Below, one piece after another: positions 1 through 10,000 of a stretch of DNA of 10,000 nucleotides. Numbering within the stretch: position 1 is the stretch's first letter; every line of letters begins with the position of its first letter. A program made the position numbers and the translations under genes. Source of the DNA: Mytilus trossulus. Its lineage: Eukaryota. The notes beneath the pieces were generated by a model. That model was not told the DNA's origin. It saw only the letters and a program-made list of their open reading frames with translations, and did not search any database. Location: NCBI RefSeq assembly GCF_036588685.1, contig NC_086380.1, positions 33,520,313-33,530,312 of the forward strand, in the 5' to 3' direction.

Positions 1-2302
1 TGAGGGTACTTTCTCTAAAAATGAGGGTACTTTTTATATGGCCTTCCAAATACCGTTTCGATCCCTAACATCACTGAAGAGACATTTATTGTCGAAATCA
101 GGATATGGTGTACTAAAGAAATATTGACACCGAATGTTTGTGGCACAACATACTGTCCACAAGTTAACAATTTTTTTTTCTGTGACGTATTAAATTTATA
201 TTAGGATCCATTTTGTTACATCTTGTGATCAATTTTATTTGGCAATCGTCAATGGCAGTCAGCAGGGTTAAAGAACATCAGTTGTTCGACCTGTTAGTCA
301 AATGCGTTTTGTTTAAATATACTTTTTCACTCTTTTGGTCTTTTGGAAAATGTTGTTTGTGCTGTTTTTAGACCCTTTTACAACGAAATTTGTTTTACAT
401 GCACACGTATAAAAACTGCGGTTTTTATCCAACGCAGTCATAGGTTTGAACGTAGTTTTCAATTTAGACTCGTTTATATTTTTTGTTTGGGCATGTATCA
501 TATTTTCCCTCTGGTTTATATGATCCGTTCATCCTATATATTGACTCTTAAAATTCAAGAGTTAATCTAAAAATGAGGGTACTTTCTCTAAAAATGAGGG
601 TACTTTTTATATGGCCTTCCAAATACCGTTTCGATCCCTAACATCACTGAAGAGACATTTATTGTCGAAATCAGGATATGGTGTACTAAAGAAATATTGA
701 CACCGAATGTTTGTGGCACAACATACTGTCCACAAGTTAACAATTTTTTTTTCTGTGACGTATTAAATTTATATTAGGATCCATTTTGTTACATCTTGTG
801 ATCAATTTTATTTGGCAATCGTCAATGGCAGTCAGCAGGGTTAAAGAACATCAGTTGTTCGACCTGTTAGTCAAATGCGTTTTGTTTAAATATACTTTTT
901 CACTCTTTTGGTCTTTTGGAAAATGTTGTTTGTGCTGTTTTTAGACCCTTTTACAACGAAATTTGTTTTACATGCACACGTATAAAAACTGCGGTTTTTA
1001 TCCAACGCAGTCATAGGTTTGAACGTAGTTTTCAATTTAGACTCGTTTATATTTTTTGTTTGGGCATGTATCATATTTTCCCTCCGGTTTATATGATCCG
1101 TTCATCCTATTGACTCTTAAAATTCAAGAGTTAATCTAAAAATGAGGGTACTTTCTCTAAAAATGAGGGTACTTTTTATATGGCCTTCCAAATACCGTTT
1201 CGATCCCTAACATCACTGAAGAGTCATTTATTGTCGAAATCAGGATATGGTGTACTAAAAAAATATTGACACCGAATGTTTGTGGCACAACATACTGTCC
1301 ACAAGTTAACAATTTTTTTTTCTGTGACGTATTAAATTTATATTAGGATCCATTTTGTTACATCTTGTGATCAATTTTATTTGGCAATCGTCAATGGCAG
1401 TCAGCAGGGTTAAAGAACATCAGTTGTTCGACCTGTTAGTCAAATGCGTTTTGTTTAAATATACTTTTTCACTCTTTTGGTCTTTTGGAAAATGTTGTTT
1501 GTGCTGTTTTTAGACCCTTTTACAACGAAATTTGTTTTACATGCACACGTATAAAAACTGCGGTTTTTATCCAACGCAGTCATAGGTTTGAACGTAGTTT
1601 TCAATTTAGACTCGTTTATATTTTTTGTTTGGGCATGTATCATATTTTCCCTCTGGTTTATATGATCCGTTCATCCTATATATTGACTCTTAAAATTCAA
1701 GAGTTAATCTAAAAATGAGGGTACTTTCTCTAAAAATGAGGGTACTTTTTATATGGCCTTCCAAATACCGTTTCGATCCCTAACATCACTGAAGAGACAT
1801 TTATTGTCGAAATCAGGATATGGTGTACTAAAGAAATATTGACACCGAATGTTTGTGGCACAACATACTGTCCACAAGTTAACAATTTTTTTTTCTGTGA
1901 CGTATTAAATTTATATTAGGATCCATTTTGTTACATCTTGTGATCAATTTTATTTGGCAATCGTCAATGGCAGTCAGCAGGGTTAAAGAACATCAGTTGT
2001 TCGACCTGTTAGTCAAATGCGTTTTGTTTAAATATACTTTTTCACTCTTTTGGTCTTTTGGAAAATGTTGTTTGTGCTGTTTTTAGACCCTTTTACAACG
2101 AAATTTGTTTTACATGCACACGTATAAAAACTGCGGTTTTTATCCAACGCAGTCATAGGTTTGAAAGTAGTTTTCAATTTAGACTCGTTTATATTTTTTG
2201 TTTGGGCATGTATCATATTTTCCCTCCGGTTTATATGATCCGTTCATCCTATTGACTCTTAAAATTCAAGAGTTAATCTAAAAATGAGGGTACTTTCTCT
2301 AA
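1..2302. repeat. Tandem satellite array 1: four monomers (573, 569, 573, 569 bp, an A/B dimeric higher-order pattern) plus the first 23 bp of a fifth monomer
   Basis: Direct sequence identity. The unit boundary motif 'aaaaatgagggtactttctct' recurs at 569, 1138, 1711 and 2280. The ORF-track copies at 313/886/1455/2028 give periods 573, 569, 573. B-type units differ from A-type by CTCTGG->CTCCGG and a 4-bp ATAT deletion (cctatatattgac -> cctattgac). Confidence 0.95.
569..610. repeat. 21-bp internal tandem duplication at the monomer boundary (aaaaatgagggtactttctct + aaaaatgagggtactttttat), repeated in every monomer
   Basis: Seen directly. Two adjacent 21-mers are 18/21 identical. The same pair occurs at 1138-1179, 1711-1752 and 4159-4200. 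Confidence 0.85.
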
Positions 2303-2325
2303 TCAAAGTGATGGATATCACTCAT

Positions 2326-2351
2326 GGAAAGATTAGAACAGTAGTTTAAAT
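2326..2351. repeat. Left TIR-like end of the insertion: GGAAAGATTAGAACAGTAGTTTAAAT
   Basis: Reverse complement of 3582-3606 is GGAAAGATAAGAACTTGTTCTAAAT. About 19/25 positions match, including the identical leading GGAAAGAT and AGAAC. The left copy lies 23 bp inside the junction (2303-2325 = tcaaagtgatggatatcactcat, itself a small hairpin agtgat/atcact). Confidence 0.45.
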
Positions 2352-2420
2352 TATTTCATATTAAGGTATGTTGGGGGAAAATGAACATTTATAGAGCACT
2401 ATTGCTGAAAATTGCATTTA

Positions 2421-2626
2421 CAGAGGGGGGAAAGGACCTTTATCAGGACTCCGGGAGCGAGTGTTTTTTAAGCTCGGGATTTTGGGATTAACCCTTTCGG
2501 AATCCGGGAATCCTTTTTTTCTGATTTCGGGACGTCGGGATTTACTTTATTTAAATTCGGGACCTCAGGATTTCTTTTTTTTAAGTCCGGGATTTCGGGA
2601 CCAGGACCCCTACTATCCCCCCTCTT
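2421..2626. repeat. GC-richer ~200-bp module: ~30-bp minisatellite (about 5 copies, consensus roughly tTCGGGAynTCGGGATTT + T-run + aag) bracketed by a perfect 9-bp inverted repeat AGAGGGGGG / CCCCCCTCT
   Basis: Seen directly. TCGGGA(T/C) or TCCGGGA pairs at ~2449, 2473, 2497, 2526, 2556 and 2585, each followed by a T-run. Inverted repeat arms at 2423-2430... more precisely 2422-2430 and 2617-2625. MITE-like, but no target-site duplication identified. Confidence 0.6.
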
Positions 2627-3581
2627 AACAGCAGGTTTTTAGAAGGAAATAATGCTTTTCCATTGAGAGGATAAAATGAGCTCAAATTAAATAATATGAA
2701 TCTCTAAATTTTCACAATTTTATTTAAACTGCAGTTTATATCTAATCTAAATTAATATGTTGCCAGTTCAGAACATGTTTTAAAAAATCAAAAAAATGCA
2801 AAATCCGTCTAGTAAATGTTATAAACTATCCTTGTAAGACAAAAAAATAGACCAACAGCTAAAAGCTTTAAAGTGGCAACAAATATAATCTAAAAATGTT
2901 GTTTTGGGGCATTTTGTAAGTTGAAACAGAGGTTATATGGCATTGAAAATACTTGAATACCTTTTATATATTCATATTTATATTCATATTTCATTTTTTT
3001 TAAATCTTGTTACTCCATTAATCATTTAAATATAATCTTTCAGATATAATTTACAGAATCACTGTATGTAATGTAGATCAAAAGTAATTGGCAATAAATA
3101 AATCTATAATCCTTATGAATATCAAACATCTAATATACACATTTGTGTATTCAATTATGAGGTCAAATACTTGTGTATTAAGAATTATATCATATTTTGT
3201 GTGGTCTGTATAATTATGTAAGACTGAGGTTGATAGGTAATGTGGTCAATTTGATTGGCAGTTTAGGAGGTGGGGCATTGTAATTAAAGGTCCACCTTGT
3301 CTCTGATTGATTAGTGATAATGACAGTGGTCAATCATACTAGTGGAATCAATACCCATTTACCTAATCAAAATGTTTTTAAAAAAGCCTGCACATCAACA
3401 CACCTTAATTACATACAATCTTGAATGAACTGCTCCAATAATATACCCAGTTTTTTTTCAGTTTATTTGTGTAGTATGTGCATATTCATGAGAACAATAG
3501 GGAACTATATTTTAGTGTGAATACATTTAGTAACAGTAGCTAACCTGTCCTGTTGTTAGGGAGGGTGGTGCCTAAGTAAAG

Positions 3582-3606
3582 ATTTAGAACAAGTTCTTAT
3601 CTTTCC
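3582..3606. repeat. Right TIR-like end of the insertion (inverted partner of 2326-2351), abutting the resumption of the satellite at 3607
   Basis: See the partner feature. It ends exactly where the satellite sequence aaaaatgagggttctttttatatgg resumes. Confidence 0.45.
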
Positions 3607-5205
3607 AAAAATGAGGGTTCTTTTTATATGGCCTTCCAAATACCGTTTCGATCCCTAACATCACTGAAGAGTCATTTATTGTCGAAATCAGGATATGGTG
3701 TACTAAAAAAATATTGACACCGAATGTTTGTGGCACAACATACTGTCCACAAGTTAACAATTTTTTTTTCTGTGACGTATTAAATTTATATTAGGATCCA
3801 TTTTGTTACATCTTGTGATCAATTTTATTTGGCAATCGTCAATGGCAGTCAGCAGGGTTAAAGAACATCAGTTGTTCGACCTGTTAGTCAAATGCGTTTT
3901 GTTTAAATATACTTTTTCACTCTTTTGGTCTTTTGGAAAATGTTGTTTGTGCTGTTTTTAGACCCTTTTACAACGAAATTTGTTTTACATGCACACGTAT
4001 AAAAACTGCGGTTTTTATCCAACGCAGTCATAGGTTTGAACGTAGTTTTCAATTTAGACTCGTTTATATTTTTTGTTTGGGCATGTATCATATTTTCCCT
4101 CCGGTTTATATGGTCCGTTCATCCTATATATTGACTCTTAAAATTCAAGAGTTAATCTAAAAATGAGGGTACTTTCTCTAAAAATGAGGGTACTTTTTAT
4201 ATGGCCTTCCAAATACCGTTTCGATCCCTAACATCACTGAAGAGACATTTATTGTCGAAATCAGGATATGGTGTACTAAAGAAATATTGACACCGAATGT
4301 TTGTGGCACAACATACTGTCCACAAGTTAACAATTTTTTTTTCTGTGACGTATTAAATTTATATTAGGATCCATTTTGTTACATCTTGTGATCAATTTTA
4401 TTTGGCAATCGTCAATGGCAGTCAGCAGGGTTAAAGAACATCAGTTGTTCGACCTGTTAGTCAAATGCGTTTTGTTTAAATATACTTTTTCACTCTTTTG
4501 GTCTTTTGGAAAATGTTGTTTGTGCTGTTTTTAGACCCTTTTACAACGAAATTTGTTTTACATGCACACGTATAAAAACTGCGGTTTTTATCCAACGCAG
4601 TCATAGGTTTGAACGTAGTTTTCAATTTAGACTCGTTTATATTTTTTGTTTGGGCATGTATCATATTTTCCCTCCGGTTTATATGATCCGTTCATCCTAT
4701 ATATTGACTCTTAAAATTCAAGAGTTTAAAAATGAGGGTACTTTCTCTAAAAATGAGGGTACTTTTTATATGGCCTTCCAAATACCGTTTCGATCCCTAA
4801 CATCACTGAAGAGTCATTTATTGTCGAAATCAGGATATGGTGTACTAAAGAAATATTGACACCGAATGTTTGTGGCACAACATACTGTCCACAAGTTAAC
4901 AATTTTTTTTTCTGTGACGTATTAAATTTATATTAGGATCCATTTTGTTACATCTTGTGATCAATTTTATTTGGCAATCGTCAATGGCAGTCAGCAGGGT
5001 TAAAGAACATCAGTTGTTCGACCTGTTAGTCAAATGCGTTTTGTTTAAATATACTTTTTCACTCTTTTGGTCTTTTGGAAAATGTTGTTTGTGCTGTTTT
5101 TAGACCCTTTTACAACGAAATTTGTTTTACATGCACACGTATAAAAACTGCGGTTTTTATCCAACGCAGTCATAGGTTTGAACGTAGTTTTCAATTTAGA
5201 CTCGT
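3607..5205. repeat. Tandem satellite array 2: same monomer family. Two near-complete units (552 and 569 bp) plus a 478-bp truncated third unit
   Basis: Unit starts at 4159 and 4728. The first unit begins at the second 21-bp sub-repeat (monomer position 22). The unit 2/3 junction lacks 4 bp (gagttaatctaaaaatg -> gagtttaaaaatg). The array ends inside ...tttagactcgt at 5205. Confidence 0.95.
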
Positions 5206-5216
5206 ATATATATATA
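5206..5216. repeat. (AT)n microsatellite at the right edge of the satellite array
   Basis: atatatatata directly follows the truncated monomer. Confidence 0.8.
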
Positions 5217-5342
5217 CAACTCGTCTAAACATCAACCCAACAATGTTGTAGGGTTGTCACTGACTCAGGGGCCAATGATGGTGATACATGGCTGTGTACA
5301 TAATGTATATACAACTCGTATAAACATCAACCCAACAATGTT
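5211..5342. repeat. Pair of 37-bp direct repeats (tatatacaactcgt[c/a]taaacatcaacccaacaatgtt) at 5211-5247 and 5306-5342, 95 bp apart, 36/37 identical
   Basis: Seen directly. They flank a 58-bp unique spacer (gtagggttgtcactgactcaggggccaatgatggtgatacatggctgtgtacataatg). Confidence 0.85.
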
Positions 5343-5436
5343 AGTTCATATATAAGAAAAAGTTACGTAAAGTCGGTATGCTGGTAACATATAAGAAAAT
5401 TATTAAAAGATAATATTGAAACCATCGGATCGCATC

Positions 5437-5451
5437 AATATATATATATAT
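5437..5451. repeat. (AT)n microsatellite followed by (GT)3, immediately outside the left inverted-repeat copy
   Basis: atatatatatatat then gtgtgt. The right inverted-repeat copy is flanked by a related ggtgtatat string at 9312-9325 on the opposite strand. Confidence 0.75.
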
Positions 5452-5455
5452 GTGT

Positions 5456-5521
5456 GTTACAGTAAATAGGTGAAATTCGGAATTACATGTAATTAATAAA
5501 ATTTCGGAATTACCTGTAATT
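5456..5521 (-). repeat. Left copy of an ~66-68-bp inverted repeat pair (partner 9244-9311). Contains the perfect 14-bp palindrome AATTACATGTAATT and a dense set of GTAATT/AATTAC motifs
   Basis: The reverse complement of 9244-9311 aligns at about 56/68 (~82%). The first 40 bp are 36/40 identical (gttacagtaaata[g/c]gtgaaatt[c/a]ggaat...gtaatta) and the last 11 bp are 11/11 (tacctgtaatt). Confidence 0.75.
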
Positions 5522-6954
5522 CCCGATACACTTAGCAAATACAAGTAATTCCTGAATCTGTCTAGTTATAACCAGTAATTACTAGTTTTTAAATGATTTT
5601 TTTAAAGGTGATAAAACAATGTTATAATATGGCAAGCTGATGAAAAATAAGGATAAAACAGTGAACATTATCAAAAAGTGATCAACCTAAAATGTACCTT
5701 TTTGTTATATTAAAGGGTATTAGGCACTGTTAGCTATATAATGCAAAAAAATACATTATATGTTTTGTTGTTGTTCAATCAAATTATAATTCGATTTTTT
5801 TAAGATAAGTTTGGGTCATTTTTTTTTTCTCAAAATAAGCTAAGAAACATGGCTGATGAGTTATTCACTTGCAAATGAATAATTCAACCTCAATGTAACC
5901 GTTAAGCTGGAGCTGGGTTACACATGTATTCAGCTATTAAAAAGGATAGAATGACAAAATTGAAAGTAAAACAAAAGGGATGCACCATTTGGTTTACTGG
6001 GTCGATCCACAATAAGCTCATTCACATACATGTAAAGGTAAATACGACATTCGTTTGATGTGTTTGAGCTTTTGATGGTGCTATTTGATTAGGACTTATA
6101 GTTATAAATTGACTATGAGGGTCGGTTGAAATACAGATTTACGACAAGAGATGATTTCAGCATCCCAATTGTGACTTTTCCTTTTTTGTTTTTCAAATGG
6201 TGAAGTTGAAATCATCACTTCTTAAATTTTACGGACGCCATCACGAGTTGGCTGACCGTTATGGAATATCCGTTTCACATATGACACTGGATATGTTGCT
6301 TATGTCGTAGCTATAATCCATTTCTCTTTTCACGAAAGTGGGACAACCGAATTAGACTATGTACCGGCCCTGTAATAACACGAGTATTACGACGAGTGCC
6401 ATATGTGGAGCAGGATCTGTTTTCCCTTACGGAGCACCTTAGATCCCCCCCAGATTTTGGTTGGATTCGTGTTGCTTTTTCTTTACTTTTTCATGTTGTG
6501 TCTTGCAAGTCTTAACCTTTTTTCAGCCATGGTGTTGTCAGTTTATTTACGATCTATGAGTTTAGACTTGGAACAGGCACCTGCGTTATGTGCTGTGGTA
6601 AACCAGTTTTGCCGAATACACACACGCCATTTTTCCCACTCAATAATTTATATGTGTGATTAATGATGTAAAACCAATACAGCACTGAACATATTGTAAA
6701 ATTCCACCCTAAAGCACCAAACCTACCTAGAAATAATGATGTTCATGTGTGTCTGTCTGTTTGCAAGTCAGGACTAGTTTCTTCATAAGGATTGGTGGTT
6801 TCGATTTGTTATGCGACACTATCAATATGTCAATAGCCGCAGAACATCGAGTAAACATGTACATGTATTTTAATTCTTAATGGGTAATCATTTTTGCTAC
6901 AAAAAAGGTGTTGATAACTGCTATATGACATGTGCAGTACAATTTTTGTACAGG

Positions 6955-6978
6955 TATATGTGAGCCAAAATTTGTTCC
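6955..6978 (+). repeat. Left terminal inverted repeat of the 1.23-kb element
   Basis: See the element feature. Confidence 0.7.
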
Positions 6979-7030
6979 TGTGAAAAAAGTTCCAGTGGAA
7001 CTAATATGTTCTGGGAGAACTTTTTTCACA
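6979..7030. repeat. Hairpin with perfect 14-bp arms (tgtgaaaaaagttc ... gaacttttttcaca) and a 24-nt loop containing its own small palindrome gttccagtggaac, immediately inside the left TIR
   Basis: Seen directly. Arms at 6979-6992 and 7017-7030 are exact reverse complements. Confidence 0.85.
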
Positions 7031-7080
7031 GACAATTTCTATATAATTTGTTCCATCTATATGAAATAAGTTCCACACTT

Positions 7081-7244
7081 TACCTGGTGAAATAAGTTAT
7101 GGGTTGGTGAAATTTGTTCCTTACCTAGTGAAATAAGTTCCATGTTTGTGAGATTTGTTCCTTACCTGGTGAAATAAGTTCTGGATTTGTGAGATTTGTT
7201 CCTCATCTGGTGAAATAAGTACCTTGTCTATGAAATTTGTTCCG
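7081..7244 (+). repeat. Subterminal tandem repeat: 4 copies at an exact 41-bp period (tacctggtgaaataagttNNNNgtttgtga[a/g]atttgttcct)
   Basis: Units at 7081, 7122, 7163 and 7204. Each holds one GTGAAATAAGTTCC-type half and one GTGAnATTTGTTCC-type half. Degenerate copies continue outward to ~7046. Inverted copies of the same motifs fill 7999-8182. Confidence 0.85.
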
Positions 7245-7760
7245 CTGGTTAAACAAGTTATGTTACATACTGAGCACTTGTCATCAGTGAGTTTAAAGTC
7301 ATTATAAAAAACATGTTTTATAATTGATAAGGTAATAAATAAAAAGTGTAAACATCAAATTTGGATCATGTGGAGTAAAGCAAAAGTTAATAACATTATT
7401 CTCAATAAATAATACTAAAAATGACACTTATGAACCAGGAAAGAGTAGAATAAATAATAATAAAAGTCATTCCGAAAAAAAGAATTATAATAGTTAAAGA
7501 TGAATATTTGTACTTTTTCAAAATGGACAAAGTGACTGATCAATTATATTTCAAGACATAGAAAAACAAAAGACACTCTCTTTAAAAACTGTGAAATGAC
7601 AATAGCTAAGTACATGTATGATTAGAACACCCATAACAGATCAACAGGAAATTAAAGGAGGTGGAATACCACTTCAATGATAAAATAGATACAAATTATG
7701 AAACATTATGATTCTCATCGCTTTTATTTCTTATCTTCATCCTAAAGTCATGCCTTTAAT

Positions 7761-7828
7761 CAATCTCCCATGCAGAGTTCTCGGTCCTTGAGAGAGAGCA
7801 AGGACCGAGAACTTTGCATGGGAGATTG
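7761..7828. repeat. 68-bp near-perfect palindrome (30-bp arms, 29/30 complementary, 8-bp AG spacer agagagag), flanked by the 9-bp direct repeat GCCTTTAAT at 7752-7760 and 7829-7837
   Basis: Left arm caatctcccatgcagagttctcggtccttg. Right arm caaggaccgagaactttgcatgggagattg. One mismatch (C/T). The identical 9-mers abut both arm ends. Confidence 0.9.
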
Positions 7829-7998
7829 GCCTTTAATTGCAAATGTACCCCATGCAAGCACAGTACTTATTTCCTGTGAAACAGGTTTCATCAGAACATT
7901 TTCATTGATTTCTATAAAATACCTTCTTTCAAAACTAATATCACACAAACTTAATTCACTTTTTTTAAATTTTAATATTGGAACAAAACTCATACATT

Positions 7999-8182
7999 GT
8001 CATAGTGCTGTGATTTTTGTTCCGGAACTTATTTCACACTTGGTTAGAAAATTAGTTCTGGAACAAATTTTATAGTGCTGGAACATATTTTCTGTGACAT
8101 AAGTTCCGCTGGAACATATTTCCTATGAAATTTGTTCCAGAGGAACAAATGTCACGCCGGAACAAATTTTTTGTTACATATA
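7999..8182 (-). repeat. Right subterminal arm: inverted copies of the GTGAAATAAGTTCC / GTGAAATTTGTTCC motifs with repeated GTTCC-N(0-3)-GGAAC palindromes (gttccggaac, gttctggaac, gttccgctggaac, gttccagaggaac)
   Basis: Seen directly. ggaacttatttcac is the reverse complement of gtgaaataagttcc. The same palindromic motif class occurs in the left arm (gttccagtggaac 6990-7002, gttctgggagaac 7009-7021). Confidence 0.8.
8159..8182 (-). repeat. Right terminal inverted repeat of the 1.23-kb element
   Basis: See the element feature. Confidence 0.7.
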
Positions 8183-8881
8183 CAGGCTTAAGTTTGGAGG
8201 TCTTTAGAAAGTCATATAAAAGAGACACTTAAAGCCATCATTTTGTATAATTTTATTTATGAAGAATGTCACCTTCAAGTTGCTTATTCTTTAGTTTTCT
8301 ATGTCATGTGTCATTGGTTCTATTGTTTGTCTATTTGTCTTCTTTCATATTTAGCCAGGCGTTGTAAGTTTATGTTCAATTTATAAATTTGACTGTCCCT
8401 CTGGTATCTTTCGTCCCTATTTCAATGCAAATTCTAACAACAGAAGTCTTAGTTTAAAATAATTTGTCTGATGAATTAAATTATTTCATATGTCAAGTTA
8501 GTCTGATTGATATGCAAAGTATGCTTATTAATAGAGATTTTAATGTTTCCTGATGAATAATCATTATCTTTCAACCATATATGGCATAATAGAATGTCTA
8601 TCATCAAAAAGAACGAACGAGAATTCTCACAAATGTATTTCTCATATATTGATTATATGATTGTCTTGCATGTTGAAAACGATTTTTAGCGAGTTTCAAA
8701 AATTATAAAGCAACCATTTCCCTATTTCAATTCACAAACAAATTTATAAAACATACAGTCTTTGATTCCTTTACATATACGTAATCTCTACAATCCCTAC
8801 CCCGTTACTTTATTATTTGGTATATTGATGTATGTCTCAATTTTAATACAAATTAAAATATCAAGTTTGTGAATAGCTGTA

Positions 8882-8907
8882 AAAAAAATAATTAGTAATT
8901 ACAGGTA
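8882..8907 (+). repeat. Partial third copy of the inverted-repeat end motif: A8-run + AGTAATTACAGGTA (identical 14-mer to 9242-9255, also preceded by an A8 run)
   Basis: Seen directly. aaaaaaaataattagtaattacaggta versus aaaaaaaagtaattacaggta. Confidence 0.6.
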
Positions 8908-9243
8908 CAAAAAATTAATATGTTTGAAATTTTCAAAAAAGAATTTCTTCAATATCATGAAATATTGATAAATAAAGAAGGCAAATATGAAAAATTCCAT
9001 AATCTGGTTGCAGCAAAAATTAAATTAATTTCATAAATTTATTATACATCGTGCTATCATATTTCTATTCAGTTACATACATGTCATTATTACTATATAT
9101 ACATATTGTGCTCTAACAAGTTCTAACTTATCAATAAAATGCTATATACTAACGTTAACGAGGCCGGGATAAGGTACCGGTACTTCATGTATCTCTAACA
9201 AATGTAAAATTCAAATAAAATATTATAACACTTAAAAAAAAGT

Positions 9244-9311
9244 AATTACAGGTATTTACTGAATTGTGTAGTAATTACGTGTCATTCCTAATTTCACGTA
9301 TTTACTGTAAC
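9244..9311 (+). repeat. Right copy of the inverted repeat pair. The two copies bracket ~3.86 kb (5456-9311)
   Basis: See the partner feature. Either TIRs of a ~3.9-kb composite element, or two inverted copies of a short dispersed repeat. Confidence 0.75.
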
Positions 9312-9691
9312 ATATACACCTGTGAATCTGCAGTCACAACTCTAAGGAACTAATTACCTAAAAATCTGACACCTATAATTTCATTGTGTAATTTAAAAGA
9401 ATCAAGCTGTATTAAAGAAATGTGGTACACAAATGTTTCTTGTAAACCATTTAAAAGGAGTAGGTCCGGTAAGGACCGATTTTGGCCTCAAATTTTAGTT
9501 TCATCTGATGAAAGATTTTGACCACTTTTTAAACACTTAAGTTTCTATTTCAATGGTTTCGATTAATTTATGTGAAAGATTTAAACTTATTTCGTCATTA
9601 AAAACGATCCGATTCAAGCTCAAATACGGAAAATCTACTAAATATGCGGAAAAATGTCACTTTTCACATGGTTTTTGTCCAAAACGAAATT

Positions 9692-9788
9692 GGCCCCATC
9701 CGTGTTCATCCTCAACCTTTATATATGTTATGTATCATCATCAAATACAACTTCCATTTCAATATTTTGGATGAACACGAATGTGGCC
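9692..9788. repeat. Inverted repeat with 20-bp arms (ggccccatccgtgttcatcc / ggatgaacacgaatgtggcc, 18/20) separated by a 57-bp AT-rich loop
   Basis: Seen directly. Arms at 9692-9711 and 9769-9788. Confidence 0.7.
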
Positions 9789-10000
9789 ACTTTCTTTATA
9801 CACGGAAACCGTCTAAAATTTAAGTAAAATGCTGAAATTGTTACGATTTCAGTAATTTAGCATGACTTTATGGTGCTAGTACCCAATATATGTGCATTGT
9901 ATTTTCAAAAACAGTCCATATTTATGTAGCAGAACCATTTTACTATCCAATAAATAACTAAAAGTTTACATTTTAACAATTTTGTAAAACTGCCATATTT

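Follow-up and report, generated by a model that had tools for sequence, protein, structure and literature searches.

A probable long-unit non-LTR retrozyme array split by a Helentron-like insertion in Mytilus trossulus

The tandem repeat found in the window (the whole 10,000-nt stretch of Mytilus trossulus DNA analysed here, contig NC_086380.1, positions 33,520,313 to 33,530,312) is probably one array of a new long-unit family of animal non-LTR retrozymes, later split by a HINE, and not a classical satellite. The array, the insertion, the ribozyme motif with its conservation, the constant 3' end and variable 5' ends of the family and its association with (TA)n tracts are all directly seen.

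A tandem array interrupted by a Helentron-like element

The anchor GGCCTTCCAAATACCG starts seven times in the window (at 40, 613, 1182, 1755, 3630, 4203, and 4772), with spacings of 573, 569, 573, 1875, 573, and 569 bp, and the array units are mutually ~99.5% identical, which bears out the preliminary description of a 573/569-bp tandem repeat. At least 6.8 units lie head-to-tail in the window; the array extends past its left edge, and on the right its homology ends at 5205-5211, inside a (TA)6 tract. The low GC content (33%) and lack of coding capacity of the repeat fit the description of metazoan retrozymes (PMC7229834). The array comprises:

1-2302 (+), left part of the array, starting mid-unit, with spacings of 573/569/573 bp and 99-100% pairwise identity
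40-612 (573 bp), 613-1181 (569 bp), 1182-1754 (573 bp), and 1755-2302 (cut by the insertion) (+), left-part units in anchor phase
566-606 (+), 21-bp tandem duplication (TCTAAAAATGAGGGTACTTTC twice), present at every unit junction, with further copies at 1135, 1708, and 4156
3609-5211 (+), right part of the array, from anchor spacing and unit alignment
3609-3629 (completing the cut unit), 3630-4202 (573 bp), and 4203-4771 (569 bp, with an AATC deletion) (+), right-part units
4772 onwards (+), last unit, stopping at the usual 3' end of the family
5071-5211 (+), last copy of the 3'-terminal module (monomer 339-479), containing the hairpin ACTGCG-N12-CGCAGT
5205-5216 (no strand), (TA)6 tract at the 3' end of the array, presumed target-site microsatellite

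The 21-bp duplication is also found in L003 and is absent from L001, L005, and L006; it makes up most of the difference between the 573-bp unit of the window and the 545-bp unit of its relatives.

The two parts, seen in the preliminary description as two arrays exchanging variants, are instead one array later cut in two by a 1.3-kb rolling-circle transposon, because removing the 1306-bp insert from the 1875-bp spacing rebuilds a 569-bp unit and restores the series 573, 569, 573, 569, 573, 569. Five intact unit junctions, CTTTCTCTAA|AAATGAGGG, served as empty sites for comparison: they show that the insertion split T|T (minus strand) and duplicated no target sequence. Two extra A at 3607-3608 can be assigned either to the insert or to the array. 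The inserted segment, of which one copy was seen, has the layout of a Helentron-type non-autonomous element (HINE-like) on the minus strand:

2303-3608 (-), HINE-like element in the A/T-run of a unit junction, with a layout matched to HINE descriptions
3593-3606 (-), 5' subterminal inverted repeat (subTIR), reading GGAAAGATAAGAAC in minus-strand orientation and separated from the 5' end by 2 nt
2326-2339 (-), 3' subTIR, from its complementarity to 3593-3606
2307-2322 (-), 3' palindrome AGTGAT-ATCC-ATCACT, located beyond the 3' subTIR with 4 nt between it and the end of the element, from DNA folding
2526-2600 (no strand), 30-bp internal tandem repeat in 2.5 copies

The subTIRs are complementary at 13 of 14 positions, a match reached in none of 50,000 shuffles. 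The 5' one is directly followed by a complementary inverted repeat forming a hairpin at ~3576-3606 (predicted fold of the 5' 45 nt, -4.9 kcal/mol), and the 30-bp repeat sits in an inverted-repeat segment, 2422-2625, bounded by G-runs. Cg_HINE and DINE-1-like Helentron elements (PMC7492417, PMC4067079) likewise have a T string, a subTIR 2 nt from the 5' end with a nested complementary inverted repeat, a palindrome after the 3' subTIR, short internal tandem repeats, and a T|T target without duplication. In contrast with mite HINEs, where the 3' subTIR and palindrome lie 38-60 and 8-35 nt from the end, these distances are 23 and 4 nt in the insert; its subTIR sequence had no match in the C. gigas supplement. 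The Helitron or Helentron context envisaged for the repeat is relevant the other way round: a Helentron-type element is inserted into the repeat, and we found no evidence that one carries it.

The diagnostic variants reported earlier were recovered at their positions. CTCTGG is restricted to units 1 and 3 of the left part and the ATAT deletion to its units 2 and 4, the first unit of the right part combines CCGG with ATAT, and both gagTcattta (at 1221, 3669, and 4811) and ctaaaAaaat (at 1255 and 3703) are common to the third left-part unit and the right part. By contrast, the 573/569 alternation of the right part is not the same phenomenon, since the 569-bp unit at 4203-4771 retains ATAT and is shortened by an unrelated 4-bp deletion, AATC, at ~4726. 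The CCGG and ATAT combination is probably ancestral because the independent, 97.5% identical contig L003 carries it, and CTGG is derived by a CpG-to-TpG change. The two-unit periodicity is present, with modest support (p about 0.03): each of the four informative variants is restricted to odd or to even units, but only if the unit count runs on through the spacer without a restart (144 of 5040 permutations, p = 0.029).

A hammerhead ribozyme motif in each unit

Far from being an anonymous satellite sequence, each unit carries a type I hammerhead ribozyme motif, detected by a descriptor scan once per unit in the window (n = 7) and also in L001, L003, L005, and L006. The window copies are:

68-111 (+), type I hammerhead motif, from the descriptor scan
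641-684, 1783-1826, and 4231-4274 (+), identical copies
1210-1253 (+), copy with an A-to-T change at 1224, giving a U.U mismatch in the second pair of helix II
3658-3701 and 4800-4843 (+), copies with the same helix II variant (at 3672 and 4814, respectively)

The motif at 68-111 is composed of helix I (ACATCA/TGGTGT), the core CTGAAGA, helix II (GACA-TTTAT-TGTC), GAA, helix III (ATCAGGAT), and H17 = A, with predicted cleavage at 105|106. By chance, the descriptor matched 12 times in 2000 shuffled 10-kb windows and never in 5000 shuffled monomers. The ribozyme region contains the longest conserved stretch among relatives that are 90% identical, and the core CUGANGA, GAAA, and H17 are invariant. 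A point against the reading is that H17 is A in the window, as opposed to C in the L001, L005, and L006 copies. Comparison with the cleavage-tested ribozyme of the Mytilus galloprovincialis retrozyme revealed five compensatory pair changes (96% of cells paired, equalled by none of 500 shuffles), which divide two lineages only, under a structure model derived from the same sequences. Similarity to this retrozyme reaches 69-71% over 65-80 nt around the ribozyme, and the exact published Mytilus ribozyme occurs on L005, a contig that also bears the family of the window repeat. This Mytilus-type ribozyme scores 32.5 bits with the Rfam model; the window motif was not reported by the Rfam hammerhead models, the best match being RAGATH-1-hammerhead for the L001-type copy (14.8 bits, E = 2.9). 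The ribozyme strand (+) is consistent with the polarity of 5' truncation described below.

The short palindromic helix III suggests that the hammerhead would act as a dimer, and dimerisation through an 8-bp helix III is predicted for the L001-type ribozyme. None of the seven window units has the palindrome ATCCGGAT; ATCAGGAT stands in its place, which weakens the predicted helix III duplex, to -4.6 kcal/mol as compared with -12.3 kcal/mol. Three of the seven motifs, those of the odd-numbered units, also contain a mismatched pair in helix II. Because of these two alterations the ribozyme may be decaying in the window array, which may today be an inert relic. At minimum energy the window motif is predicted to adopt a different, inactive pairing; the structure of the unit RNA is not unusual (z = -1.0), and the ribozyme core is dead in the diverged L008 copy.

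Dispersed copies and competing explanations

The preliminary description had raised the case of a unit present only at this site; the family occurs outside the window as well, in L001, L003, and L005-L009, and eight of its fragments in marine metagenome contigs bear insertion marks in the style of Penelope-like elements (PLEs). The 3' end is constant at monomer 479 ± 2 in five independent cases (the window, L008, L007, L009, and the left part of L001), and the 5' starts are variable (258, ~286, 300, 339, and ~358). Solo 5'-truncated copies of the 3'-terminal module occur in L007, L009, and the left part of L001, and the L008 array also stops at the end of this module. Six of ten family junctions lie at most 10 nt from a (TA)≥4 tract, against 1.3% expected (P about 8e-10). 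An array end in L005 and an inverted junction in L001 depart from the simple end pattern. The flanks of the arrays ending in L005, L006, and L008 are unrelated, and the two units of L003 are identical to each other. Fixed 3' ends, truncated 5' ends, and (TA)n insertion sites are listed for PLEs and their non-autonomous partners (PMC8557442), and in these respects the dispersed copies behave like a PLE-dependent retroelement. A search of the window and of ~35 kb of related contigs revealed no PLE gene.

From these likenesses we infer transcription, self-cleavage, circular RNA formation, and mobilisation by PLEs. By analogy with published retrozymes, the array would be transcribed, its ribozymes would cut the transcript into unit-length RNAs to be ligated into circles, and a reverse transcriptase (RT), most likely PLE-derived, would use this RNA as template for tandem cDNA at nicked (TA)n microsatellites, with synthesis starting at a fixed site (monomer ~479) and stopping at variable points. 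After insertion, the array would have drifted slightly and gained its weak two-unit periodicity; the 1.3-kb HINE entered the T-run of one unit junction after that, splitting the array.

An ordinary satellite, shaped by unequal crossing-over and gene conversion, with a dimer born from a two-unit block duplication and a hammerhead-like motif that is at most a dead relic without a part in the present spread of the repeat, is unlikely. The high identity among units together with eight fixed differences from L003 is a pattern of concerted evolution, the two-unit periodicity exists, the window ribozymes appear weakened, the core of the diverged L008 copy is dead, and the unit RNA lacks strong structure. 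However, this explanation accounts neither for the common end position of five independent copies with variable starts, nor for the (TA)n junctions, nor for a ribozyme core and pairings kept between families that can be aligned only near the ribozyme. The two explanations are not exclusive, since an array founded as a retrozyme can go on to evolve like a satellite.

The remaining alternatives have little probability. It is very improbable that each part forms the central repeat block of a separate TIR-bounded MITE or HINE, with 1.25 kb of host DNA between them: the inverted repeat 2326-2339/3593-3606 could mark two facing ends, the right one of the first element and the left one of its neighbour, satellite-like arrays are known in bivalve HINEs, and a private substitution (A to T at 3619) adjoins the junction, but the monomer phase at the break is identical on either side, excision yields an exact 569-bp unit, the odd/even pattern continues across the gap, the palindrome would precede the 3' subTIR although in HINEs it comes after, and the array flanks in L005, L006, and L008 have no such TIRs. 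Still less credible is the view of the unit as a whole rolling-circle transposon, Helitron or HINE-like, whose copies were joined head-to-tail by read-through in rolling-circle transposition. With its start shifted to 480, the unit has a T-run and then GTTTGGGCATGTA; complementary to this, TACATGCACACG at 396-414 immediately precedes a palindrome (414-438) that lies 41 nt from the end; there is an adjacent inverted repeat ATCATAT/ATATGAT, and the array stops at the predicted 3' end. Yet no copy starts at 480, 5' starts are scattered and 3' ends fixed where a Helitron should show the opposite, the inverted-repeat core matches at only 8 of 9 positions without a compensating change in L001, 5'-TC/CTRR-3' and an A|T site are absent, and the flanks are (TA)n, not TT. 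Least probable of all is that the alternation, or even the array, is an artefact of collapsed or mis-joined reads: nothing specific favours it beyond the error-proneness of short tandem arrays in assemblies and the identical units of L003, as in a collapsed short-read contig, whereas the 573-bp period and the 21-bp duplication recur independently in L003, the units bear distinct private variants, and the array contains a cleanly inserted transposon whose ends are intact.

Resemblance to retrozymes, PLEs, and satellites

Metazoan retrozymes have units of 150-450 bp, 350-390 bp in Mytilus, and self-cleavage and circular RNA have been demonstrated for that of M. galloprovincialis (Cervera & de la Pena 2020, PMC7229834). 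Like the latter, the repeat is low-GC, non-coding, and head-to-tail, with one type I hammerhead per unit and an equal ribozyme architecture (helix I of 6 bp, helix II of 4 bp with a 5-nt loop, and an 8-nt palindromic helix III). It differs in its longer unit (573 bp, 545 in relatives), unrelated outside the ribozyme region, in the broken helix III palindrome, H17 = A, and absence of an Rfam score in the window, and in a unit RNA that is not notably self-paired, in contrast with the "highly self-paired" retrozyme circles.

With PLEs and their partners (Craig et al. 2021, PMC8557442; preprint 10.64898/2026.07.22.740005) the family shares a fixed 3' end combined with 5' ends that are often truncated, multicopy insertions arranged head-to-tail, a microsatellite bias including (TA)n, hammerheads in the repeated part and, at one locus, an adjacent inverted copy. 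Unlike in PLEs, RT and GIY-YIG genes are absent here and an autonomous partner with a common 3' end was not identified, the inverted copy in L001 is joined 3'-to-3' whereas that of PLEs is at the 5' end, and the (TA)n bias is reported on the PLE side for Naiads, which are without canonical hammerheads.

A classical satellite with higher-order repeats is similarly tandem, homogenised, and non-coding, with a two-unit periodicity, but would not have a ribozyme motif in each unit, retroelement-like ends, or dispersed 5'-truncated solo copies, and the higher-order pattern here involves four variants only. The satellite 2 of newts and salamanders, a 330-bp repeat whose hammerhead cleaves as a dimer, belongs to another phylum, is unrelated in sequence, and has a shorter and far more abundant unit. 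Like the window repeat, it was first described as satellite DNA, before a type I hammerhead was found in it whose helix III is very short and capped by a palindrome.

One array of 573/569-bp units split by an insert

A 16-nt anchor recurs in the window at positions 40, 613, 1182, 1755, 3630, 4203, and 4772, and a repeat search recovered seven in-register copies with 99-100% identity, which confirms the tandem repeat recognized in the preliminary description. The array consists of at least 6.8 head-to-tail units, u1 to u4 starting before a 1.3-kb insert and a1 to a3 (3630, 4203, and 4772) after it. Variable sites are few among the aligned units: column 43 of the alignment is A or T (T in u3, a1, and a3), column 79 is G or A (A in u3 and a1), the T form of CTCTGG/CTCCGG occurs in u1 and u3, ATAT is deleted in u2 and u4, and four changes are private. 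All the diagnostic states previously listed for CTCTGG/CTCCGG, ATAT, and the shared private variants are found in this alignment. One correction concerns a2 (569 bp), which keeps ATAT and owes its shortness to a separate AATC deletion near 4726. The monomer has a GC content of 33% and no coding capacity, its ORFs being short, spurious, and without family matches besides other copies of the repeat. We detected in it neither LTR, PBS, or PPT nor Rfam families above threshold, and no diverged monomer remnants elsewhere in the window. Look-alikes of A and B boxes (~250-295) had suggested a tRNA-derived SINE, which we rejected because ARAGORN found no tRNA in the repeat. Observed/expected CpG reaches 0.96 in the monomer (40-612), compared with 0.66 for the flanking 4.8 kb and 0.37 for the insert; the high monomer value would mean either that the repeat is young or that it escapes methylation-driven decay.

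The repeat upstream of the insert ends in ...CTTTCTCTAA (2302) and picks up again at AAAAATGAGGG (3607), and five intact unit junctions, reading CTTTCTCTAAAAATGAGGG, serve as empty sites. Comparison of the flanks with these junctions places the break at one and the same point of the monomer; two A (T on the minus strand) are surplus, and the target is not duplicated. The break lies inside a T-run on the minus strand.

Features of the insert
2303-3608, minus strand: whole insert
2326-2339 and 3593-3606: inverted repeat (subTIRs), GGAAAGATTAGAAC and GTTCTTATCTTTCC, matching at 13 of 14 positions (reached by 0 of 50,000 shuffles)
5' end, minus strand: TT-GGAAAGATAAGAAC, then a nested complementary inverted repeat (5' hairpin)
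3' end, minus strand: second subTIR, 3 nt, the hairpin AGTGAT-ATCC-ATCACT, and four more bases
Interior: tandem repeat with a 30-bp period

HINE/DINE-1 elements are characterized by subTIRs, a 5' inverted repeat, a 3' palindrome after the subTIR, and T strings at the boundaries, and they target TT without duplication (PMC7492417; PMC4067079). Like them, with their 5' subTIR 2-4 nt from the end and a nested or adjacent inverted repeat, the insert has a 5' subTIR 2 nt from its end with a nested inverted repeat, a palindrome 3' of the 3' subTIR and close to the 3' end, and a T-rich/TT site devoid of target-site duplication. It is thus probably a Helentron-type non-autonomous element (HINE), judging from its structure, and this reading also accounts for the junction (CTAA followed by T at 2302) that we had considered as canonical Helitron ends at the unit boundary, an idea that we dropped. 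No further copies of the insert were present in ~35 kb of related contigs. A 200-bp segment within it (2422-2625), bounded by the inverted G-runs AGAGGGGGGAAAG and CTATCCCCCCTCT and containing TCGGGA-type 30-bp repeats, may represent either a MITE nested in the insert or the insert's own central repeats. With paralogous empty sites in its own array, the Helentron-type insertion offers a clean worked example of the target and ends of such elements.

The preliminary description distinguished two arrays, and one might explain them as two TIR-bounded elements. The break phase nevertheless matches on both sides, and excision of 2303-3608 restores a unit as long as u2 (exactly 569 bp), with spacings of 573, 569, 573, 569, 573, and 569. 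With unit numbers running on across the gap, each of the four informative variants is odd-only or even-only (144 of 5040 permutations, p = 0.029), which speaks for a continuous array and for a weak dimeric periodicity. These observations identify a single array split by the insert and, together with the position of the palindrome, disfavour that alternative. An assembly artefact is unlikely as well, given the clean insertion inside the array and the independent presence of the family in a JGI metagenome contig (L003). The dimeric periodicity claimed earlier survives in this weak form, resting on four variants; in a higher-order repeat, units one period apart are more alike than neighbours, and here u1 differs from u3 by two substitutions and from its neighbour u2 by one substitution and one indel. 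Without the insert, the unit lengths are in strict alternation (573, 569, three times), the 569-bp lengths deriving from two different 4-bp deletions; this alternation could be a coincidence or a constraint on dimer length.

Related copies and a hammerhead motif in each unit

Copies of the monomer family occur in seven metagenome contigs, contrary to the possibility that the unit exists only at this locus. L001, a Tara Oceans contig reached via a spurious monomer ORF, carries tandem copies 90% identical to the window, with a 545-bp period and a single copy of a 21-mer. L003, found with a 21-nt pattern, is 97.5% identical, with a 573-bp period including a 21-bp duplication and the CCGG+ATAT state; the window units share eight fixed differences from it. 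A search of a representative library with the minus-strand monomer ORF gave 16 matches, and we examined five contigs (L005-L009), all from ENA assembly ERZ6864376. L005 and L006 contain L001-type arrays, L008 contains 1.3 units with 75-78% identity, and L007 and L009 contain solo fragments of ~145 nt each, so that tandem copies are present in L001, L003, L005, L006, and L008. L009 also encodes, 3 kb from its solo copy, an ORF with an RCC1-repeat Pfam match (4854-5147), which indicates that repeat copies can sit near genes. Exact matches of window ORFs in public assemblies are not on record, monomer k-mers were absent from the supplements of the C. gigas and Limnoperna fortunei satellitome papers, sequence k-mers gave chance matches only in the papers searched, and two patterns found no match in viral and prokaryotic genome collections. 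Another contig (L002) was discarded as a family copy because it had only a chance 21-mer match.

Each window unit contains a motif that we interpret, from its sequence, as a type I hammerhead ribozyme, with predicted cleavage between 105 and 106 in the first unit.

Parts of the predicted hammerhead at 68-111, in 5' to 3' order
Whole motif: ACATCA-CTGAAGA-GACATTTATTGTC-GAA-ATCAGGAT-A-TGGTGT
5' part: helix I (6 bp), CUGANGA core, helix II (4 bp, 5-nt loop), GAA
3' part: 8-nt helix III segment, H17, helix I return strand

A custom descriptor detected this motif once per window unit and also in L001, L003, L005, and L006; its sole other match in all the sequence examined was a known Mytilus ribozyme in L005. 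Shuffled ten-kb windows yielded 12 matches per 2000, and shuffled monomers none in 5000. The cleavage-tested ribozyme of the Mytilus galloprovincialis non-LTR retrozyme, GCGTCA-CTGATGA-GTCTTTTGTAGAC-GAA-ACGCGCGT-C-TGGCGT (supplement of PMC7229834), has the same architecture, and all core positions are identical. Five base pairs differ on both sides between the two with pairing kept, and 96% of cells are paired (0 of 500 shuffles match this); as only two lineages are compared and the structure derives from those same sequences, these compensatory changes support the fold but do not prove it. Around the ribozyme, similarity to the mussel retrozyme amounts to 69-71% over 65-80 nt. L005, besides its array of the monomer family, carries an exact copy of the published M. 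galloprovincialis retrozyme hammerhead (2247-2290, minus strand), the surrounding 222 nt being 84% identical to the published clone.

Three ribozyme types can be distinguished at helix III and H17: ATCAGGAT with A17 in the window, ATCCGGAT with A17 in L003, and ATCCGGAT with C17 in L001. The L001-type helix III is the palindrome AUCCGGAU, and a two-molecule fold with an 8-bp intermolecular helix III is predicted at -26.3 kcal/mol, against -18.2 kcal/mol for two monomers. This predicted dimer agrees with the cleavage as dimers reported for amphibian hammerheads (PMC7229834). Rfam hammerhead models had no match in the window at E <= 10; an L001-type copy matched RAGATH-1-hammerhead alone (14.8 bits), and the Mytilus-type ribozyme in L005, used as control, scored 32.5 bits, the gathering score being 34. 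All seven window units have AUCAGGAU in helix III, weakening the predicted duplex to -4.6 kcal/mol, H17 is A, three of the seven (u3, a1, and a3) have a U.U mismatch in helix II, and the motif is predicted to fold, at minimum energy, into an alternative pairing. Taken with the silence of Rfam, these features suggest that the ribozyme of the window array may be decaying. In the diverged L008 copy, the ribozyme core is dead. Folded as a linear molecule, the unit RNA reaches -121.3 kcal/mol (z = -1.0), and 16 of 100 shuffles fold equally well or better.

Copy ends and neighbouring repeats

Five independent copies share one terminus, ...TTTAGACTYGTTTATAT at monomer position 479 +/-2 (window-equivalent numbering): the arrays of the window (5205-5211) and of L008, the solo fragments in L007 and L009, and the left-hand fragment in L001. 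There is no conserved tail beyond this point, homology stopping at ...ATAT(AA) in all copies and in every pairwise comparison. By contrast with this fixed 3' end, 5' starts are scattered (258, ~286, 300, 339, and ~358), and the polarity of truncation agrees with the ribozyme strand. A (TA)>=4 tract lies within 10 nt at 6 of 10 junctions, against 1.3% of positions (binomial P ~8e-10). One exception is the array end in L005, 3 nt past the predicted ribozyme cleavage site. In L001, a 5'-truncated copy with the usual 3' end (84-217) abuts an inverted array (217-1034) that stops at monomer position 166, the two being joined 3'-to-3'; the junction microhomology AACTTGT recurs in the 3' flank of the L007 copy. 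Penelope-like elements (PLEs) and their non-autonomous partners show frequent 5' truncation, partial tandems, and multicopy head-to-tail insertions, have microsatellite targets including (TA)n, and carry hammerheads in their repeated part (PMC8557442). The monomer family resembles PLE partners in its fixed 3' end, frequent variable 5' truncation, and microsatellite bias. Such partners can also have an adjacent inverted 5'-truncated copy; L001 has an inverted neighbour, but with a 3'-to-3' junction (monomer position 166). Neither the window nor L004-L009 revealed an RT-like ORF.

Directly past the array end lies a 40-nt direct repeat (5208-5247 and 5303-5342, 95% identical), and a second (TA)n tract (5438-5451), 220 bp beyond that of the array end, leaves the intervening segment TA-flanked on both sides. 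Further downstream, an inverted repeat of ~69 nt (5455-5521 and 9244-9312, 83%), with 27-bp subterminal repeats TTCGGAATTACNTGTAATT in its arms, bounds a 3.86-kb segment that looks like a DNA transposon family, since the sequence beside its right arm (9131-9246) matches L004, a contig sharing other window repeats, at 80%; it has no clear target duplication. The region 6940-8190 is foldback-like, a 41-bp tandem array (7080-7243) being mirrored by inverted GGAACAAATTT-type repeats at 8053-8147. In its middle, a near-perfect palindrome with 30-nt arms (7761-7828) matched only weak miRNA-like hairpins in Rfam, far below threshold. Other interspersed repeats are shared with the ERZ6864376 contigs at 74-86%, among them one at 6190-6570 and 8280-8422, also found in L004, L007, and L009 (74-85%), three frames of which contain peptide motifs that we take to be those of bivalve "hypothetical proteins". 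The translated transposon motifs of the window are presumably typical of bivalve genomes and, with these shared repeats and the Mytilus-type ribozyme of L005, point to a mussel-like host. The transposon-derived ORF of the window had a single match, in L004.

Identity of the repeat and possible mechanism

The locus is a tandem array of units that carry the ribozyme motif; its 3' end, fixed throughout the family, lies in a TA tract, and the HINE-like insert later split it. A plain satellite, a possible if less likely reading of the present-day behaviour of the locus, leaves the copy ends and the conserved ribozyme unexplained. That the unit itself is Helitron- or HINE-like is disfavoured by the scattered 5' starts, for which reason we also dropped a permuted monomer as HINE. 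Nor did a canonical Helitron concatemer fit, for which one expects 5'-TC and CTRR-3' termini, a hairpin ~11 nt before the 3' end, and a target between A and T; the family 3' end reads ...GACTCGTTTATAT in (TA)n, and the nearest hairpin lies 41 nt upstream. Concerning the two-unit periodicity, we think it improbable that, instead of crossing-over, it copies a dimer-length circular RNA through PLE-type rolling reverse transcription. The helix II mismatch in every second unit would then make transcripts be cut mainly at alternate sites, and the resulting 1142-nt RNAs would circularize and serve as templates circled by a PLE-type reverse transcriptase, with TA-microhomology priming at nicked (TA)n. 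Such a process would yield the fixed 3' end 374 nt from the cleavage site, the variable 5' ends, and the exact 573/569 alternation of the six units after repair. Were this so, the locus would record directly, in the genome of an animal, how a circular RNA processed by ribozymes was reverse-transcribed in rolling-circle mode.

We favour a retrozyme (a hammerhead-bearing non-coding retroelement) as the origin of the array. Following the published retrozyme model, the array would be transcribed, the transcripts would self-cleave to unit length and circularize, and reverse transcription would then produce tandem cDNA where (TA)n is nicked. As the priming site would be internal, ~374 nt away from the cleavage site, the template would have to be circular or multimeric. 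The conserved 3' module (339-479), with its hairpin ACTGCG-N12-CGCAGT, stands out as the candidate that the reverse transcriptase would recognize. Once the array was inserted, its private variants and two-unit pattern would have arisen by mutation, possibly joined by unequal exchange. The preliminary description of a satellite stands as an observation and, in part, as an interpretation. PLEs have been proposed as mobilizers of animal retrozymes (PMC7229834; preprint 10.64898/2026.07.22.740005), a link that relies mostly on co-occurrence and sequence relatedness (PMC7229834; PMC8557442; same preprint); a fixed 3' end, 5' truncation, and (TA)n are the signature expected if they do so. The retrozyme role is here a well-defined lead. 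It would imply that "satellites" of bivalve genomes can be ribozyme-bearing retroelements, and would extend the retrozyme class to a ~570-bp unit with a ribozyme variant overlooked by curated models.

Compared with metazoan non-LTR retrozymes, the unit is long (573/569 bp, or 545 bp in L001-type copies, against a published range of ~150-450 bp), the window-family ribozyme misses the Rfam gathering score, and the unit RNA, folded as a linear molecule, is not unusually structured, whereas theirs is highly self-paired. Because of its length and unremarkable folding, we file the repeat as a probable new family of animal non-LTR retrozymes. As in the known families, which range from dimers to multimers, its units are arranged head-to-tail, each with one predicted type I hammerhead of three helices and conserved core (CUGANGA, GAAA, A15.1-U16.1, and H17), and it is non-coding, devoid of LTR, PBS, and PPT, and low in GC (theirs being <45-50%).

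Follow-up and report, generated by a model that had tools for sequence, protein, structure and literature searches.

The 1304-bp segment at positions 2303-3606 of the window (the whole stretch of 10,000 nucleotides analysed here) is probably a single non-autonomous Helentron/Helitron2 (HLE2) rolling-circle transposon of the HINE, DINE-1-like kind, lying on the minus strand and carrying a nested 205-bp MITE. HLE2, a term taken here in the sense of HELIANO (Li et al. 2024, PMC11417382), comprises Helentron and Helitron2. The assignment is a purely structural one made at a single locus, and the element is otherwise an ordinary example of its group.

A satellite array interrupted by a single insertion

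The first 5.2 kb of the window form a tandem array of a ~571-bp unit whose end lies near position 5204. Anchoring on AAAAATGAGGG, together with unit alignment, resolved positions 1-2302 and 3607-~5204 into seven full or partial satellite units (569 or 573 bp) with mutual identities of 99% or more; the array had gone unreported by TRF because the period limit of that program was set at 500. Each unit opens with a 21-bp internal tandem duplication (two copies of TCTAAAAATGAGGGTACTTTC). Units of 573 and 569 bp alternate, and four diagnostic variants, A/T and G/A among them, divide them into types I and II of a two-unit higher-order repeat. An A>T change at 3619 is unique to the block on the right. 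A hairpin with a 6-bp stem (ACTCTT/AAGAGT) was also seen to adjoin the unit boundary that bears the 21-bp duplication with the same T5 target. The array and its interruption are made up as follows:

1-2302, plus strand: left satellite block, ending ...CTTTCTCTAA within the A5 run that separates the two 21-bp internal repeats (the terminus at 2302 is also given as ...GGGTACTTTCTCTAA)
2303-3606, minus strand: inserted non-coding element with HLE2-like ends
3607-3608, equally assignable to 2301-2302, minus strand: two surplus T, being the two of seven junction T that exceed the T5 of the intact unit
3607-5204, plus strand: right satellite block, resuming with AAAAATGAGGG, the start of the second 21-mer

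A sequence-only reading of this DNA had described the two blocks as one array split by a single insertion, with an AA overlap of at most 2 bp at the junction, and both descriptions were borne out. The satellite unit that is split by the insert measures 26+549-2 = 573 bp, which is exactly the long unit type, and the alternation of types I and II runs unbroken across the gap. An intact unit has A5 at the site; the interrupted one has two A on the left and five on the right, two A of the A5 thus standing on both sides, so that 1304 bp and two A were added (1306 bp if the two ambiguous T/A are counted with the insert). Save for these two A, nothing in the satellite target was deleted or duplicated. 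The boundaries of the insertion are therefore fixed without recourse to the element itself: the same array offers seven intact empty-site junctions, and the unit has kept its length and two-unit register. On the minus strand the junctions read CATTTTT, element, TTAGAG, as compared with an intact CATTTTTAGAG at the seven empty sites, and the host flanks are ...CCCTCATTTTT before the element and TTAGAGAAAG... after it.

Asymmetric ends with a repeat pair and two hairpins

Published Helentron/HLE2 ends carry subterminal inverted repeats (subTIRs) of 11-15 nt, of which the 5' one lies 0-4 nt from the end, whereas at the 3' end of HLE2/HINE elements the subTIR is followed by a short palindrome and only then by the terminus; in DINE-1 and Cg_HINE an additional inverted repeat (IR), complementary to the 5' subTIR, is found 1-12 nt downstream of it (PMC4067079, PMC7492417, PMC11417382). 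Four features were mapped at the ends of the insert:

3593-3606, minus strand: 5' (sub)terminal inverted repeat GGAAAGATAAGAAC; its distance from the 5' terminus is 0-2 nt, according to how the two T are assigned
3576-3590, minus strand: internal IR GTTCTAAATCTTTAC, complementing the 5' subTIR after a 2-nt spacer and forming a 5' fold-back hairpin with it
2326-2339, minus strand: 3' subterminal inverted repeat GTTCTAATCTTTCC, in which 13 of 14 positions complement the 5' repeat; it lies 23 nt inside the 3' terminus
2307-2322, minus strand: 3' palindrome AGTGAT-atcc-ATCACT with a 6-bp stem and a 4-nt loop, between the 3' subTIR and the terminus ...TTGA

The two arms, written on the plus strand as GGAAAGATtAGAAC (2326-2339) and GTTCTtATCTTTCC (3593-3606), are 14 nt long and complementary at 13 positions, within the 11-18 nt of an HLE2 repeat pair. 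Imperfect inverted ends of ~25 bp had been proposed for the insert; the inverted repeat is real, but its length is 14 bp and no match between the arms could be found beyond that. The motif GGAAAGATWAGAAC occurs without mismatch in the window only at 2326-2339 (plus strand) and 3593-3606 (minus strand), with ~0.2 occurrences expected when up to two mismatches are allowed. The right arm stops exactly at its junction and the left arm, as had been noticed before, lies 23 nt inside the junction at 2303. By assignment of the surplus T, the distance from arm to end becomes 0-2 nt on the 5' side and 23-25 nt on the 3' side, with a stem-loop filling the tail, which is the asymmetry of HLE2 ends.

Read on the minus strand, the 5' end follows the order GGAAAGATAAGAAC - TT - GTTCTAAATCTTTAC and then continues into ~1.2 kb of AT-rich non-coding DNA, while the 3' end follows the order GTTCTAATCTTTCC - ATG - AGTGAT ATCC ATCACT - TTGA before the host resumes; the element thus ends with ...ATCACTTTGA. 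The fold-back copy at 3576-3590, which the sequence-only reading did not mention, reads GTAAAGATTTAGAAC on the plus strand and corresponds to the IR of DINE-1 and Cg_HINE in its complementarity to the 5' subTIR across a 2-nt spacer. In the resulting 5' hairpin 12 of 14 positions are paired with one bulge (-4.7 kcal/mol, z = -2.6). The filler at the left junction had been described as a small hairpin in itself, and its AGTGAT/ATCACT stem is indeed perfect (-4.0 kcal/mol, z = -3.6), none of 200 shuffles being as stable. It is to be noted that hairpin energies of -4 to -5 kcal/mol are modest, and we counted this against the HLE2 reading, together with the short 3' tail and the lack of a microsatellite and a central tandem array described below.

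A cut-and-paste element with terminal inverted repeats (hAT, Mutator or a Tc1/mariner-like MITE) would account for part of this arrangement if it spanned 2326-3606, with 2303-2325 being filler or a footprint from integration or repair and the target-site duplication (TSD) either lost or 2 bp long. The inverted repeat of 14 nt is significant, a palindrome such as the 23-nt segment contains can occur in repair footprints derived from hairpins, and the 2-nt AA overlap could be taken for a short duplication. However, such elements have terminal inverted repeats at both extremes and a TSD of fixed length (TA; 8 bp; 9-10 bp), and here the left arm is internal by 23 nt, the flanks of 2326-3606 contain no TSD (CAT versus AAA) and the overlap is AA, not the TA of Tc1/mariner. 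A longer TSD of 8-10 bp had been suggested on the grounds that CTTTCC at 3601-3606 might be a decayed copy of CTTTCTCT. This suggestion was rejected, because CTTTCC is part of the inverted repeat, its pairing partners being GGAAAG at 2326-2331 and the fold-back copy at 3576-3590, so that bases of the repeat would be used a second time, and because the decay would call for two separate 1-nt deletions within 10 nt beside units that are at least 99% identical. With no TSD at the locus and with ends that show the HLE2 asymmetry, the proposal to class the insert among Tc1/mariner, hAT and Mutator by TSD length loses its footing. A cut-and-paste origin would furthermore leave unexplained the fold-back copy, the T-run target and the placing of the tail where HLE2 elements have their stem-loop, and we consider it unlikely. 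In our analysis the offset repeat and the hairpin are probably the signature of an HLE2 element on the minus strand and not anomalies.

The end architecture is rare among random end pairs

For the chance tests given next, random end pairs and background k-mers were drawn from the window's own non-satellite DNA. An inverted match of 13/14 located at most 40 nt from both ends was obtained for 0.2% of random end pairs (P = 0.002), a fold as good as that of the 3' tail for 0.6% of background 23-mers and a fold as good as that of the 5' end for 1.6% of background 33-mers. These features were then combined in a joint test of 300,000 random end pairs, among which 1454 showed the HLE2 repeat geometry; a 6-bp stem in the tail was present as well in 126 of these, and the complete set of three features, with the fold-back at the terminal arm, in 17, a frequency of ~6e-5, or a chance of ~1e-4 when both orientations are allowed. 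The real insert passes the joint test in the minus orientation only.

In a control experiment, an un-anchored scan found an HLE2-like architecture somewhere in 39 of 200 simulated 10-kb sequences (~20%), and with a fifth of simulated sequences passing we rejected such a scan as a test. Because of this result, the HLE2 architecture is by itself weak evidence, and its weight comes from its position at junctions defined by the satellite.

Target site and proposed mobilisation

The published target of these elements is an oligo-T run in which insertion takes place between two T, flanked on either side by two T or more and without TSD (PMC4067079, PMC7492417, PMC11417382); at their termini they bring a varying number of T of their own (PMC4067079). 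At the locus studied here, the target is a T5 run on the minus strand with T on both flanks. The surplus TT can be placed in three ways, two of which yield a T-T integration site, and there is no target-site duplication, the 573-bp unit being restored once 1304+2 nt are removed and the two T being the only surplus. Following the literature on the group, these two T would be carried by the element. We conclude that the T-run target adds a little to the case for HLE2; in the satellite unit 8% of positions lie in A/T runs of at least 5 nt and 27% in AA/TT.

Two other kinds of mobile element were tried against the same junctions. A canonical Helitron (HLE1) starts with 5'-TC, ends with CTRR-3', has a hairpin ~11 nt before this 3' end and inserts at an A-T target (PMC4067079). 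On the plus strand the insert does begin with TC after a host A, but it ends in ...CTTTCC instead of CTRR, the next host base is A and not T, no hairpin is found ~11 nt before the plus-strand 3' end, and the minus strand starts with GG. A SINE or non-LTR retroposon, for which a Pol III-type head or RT-derived tail, a poly-A or simple-repeat tail of its own and a TSD would be expected, could be suspected from the A run that adjoins the right junction. That run, however, is part of the satellite unit, each empty site having the A5; the insert has no poly-A of its own, no TSD and no tRNA/7SL/5S-like head. The canonical Helitron was rejected on its 3' CTRR and A-T target and the retroposon on every feature tested, and we regard this pair of explanations as extremely improbable.

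If the insert is an HLE2 element, it would have been mobilised in trans by the RepHel protein (with or without endonuclease) of an autonomous partner elsewhere in the genome, the window itself having no Rep/helicase coding sequence. By analogy with established Helitron-like elements, RepHel would nick the 5' end and unwind one strand, the 3' repeat and stem-loop would serve as the termination signal, and the single-stranded intermediate would integrate between two T without target duplication. That the 571-bp array was seeded or spread by rolling-circle elements, or that the family targets this particular satellite motif and not T runs in general, seems to us very unlikely; Helentron and satellite are linked by their co-location, and nothing supports a link beyond it.

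Content of the insert and a nested module

The insert had been presented as entirely non-coding and, if a transposon, as non-autonomous and mobilised in trans. The first statement agrees with our data (longest open frame of 77 codons; no Pfam, Rfam or tRNA match within the insert), and the second, given a non-coding insert, is supported as a presumption. Compared by blastn, the insert gave only chance matches to the remainder of the window and no match to plasmids and phages, the latter comparison serving as a check for vector or contaminant. Six-frame translations of the insert body (open frames of at least 28 aa from 2627-3606, concatenated) gave no match among 5.8 billion proteins, nor did exact-product look-ups of a 55-aa open frame in the module described below and a 75-aa one in the satellite. 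The G+C content is heterogeneous along the insert, from 19% to 43%. TRF reported within it only trivial AT-rich repeats and one 30-bp array of 2.5 copies inside the module, and the insert has no microsatellite or central tandem array of its own, both of which are frequent but optional in HINE elements.

Searches by structure were made with each end separately. The 3'-end pattern (subTIR and palindrome) had no match in JGI metagenomes, IMG/VR and GTDB genomes, and the 5'-end pattern (subTIR and IR) none in JGI metagenomes and IMG/VR, collections that are evidently without the source genome; the subTIR was likewise not present in the fetched loci L001-L003. The failure to retrieve a second full copy is accordingly an absence of data. 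One internal segment did have relatives:

2421-2625, unstranded: MITE-like module of 205 bp, G+C 47%, with inverted ends and TA on both flanks

The inverted ends of this module, (C)AGAGGGGGGA.../...TCCCCCCTCT, are imperfect, one arm being without the terminal base, and four ~30-bp CGGGA-rich subrepeats lie between them. By translated search the module was detected in two contigs of the ENA metagenome assembly ERZ6864376, with 80-85% DNA identity and unrelated flanks. Five contigs of this assembly have other repeats in common with the window, at 74-91% identity, and the assembly evidently includes sequence from a relative of the source organism; no part of the element outside 2421-2625 was found in these five contigs. 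Elsewhere in the window, a degenerate coding remnant at 6336-6512 had 513 matches among representative proteins, in clusters that come from metagenome sources or are named 'hypothetical protein'. The translations ...PEHL.SPP... and ...KFYGRHHEL.DRYG... presumably resemble very abundant repeats of bivalve genomes, which we take as a lead only.

The sequence-only reading had held that, should only a sub-segment such as 2421-2626 prove repetitive, the insert would be an accretion of unrelated fragments. Formally this is what was found, in collections that do not hold the source genome. Because the module has inverted ends and TA flanks of its own, it is better read as a separate MITE nested in the element, acquired earlier or later, than as a sign of accretion. 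As a general account, accretion would have unrelated fragments filling a double-strand break in the satellite, with the features at the ends being coincidental. The heterogeneous G+C content would suit it, as would the facts that the module is the only part shown to be repeated elsewhere, between unrelated flanks, and that the rest of the insert has no relative in the collections searched. Those collections do not hold the source genome, however, and the inverted ends and TA flanks of the module are those expected of a secondary insertion. The target is moreover intact to the base, with none of the satellite deletion that break repair often leaves, and the joint end architecture would have to arise at fixed junctions with a chance of ~1e-4. 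We therefore judge accretion to be improbable, and retain the HLE2 element with a nested MITE as the preferred reading.

Significance and comparison with known systems

If the HLE2 reading is true, the locus is a clean example of an insertion: with the seven exact empty sites in neighbouring satellite units, both ends of the element and its T-T target can be placed with single-base precision, and the lack of a TSD is seen equally well. Since only one unit seen in the window carries the insert, the element can also be placed in time relative to array homogenisation. Elements of this type are easily mislabelled as MITEs or 'unknown DNA', and the termini defined here could be used as seeds to annotate the family and to find its RepHel partner in the source genome. 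General knowledge of Helitron-like elements is left unchanged, residence in satellite or heterochromatic DNA being already documented for DINE-1 and for Cg_HINE of the oyster.

With canonical Helitrons (HLE1) the insert shares a presumed rolling-circle mobilisation, the lack of a TSD and a hairpin near one end. It differs from them in having neither a consistent 5'-TC...CTRR-3' pair nor an A-T target, and in possessing inverted repeats, which HLE1 lacks. As compared with HLE2 in the sense of HELIANO, it is without a RepHel gene and its strand is set by convention only; read on the plus strand, it corresponds to the HLE2-reverse layout, with the stem-loop upstream of the left repeat and A-A flanks. 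The mite families differ from it in their 3' tail, which measures 38-60 nt (PMC4067079) as against 23-25 nt in the insert. The nested module resembles Stowaway-like/Tc1-mariner MITEs in its size of ~205 bp, its inverted ends, the TA on both flanks and the occurrence of many diverged copies between unrelated flanks; its ends are imperfect.

The closest counterparts of the insert are the HINE/DINE-1-like Helentrons (Thomas et al. 2014, PMC4067079) and Cg_HINE of Crassostrea gigas (Vojvoda Zeljko et al. 2020, PMC7492417), with which it was compared by architecture only and from which it departs in lacking both a microsatellite behind the IR and a central tandem array. It has in common with them a pair of subTIRs, here with one mismatch, a 5' subTIR at the end followed by a complementary IR, in the insert after 2 nt, and a 3' subTIR that a short palindrome separates from the terminus. 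The likeness extends to an oligo-T target with T on both flanks, surplus terminal T and no TSD, to the lack of coding capacity and to residence in satellite or heterochromatin-like DNA.

Higher-order structure and boundaries of the satellite

The satellite (window 1-5204) displays a two-unit higher-order structure, its unit lengths alternating between 573 and 569 bp. Four diagnostic variants, GAGACATT/GAGTCATT, AAAGAAAT/AAAAAAAT, CTCTGG/CTCCGG and the presence or absence of ATAT, alternate in step with these lengths, and the alternation is partially eroded in the final two units. At the start of every unit, TCTAAAAATGAGGGTACTTTC stands twice in tandem as a perfect 21-bp duplication (for example at 566-606), and ahead of it is a hairpin with a 6-bp stem (ACTCTT-aaaattc-AAGAGT).

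The unit that resumes past the non-coding insert carries an A>T change at 3619, located 13 nt from the insert/satellite junction, and reads GAGGGTTCTTT where all other units read GAGGGTACTTT; a second unique change lies at ~4112 (ATATGGTCC). The array ends abruptly at ...TTTAGACTCGT (5204) and is followed by (TA)n and then by a 40-nt direct repeat (5208-5247 and 5303-5342) whose copies share 95% identity and stand 95 nt apart.

Repeats downstream of the satellite

An element of ~3.9 kb at 5455-9312 is bounded by 44-nt inverted repeats that are 89% complementary (TGTTACAGTAAATAGG...), contains no long ORF and holds other repeats nested within it. If its ends are set at CAGT.../...ACTG, it is flanked by TA and would be Tc1/mariner-like.

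The segment 6954-8183 is a foldback-like element with terminal inverted repeats GTATATGT...AAATTTGTTCC and, at either end (7080-7243 and 8020-8183), inverted arrays of subrepeats of the GGAACAAATTT type (~20/41 bp). Its centre is a near-perfect palindrome (7761-7828, 30-nt arms, 97%), for which an Rfam search returned only sub-threshold matches to miRNA families.

Towards the right end of the window, a palindromic element at 9594-9818 (63-nt arms, 71% complementary) matches positions 737-936 of the ENA metagenome contig L003 with 91% identity over that part of the contig. In the remainder of L003 the genes look bacterial (GH97, sulfatase), suggesting that this metagenome contig is chimeric. 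Another dispersed repeat, at 9820-9986, is shared at 83% identity with positions 2260-2426 of a second ENA contig, L001, which also holds a copy of the 205-bp MITE-like module.

Finally, a repeat that is very widespread has left frameshifted remnants with coding-like translations (...KFYGRHHELADRYGISVSHMT..., ...RRVPYVEQDLFSLTEHLRSPPDFG...) at 6155-6568 and 8274-8427. At E<=1e-3 this repeat matches 513 representative proteins, and every one of these is metagenomic or unnamed. At the DNA level, the remnants share 74-84% identity with ENA contigs L004 and L005. The repeat may resemble those abundant in bivalves.

Follow-up and report, generated by a model that had tools for sequence, protein, structure and literature searches.

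The window (the whole stretch of DNA analysed, 10,000 nucleotides) contains a pair of inverted repeats facing each other across almost 3.9 kb (Table 1). A repeat search returned two arms of 44 nt that are 89% complementary (5455-5498 and 9269-9312), and gapped alignment and BLAST gave 82.6% identity over 69 nt (5455-5521 and 9244-9312; E = 1.6e-13). Local alignment of the left part with the reverse-complemented right part reached a top score of 79, against 28.9 ± 3.0 (maximum 41) for 200 first-order Markov shuffles, which bears out the inverted pair of about 82% identity put forward in the original prediction. Direct reading likewise recovered the 36/40 identity claimed for the first 40 bp, the identical final 11 bp, the start GTTACAGTAAATA common to both copies and, at 8881-8907, a piece composed of A8 and AGTAATTACAGGTA. 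The symmetry runs one base further on each side than first noted (T5455 and A9312). TA/GT runs had been claimed on both flanks; the left one is present, as (TA)6(TG)2-3 at 5439-5456, but the right flank offers merely ATATACAC at 9312-9319. The region as a whole is a repeat-rich mosaic adjoining a satellite array.

Table 1. Features between positions 5439 and 9319 of the window, with the blocks collinear with the related element L005.
Feature	Position	Strand	Basis
Left-flank microsatellite (TA)6(TG)2	5439-5454	.	Direct reading
TG where the putative target-site duplication would have TA	5453-5454	.	Offsets tabulated
Left terminal inverted repeat, begins TGTTACAGTAAATA, four dyads	5455-5592	+	Alignments, dyad search
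Dyads in left terminal repeat, spacing 27-30 bp	5479-5496, 5506-5523, 5535-5552, 5565-5582		Dyad search
Collinear block, left-type end (L005 1-72)	5531-5602		
Two internal blocks common to L005: 5820-5895 (L005 581-655, 80%) and 5905-5942 (L005 690-727, 87%)	5820-5942	+	Alignment
Decayed fragment of a dispersed ORF family (…MVKLKSSLLKFYGRHHELADRYGISVSHM…)	6110-6570	+	Translation, P0001 and L002 matches
TACAGG to the left of the nested element (6-bp direct repeat)	6949-6954	.	Direct reading
Nested foldback-like element	6955-8180	.	Repeat searches
TACAGG to the right of the nested element (6-bp direct repeat)	8181-8186	.	Direct reading
Right subterminal block of the outer element (L005 1149-1403), 70-71% to L001/L005 over ~270 nt	8655-8902	+	Alignment
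Innermost dyad remnant of right terminal repeat (AGTAATTACAGGTA)	8894-8907	-	Alignment
333-bp extra segment splitting right terminal repeat; relatives have ~65 bp of dyads there	8908-9240	.	
Right terminal inverted repeat, outer part, ends …TATTTACTGTAACA, 94% to L001	9241-9312	-	
Collinear block, right-type end (L005 1453-1530), 94%	9241-9318		
Dyads in outer right terminal repeat	9242-9259, 9271-9288		Dyad search
Right flank TATACAC; TA at 9313-9314 is the putative target-site duplication	9313-9319	.	

The terminal repeat that forms each end is about 140 bp long and bears four palindromic GTAATTAC-NN-GTAATTAC dyads some 29 bp apart. With up to three mismatches allowed, the dyad motif occurs eight times in the window against 0.17 expected, always within 5479-5592 or 9242-9305. 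It occurs four times, at a spacing of exactly 29 bp, in a metagenome contig (L001) that carries the window's terminus among unrelated flanks. The left terminal repeat reaches to about 5590 rather than 5521, matching the L001 end at 77% over 138 nt. On the right, the partial third copy at 8882-8907, once read as support for a dispersed family, is instead the innermost dyad of the terminal repeat; it looks detached because a 333-bp segment, missing from the relative, separates it from the remainder. The dyads are probably transposase-binding sites. The window's two ends have drifted into a range of 83-90% identity. Across the first 44 columns, L001 matches the left end at 41/42 and the right end at 41/44, and the two window ends match each other at 38/42; here L001 looks like the ancestor of both.

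Relatives were found by a metagenome scan followed by a look-up via a flanking ORF (P0002), which led to 10 contigs representing one locus; their sources are metagenomes of the Baltic Sea and other waters as well as sequencing-run assemblies, and the family comparison rests on this one independent related locus. Homology between it and the window stops at 9312-9318. The related element (L005) is about 1.6 kb long, has both ends and shares with the window five collinear blocks of matching order and orientation. Its left end is closer to the window's left end than to its own right end, and it has nothing in common with the window's centre (5942-8655). Seven of the 10 contigs carry the element and three lack it: the locus has filled and unfilled alleles of an insertion polymorphism, and among individuals sampled in the Baltic Sea some still carry the shorter relative while others lack it. 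The family has thus moved recently, being polymorphic in wild aquatic samples. The unfilled alleles lack the element exactly at the junction and come in two forms, GCTGTT(TA)3CATG (L010 and L012) and GCTGTTTTATG (L004). A comparison of right-flank SNPs for the ancestral unfilled allele did not discriminate between them, the first 316 nt being invariant. The cluster members P0003 and P0005 led to one contig that begins exactly at the junction (L013) and another with unrelated upstream sequence (L014); predicted ORFs across the left junction of this locus measure 35-38 aa, below gene-calling length. Terminal-repeat patterns found no match in viral contigs or in bacterial and archaeal genomes, and a literature search for the terminal sequences returned no relevant match and one unrelated primer match.

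As the relative has both ends, is collinear in five blocks and exists as presence/absence alleles, we regard positions 5455-9312 (3,858 bp) as very probably one unit, an old class II (cut-and-paste) DNA transposon that is non-autonomous and bounded by terminal inverted repeats (TIRs), in a eukaryotic host that is likely to be a bivalve. These same observations support the earlier proposal of TIRs belonging to a composite non-autonomous element of about 3.9 kb. Four features of such elements were found: inverted ends, a copy at an unrelated locus, filled and unfilled alleles at that locus, and no transposase; the target-site duplication is putative. Its length has been swelled by some 2.7 kb of unrelated central sequence, which includes the 1.23-kb foldback, and by 333 bp inside the right end. 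With drifted ends, a split right end and a filled centre, the window copy is a fossil; the 3.9-kb feature is real but an ordinary transposon.

The insertion in its centre has ends TATATGTGAGCC… and …TTGTTACATA that form 25-nt terminal inverted repeats of 84% identity. Four 41-bp subterminal tandem repeats lie on the left (7080-7243), inverted 31-bp repeats on the right (8077-8138) and a 30-nt palindrome in the middle (7761-7828). Tandem subrepeats within inverted ends, an interior with little unique coding sequence and a flanking direct duplication, the 6-bp TACAGG on both sides, make this nested 1.23-kb element a textbook foldback-like structure.

It had also been stated that the interior holds no ORF of 60 aa or more. 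An ATG ORF of 86 aa is found at 6403-6663, the longest inside the element (the whole 10 kb has only two of at least 90 aa), but the conclusion that the element is non-autonomous stands, since no frame of positions 5200-10000 matches a Pfam family. Neither do the six frames of L005, and six-frame Pfam comparison found no transposase gene within either element. Rfam and tRNA scans gave no match, and a 67-aa ORF that crosses the left terminal repeat, used as a protein query for spurious ORFs of other copies, returned no candidate. The ORF fragment at 6110-6570 resembles P0001 (E = 2.1e-9, 77% identity) and contig L002, which matches 6191-6329 at 87%; this fragment does not belong to the transposon family. 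A protein search with its KFYGRHHELADRYG fragment, in collections that barely cover the host, yielded P0001 as sole candidate and led to a single 543-bp contig; the ORF family itself is presumably abundant in bivalve genomes.

The target-site duplication may be TA, which would make the element Tc1/mariner-like, a tentative assignment that we favor somewhat less than evenly. The window's right junction is AACA|TA|TACACC and that of the polymorphic locus AACA|TA|TACATG, with an identical TACA after the TA, and the unfilled GCTGTT(TA)3CATG equals left flank plus TA plus TACATG. The left junction in the window has TG where TA is expected, one transition away, and the window copy has no intact duplication; the observable junction positions are TA in two cases out of three and TG in the third. 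At the polymorphic locus the junction evidence consists of the right junction and the unfilled alleles, duplication length and exact termini being putative, and the TA model would predict GCTGTTTATA|TGTTACAG as its left junction. For the window copy, tabulated offsets led us to reject TTAA and TWA (3 bp) duplications. Also rejected for this copy were duplications of 4 bp (TGTG versus TATA), 6 bp (3/6), 8 bp (ATATGTGT versus ATATACAC, 4/8) and 9 bp (0-1 matches of 9 at symmetric offsets). Tc1-style TA|CAGT boundaries fail as well: TGTTA is conserved in all copies and missing from the unfilled site. On the right side, the flanks of both independent insertions have 6-7 nt in common (ATATACA), and these bases could be part of the element instead of the target.

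This last point touches on the possibility, which we consider unlikely but of some weight, that we are dealing with one transposon having other boundaries or belonging to another superfamily. In one version (a), the ends would be GTTAC…GTAAC, with an 8-9-bp duplication (ATATACAY-type; hAT, MULE, Merlin) or with none and site-specific insertion before ATATACA. In the other (b), the outer GTATAT/ATATAC would lie inside the element; L004 would then be the ancestral unfilled site, with excision footprints in L010 and L012. It is true that ATATACA directly follows GTAAC in the right flanks of both window and related locus, that ATATACAT and ATATACAC both fit nTnnnnAn, the target pattern of hAT elements, and that two unfilled alleles exist; moreover, the nested foldback, bounded by TACAGG, starts TATATGT…, resembling the outer junction TATATGTTACAG. 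Against these stand the low agreement of the window's left flank at 8 and 6 bp and, for version (b), a left copy reading ATGTGT where GTATAT is expected. The hAT superfamily itself was rejected, given the 4/8 agreement and a terminus, (T)GTTAC, that misfits YARNG. As to footprints, at least two samples contain the ATATAC unfilled allele, on haplotypes that differ slightly (two extra SNPs in L012), which is easier to understand as an old unfilled site.

A single transposon would not be needed at all if a dispersed repeat had landed twice independently, as whole copies or fragments that happen to face each other about 3.9 kb apart. The missing intact duplication, the repeat-rich mosaic beside a satellite array and a centre (5942-8655) without sequence in common with the relative would all suit this explanation, which we nevertheless judge improbable: left-type and right-type ends occur in the order and orientation of L005, and the blocks within 5820-5942 and the right subterminal block are collinear with it. 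Unrelated ends lying correctly oriented within 4 kb would be improbable at any plausible copy number. Nor is there support for two members of a short dispersed 66-mer, as the original prediction had alternatively suggested: the right-end repeat is accompanied by conserved subterminal sequence of about 250 bp. That the pair arose by local inverted segmental duplication is hardly credible. In its favor, just two copies lie within the window itself, but the terminal repeat and its subterminal sequence recur at an unrelated locus with filled and unfilled alleles; the 66-mer, whose confinement to its two sites was to count against the transposon, occurs elsewhere.

Taken as one transposon, the element invites analogies with the Tc1/mariner group (IS630-Tc1-mariner; IR/DR, Sleeping Beauty-like Tc1 and Stowaway-like elements), among the richest DNA-transposon superfamilies in bivalves (PMC10294476). 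Points of likeness are the long TIRs with repeated binding-site-like motifs, the TA that directly adjoins the right end and is seen at the polymorphic locus too, insertion into alternating pyrimidine-purine DNA rich in TA, the TACAGT 3 nt inside the window element's terminus and, as in non-autonomous members, a lack of coding capacity that implies mobilisation in trans. However, the termini read TGTTACAG instead of beginning at CAGT, the window's left TA is not preserved, and palindromic dyads, four in tandem and phased at 29 bp, stand where the Tc1 IR/DR has two direct repeats about 170 bp apart. Membership is putative here, no DD(E/D) transposase having been found. Ends of about 140 bp built from a tandem unit of about 29 bp recall the long TIRs of Drosophila FB and of MULE-like elements; these make 9-10-bp duplications, whereas none was seen for the outer element, which in addition has a long unique interior. 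Bivalve MITEs are also non-autonomous, defined solely by TIRs and polymorphic for insertion in natural populations, but they are usually under ~800 bp, and the MITE class was rejected on length (3,858 bp in the window, ~1.6 kb in L005). Such MITEs are abundant and mostly unclassified, and many bivalve DNA transposons are likewise unclassified (PMC10294476). Helitrons and Helentrons were rejected too: the ends are symmetric, ~140 bp long and dyad-built, without TC/CTRR ends or a conserved 3' hairpin. Those elements have no symmetric TIRs, showing instead 5'-TC…CTRR-3' or an asymmetric subterminal inverted repeat with a 3' hairpin, and they insert at A^T or T^T without duplication.

One could envision that an autonomous relative elsewhere in the genome encodes a transposase acting in trans. 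This enzyme would bind the dyads as a dimer or multimer, synapse both ends and cut at TGTTACAG…CTGTAACA, and the excised element would reinsert into TA-rich alternating pyrimidine-purine DNA. It is tempting, if decidedly speculative, to see here an uncatalogued DNA-transposon lineage, still active in Baltic mussels and with a transposase perhaps outside the described superfamilies. Its marks would be four phased palindromic dyads with a TAATTA core and a strongly sequence-specific target, T[G/T]TA|TA|TACA or directly before ATATACA; we think this reading as a whole quite unlikely.

For annotation, the value of these findings is that some 3.9 kb are explained as one decayed transposon with nested insertions, and that the puzzle of the "third copy" is gone. 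The phased dyads provide a candidate binding site with which the autonomous partner might be tracked down in bivalve genomes and classified.

The inverted repeat pair forms the ends of one ordinary DNA transposon, a non-autonomous fossil that has terminal inverted repeats (TIRs) and contains nested insertions. A repeat search of the window returned 44-nt arms at 5455-5498 and 9269-9312 that are 89% complementary; with two small gaps the pair reaches 5455-5521 and 9244-9312 (82.6% over 69 nt, E = 1.6e-13). Aligned locally, the left and right sides score 79 at best, as against 28.9 ± 3.0 (maximum 41) in 200 composition-preserving shuffles. The inverted pair of the original prediction is thus borne out, and its details were correct: 36/40 positions agree, the last 11 nt are the same and GTTACAGTAAATA stands at the outer end of both copies; the A8 + AGTAATTACAGGTA piece is present at 8881-8907. 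The dinucleotide runs thought to flank both sides exist on the left, as a (TA)6(TG)n microsatellite, the right side having only ATATACAC. The interior, supposed to lack any ORF of at least 60 aa, contains an 86-aa ATG ORF at 6403-6663. No reading frame gave a Pfam match.

A single scan of metagenomes, using the conserved terminus as query, recovered contig L001, whose flank is unrelated to that of the window element. Identity to 9241-9318 is 94% over its terminal 78 nt, and to 8655-8902 it is 71% over the next ~255 nt; its terminal 138 nt match 5455-5590 at 77%. Over the first 44 columns, L001 agrees with the left end at 41/42 positions and with the right end at 41/44, the two window ends agreeing with each other at 38/42; from these comparisons both ends appear to have diverged from an L001-like ancestor. 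L005, another contig of the L001 locus, reaches across the element, which is ~1.6 kb long there once ~75 missing terminal bases are added. Five blocks of L005 are collinear with the window (see table), and its first 72 nt match the inner left end of the window element better than they match its own right end. This collinearity identifies the two inverted copies as the opposite termini, left and right, of a single member of the family, as had been proposed for a composite element. It contradicts the reading that two unrelated end fragments face each other by chance, as does the existence of distinct left-type and right-type ends. An inverted segmental duplication is likewise contradicted, because an unrelated, polymorphic locus carries the family. 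Between 5942 and 8655 the window has nothing in common with L005, and neither element has recognisable coding capacity (Pfam, six frames). Among known classes, Helitrons and Helentrons do not fit the symmetric, dyad-built ends of ~140 bp; hAT was rejected on its terminus and on an 8-bp duplication test (4/8), and MITE on length.

Coordinates of features in the window and in related metagenomic contigs
Feature	Window position	Contig position	Identity	Description
Collinear block	5531-5602	L005 1-72	82%	
Collinear block	5820-5895	L005 581-655	80%	
Collinear block	5905-5942	L005 690-727	87%	
Collinear block	8655-8902	L005 1149-1403	70%	
Collinear block	9241-9318	L005 1453-1530	94%	
Dispersed ORF family fragment	~6110-6570			Decayed; translation …KFYGRHHELADRYGISVSHM…
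Nested foldback-like element	6955-8180			25-nt TIRs; 41-bp and inverted 31-bp subterminal repeats; central 30-nt palindrome
Satellite array	1-2302 and 3591-5203		99-100%	Left half of window; seven ~570-bp monomers
Satellite interruption	~2303-3590			~1.3 kb; 30-bp tandem repeat rich in TTCGGGA at 2526-2600
(TA)nTACAACTCGTCTAAACATCAACCCAACAATGTT repeat, 40-44 nt	5204-5247 and 5303-5347			Direct orientation, 95 bp apart, at satellite edge
Start of second insert		L003 1002-1045, L005 2079-2122, L007 1057-1100, L010 860-903, L011 644-687		

The ends are built from a palindromic dyad, GTAATTAC-NN-GTAATTAC. Allowing up to three mismatches, it occurs eight times in the window, in every case within 5479-5592 or 9242-9305; shuffled sequences give 0.17 on average, and 0/200 reached eight. 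Four successive dyads at 27-30-bp intervals make up the left end, where TRF detected the same 27-bp period, and L001 carries four at exactly 29-bp spacing. Such phasing of palindromic dyads in the ends is mildly notable. Since the window has 333 bases more than L001 (8908-9240) between the second and last dyads of the right end, the supposed partial third copy at 8882-8907 is not a separate element; it belongs to the right terminal repeat as its innermost dyad.

A 93-aa ORF beginning right at the L001 junction (P0002) served as a search handle and yielded ten contigs of that same locus. They come from aquatic metagenomes and sequencing-run assemblies, for the most part from metagenomes of Baltic Sea water (data set PRJEB22997). 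In seven of the ten the element abuts the flank (…CTGTAACATATAC/ATGTTACTACAG, the slash marking the junction); three lack it (L010 and L012, …GCTGTTTATATAC/ATG…; L004, …GCTGTTTT/ATG…). L013 starts at the junction itself, which would be expected had one run contained both alleles. This presence/absence polymorphism is the signature of a mobile element. The two unfilled alleles differ (GCTGTTTTATG and GCTGTTTATATACATG, at L004 2905-2916 and at L010 255-266 and L012 307-318), and one of them may have arisen by excision, as a footprint, or by an independent indel. With no variation in the first 316 nt of the flank, SNPs there do not pick the ancestral unfilled allele. In L008 (1-78) a left-type inner terminal repeat follows the first ~33 shared nt at the same right junction; the contig is either an allele inverted by recombination between the element's terminal repeats or an assembly chimera.

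No perfect target-site duplication appears in the window at any offset tabulated. Judged from the junction sequences, an element running TGTTACAG…CTGTAACA (5455-9312) with a putative TA duplication would fit all observations. The right junction is AACA/TA/TACACC in the window and AACA/TA/TACATG at the polymorphic locus, where the unfilled allele GCTGTT(TA)3CATG equals a left flank GCTGTTTA + TA + TACATG. The left position, 5453-5454, is TG, one transition from TA, within the (TA)6(TG)n microsatellite. A TA duplication, the TA-rich, near-palindromic target (TTTA/TA/TACA) and the length of the ends, with their several binding-site-like repeats, suggest Tc1/mariner, among the richest DNA-transposon groups of bivalves (PMC10294476). 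This assignment is only a lead, because the left junction of the polymorphic locus was not recovered, no transposase was found, ATATACA is shared by the two independent right flanks and there are two different unfilled alleles. The last two points would also suit the same single element with another boundary or superfamily, which we consider a less likely but serious alternative: the shared ATATACA could be a longer, ATATACAY-type duplication, reflect site-specific insertion, or place ATATAC within the element. The left junction of the polymorphic locus would read GCTGTTTATA/TGTTACAG under a TA duplication, GCTGTTTATATACAT/GTTACAG under an 8-bp one, and …TTTT(AT)/GTATATGTTACAG if ATATAC belongs to the element.

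The window copy has been interrupted by other repeats. The decayed ORF fragment is 77% identical to P0001, a member of the dispersed family (E = 2e-9), and 87% identical to contig L002 at the DNA level; ORFs of this type are very abundant in bivalve genomes. The stretch 8260-8420 translates to …FYVMCHWFYCLSICLLSYLARRCKFMFNL*I*LSLWYLSSLF, which, read by eye, appears to resemble the C-terminal part of that family. The foldback-like element is indeed nested within the outer one, as predicted, and has its own flanking repeat, a perfect 6-bp TACAGG (6949-6954 and 8181-8186). Its termini (TATATGTGAG… and TATGTAACAA…) resemble the outer-element junction TATATGTTACAG. Several repeat families of this genome adjoin TGTATATA-type Py-Pu runs.

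The surrounding DNA is eukaryotic, repeat-rich and non-coding, and prokaryotic interpretations are out of place: with 32% G+C the window is AT-rich, no more than two ORFs in its 10 kb reach 90 aa, and tRNA and Rfam scans gave no matches. Satellite monomers alternate between 573 and 569 bp in a 1,142-bp higher-order unit, each opened by a 21-bp tandem duplication, TCTAAAAATGAGGGTACTTTC; none of the fetched loci matched the monomer. The satellite interruption, with 22-nt inverted ends (2318-2339 and 3593-3614, 82%), is probably another inserted element. Just right of the transposon, an inverted repeat at 9662-9818 (63-nt arms, 71% complementary, 31-nt spacer) could represent a small hairpin element of MITE-like type. 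The (TA)nTACAACTCGTCTAAACATCAACCCAACAATGTT repeat shares 95-97% identity with the beginning of a second insert, which lies ~550 bp downstream in the metagenomic locus and is itself polymorphic (absent from L004, L006, L008 and L009). It points to a further young repeat family, and the identity argues that one genome, or two very closely related ones, gave rise to the window and the metagenomic contigs. A Baltic bivalve such as Mytilus is the presumed host.

The inverted ends, the phased dyads confined to them, the mobile sister copy and the lack of coding capacity suggest that the element would be mobilised in trans by a DDE-type transposase. The enzyme would bind the dyads as putative sites and pair the ends; excision would be followed by integration into DNA that is TA-rich and alternates Py with Pu. 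The copy in the window has very probably lost its mobility, as its ends are 83-90% identical, a 333-bp segment divides its right end and other repeats are nested in its interior. The recent mobility of its sister copy is mildly notable.

Follow-up and report, generated by a model that had tools for sequence, protein, structure and literature searches.

A 1,220-bp segment of Mytilus trossulus DNA (6959-8178) is most likely a non-autonomous DNA transposon of the Ginger2/TDD type, a reading to which we give a probability of about 0.7, inserted at a GTATAC site inside an outer element. This host is most likely itself a non-autonomous element of the same type, 3.86 kb in length (5451-9312). All positions are those of the window, the whole 10,000-nucleotide stretch of DNA that was analysed. 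The true target site duplication (TSD) of the inner element is probably TATA, and the CAGG tetramer found at both ends, together with its extension TACAGG, most likely flanks it by chance. The anatomy and boundaries of the inner element match the published Ginger2 signature, which recurs, along with this architecture, in elements that carry an integrase; its placement in Ginger2/TDD is made by signature and association, not by terminal homology.

Ginger2/TDD elements are characterized by TGTNR termini, 4-bp TSDs, a preferred target of RTATAY and terminal inverted repeats (TIRs) of 45-297 bp (PMC2836005; range in its Table 2), and TATA is characteristic of Ginger2 MITEs (PMC3845634). The TDD elements of Dictyostelium have a 5-bp TSD.

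Ends and target duplication of the inner element

6951-6954, no strand: left CAGG, TSD candidate of an earlier, sequence-only reading; extends to TACAGG at 6949-6954
6955-6958, no strand: TATA, left copy of the proposed 4-bp TSD, preceded by G6954; the target GTATAC fits RTATAY
8179-8182, no strand: TATA, right copy of the proposed TSD, followed by C8183
8183-8186, no strand: right CAGG, TSD candidate of the same reading; extends to TACAGG at 8181-8186, which overlaps TATA

The terminal inverted pair consists of 6955-6978 (TATATGTGAGCCAAAATTTGTTCC) and the reverse complement of 8159-8182 (TATATGTAACAAAAAATTTGTTCC), identical at 20 of 24 positions, or at 21 of 25 when G6954 and C8183 are added; the sequence-only reading had recognized this 24-bp pair but counted 19/24. 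Scanning the window with the TIR pattern returned two exact matches and two with three mismatches, all within the inner element, compared with 0.04 in shuffles. We read the boundary as G-TATA-TGTGA...TTACA-TATA-C, with termini TGTGA at 6959 and, in reverse complement, TGTAA at 8178, both conforming to TGTNR. Since TATA is a palindrome, as is the whole of GTATAC, the duplication looks like an outward continuation of the inverted repeat and gives a boundary that reads TATATGT...ACATATA. In a single copy with palindromic TATA at both ends, TSD and TIR sequence look alike, and the CAGG repeat competes for the role. The earlier claim that the TIRs begin with TATATGT gives way to one in which TATA is most likely the duplication and the termini are then TGT...ACA; the proposed TSD length of 4 bp probably stands, with TATA most likely in the place of CAGG.

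The CAGG tetramers are present at both ends, as had been reported, and they define an element of 6955-8182 with termini TATATGT...ACATATA, CAGG as TSD, and membership in another or undescribed superfamily with non-specific 4-bp TSDs. CAGG adjoins both ends exactly at the limit of the inverted repeat, with a chance probability of ~1/256 at a fixed position, and the TIR is perfectly symmetric in that register. However, an arbitrary terminus must then equal TATA followed by TGTNR, with R before and Y after, and such termini are found in none of the 4-bp-TSD families compared from the literature (Sola, Kolobok and Ginger1; also AcademX). In the outer element, which has the same TATATGT boundary, the flanks in the CAGG-type register are TATA and CACC, and no duplication is seen. 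An estimate from base composition makes this reading ~12-fold less likely than Ginger2 with the TACAGG coincidence charged, and we regard it as rather unlikely. The Ginger2 reading costs a coincidence of ~1/256 (CAGG) to 1/4096 (TACAGG), slightly eased by the recurrence of TACAGGTA as a motif in the outer element. Were CAGG/TACAGG a real duplication and TATATGT...ACATATA the real ends, the element could also represent an undescribed integrase-related lineage, or a wholly different TIR lineage, that cuts its target outside a Ginger2-like end; such a lineage, which we think improbable, would link Ginger2 (TG..CA, 4 bp) with IS3EU/GingerRoot (TA..TA, 6 bp). The expected empty site is ...TTTTTGTACAGGTATACAGGCTTAAG... 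under Ginger2 and ...TTTTTGTACAGGCTTAAG... under the CAGG/TACAGG reading.

The longer repeat also allows a non-autonomous element of IS3EU/GingerRoot type at 6955-8180, with termini 5'-TA...TA-3' and the 6-bp TSD TACAGG (6949-6954 / 8181-8186). These integrase-related TIR transposons have TA..TA termini, which can also be read in the inner element, TIRs of 100-150 bp and 6-bp, often GC-rich TSDs, and homologues have been reported from an oyster; the direct repeat TACAGG is perfect (6/6), provided that it takes in the terminal TA of the inverted repeat. Against this assignment, the TIR ends must be taken as unequal, with a 2-bp offset (TATATGT... vs TATGT...) but for which only 10 of 22 positions agree. 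That the Ginger2-like outer element has both the TATATGT boundary and the GTGAAAT motif is left as coincidence, the outer element and the RTATAY context go unexplained, and a 6-bp TSD with TA termini is not seen in the outer element. We consider an IS3EU/GingerRoot origin very unlikely.

The superfamilies named by the sequence-only reading (CACTA, Mutator, hAT, P and foldback-type elements) do not fit in TSD or in termini. TSDs are 8 bp in hAT, 7-8 bp in P, 9-10 bp in Mutator, 2-3 bp in CACTA and 9 bp in foldback elements, and the termini are family-specific (for example CACTA, YARNG). At the inner boundary there is no 7-10-bp direct repeat (TGTACAGG vs CAGGCTTA), the 3-bp flanks differ (AGG vs CAG), and the ends are neither CACTA nor CAG-type. 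Sola1/2 (targets AWWT), Kolobok (TTAA with RR..YY termini), piggyBac (TTAA with CC..GG termini) and Ginger1 (CCGG/CCGT) fit neither TATA with TGT nor CAGG with TATATGT, and animal AcademX elements have 3-bp TSDs. Tc1/mariner elements (TA TSD) were rejected on a right flank of CT, and KolobokP, Academ and Helitron/Helentron-type satellite carriers on TSD or termini.

Arms and core of the inner element

6959-7260, + strand: left arm; terminus TGTGA, ~100 bp collinear with the right arm, then a motif array
7080-7243, + strand: 41-bp tandem unit in 4.0 copies (TRF, 80-86% matches)
7261-7974, no strand: AT-rich non-coding core of 714 bp, GC 0.29, with only short spurious ORFs
7752-7837, no strand: later insertion in the core, a 68-bp hairpin with a flanking 9-bp direct repeat
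7975-8178, - strand: right arm; reverse-complement terminus TGTAA, motif mostly in opposite orientation (7/10)

The two arms are collinear over ~100 bp (~6970-7055 vs 8059-8151), with an alignment score of 58 compared with 18.7 +/- 2.6 for shuffles, a length within the ~45-300 bp of Ginger2 TIRs. Beyond this they are arrays of a short motif whose full form is approximately GTGA(A/G)AT(A/T)(A/T)GTTCC, reaching ~300 bp on the left and ~200 bp on the right. The left array holds ~10 copies of GTGA(A/G)AT(W)(W)GTTCC, with 9 of 10 in + orientation. Several motifs of the right arm are arranged as palindromic GTTCC-N0-3-GGAAC pairs. Of the 23 GTTCC/GGAAC copies in the window, 20 fall within the 514 bp of the arms (binomial p = 2.5e-23), oriented 9+/1- in the left arm and 3+/7- in the right. 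Each 41-bp unit contains two motif variants, GGTGAAATAAGTTCY and TGTGAGATTTGTTCC, and through this local four-fold expansion the left arm exceeds the right in length.

These observations bear out the sequence-only reading of a bounded, non-coding TIR element with arms built as arrays of a short reiterated motif, and its arm sizes of ~300 and ~190 bp with one motif in opposite orientation. The 41-bp unit was likewise recovered by TRF on the left, but the right arm does not contain it as such and shows periodicities of 20 and 31 bp, built from the common arm motif. Short reiterated arm motifs are usually read as transposase-binding sites. The description "foldback-like" applies to shape only: foldback elements (Drosophila FB, Tetris) and bivalve MITE/Helentron derivatives (pearl, DTC84) resemble the inner element in their tandem short units and non-coding centre. 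Drosophila FB elements make 9-bp TSDs, and in bivalve satellite-carrying elements the repeats are central, not mirrored and subterminal, and no true TIR or TSD is known.

The AT-rich core was also correctly called non-coding, as it yielded no Pfam match, no tRNA and no Rfam match above the gathering score; neither an integrase remnant nor an ORF with a Pfam match was found in the core or elsewhere in the window. Its hairpin (7761-7828) has 30-nt arms that are 97% complementary (DNA dG -34.8 kcal/mol, z = -11.6) and is bordered on both sides by the 9-bp sequence GCCTTTAAT, repeated directly and without mismatch at 7752-7760 and 7829-7837. The hairpins drew only sub-threshold, miRNA-like Rfam matches, which were rejected as generic to hairpins.

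A protein search with stop-free translations of the inner element, concatenated to 416 aa, gave no match; the TIR pattern gave 16 matches in JGI metagenomes, all chance and none with a motif-rich arm; the arm-unit pattern gave none in GTDB genomes and IMG/VR; and pattern scans with the empty-site and outer-TIR DNA patterns also gave none. That a single copy was seen, with no related sequence in the collections searched, suits a local inverted duplication or a foldback that arose in place, or a module internal to the outer family, as does the GTGAAAT core common to the arms and the outer TIRs. Yet the inverted repeat stops sharply at a transposon-type boundary, a flanking duplication is present in every reading, and the arms are motif arrays of differing internal periodicity and not one segment repeated twice. 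Equal architecture in intact integrase-bearing transposons further argues against an origin without independent insertion, which we judge highly improbable.

The outer element and integrase-bearing elements from other genomes

5447-5498, + strand: outer left end; TSD TATA at 5447-5450, then terminus TGTGTGTTACAGTAAATAGGTGAAATTCGGAATTAC...; inverted repeat of 44 nt, 89%
9269-9316, - strand: outer right end, ending ...CTGTAACA at 9312; TSD TATA at 9313-9316, then C9317

The boundary of the outer element reads A-TATA-TGT...ACA-TATA-C, with target ATATAC and termini TGTGT and TGTTA, so that the form TGTNR...YNACA is common to the inner and outer elements. The left TATA, with A before it, lies at the end of a (TA)7 run, and the left terminus adjoining this run carries three extra bases (TGTGTGTTAC vs TGTTAC); AATTAC/GTAATT motifs are subterminal at this end. 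Repbase assigns a non-autonomous element to a superfamily when its TSD length equals that of a classified family and its terminal positions 1-11 show at most one mismatch to that family. The reverse complement of the outer right terminus, TGTTACAGTAAATACGTGAAATT, agrees with the published Ginger2_NA TIR TGTTACGGTAA at 10 of 11 positions, within this limit, and the outer terminus TGTTACAGTAA differs from the Ginger2_NA TIR TGTTACGGTAAAAGTA at 1 of 11; the inner element reaches 7/11 or fewer against TGTTACGGTAA, the 7/11 at its right end, and falls outside it. Of the nine GTGAAAT copies in the window, the inner arms hold six and the inner core a single one (7591), and each outer TIR has one as well; all eight arm and TIR copies point inward. 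The presence of this motif in both links the inner and outer families, and together with the shared TATATGT boundary it upholds the earlier suggestion that the outer inverted-repeat pair comes from a related family.

Integrase loci were retrieved with the integrase domain of Littorina Ginger2-1_LS as query, yielding seven integrase families, all from other genomes. Two of these include elements with defined ends. One (L030:8898-11305) has an rve ORF with 63% identity to the query and ends that read A-TATA-TGTTGTGCC...GGCACAACA-TATA-C, and its 105-nt TIR (97%) is composed of 17-20-bp motifs that run in both orientations. In the second (L021:8909-12703) the rve ORF shares 68% identity with the query; this element has termini TGTTAC...GTAACA, a TIR of ~127 nt with a reiterated 19-21-bp motif, and the 4-bp TSD GTTT, so that TATA is preferred but not obligatory. 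The TIR architecture of both is the same as that of the inner arms: short motifs reiterated in both orientations. No clean TIR/TSD was found in the other 5 of 7 families; the loci that lacked one were L019, L020, L022-L029, L031, L032 and L033. The eight P0125 loci represent large segmental copies within a genome of GC 0.43. The termini of the inner element occur in none of the seven families, and no autonomous partner was found among them.

The inner element resembles Ginger2/TDD (Bao, Kapitonov & Jurka 2010, PMC2836005) in its TGTNR...CA ends, its proposed 4-bp TSD of TATA within RTATAY and its TIR length, and, like the Ginger2 MITEs of Bombyx and Rhodnius (Ginger2_NA, PMC3845634), it is non-coding and roughly in the MITE-to-1-kb range. 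It differs in that its termini (TGTGAGCC / TGTAACAA) have only TGT(W)A in common with the TGTTAC group, in arms that the 41-bp expansion has made unusually long and asymmetric, and in the additional CAGG/TACAGG flank repeat, which the Ginger2 model does not predict.

Proposed history and significance

We propose that the inner element was mobilised in trans by an integrase-like DDE transposase (H2C2 zinc finger and rve core) supplied by an autonomous Ginger2 elsewhere in the genome. The transposase would bind the reiterated GTGAAAT(W)(W)GTTCC motifs of both arms, cut at the conserved ...CA-3' ends (5'-TGT...ACA-3'), and join these to a target opened by a 4-bp staggered cut, preferably at R-TATA-Y, with gap repair then duplicating TATA. 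The left arm afterwards expanded as a 41-bp pair of putative binding sites was duplicated in tandem, and the 68-bp hairpin element, with its 9-bp TSD, likewise entered the core at a later time.

The element counts as ordinary invertebrate junk DNA and has no bearing on an open biological question, and its interest is mainly technical: a palindromic TATA within RTATAY conceals the TSD inside an apparent TIR, and a chance flank repeat taken for the TSD leads to misclassification. The locus forms a three-level nest of a hairpin in the inner element in the outer element, and it adds a long-armed, tandem-expanded non-autonomous family of Ginger2 type. Ginger-type elements are reported to be rare in molluscs (98 of 14,275 DDE ORFs), and this family would extend the sparse Ginger2 catalogue for mollusc genomes.

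Anatomy of the inner element

The inner element is an inverted-repeat structure of about 1.2 kb (6959-8178 in the TGT...ACA register), whose coordinates and inverted terminal pair, as given in the sequence-only reading, were upheld on re-reading with small corrections. The terminal inverted repeats (TIRs), scored there as 19/24, match at 20 of 24 positions (6955-6978 against the reverse complement of 8159-8182), rising to 21/25 once G6954/C8183 are counted, and the CAGG reported on both sides is present (6951-6954 and 8183-8186). The TIR pattern is found nowhere in the window outside the inner element, and shuffles yield 0.04 matches. The arms (left, 6959-7260; right, 7975-8178) are collinear over ~100 bp, the right arm with one extra 17-bp unit, at an alignment score of 58 versus 18.7 +/- 2.6 for shuffles. 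Of the 23 GTTCC/GGAAC pentamers in the window, 20 lie within their 514 bp (p = 2.5e-23), oriented 9+/1- in the left arm and 3+/7- in the right. The full arm motif approximates GTGA(A/G)AT(W)(W)GTTCC, and several copies are paired as GTTCC-N0-3-GGAAC palindromes.

A 41-bp tandem unit had been described in both arms. The fourfold array of the left arm was recovered by TRF (7080-7243), each unit containing two motif variants; the 41-bp unit itself is absent from the right arm, where periodicities of 20 and 31 bp are made of the left arm's motif. As had been described, the core is AT-rich and non-coding; it measures 714 bp (GC 0.29) and gives no Pfam matches, and a check of it for an integrase remnant revealed none. 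A perfect direct repeat of 9 bp, GCCTTTAAT, brackets a hairpin within the core, and the whole resembles a very small palindromic element inserted there with a 9-bp target-site duplication (TSD), a third level of nesting.

Features of the window
1 to ~5137: tandem satellite; monomers alternating 573 / 569 bp, 7 copies, 99-100% identical
5447-9316 including TATA flanks: outer element, 3.86 kb, non-autonomous; inverted-repeat pair of 44 nt, 89%
7761-7828 within 7752-7837: hairpin, 68 bp; 30-nt arms 97% complementary; DNA dG -34.8 kcal/mol, z = -11.6

Inner junctions and the enclosing element

The left inner junction reads ...TTTTTGTACAGG TATA TGTGAGCC..., and the right one ...TTGTTACA TATA CAGGCTTAAG.... 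Ginger2/TDD elements have TGTNR termini, TIRs of 45-297 bp, 4-bp TSDs and a preferred RTATAY target (PMC2836005), while insect Ginger2 MITEs have a TATA TSD and the TIR TGTTACGGTAAAAGTA (PMC3845634). We consider it probable that the inner element is of Ginger2 type, with ends TGT...ACA and a TATA TSD in the target GTATAC. Because TATA and the whole GTATAC site are palindromic, this register is indistinguishable, in a single copy, from a slightly longer TIR. Sola (AWWT), Kolobok (TTAA with RR..YY termini) and Ginger1 (CCGG) were rejected on their targets, which do not fit, and animal AcademX on its 3-bp TSDs.

The sequence-only reading took the ends as TATATGT/ACATATA and the CAGG as the TSD, which is unlikely: by our own rough likelihood estimate, the junction data favour Ginger2 ~12-fold. 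IS3EU/GingerRoot elements, recorded in an oyster, have TA..TA termini, 6-bp TSDs and TIRs of 100-150 bp; an element of this kind at 6955-8180, with TA...TA ends and the TSD TACAGG, requires TIR ends shifted 2 bp relative to each other, and is quite improbable, the same rough estimate favouring Ginger2 ~40-fold. The estimate, made under the window's base composition, set against Ginger2 the full cost of the TACAGG flank repeat that it leaves unexplained, and against its rivals the cost of an arbitrary terminus equal to TATA+TGTNR with R/Y flanks. The TACAGG coincidence is slightly softened, since TACAGGTA recurs as a subterminal motif of the outer element.

It is the outer element, whose inverted-repeat pair encloses the inner one, that probably settles the register of the inner boundary. 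Its left junction, in a (TA)7(TG)3 run, reads (TA)7, then A/TATA/TGTGTGTTACAGTAAATAGG..., and its right junction ...CTGTAACA/TATA/CACC..., so that the boundary is again TATA/TGT...ACA/TATA in RTATAY context (ATATAC); parsed in the CAGG manner, the outer flanks would be TATA versus CACC, with no duplication. The outer right terminus, TGTTACAGTAA, is identical at 10 of 11 positions to the published TIR of Ginger2_NA, an insect Ginger2 MITE, and with this one mismatch the outer element falls within the Repbase rule, by which TSD length and terminal positions 1-11 (<=1 mismatch) give the superfamily of a non-autonomous element. Subterminally it carries the motifs GGAATTAC(N)(N)GTAATT / TTACAGGTA.

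The window contains nine copies of GTGAAAT, the inner motif's core: six lie in the inner arms, one is in the inner core (7591) and each outer TIR has one; the rest of the window has none. All eight arm and outer-TIR copies face inward. The common TATA/TGT boundary and GTGAAAT indicate that the two families are related, bearing out an earlier hint of such kinship, which would in turn explain the TATATGT common to both as TATA (target) plus TGT (terminus). Outer element and common motif add further weight for Ginger2 beyond the junction likelihoods; the TSD is most likely TATA rather than CAGG, and the former shortlist (CACTA, Mutator, hAT, P and foldback) should probably give way to Ginger2/TDD.

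The window as a whole is AT-rich (GC ~0.25-0.42) and eukaryotic in appearance, with short ORFs only, no tRNA and no Rfam match above gathering score. Its satellite is split at ~2303-3610 by a ~1.3-kb insertion carrying a 30-bp x2.5 tandem repeat (2526-2600); the empty site is readable from intact monomers, and the junction resembles a diverged ~13-bp duplication. Just left of the outer element, at 5381-5393 (minus strand), lies an additional terminus-like site, TATA/TGTTACC (plus strand GGTAACA/TATA/A), which may be the solo end of another Ginger2-type element; the 10-mer TATATGTTAC occurs twice in the window versus ~0.09 expected. Degenerate interspersed repeat fragments at 6150-6560 and 8260-8420, with frames reading ...YGRHHELADRYGISVS..., ...GAGSVFPYGAP... 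and ...FDCPSGIFRP..., resemble a highly abundant bivalve repeat; protein searches with them gave weak matches only, on ENA metagenome contigs. A small imperfect inverted repeat at 9662-9818, its 63-nt arms 71% complementary and separated by 31 nt, is possibly one more decayed MITE.

Integrase-bearing elements

The integrase domain of Ginger2-1_LS, a Littorina Ginger2 element, taken from a published alignment file, matched 525 homologues, and the DNA around seven was examined. Intact elements were present at two of these loci, both in ENA assemblies; clean ends were not found at the other five.

Intact integrase-encoding elements
L030, 8898-11305: compact, 2.4 kb; its rve ORF shares 63% identity with the query
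L021, 8909-12703: compact, 3.8 kb; its rve ORF shares 68% identity with the query

L030 reads A/TATA/TGTTGTGCCCC...GGGGCACAACA/TATA/C (TSD TATA in ATATAC), and its 105-nt TIR (97%) is made of 17-20-bp motifs in both orientations, some in palindromic pairs. L021 has ends TGTTAC...GTAACA, the TSD GTTT and a TIR of ~127 nt of a reiterated 19-21-bp motif. Ginger2-type integrase-encoding elements thus match the inner element in boundary and in motif-array arms.

A 2.4-kb foldback (L019:7576-9932), in a genome that is AT-rich and unrelated, is situated immediately upstream of an ORF for a Ginger2-type integrase. The ~600-bp arms of this foldback consist of ~20-bp tandem units with GTGAAAT, and its boundary, C/TATA/CC...GG/TATA/G, presents a further palindromic-target ambiguity.

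Proposed history

The inner element, nested in a relative, is bounded and non-coding: its ends are of the integrase type (TG...CA), its TIRs are motif arrays, and a 4-bp repeat flanks it. That it is not an independent insertion is highly improbable. By analogy with Ginger and other integrase-type DDE enzymes, an H2C2+rve transposase would bind the reiterated motifs, mobilise the element in trans and cleave at the CA-3' ends; strand transfer with a 4-bp stagger at R/TATA/Y, followed by repair, would leave TATA duplicated. The array of four 41-bp units probably reflects subsequent local tandem duplication of a putative binding-site pair, with the 68-bp hairpin and its perfect 9-bp TSD probably inserted after the array had formed.

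Searches of protein, metagenome, prokaryotic-genome and viral collections, from which the host genome is absent, reached no further copies, empty site or autonomous partner of the inner element. It is a real, ordinary transposon fossil and, with a probability of about 0.7, a further non-autonomous Ginger2/TDD element; L030 and L021 are usable as reference examples of the Ginger2 superfamily.

Follow-up and report, generated by a model that had tools for sequence, protein, structure and literature searches.

A 15-bp repeat fills the inverted ends of a putative non-autonomous transposon, most likely of Ginger2/TDD type, and gives rise to its recurrent GTTCC palindromes

Many cut-and-paste transposons have, as a textbook property, short motifs reiterated in both orientations inside their two ends, and such repeats are an ordinary feature. 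In the CACTA elements, subterminal motifs are cis-determinants bound by a protein that the element itself encodes; in En/Spm, the reiterated subterminal motifs are bound by TNPA. Likewise, the subterminal repeats of the Emigrant/Lemi1 system are bound cooperatively by the transposase, and the tandem repeats in the terminal inverted repeats (TIRs) of Galileo carry extra binding sites for its transposase (THAP). Two further groups are of interest here for their termini and target sites. Ginger2 elements make a 4-bp target-site duplication at RTATAY targets, have TGTNR termini and TIRs of ~50-180 bp, and include a family in a snail (PMC2836005). On repeats inside the Ginger2 ends, PMC2836005 makes no mention of 'subterminal' or 'tandem'. 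Ginger elements have also been reported in bivalves. GingerRoot elements have a 6-bp target-site duplication, TA..TA termini and TIRs of 100-150 bp, and sequences related to them occur in animals.

The locus described here lies in a stretch of 10,000 nt (the window), which is AT-rich (~32% G+C), rich in repeats and devoid of long ORFs, and which looks like non-coding eukaryotic DNA. An inverted repeat (I9) and the alignment of its arms delimit what appears to be a non-autonomous DNA transposon of ~1.22 kb at positions 6959-8178 on the plus strand. Its 5' end reads TGTGAGCCAAAATTTGTTCC, and the reverse complement of its 3' end reads TGTAACAAAAAATTTGTTCC. Both its anatomy and its apparent identity as a transposon come from this single copy. 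The element has no coding capacity, and its middle (~700 bp) is AT-rich and non-coding. Pfam searches with seven ORFs or peptides of the element and the window returned nothing, and neither exact look-ups of ORFs of the window nor homologue searches gave a match in the protein collection. The middle of the element also contains a separate nested insertion that is outside the motif system, a near-perfect 68-bp palindrome at 7761-7828 (I1) with 30-bp arms and an 8-nt loop (fold -34.8 kcal/mol). This palindrome is flanked by an exact 9-bp duplication, GCCTTTAAT, at 7752-7760 and 7829-7837, and looks like a tiny hairpin-type MITE inserted in the GTTCC-rich element. Its only Rfam matches are sub-threshold and miRNA-like.

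Relatives of the element were sought in several collections. One pattern scan of metagenome contigs gave no match and another 120 unrelated matches, and a BLAST comparison of the window with those loci found nothing. The scan of prokaryotic genomes gave 62 loci, most of them belonging to a 21-bp tandem repeat of Prevotella sp. CAG:891, and the sole BLAST match between the prokaryotic loci and the window was one chance stretch of 79 bp. Two loci came from the viral collection, both unrelated, and searches of literature text with the unit described below and with other sequences of the window returned primers and unrelated matches only. The Prevotella repeat, GGAACTAATTTCAACAAGCTT, forms dozens of dispersed arrays of 2 to ~25 copies (locus L178 at 3944-4460, locus L121 at 1587-1650, and ~40 further loci); it contains GGAAC, is unrelated to the window by BLAST, and is a case of convergence.

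The first-pass annotation of this DNA had described a recurrent palindrome, GTTCC-N(0-3)-GGAAC, in both arms of the element, and the palindromes are indeed there. Exact GTTCC-N(0-4)-GGAAC occurs four times (6989-7001, 8019-8028, 8103-8115 and 8134-8146) compared to an expectation of 0.02 from 200 shuffles. When GTTCY/RGAAC is allowed, two more dyads are found (7008-7020 and 8055-8064), bringing the total to six against 0.14 expected. All six are inside the element; the four exact ones have spacers of 0 or 3 bp, and the other two contain GTTCT/AGAAC. Shuffles that keep the half-site count of the arms and randomize placement give 1.27 dyads, and six were attained in 0.01% of 20,000 such shuffles. 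The half-sites themselves are concentrated in the arms, whose 511 bp contain 20 of the 23 GTTCC/GGAAC sites of the window and in which GGAAC is the commonest 5-mer. The annotation's tallies were too high. It had counted at least seven dyads, six of which stand, and the seventh, gttccgctgg at 7239-7248, is followed by a decayed direct unit. Its estimate of about 20 further half-sites was an overcount, as the arms contain 20 exact sites altogether, or 26 units if decayed cores are included (12 in the six dyads and ~14 alone). Furthermore, the dyads are not independent events. The two dyads of the left arm match two dyads of the right arm position for position because the arms are homologous inverted repeats, and both of these right-arm dyads are neighbours within a 31-bp tandem duplication.

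The repeated entity is a 15-bp unit, TRTGAAATWWGTTCC, of which 26 copies were located by core and context. Alignment of all sites on the core gave a position matrix that reads T-R-T-G-A-A-A-T-W-W-G-T-T-C-C; informative positions run for ten bases on one flank of the core, and past the core they end immediately. A 12-mer, GAAATWWGTTCC, has 35 matches in the window at up to two mismatches compared to 6.1 expected window-wide, and 26 of the 35 fall inside 6967-8170. Neighbouring units are mostly 0-11 bp apart, with one gap of 14 bp and three overlaps. The core is located at the 3' end of the unit, and therefore two cores abut wherever a reverse unit comes after a forward unit. Six such forward-to-reverse switches exist, each with either a 0-bp or a 3-bp gap, and they make up the six dyads. 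In other words, GTTCC-N(0-3)-GGAAC is the tail-to-tail junction of inverted 15-bp units and no motif by itself. The notion that the short palindrome is the motif has to be given up, as unit footprints tile 73% of the two arms and a change of orientation alone yields GTTCC-N(0-3)-GGAAC.

The two arms are homologous in inverted orientation over their outer ~115-120 bp, with ~75% column identity. By the arm alignment, the left TIR (6959-7074, plus strand) and the right TIR (8060-8178, minus strand) each carry seven units in an identical order and orientation, > > < > < > >, which bears out the earlier placement of the motif in two arms of a transposon-like element. The cores start at 15, 30, 38, 49, 57, 91 and 111 bp from the left terminus, and at 15, 32, 40, 63, 71, 94 and 114 bp from the right terminus. 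In both 20-bp termini, the inner half consists of the first of the units, AAAATTTGTTCC. Within the seven-unit stretch, there is no case of a core lost from one arm and kept in the other. The dyad spacer has kept its length of 3 bp in both arms, and its sequence differs between them. Inward of these seven units, the left arm continues as a 41-bp tandem repeat present four times (7080-7243, plus strand; D1), which amounts to eight direct units. Their two alternating forms are ..ATAAGTTCC and ..ATTTGTTCC, their cores are spaced by 20/21 bp, or about two helical turns, and they form no dyads. Cores of the ..AAGTTCC type vary in the array (GTTAT, GTTCC, GTTCT and GTACC); only the ..TTGTTCC type is invariant. 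A decayed last direct unit, CTGGTTAAACAAGTTATG (7244-7262, plus strand; D4), occupies the gttccgctgg junction, and decayed unit copies are also present at the inner edge of the right arm (7859-7900; D2, D3 and I4). The tandem duplications of the arms thus comprise the 41-bp repeat (four copies), a 31-bp repeat (two copies) and a 20-bp repeat (two copies), and together they include about half of the units and two dyads.

At a larger scale, the dyads pair and, with the adjoining halves of units, form three palindromic modules of 54-62 nt, which consist of four units each (> < > <) and align with one another. Their folds were computed as single-stranded DNA, with z-scores against shuffles. Module L1 (6978-7031; I23) has 15-bp arms that are 100% complementary and a fold of -14.8 kcal/mol (z -5.96); its dyads are at 6989-7001 (GTTCCAGTGGAAC) and 7008-7020 (GTTCTGGGAGAAC). 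Module R2 (~8009-8074; I11), located also by the module alignment, has a fold of -12.4 kcal/mol (z -5.6) and dyads at 8019-8028 (GTTCCGGAAC) and 8055-8064 (GTTCTGGAAC). Module R1 (8094-8155; I5) has 29-nt arms that are 86% complementary, a fold of -22 kcal/mol (z -11.9), and dyads at 8103-8115 (GTTCCGCTGGAAC) and 8134-8146 (GTTCCAGAGGAAC). R1 can also be read as the 31-bp tandem duplication (8077-8138), the repeat being a head-to-head pair of units. L1 and R1 are retained as local hairpins when the whole element is folded. Single dyads with their units form weak hairpins of -1.5 to -4 kcal/mol, with one at -9. An earlier suggestion that each palindrome could nucleate a cruciform is therefore tenable for the four-unit modules (-12 to -22 kcal/mol; z -5.6 to -11.9) but not for the single short palindromes. 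The outer units of the modules differ at bases five and seven of the 15-bp unit, both being GTGAAAA in L1 and both GTGACAT in R1. These bases change alike on the two sides, so that the palindrome is preserved. At gathering thresholds Rfam returned no match, and at E-values up to 1 it gave sub-threshold miRNA-like hairpins only.

To which family does the element belong? Its target duplication and termini suggest that it is most likely of Ginger2/TDD type, a type with an integrase-like DDE transposase. Direct-repeat enumeration, the sequence itself and the Ginger2 criteria of PMC2836005 place TATA at 6955-6958 on the left and at 8179-8182 on the right as the preferred 4-bp target-site duplication, seen in one copy. 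Together with G at 6954 and C at 8183, TATA gives a reconstructed target, GTATAC, that agrees with RTATAY in this one copy. The termini, TGTGA at the 5' end and TGTAA as the reverse complement of the 3' end, agree with TGTNR, and the TIRs of ~115-120 bp with their seven units in common are in the Ginger2 size range. Direct-repeat enumeration also gives an exact 6-bp duplication, TACAGG, at 6949-6954 and 8181-8186, and the two duplications are mutually exclusive readings of the boundaries. If TACAGG is the target-site duplication, the element would span 6955-8180 and would be a non-autonomous transposon of IS3EU/GingerRoot type with 5'-TA...TA-3' termini (TATATG at the start and ACATA at the end), and the mechanism proposed below would be unchanged. 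This assignment deserves some weight, as no other exact direct repeat at the boundaries is as long as TACAGG and the duplication, termini and TIR length known for GingerRoot are found here, but on the whole it appears somewhat unlikely. Alignment of the termini then requires an offset of 2 bp, and the coincidence of TATA, RTATAY and TGTNR is left unexplained. This copy has no coding sequence that could represent the IS3/IS481-like transposase of the IS3EU/GingerRoot group. The one copy is compatible with both Ginger2/TDD and IS3EU/GingerRoot. The Ginger2/TDD boundaries are preferred because an outer element with similar termini fits TATA followed by TGT and does not fit a 6-bp duplication.

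The outer element is a second pair of inverted ends that encloses the whole region (5455-5521 and 9244-9312; 83% identical over 69 bp). Its termini, TGTTACAGTAAATA... (TGTTACA...), resemble the right terminus of the GTTCC element. TATA adjoins the right end of the outer pair, and the left TATA is set off from the terminus by an extra TGTG. The outer ends carry a dyad repeat of their own, AATTAC-NN-GTAATT, which occurs five times (at 5481, 5508, 5537, 9244 and 9273) compared to 0.17 expected. The outer pair may belong to a larger element that is of one superfamily with the GTTCC element and has it nested within.

Foldback, CACTA and hAT were considered and rejected on termini or duplication length. 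Long inverted ends of short tandem repeats around a non-coding middle are found here as in Foldback elements (FB-like, Mutator-related), but the 8-10-bp duplication of that group is absent and no exact repeat at the boundaries exceeds 6 bp. An assignment to CACTA (En/Spm) fails for lack of both CACTA termini and a 3-bp duplication, the termini being (TATA)TGTGAG and (TA)TGTAAC. In the case of hAT, the best pairs of 8-mers match at 6-7 of their 8 positions and leave termini that cannot be aligned; furthermore, TATGT is unlike YARNG, the consensus of hAT termini. The picture is mixed for Tc1/mariner/pogo elements. Their TA duplication can be read at both boundaries, solely within the longer TATA and TACAGG repeats and in an AT-rich setting. 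The termini of Tc1/mariner/pogo elements are of CAGT type, and those of this element are not.

Several other repeats were noted in the window. A tandem satellite of ~571 bp occupies positions 1-5205, and its spacing alternates between 573 and 569 bp, which suggests a dimeric higher-order unit. The satellite is interrupted at ~2303-3606 by an insertion of ~1.3 kb, which holds a 30-bp repeat at 2526-2600. Just past the end of the satellite, a 40-bp direct repeat (5208-5247 and 5303-5342; 95% identical) surrounds ~55 bp. Two fragments on the same strand, at 6180-6575 and 8290-8420, apparently belong to one dispersed repeat, which is presumably common in bivalve genomes; a bivalve origin of the window is suspected on this ground. 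An 86-aa ORF at 6403-6663 from the first of these fragments and the 'FYGRHHELADRYGISVSHMTLDM' peptide have no homologue in the protein collection. Near the end of the window, an imperfect palindrome of 159 bp (9662-9818), 68% self-complementary, overlaps several short ORFs.

What might the 15-bp units do? The favored reading, which is held to be probable, is that they are subterminal repeats inside the long inverted ends of a non-autonomous cut-and-paste transposon, most likely of Ginger2/TDD type, and that they are putative docking sites. By analogy with the subterminal repeats of CACTA, hAT and pogo-like elements, binding of a transposase or accessory protein would be their most likely function. 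The first-pass annotation had proposed a transposase or a host factor as the binding protein; binding of a transposase or accessory protein is, by analogy, the best available explanation, and what does not survive is the dyad-symmetric palindrome as a separate motif. In the proposed mechanism, the 15-bp subterminal repeat fills the long inverted ends in such a way that the first unit coincides with part of each terminus, further copies follow in a fixed order at both ends, and the left end goes on as a direct array. The units would serve as candidate docking sites for a protein of an autonomous relative, either its transposase or an accessory DNA-binding protein. Dimers may read the tail-to-tail pairs of units, and the large number of sites could help in assembling and pairing the two ends. 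The multiplicity of the units together with their two-turn phasing might also favor cooperative loading and end pairing.

The first-pass annotation had itself named an outcome that would speak against its reading, namely that all instances of the motif trace to one duplicated unit. This turned out to be partly true, as there is a single repeated unit with one consensus common to all copies, and several dyads are tied to one another by arm homology or tandem duplication. One possibility is that the repeats are a neutral by-product of slippage and of tandem and inverted duplication as the ends grew, as in foldback-like elements, with no binding role beyond the terminal copy. The tandem duplications would explain about half of the units and two dyads, dense tiling makes a dyad automatic wherever the orientation changes, and the drift of AAGTTCC-type cores inside the 41-bp array agrees with a neutral origin. 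However, the seven-unit architecture is common to both ends, and in matched left and right units the GTTCC core is still 94% identical when the ten bases upstream are down to 63%, a comparison that is partly circular, the units having been found by their cores. A neutral origin also does not account for a dyad spacer that is 3 bp in both arms though its sequence differs, or for the unrelated dyad repeat in the ends of the outer element. Growth of the ends by neutral duplication alone is thus judged unlikely.

Another alternative to protein docking is that structure matters and not sequence. In this model, the modules extrude as hairpins or cruciforms for recognition or processing of the ends, or serve as precursors of small-RNA hairpins when transcribed. 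The folds of L1, R1 and R2 and the persistence of L1 and R1 in the fold of the whole element agree with this model, as do the paired changes that keep the palindrome, but symmetric binding of a protein predicts identical paired changes as well, and with two or three modules only the covariation is anecdotal. Furthermore, the eight-unit left array is without such hairpin potential, single dyads are weak, and the RNA-family matches are merely generic miRNA-like hairpins far under threshold. A purely structural role is therefore quite improbable. The weakest alternative, that the dyads are host transcription-factor sites of heat-shock factor, STAT or nuclear-receptor type spread by the element, is hardly credible when compared with the consensus sites of these factors: two dyads contain TTCnnGAA and one, TGTTCC-AGA-GGAACA, has the form of everted steroid-receptor half-sites, but a three-unit heat-shock element is lacking, as is TTCnnnGAA, the conservation of the unit reaches 10 bp past the core on one side only, unlike such sites, and the spacings TTC-N2-GAA and TTC-N5-GAA are incompatible with one factor; all three readings were rejected on spacing.

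Putative docking sites in the form of subterminal repeats change little by themselves, and mild novelty is confined to the family assignment and the four-unit modules. A striking short palindrome has been shown to be a junction artefact of a longer 15-bp unit, and a non-coding element has received a concrete family assignment, Ginger2/TDD versus IS3EU/GingerRoot. The unit also supplies a candidate recognition sequence and a site architecture for a group of transposases for which the literature consulted gave no description of end recognition, and it could help to match the element to an autonomous partner in the genome. The dyad repeat of the outer element suggests that transposons of this group regularly carry dyad repeats specific to the family. 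A bolder generalization would be that integrase-like transposons with TGT termini and TATA targets carry family-specific dyad repeats, such as GTTCC-N-GGAAC here and AATTAC-NN-GTAATT in the outer element, arranged as four-unit modules at fixed distances from the termini, which are read by transposase dimers or pairs of dimers or as hairpins. This generalization is speculative and rather doubtful; if true, the cis-acting architecture of such ends would thereby be described for the first time.

How does the element compare with the known systems that have repeated subterminal sites? It resembles CACTA elements (En/Spm and Tgm) in that a short motif is repeated many times, in direct and inverted orientation, over a few hundred bp inside both ends, and in that the ends are asymmetric. 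TNPA prefers tail-to-tail pairs of its motif. Unlike CACTA elements, the present element has no CACTA termini and no 3-bp duplication, its motif is unrelated, and its host is an animal. Like the Emigrant MITE and the pogo-like Lemi1, and also like Sleeping Beauty with its inner repeats, it is non-autonomous and has a subterminal repeat that is the inner half of the TIR. However, the extra motifs of Emigrant number about two per end, against 11-15 motifs per end here, some of them inverted, and a TA duplication is possible for this element without being the best reading. FB of Drosophila, Galileo and Tetris likewise have a non-coding middle between long inverted ends composed of short tandem repeats, and non-autonomous copies. 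The duplications of FB, Galileo and Tetris are 7-10 bp long and these elements belong to the Mutator or P groups, whereas the duplication here is 4 or 6 bp and the ends are shorter (~200-300 bp). With the boundaries set at 6955-8180, IS3EU/GingerRoot elements are similar in their 6-bp duplication, TA..TA termini and inverted ends of 100-150 bp, and they are dissimilar in the 2-bp offset between the termini of this element. Ginger2/TDD elements differ from this copy in the integrase-like gene, which it lacks, and they are alike in the 4-bp duplication, the RTATAY target, the TGTNR termini, inverted ends of ~50-180 bp, the existence of non-autonomous derivatives, and their presence in molluscs.

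Follow-up and report, generated by a model that had tools for sequence, protein, structure and literature searches.

A 68-bp palindromic insertion with a 9-bp target-site duplication: a probable miniature DNA transposon consisting of terminal inverted repeats only, or the remnant of one

Short palindromes framed by direct repeats pose a simple question: did the palindrome arrive where it is now found, and if so, was it the palindrome itself that moved? We explore this question for a 68-bp hairpin in a 10-kb window (the whole stretch of DNA that was analysed, 10,000 nucleotides), which is AT-rich, repeat-dense and non-coding overall and in which no transposase ORF was found. The initial annotation had described a near-perfect palindrome of 68 bp with an exact, abutting 9-bp direct repeat, and both the sequence and a repeat finder agree with this description. 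Its parts are the following.

7752-7760, plus strand: left 9-bp target-site duplication, GCCTTTAAT, abutting the left arm (from the sequence)
7761-7790, plus strand: left 30-bp terminal inverted repeat (arm), CAATCTCCCATGCAGAGTTCTCGGTCCTTG (repeat finder)
7791-7798, plus strand: spacer or hairpin loop of 8 bp, AGAGAGAG (sequence and folding)
7799-7828, plus strand: right 30-bp arm (terminal inverted repeat), pairing with the left arm at 29/30 positions (repeat finder)
7829-7837, plus strand: right 9-bp target-site duplication, GCCTTTAAT, abutting the right arm (from the sequence)

The palindrome proper (7761-7828) adds up to 30 + 8 + 30 = 68 bp and leaves no room for a gene. Run over the 10-kb window, the repeat finder returns an arm pair of 30 nt each, 29/30 (97%) complementary with 8 nt between them, the sole mismatch being G7775 against T7814. 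The arms begin with CAATC, are free of internal repeats and are unique in sequence: beyond the two arms themselves, the 30-nt arm is found nowhere in the 10-kb window when 3 mismatches are allowed. With a G+C content of about 52%, the palindrome is set off from surroundings of 26-32%. The 9-mer GCCTTTAAT stands in direct orientation at both arm ends and has no third copy in the 10-kb window, where 0.12 would be expected by chance, and the 9/9 match of the flanks has a probability of about 1.3e-5 under the local base composition. Of the window's 10 inverted repeats of the hairpin type, only the 68-bp palindrome has an abutting direct repeat of more than 2 bp.

The palindrome is located within a larger repeat, referred to here as the host element, which is in turn enclosed by a further inverted-repeat pair.

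6954-8183, minus strand: host element, 1.23 kb, non-coding (repeat finder: terminal inverted repeats, subterminal repeats GGAACAAATTT / GGAACTTATTTCAC)
7080-7243: 41-bp tandem units (TTACCTGGTGAAATAAGTTC...GTGAGATTTGTTCC), a subterminal block of the host element
5455-5498, plus strand: left arm of an inverted-repeat pair of 44 nt (89% complementarity), reading TA followed by CAGT...
9269-9312, plus strand: right arm of the 44-nt pair, ending in ...ACTG followed by TA

The 41-bp tandem units are conserved in two further copies of the host element, L006 and L007, which are introduced below; a weak, sub-threshold match of these units to the Rfam family Gut-1 is almost certainly meaningless. A target-site duplication of the host element itself was sought in the flanks of the window copy and of L006, and gave only the 2-bp candidates AT and AA, which are too short to trust. 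The 44-nt pair, reading TA-CAGTAAATAGG...CGTATTTACTG-TA, encloses the host element in about 3.85 kb without a transposase ORF, and its ends resemble those of Tc1/mariner-type elements, flanked by a putative TA duplication. It is solely this one pair that suggests the outer level of the nesting claimed initially.

Is the palindrome an insertion into the host element or an intrinsic part of it? Other copies of the host element provide the answer. In an exhaustive HMMER search, the minus-strand ORF 7760-7993, which crosses the palindrome, was used as a query against 1.84 billion representative proteins. This gave two short proteins (P0004 and P0005) that match up to query residue 56, where the palindrome's first codon lies, and stop there; the 90% cluster of one of these matches contributed three more proteins (P0007-P0009). 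All five lie on contigs (L004-L008) that represent further copies of the 1.23-kb element, from aquatic metagenomes and one NCBI assembly, L008 for example from the Baltic Sea water metagenomes of project PRJEB22997. The same search also returned P0006, a 4925-aa pomegranate protein, which was rejected as it is matched through low-complexity stretches.

The five copies share 89-93% identity with the window copy and 90-96% among themselves. L006 aligns over window positions 8178-6946, the full span of the element, with flanks unrelated to those of the window, and L004, L005 and L007/L008 are partial copies, again with flanks that differ from the window. Since the flanks are different except for one that is common to L007 and L008, the copies represent four independent loci. 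L007 and L008, which have this flank in common (L007 1-54, L008 1-96), stem from different metagenomes and differ by about 4% and by several indels; the two contigs are probably one locus in two populations or species, or else a segmental duplicate.

All of these copies (5/5) have a single uninterrupted 9-mer and no palindrome. In the minus-strand reading, L004-L008 run TTTGCA ATTGAAGG(A/C) ATGACT, where the window runs TTTGCA ATTAAAGGC (68 bp) ATTAAAGGC ATGACT; on the plus strand, the homologous site in the five other copies is one GCCTTCAAT / TCCTTCAAT. The gap in the multiple alignment measures exactly 77 bp (68 + 9), and the BLAST alignments break at window positions 7829/7830 and 7760 and overlap by the single 9-mer. 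Furthermore, both 9-mers of the window carry a copy-specific base, a plus-strand T in place of the C found in the other five copies, and such a common substitution is expected if an already diverged site got duplicated. The single 9-mer, the lack of the palindrome, the 77-bp gap and the common substitution together prove that the palindrome is a real insertion with exact boundaries and a 9-bp target-site duplication. This is what the initial annotation had proposed for the 1.23-kb element, naming a host copy with one uninterrupted 9-mer as decisive and, as one refuting case, a palindrome in every host copy together with an arm that occurs nowhere else: the former is now at hand in five copies from four independent loci, and 0/5 carry the palindrome.

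The reverse reading, in which the palindrome was lost from the other copies, would need a precise and footprint-free loss in all of them and is not credible. The insertion is also younger than its host copy, that is, it took place after this copy diverged from its relatives: the arms differ at 1/60 bases and the duplication at 0/18, as compared to a divergence of 7-11% between the host copy and its relatives.

Where do the arms come from? A local origin through template switching or snap-back was rejected, as neither the rest of the window nor the host family contains anything similar; every 30-mer of L004-L008 differs from the left arm at 13 or more positions. That the arms are not copied from nearby sequence also argues against a templated insertion of the polymerase-theta type. 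In a fold-back copy, moreover, the second arm would be followed by the 9-mer in reverse-complement form, and a direct repeat is seen. An insertion of the piggyBac type was likewise rejected, since taking TTAA as the duplication would leave the element without inverted repeats at its ends. A foreign, G+C-richer segment with flush 30-bp inverted ends and an exact 9-bp duplication points to cut-and-paste integration at a 9-bp stagger.

What, then, was integrated? The reading we prefer, with a probability of roughly one half, is that the 68-bp unit is a miniature cut-and-paste transposon composed only of 30-bp terminal inverted repeats on either side of an 8-bp spacer, which moved as 68 bp with the help of a Mutator-like or Foldback-type transposase. 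Such a transposase, supplied in trans, would make a 9-bp staggered cut in the target and join the 68-bp element to it, and repair of the two single-stranded gaps would then yield the duplicated GCCTTTAAT. The moving unit would most likely be the palindrome itself, as in the case of the 80-bp human MADE1, and the mover most likely an enzyme of the Mutator-like or Foldback type. One physical consideration counts against mobility at this size: a duplex of 68 bp is stiff, and pairing its two ends would need an unusual geometry.

A duplication of 9 bp is typical of Mutator-like and Foldback elements, the Mutator-like range being 8-11 bp, and Merlin elements duplicate 8-9 bp. The putative superfamily is read here from the 9-bp duplication, which falls within the Mutator-like range and fits Merlin too. 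Mutator-like elements are moved by MURA-type DDE transposases that recognize their ends, and no transposase is encoded in the window. Mutator-like MITEs share the 9-bp target-site duplication with the 68-bp element, while known MULE derivatives usually measure hundreds of bp. The Drosophila Foldback (FB) elements resemble it in their all-inverted-repeat look and their 9-bp duplication; their arms, however, extend over hundreds to thousands of bp with tandem sub-repeats, and arms of 30 bp without sub-repeats place the 68-bp element outside Foldback elements proper. The assignment to Mutator and foldback elements suggested initially is in keeping with the length of the duplication and fails for true Foldback elements on the structure of the arms. 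All mollusc genomes surveyed are reported to contain Mutator-like elements, and bivalves are rich in MITEs (PMC10294476).

The closest architectural counterpart is MADE1, an 80-bp human MITE made up of two 37-bp inverted repeats around 6 bp (PMC1784062). Its layout of 37 + 6 + 37 bp is much like the 30 + 8 + 30 bp observed here, both being near-palindromic with a stable hairpin from either strand (PMC1784062), and to call the palindrome one of the smallest mobile units conceivable, as had been done, overstates the case. The two also differ in several respects. MADE1 duplicates TA and is a Tc1/mariner element derived from Hsmar1, whereas the 68-bp element duplicates 9 bp; MADE1 exists in thousands of copies and its autonomous parent is known, whereas the 68-bp element has one known copy and no known parent; and there is no sequence similarity between them. 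Palindromic MITEs of the Tc1-mariner type are recognized by a TA duplication and mariner-type ends, and the duplication is GCCTTTAAT and the arms start with CAATC in our case. Hallmarks of MITEs in general include a short non-coding sequence with terminal inverted repeats, a target-site duplication and a demonstrable unoccupied site, all of which are found here (68 bp, 30-bp arms, 9 bp and five empty copies). MITE families are further marked by multiple copies in different flanks and by ends shared with an autonomous, transposase-encoding element; of the 68-bp unit, a single copy is known.

Did the 68 bp move as such, or are they what is left of something longer? A less likely but serious alternative is that a longer transposon with the same ends inserted with the 9-bp duplication and later lost its internal sequence, in which case the 68-bp unit never moved. 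The loss could have occurred, for example, by interrupted gap repair after excision, with the nascent ends joined at an (AG)n/(CT)n stretch, and the complementary AG/CT spacer would suit such a microhomology join. Such a loss explains the unoccupied sites, the 9-bp duplication and the foreign arms equally well, and as no second copy of the palindrome is at hand, an in-place collapse from a longer element is equally allowed; it also fits the failure to find another 68-bp copy. Internal deletion is an established origin of non-autonomous DNA transposons (PMC1784062, discussion). Deletion derivatives such as Ds from Ac or deleted P and Mu elements retain both ends and the original donor-site duplication, as observed here, but they usually keep longer and unequal internal pieces, so that only two inverted repeats being left would be an extreme case. 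A random deletion, furthermore, has no reason to spare exactly 30 + 30 complementary bases and 8 others, whereas this symmetry is expected of a mobility-selected unit and matches MADE1. We prefer movement as a 68-bp unit because keeping both ends and almost nothing else fits selection for mobility.

Are there further copies of the palindrome? DNA scans of prokaryotic genomes and viral contigs returned none. A scan of the JGI metagenomes for 21-mers of the arm gave one match only (L001), which we judge to be due to chance, about 0.5 chance 21-mer matches being expected in this collection of roughly estimated size. The match (L001 237-257) is a single arm-like 21-mer without an inverted partner in a thioredoxin-type coding sequence, WCGPCRVLGP, with mismatches at 9/30 arm positions, and it was rejected. 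In none of the loci retrieved does any sequence come closer to the arm than 9 mismatches. On the protein level, a six-frame peptide query of the palindrome against 5.8 billion proteins produced 550 word candidates, none at E <= 10; a word-indexed search with ORF 7770-8075 gave no match; and the exhaustive search with the read-through frame against 1.84 billion representatives did not reveal the palindrome a second time. Four ORFs of the window (7770-8075 and 6403-6663 on the plus strand, 886-1074 and 7760-7993 on the minus strand) found no exact match in public assemblies, hence the locus is not on record in other public assemblies. A literature search for the arm, the satellite described below and the element ends as text strings found no paper, and we know of no autonomous partner with these 30-bp ends.

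Because the scanned collections hold only traces of the source organism's DNA, this null result for the palindrome is a weak one. The same protein collections gave five host copies, and a palindrome family, if any, is therefore probably not far commoner than the host family. We consider it unlikely, though a case worth stating, that the 68-bp palindrome represents a currently or recently mobile family in the source organism, presumably a bivalve, moved by a Mutator-like transposase acting on ends 8 bp apart. If so, it would be the smallest known eukaryotic cut-and-paste unit with a 9-bp duplication, and its copies would be sources of perfect-hairpin small-RNA loci, much as miR-548 arose from MADE1.

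Three further explanations are much less likely than the two transposon readings. Could a hairpin have been captured without any transposase? Snap-back DNA or a reverse-transcribed hairpin RNA might be ligated into a staggered break, or the insertion might be carried out by a LINE endonuclease and reverse transcriptase, with fill-in generating the 9-bp repeat. The insert is indeed a perfect hairpin, and the target holds TTTAA, resembling the nick sites of LINE endonucleases. What makes such a capture improbable is that a poly(A) or any other 3' tail is missing, that both arm ends are flush with the duplications, and that this kind of repair usually deletes bases instead of producing a 9-bp duplication.

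Still less probable is a functional structured RNA gene, i.e. a microRNA or hairpin-RNA precursor intrinsic to the locus. A very stable hairpin is predicted from either strand, with a folding energy of -62.1 kcal/mol for the RNA in its context (z = -11.7 vs shuffled controls) and of -34 kcal/mol for the DNA (z = -15.4 vs shuffled controls), and there are weak Rfam matches to mir-3130 (35.8 bits, gathering threshold 95), MIR869 (31.9 bits, threshold 330), mir-4650 (25.8 bits, threshold 80.7) and MIR1023 (24.1 bits, threshold 90). Every one of these scores is far under its gathering cut-off and reflects only the perfect stem, and a fully paired stem of 30 bp is unlike conserved animal precursors. 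As the hairpin is absent from 5/5 related host copies, it is not intrinsic to the locus. An RNA gene would nevertheless be compatible with a transposon origin, as a later use: when transcribed from either strand, the palindrome would give a near-perfect 30-bp hairpin that could feed small-RNA pathways.

An assembly or library artefact (for example from a palindromic linker, from an overlooked hairpin adapter or from Tn5 insertion in vitro) has a very slim chance, for although palindromes are prone to artefacts, in-vitro tagmentation by Tn5 yields 9-bp duplications and the exact ORF look-ups found no independent assembly of the locus in public assemblies, the arms contain neither the Tn5 mosaic end nor any adapter or linker known to us, they differ by one base unlike synthetic linkers, and missed-adapter chimeras copy long local sequence and not a foreign 30-mer.

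The palindrome also bears on the annotation of open reading frames. It had been noted that it fabricates two ORFs starting on opposite arms. This is correct for the plus-strand ORF 7770-8075, whose ATG lies at 7770 inside the left arm; the minus-strand ORF 7760-7993, however, starts at 7993 in the host element, crosses the palindrome and stops at 7762-7760. In palindrome-free host copies, the equivalent minus-strand ORF stops four codons past the insertion site. The palindrome thus extends one spurious ORF from 60 to 77 aa and creates the start of another. Both ORFs are artefacts of the insertion and not genes, and neither deserves gene status in an annotation.

The palindrome is most probably a miniature DNA transposon made of terminal inverted repeats only, or a remnant of one, of the known type exemplified by MADE1. 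Its nested insertion is otherwise ordinary transposon biology, distinguished by the very small size of the unit and by the clean evidence. It tells us that a unit consisting of only two 30-bp ends can reside in a genome as a product of transposition. If further copies exist, they would set a bound on how small elements mobilized by transposases with a 9-bp stagger can be, and would add from bivalves an example of transposon-derived hairpin small-RNA loci. For now, we are looking at a single insertion into non-coding DNA full of repeats, and nothing indicates a host function.

The rest of the window is rich in repeats of other kinds. A tandem satellite with periods alternating between 573 and 569 bp occupies positions 1-2302 and 3604-5250, in at least 7 units of 95-100% identity, and the satellite carries a 21-bp internal duplication, AAAAATGAGGGTACTTT. 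One satellite unit is broken between ...TTTCTCTAA and AAAAATGAGGG by about 1.3 kb of unrelated, very AT-rich DNA (2303-3603), probably a further inserted transposon, with imperfect 22-nt inverted repeats at 2318-2339 and 3593-3614. A dispersed repeat with ORF-like stretches (...KFYGRHHELADRYGISVSHMTLDMLLMS and a stop) is found at window positions 6190-6500 and 8280-8418 as well as in L002 (3864-4525) and L003 (1722-1978), with 70-78% identity between the window stretches and ENA and JGI metagenome contigs; it is presumably a common bivalve repeat. In the window, the 1.23-kb element and other sequence are inserted into it and separate its two parts. The window looks eukaryotic, and its repeat setting, along with the Baltic Sea copy L008, suggests a bivalve, probably a mussel, as its source. 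The longest inverted repeat in the window, 63 nt at 9662-9724 / 9756-9818 with 71% complementarity and a 31-nt spacer, may be another hairpin-type miniature element. Finally, 23 nt just beyond the right end of the host element (8199-8221) are 83% complementary to positions 32-54 and to the corresponding segment of every satellite unit, a match that hints at a shared origin of the satellite and a dispersed element.
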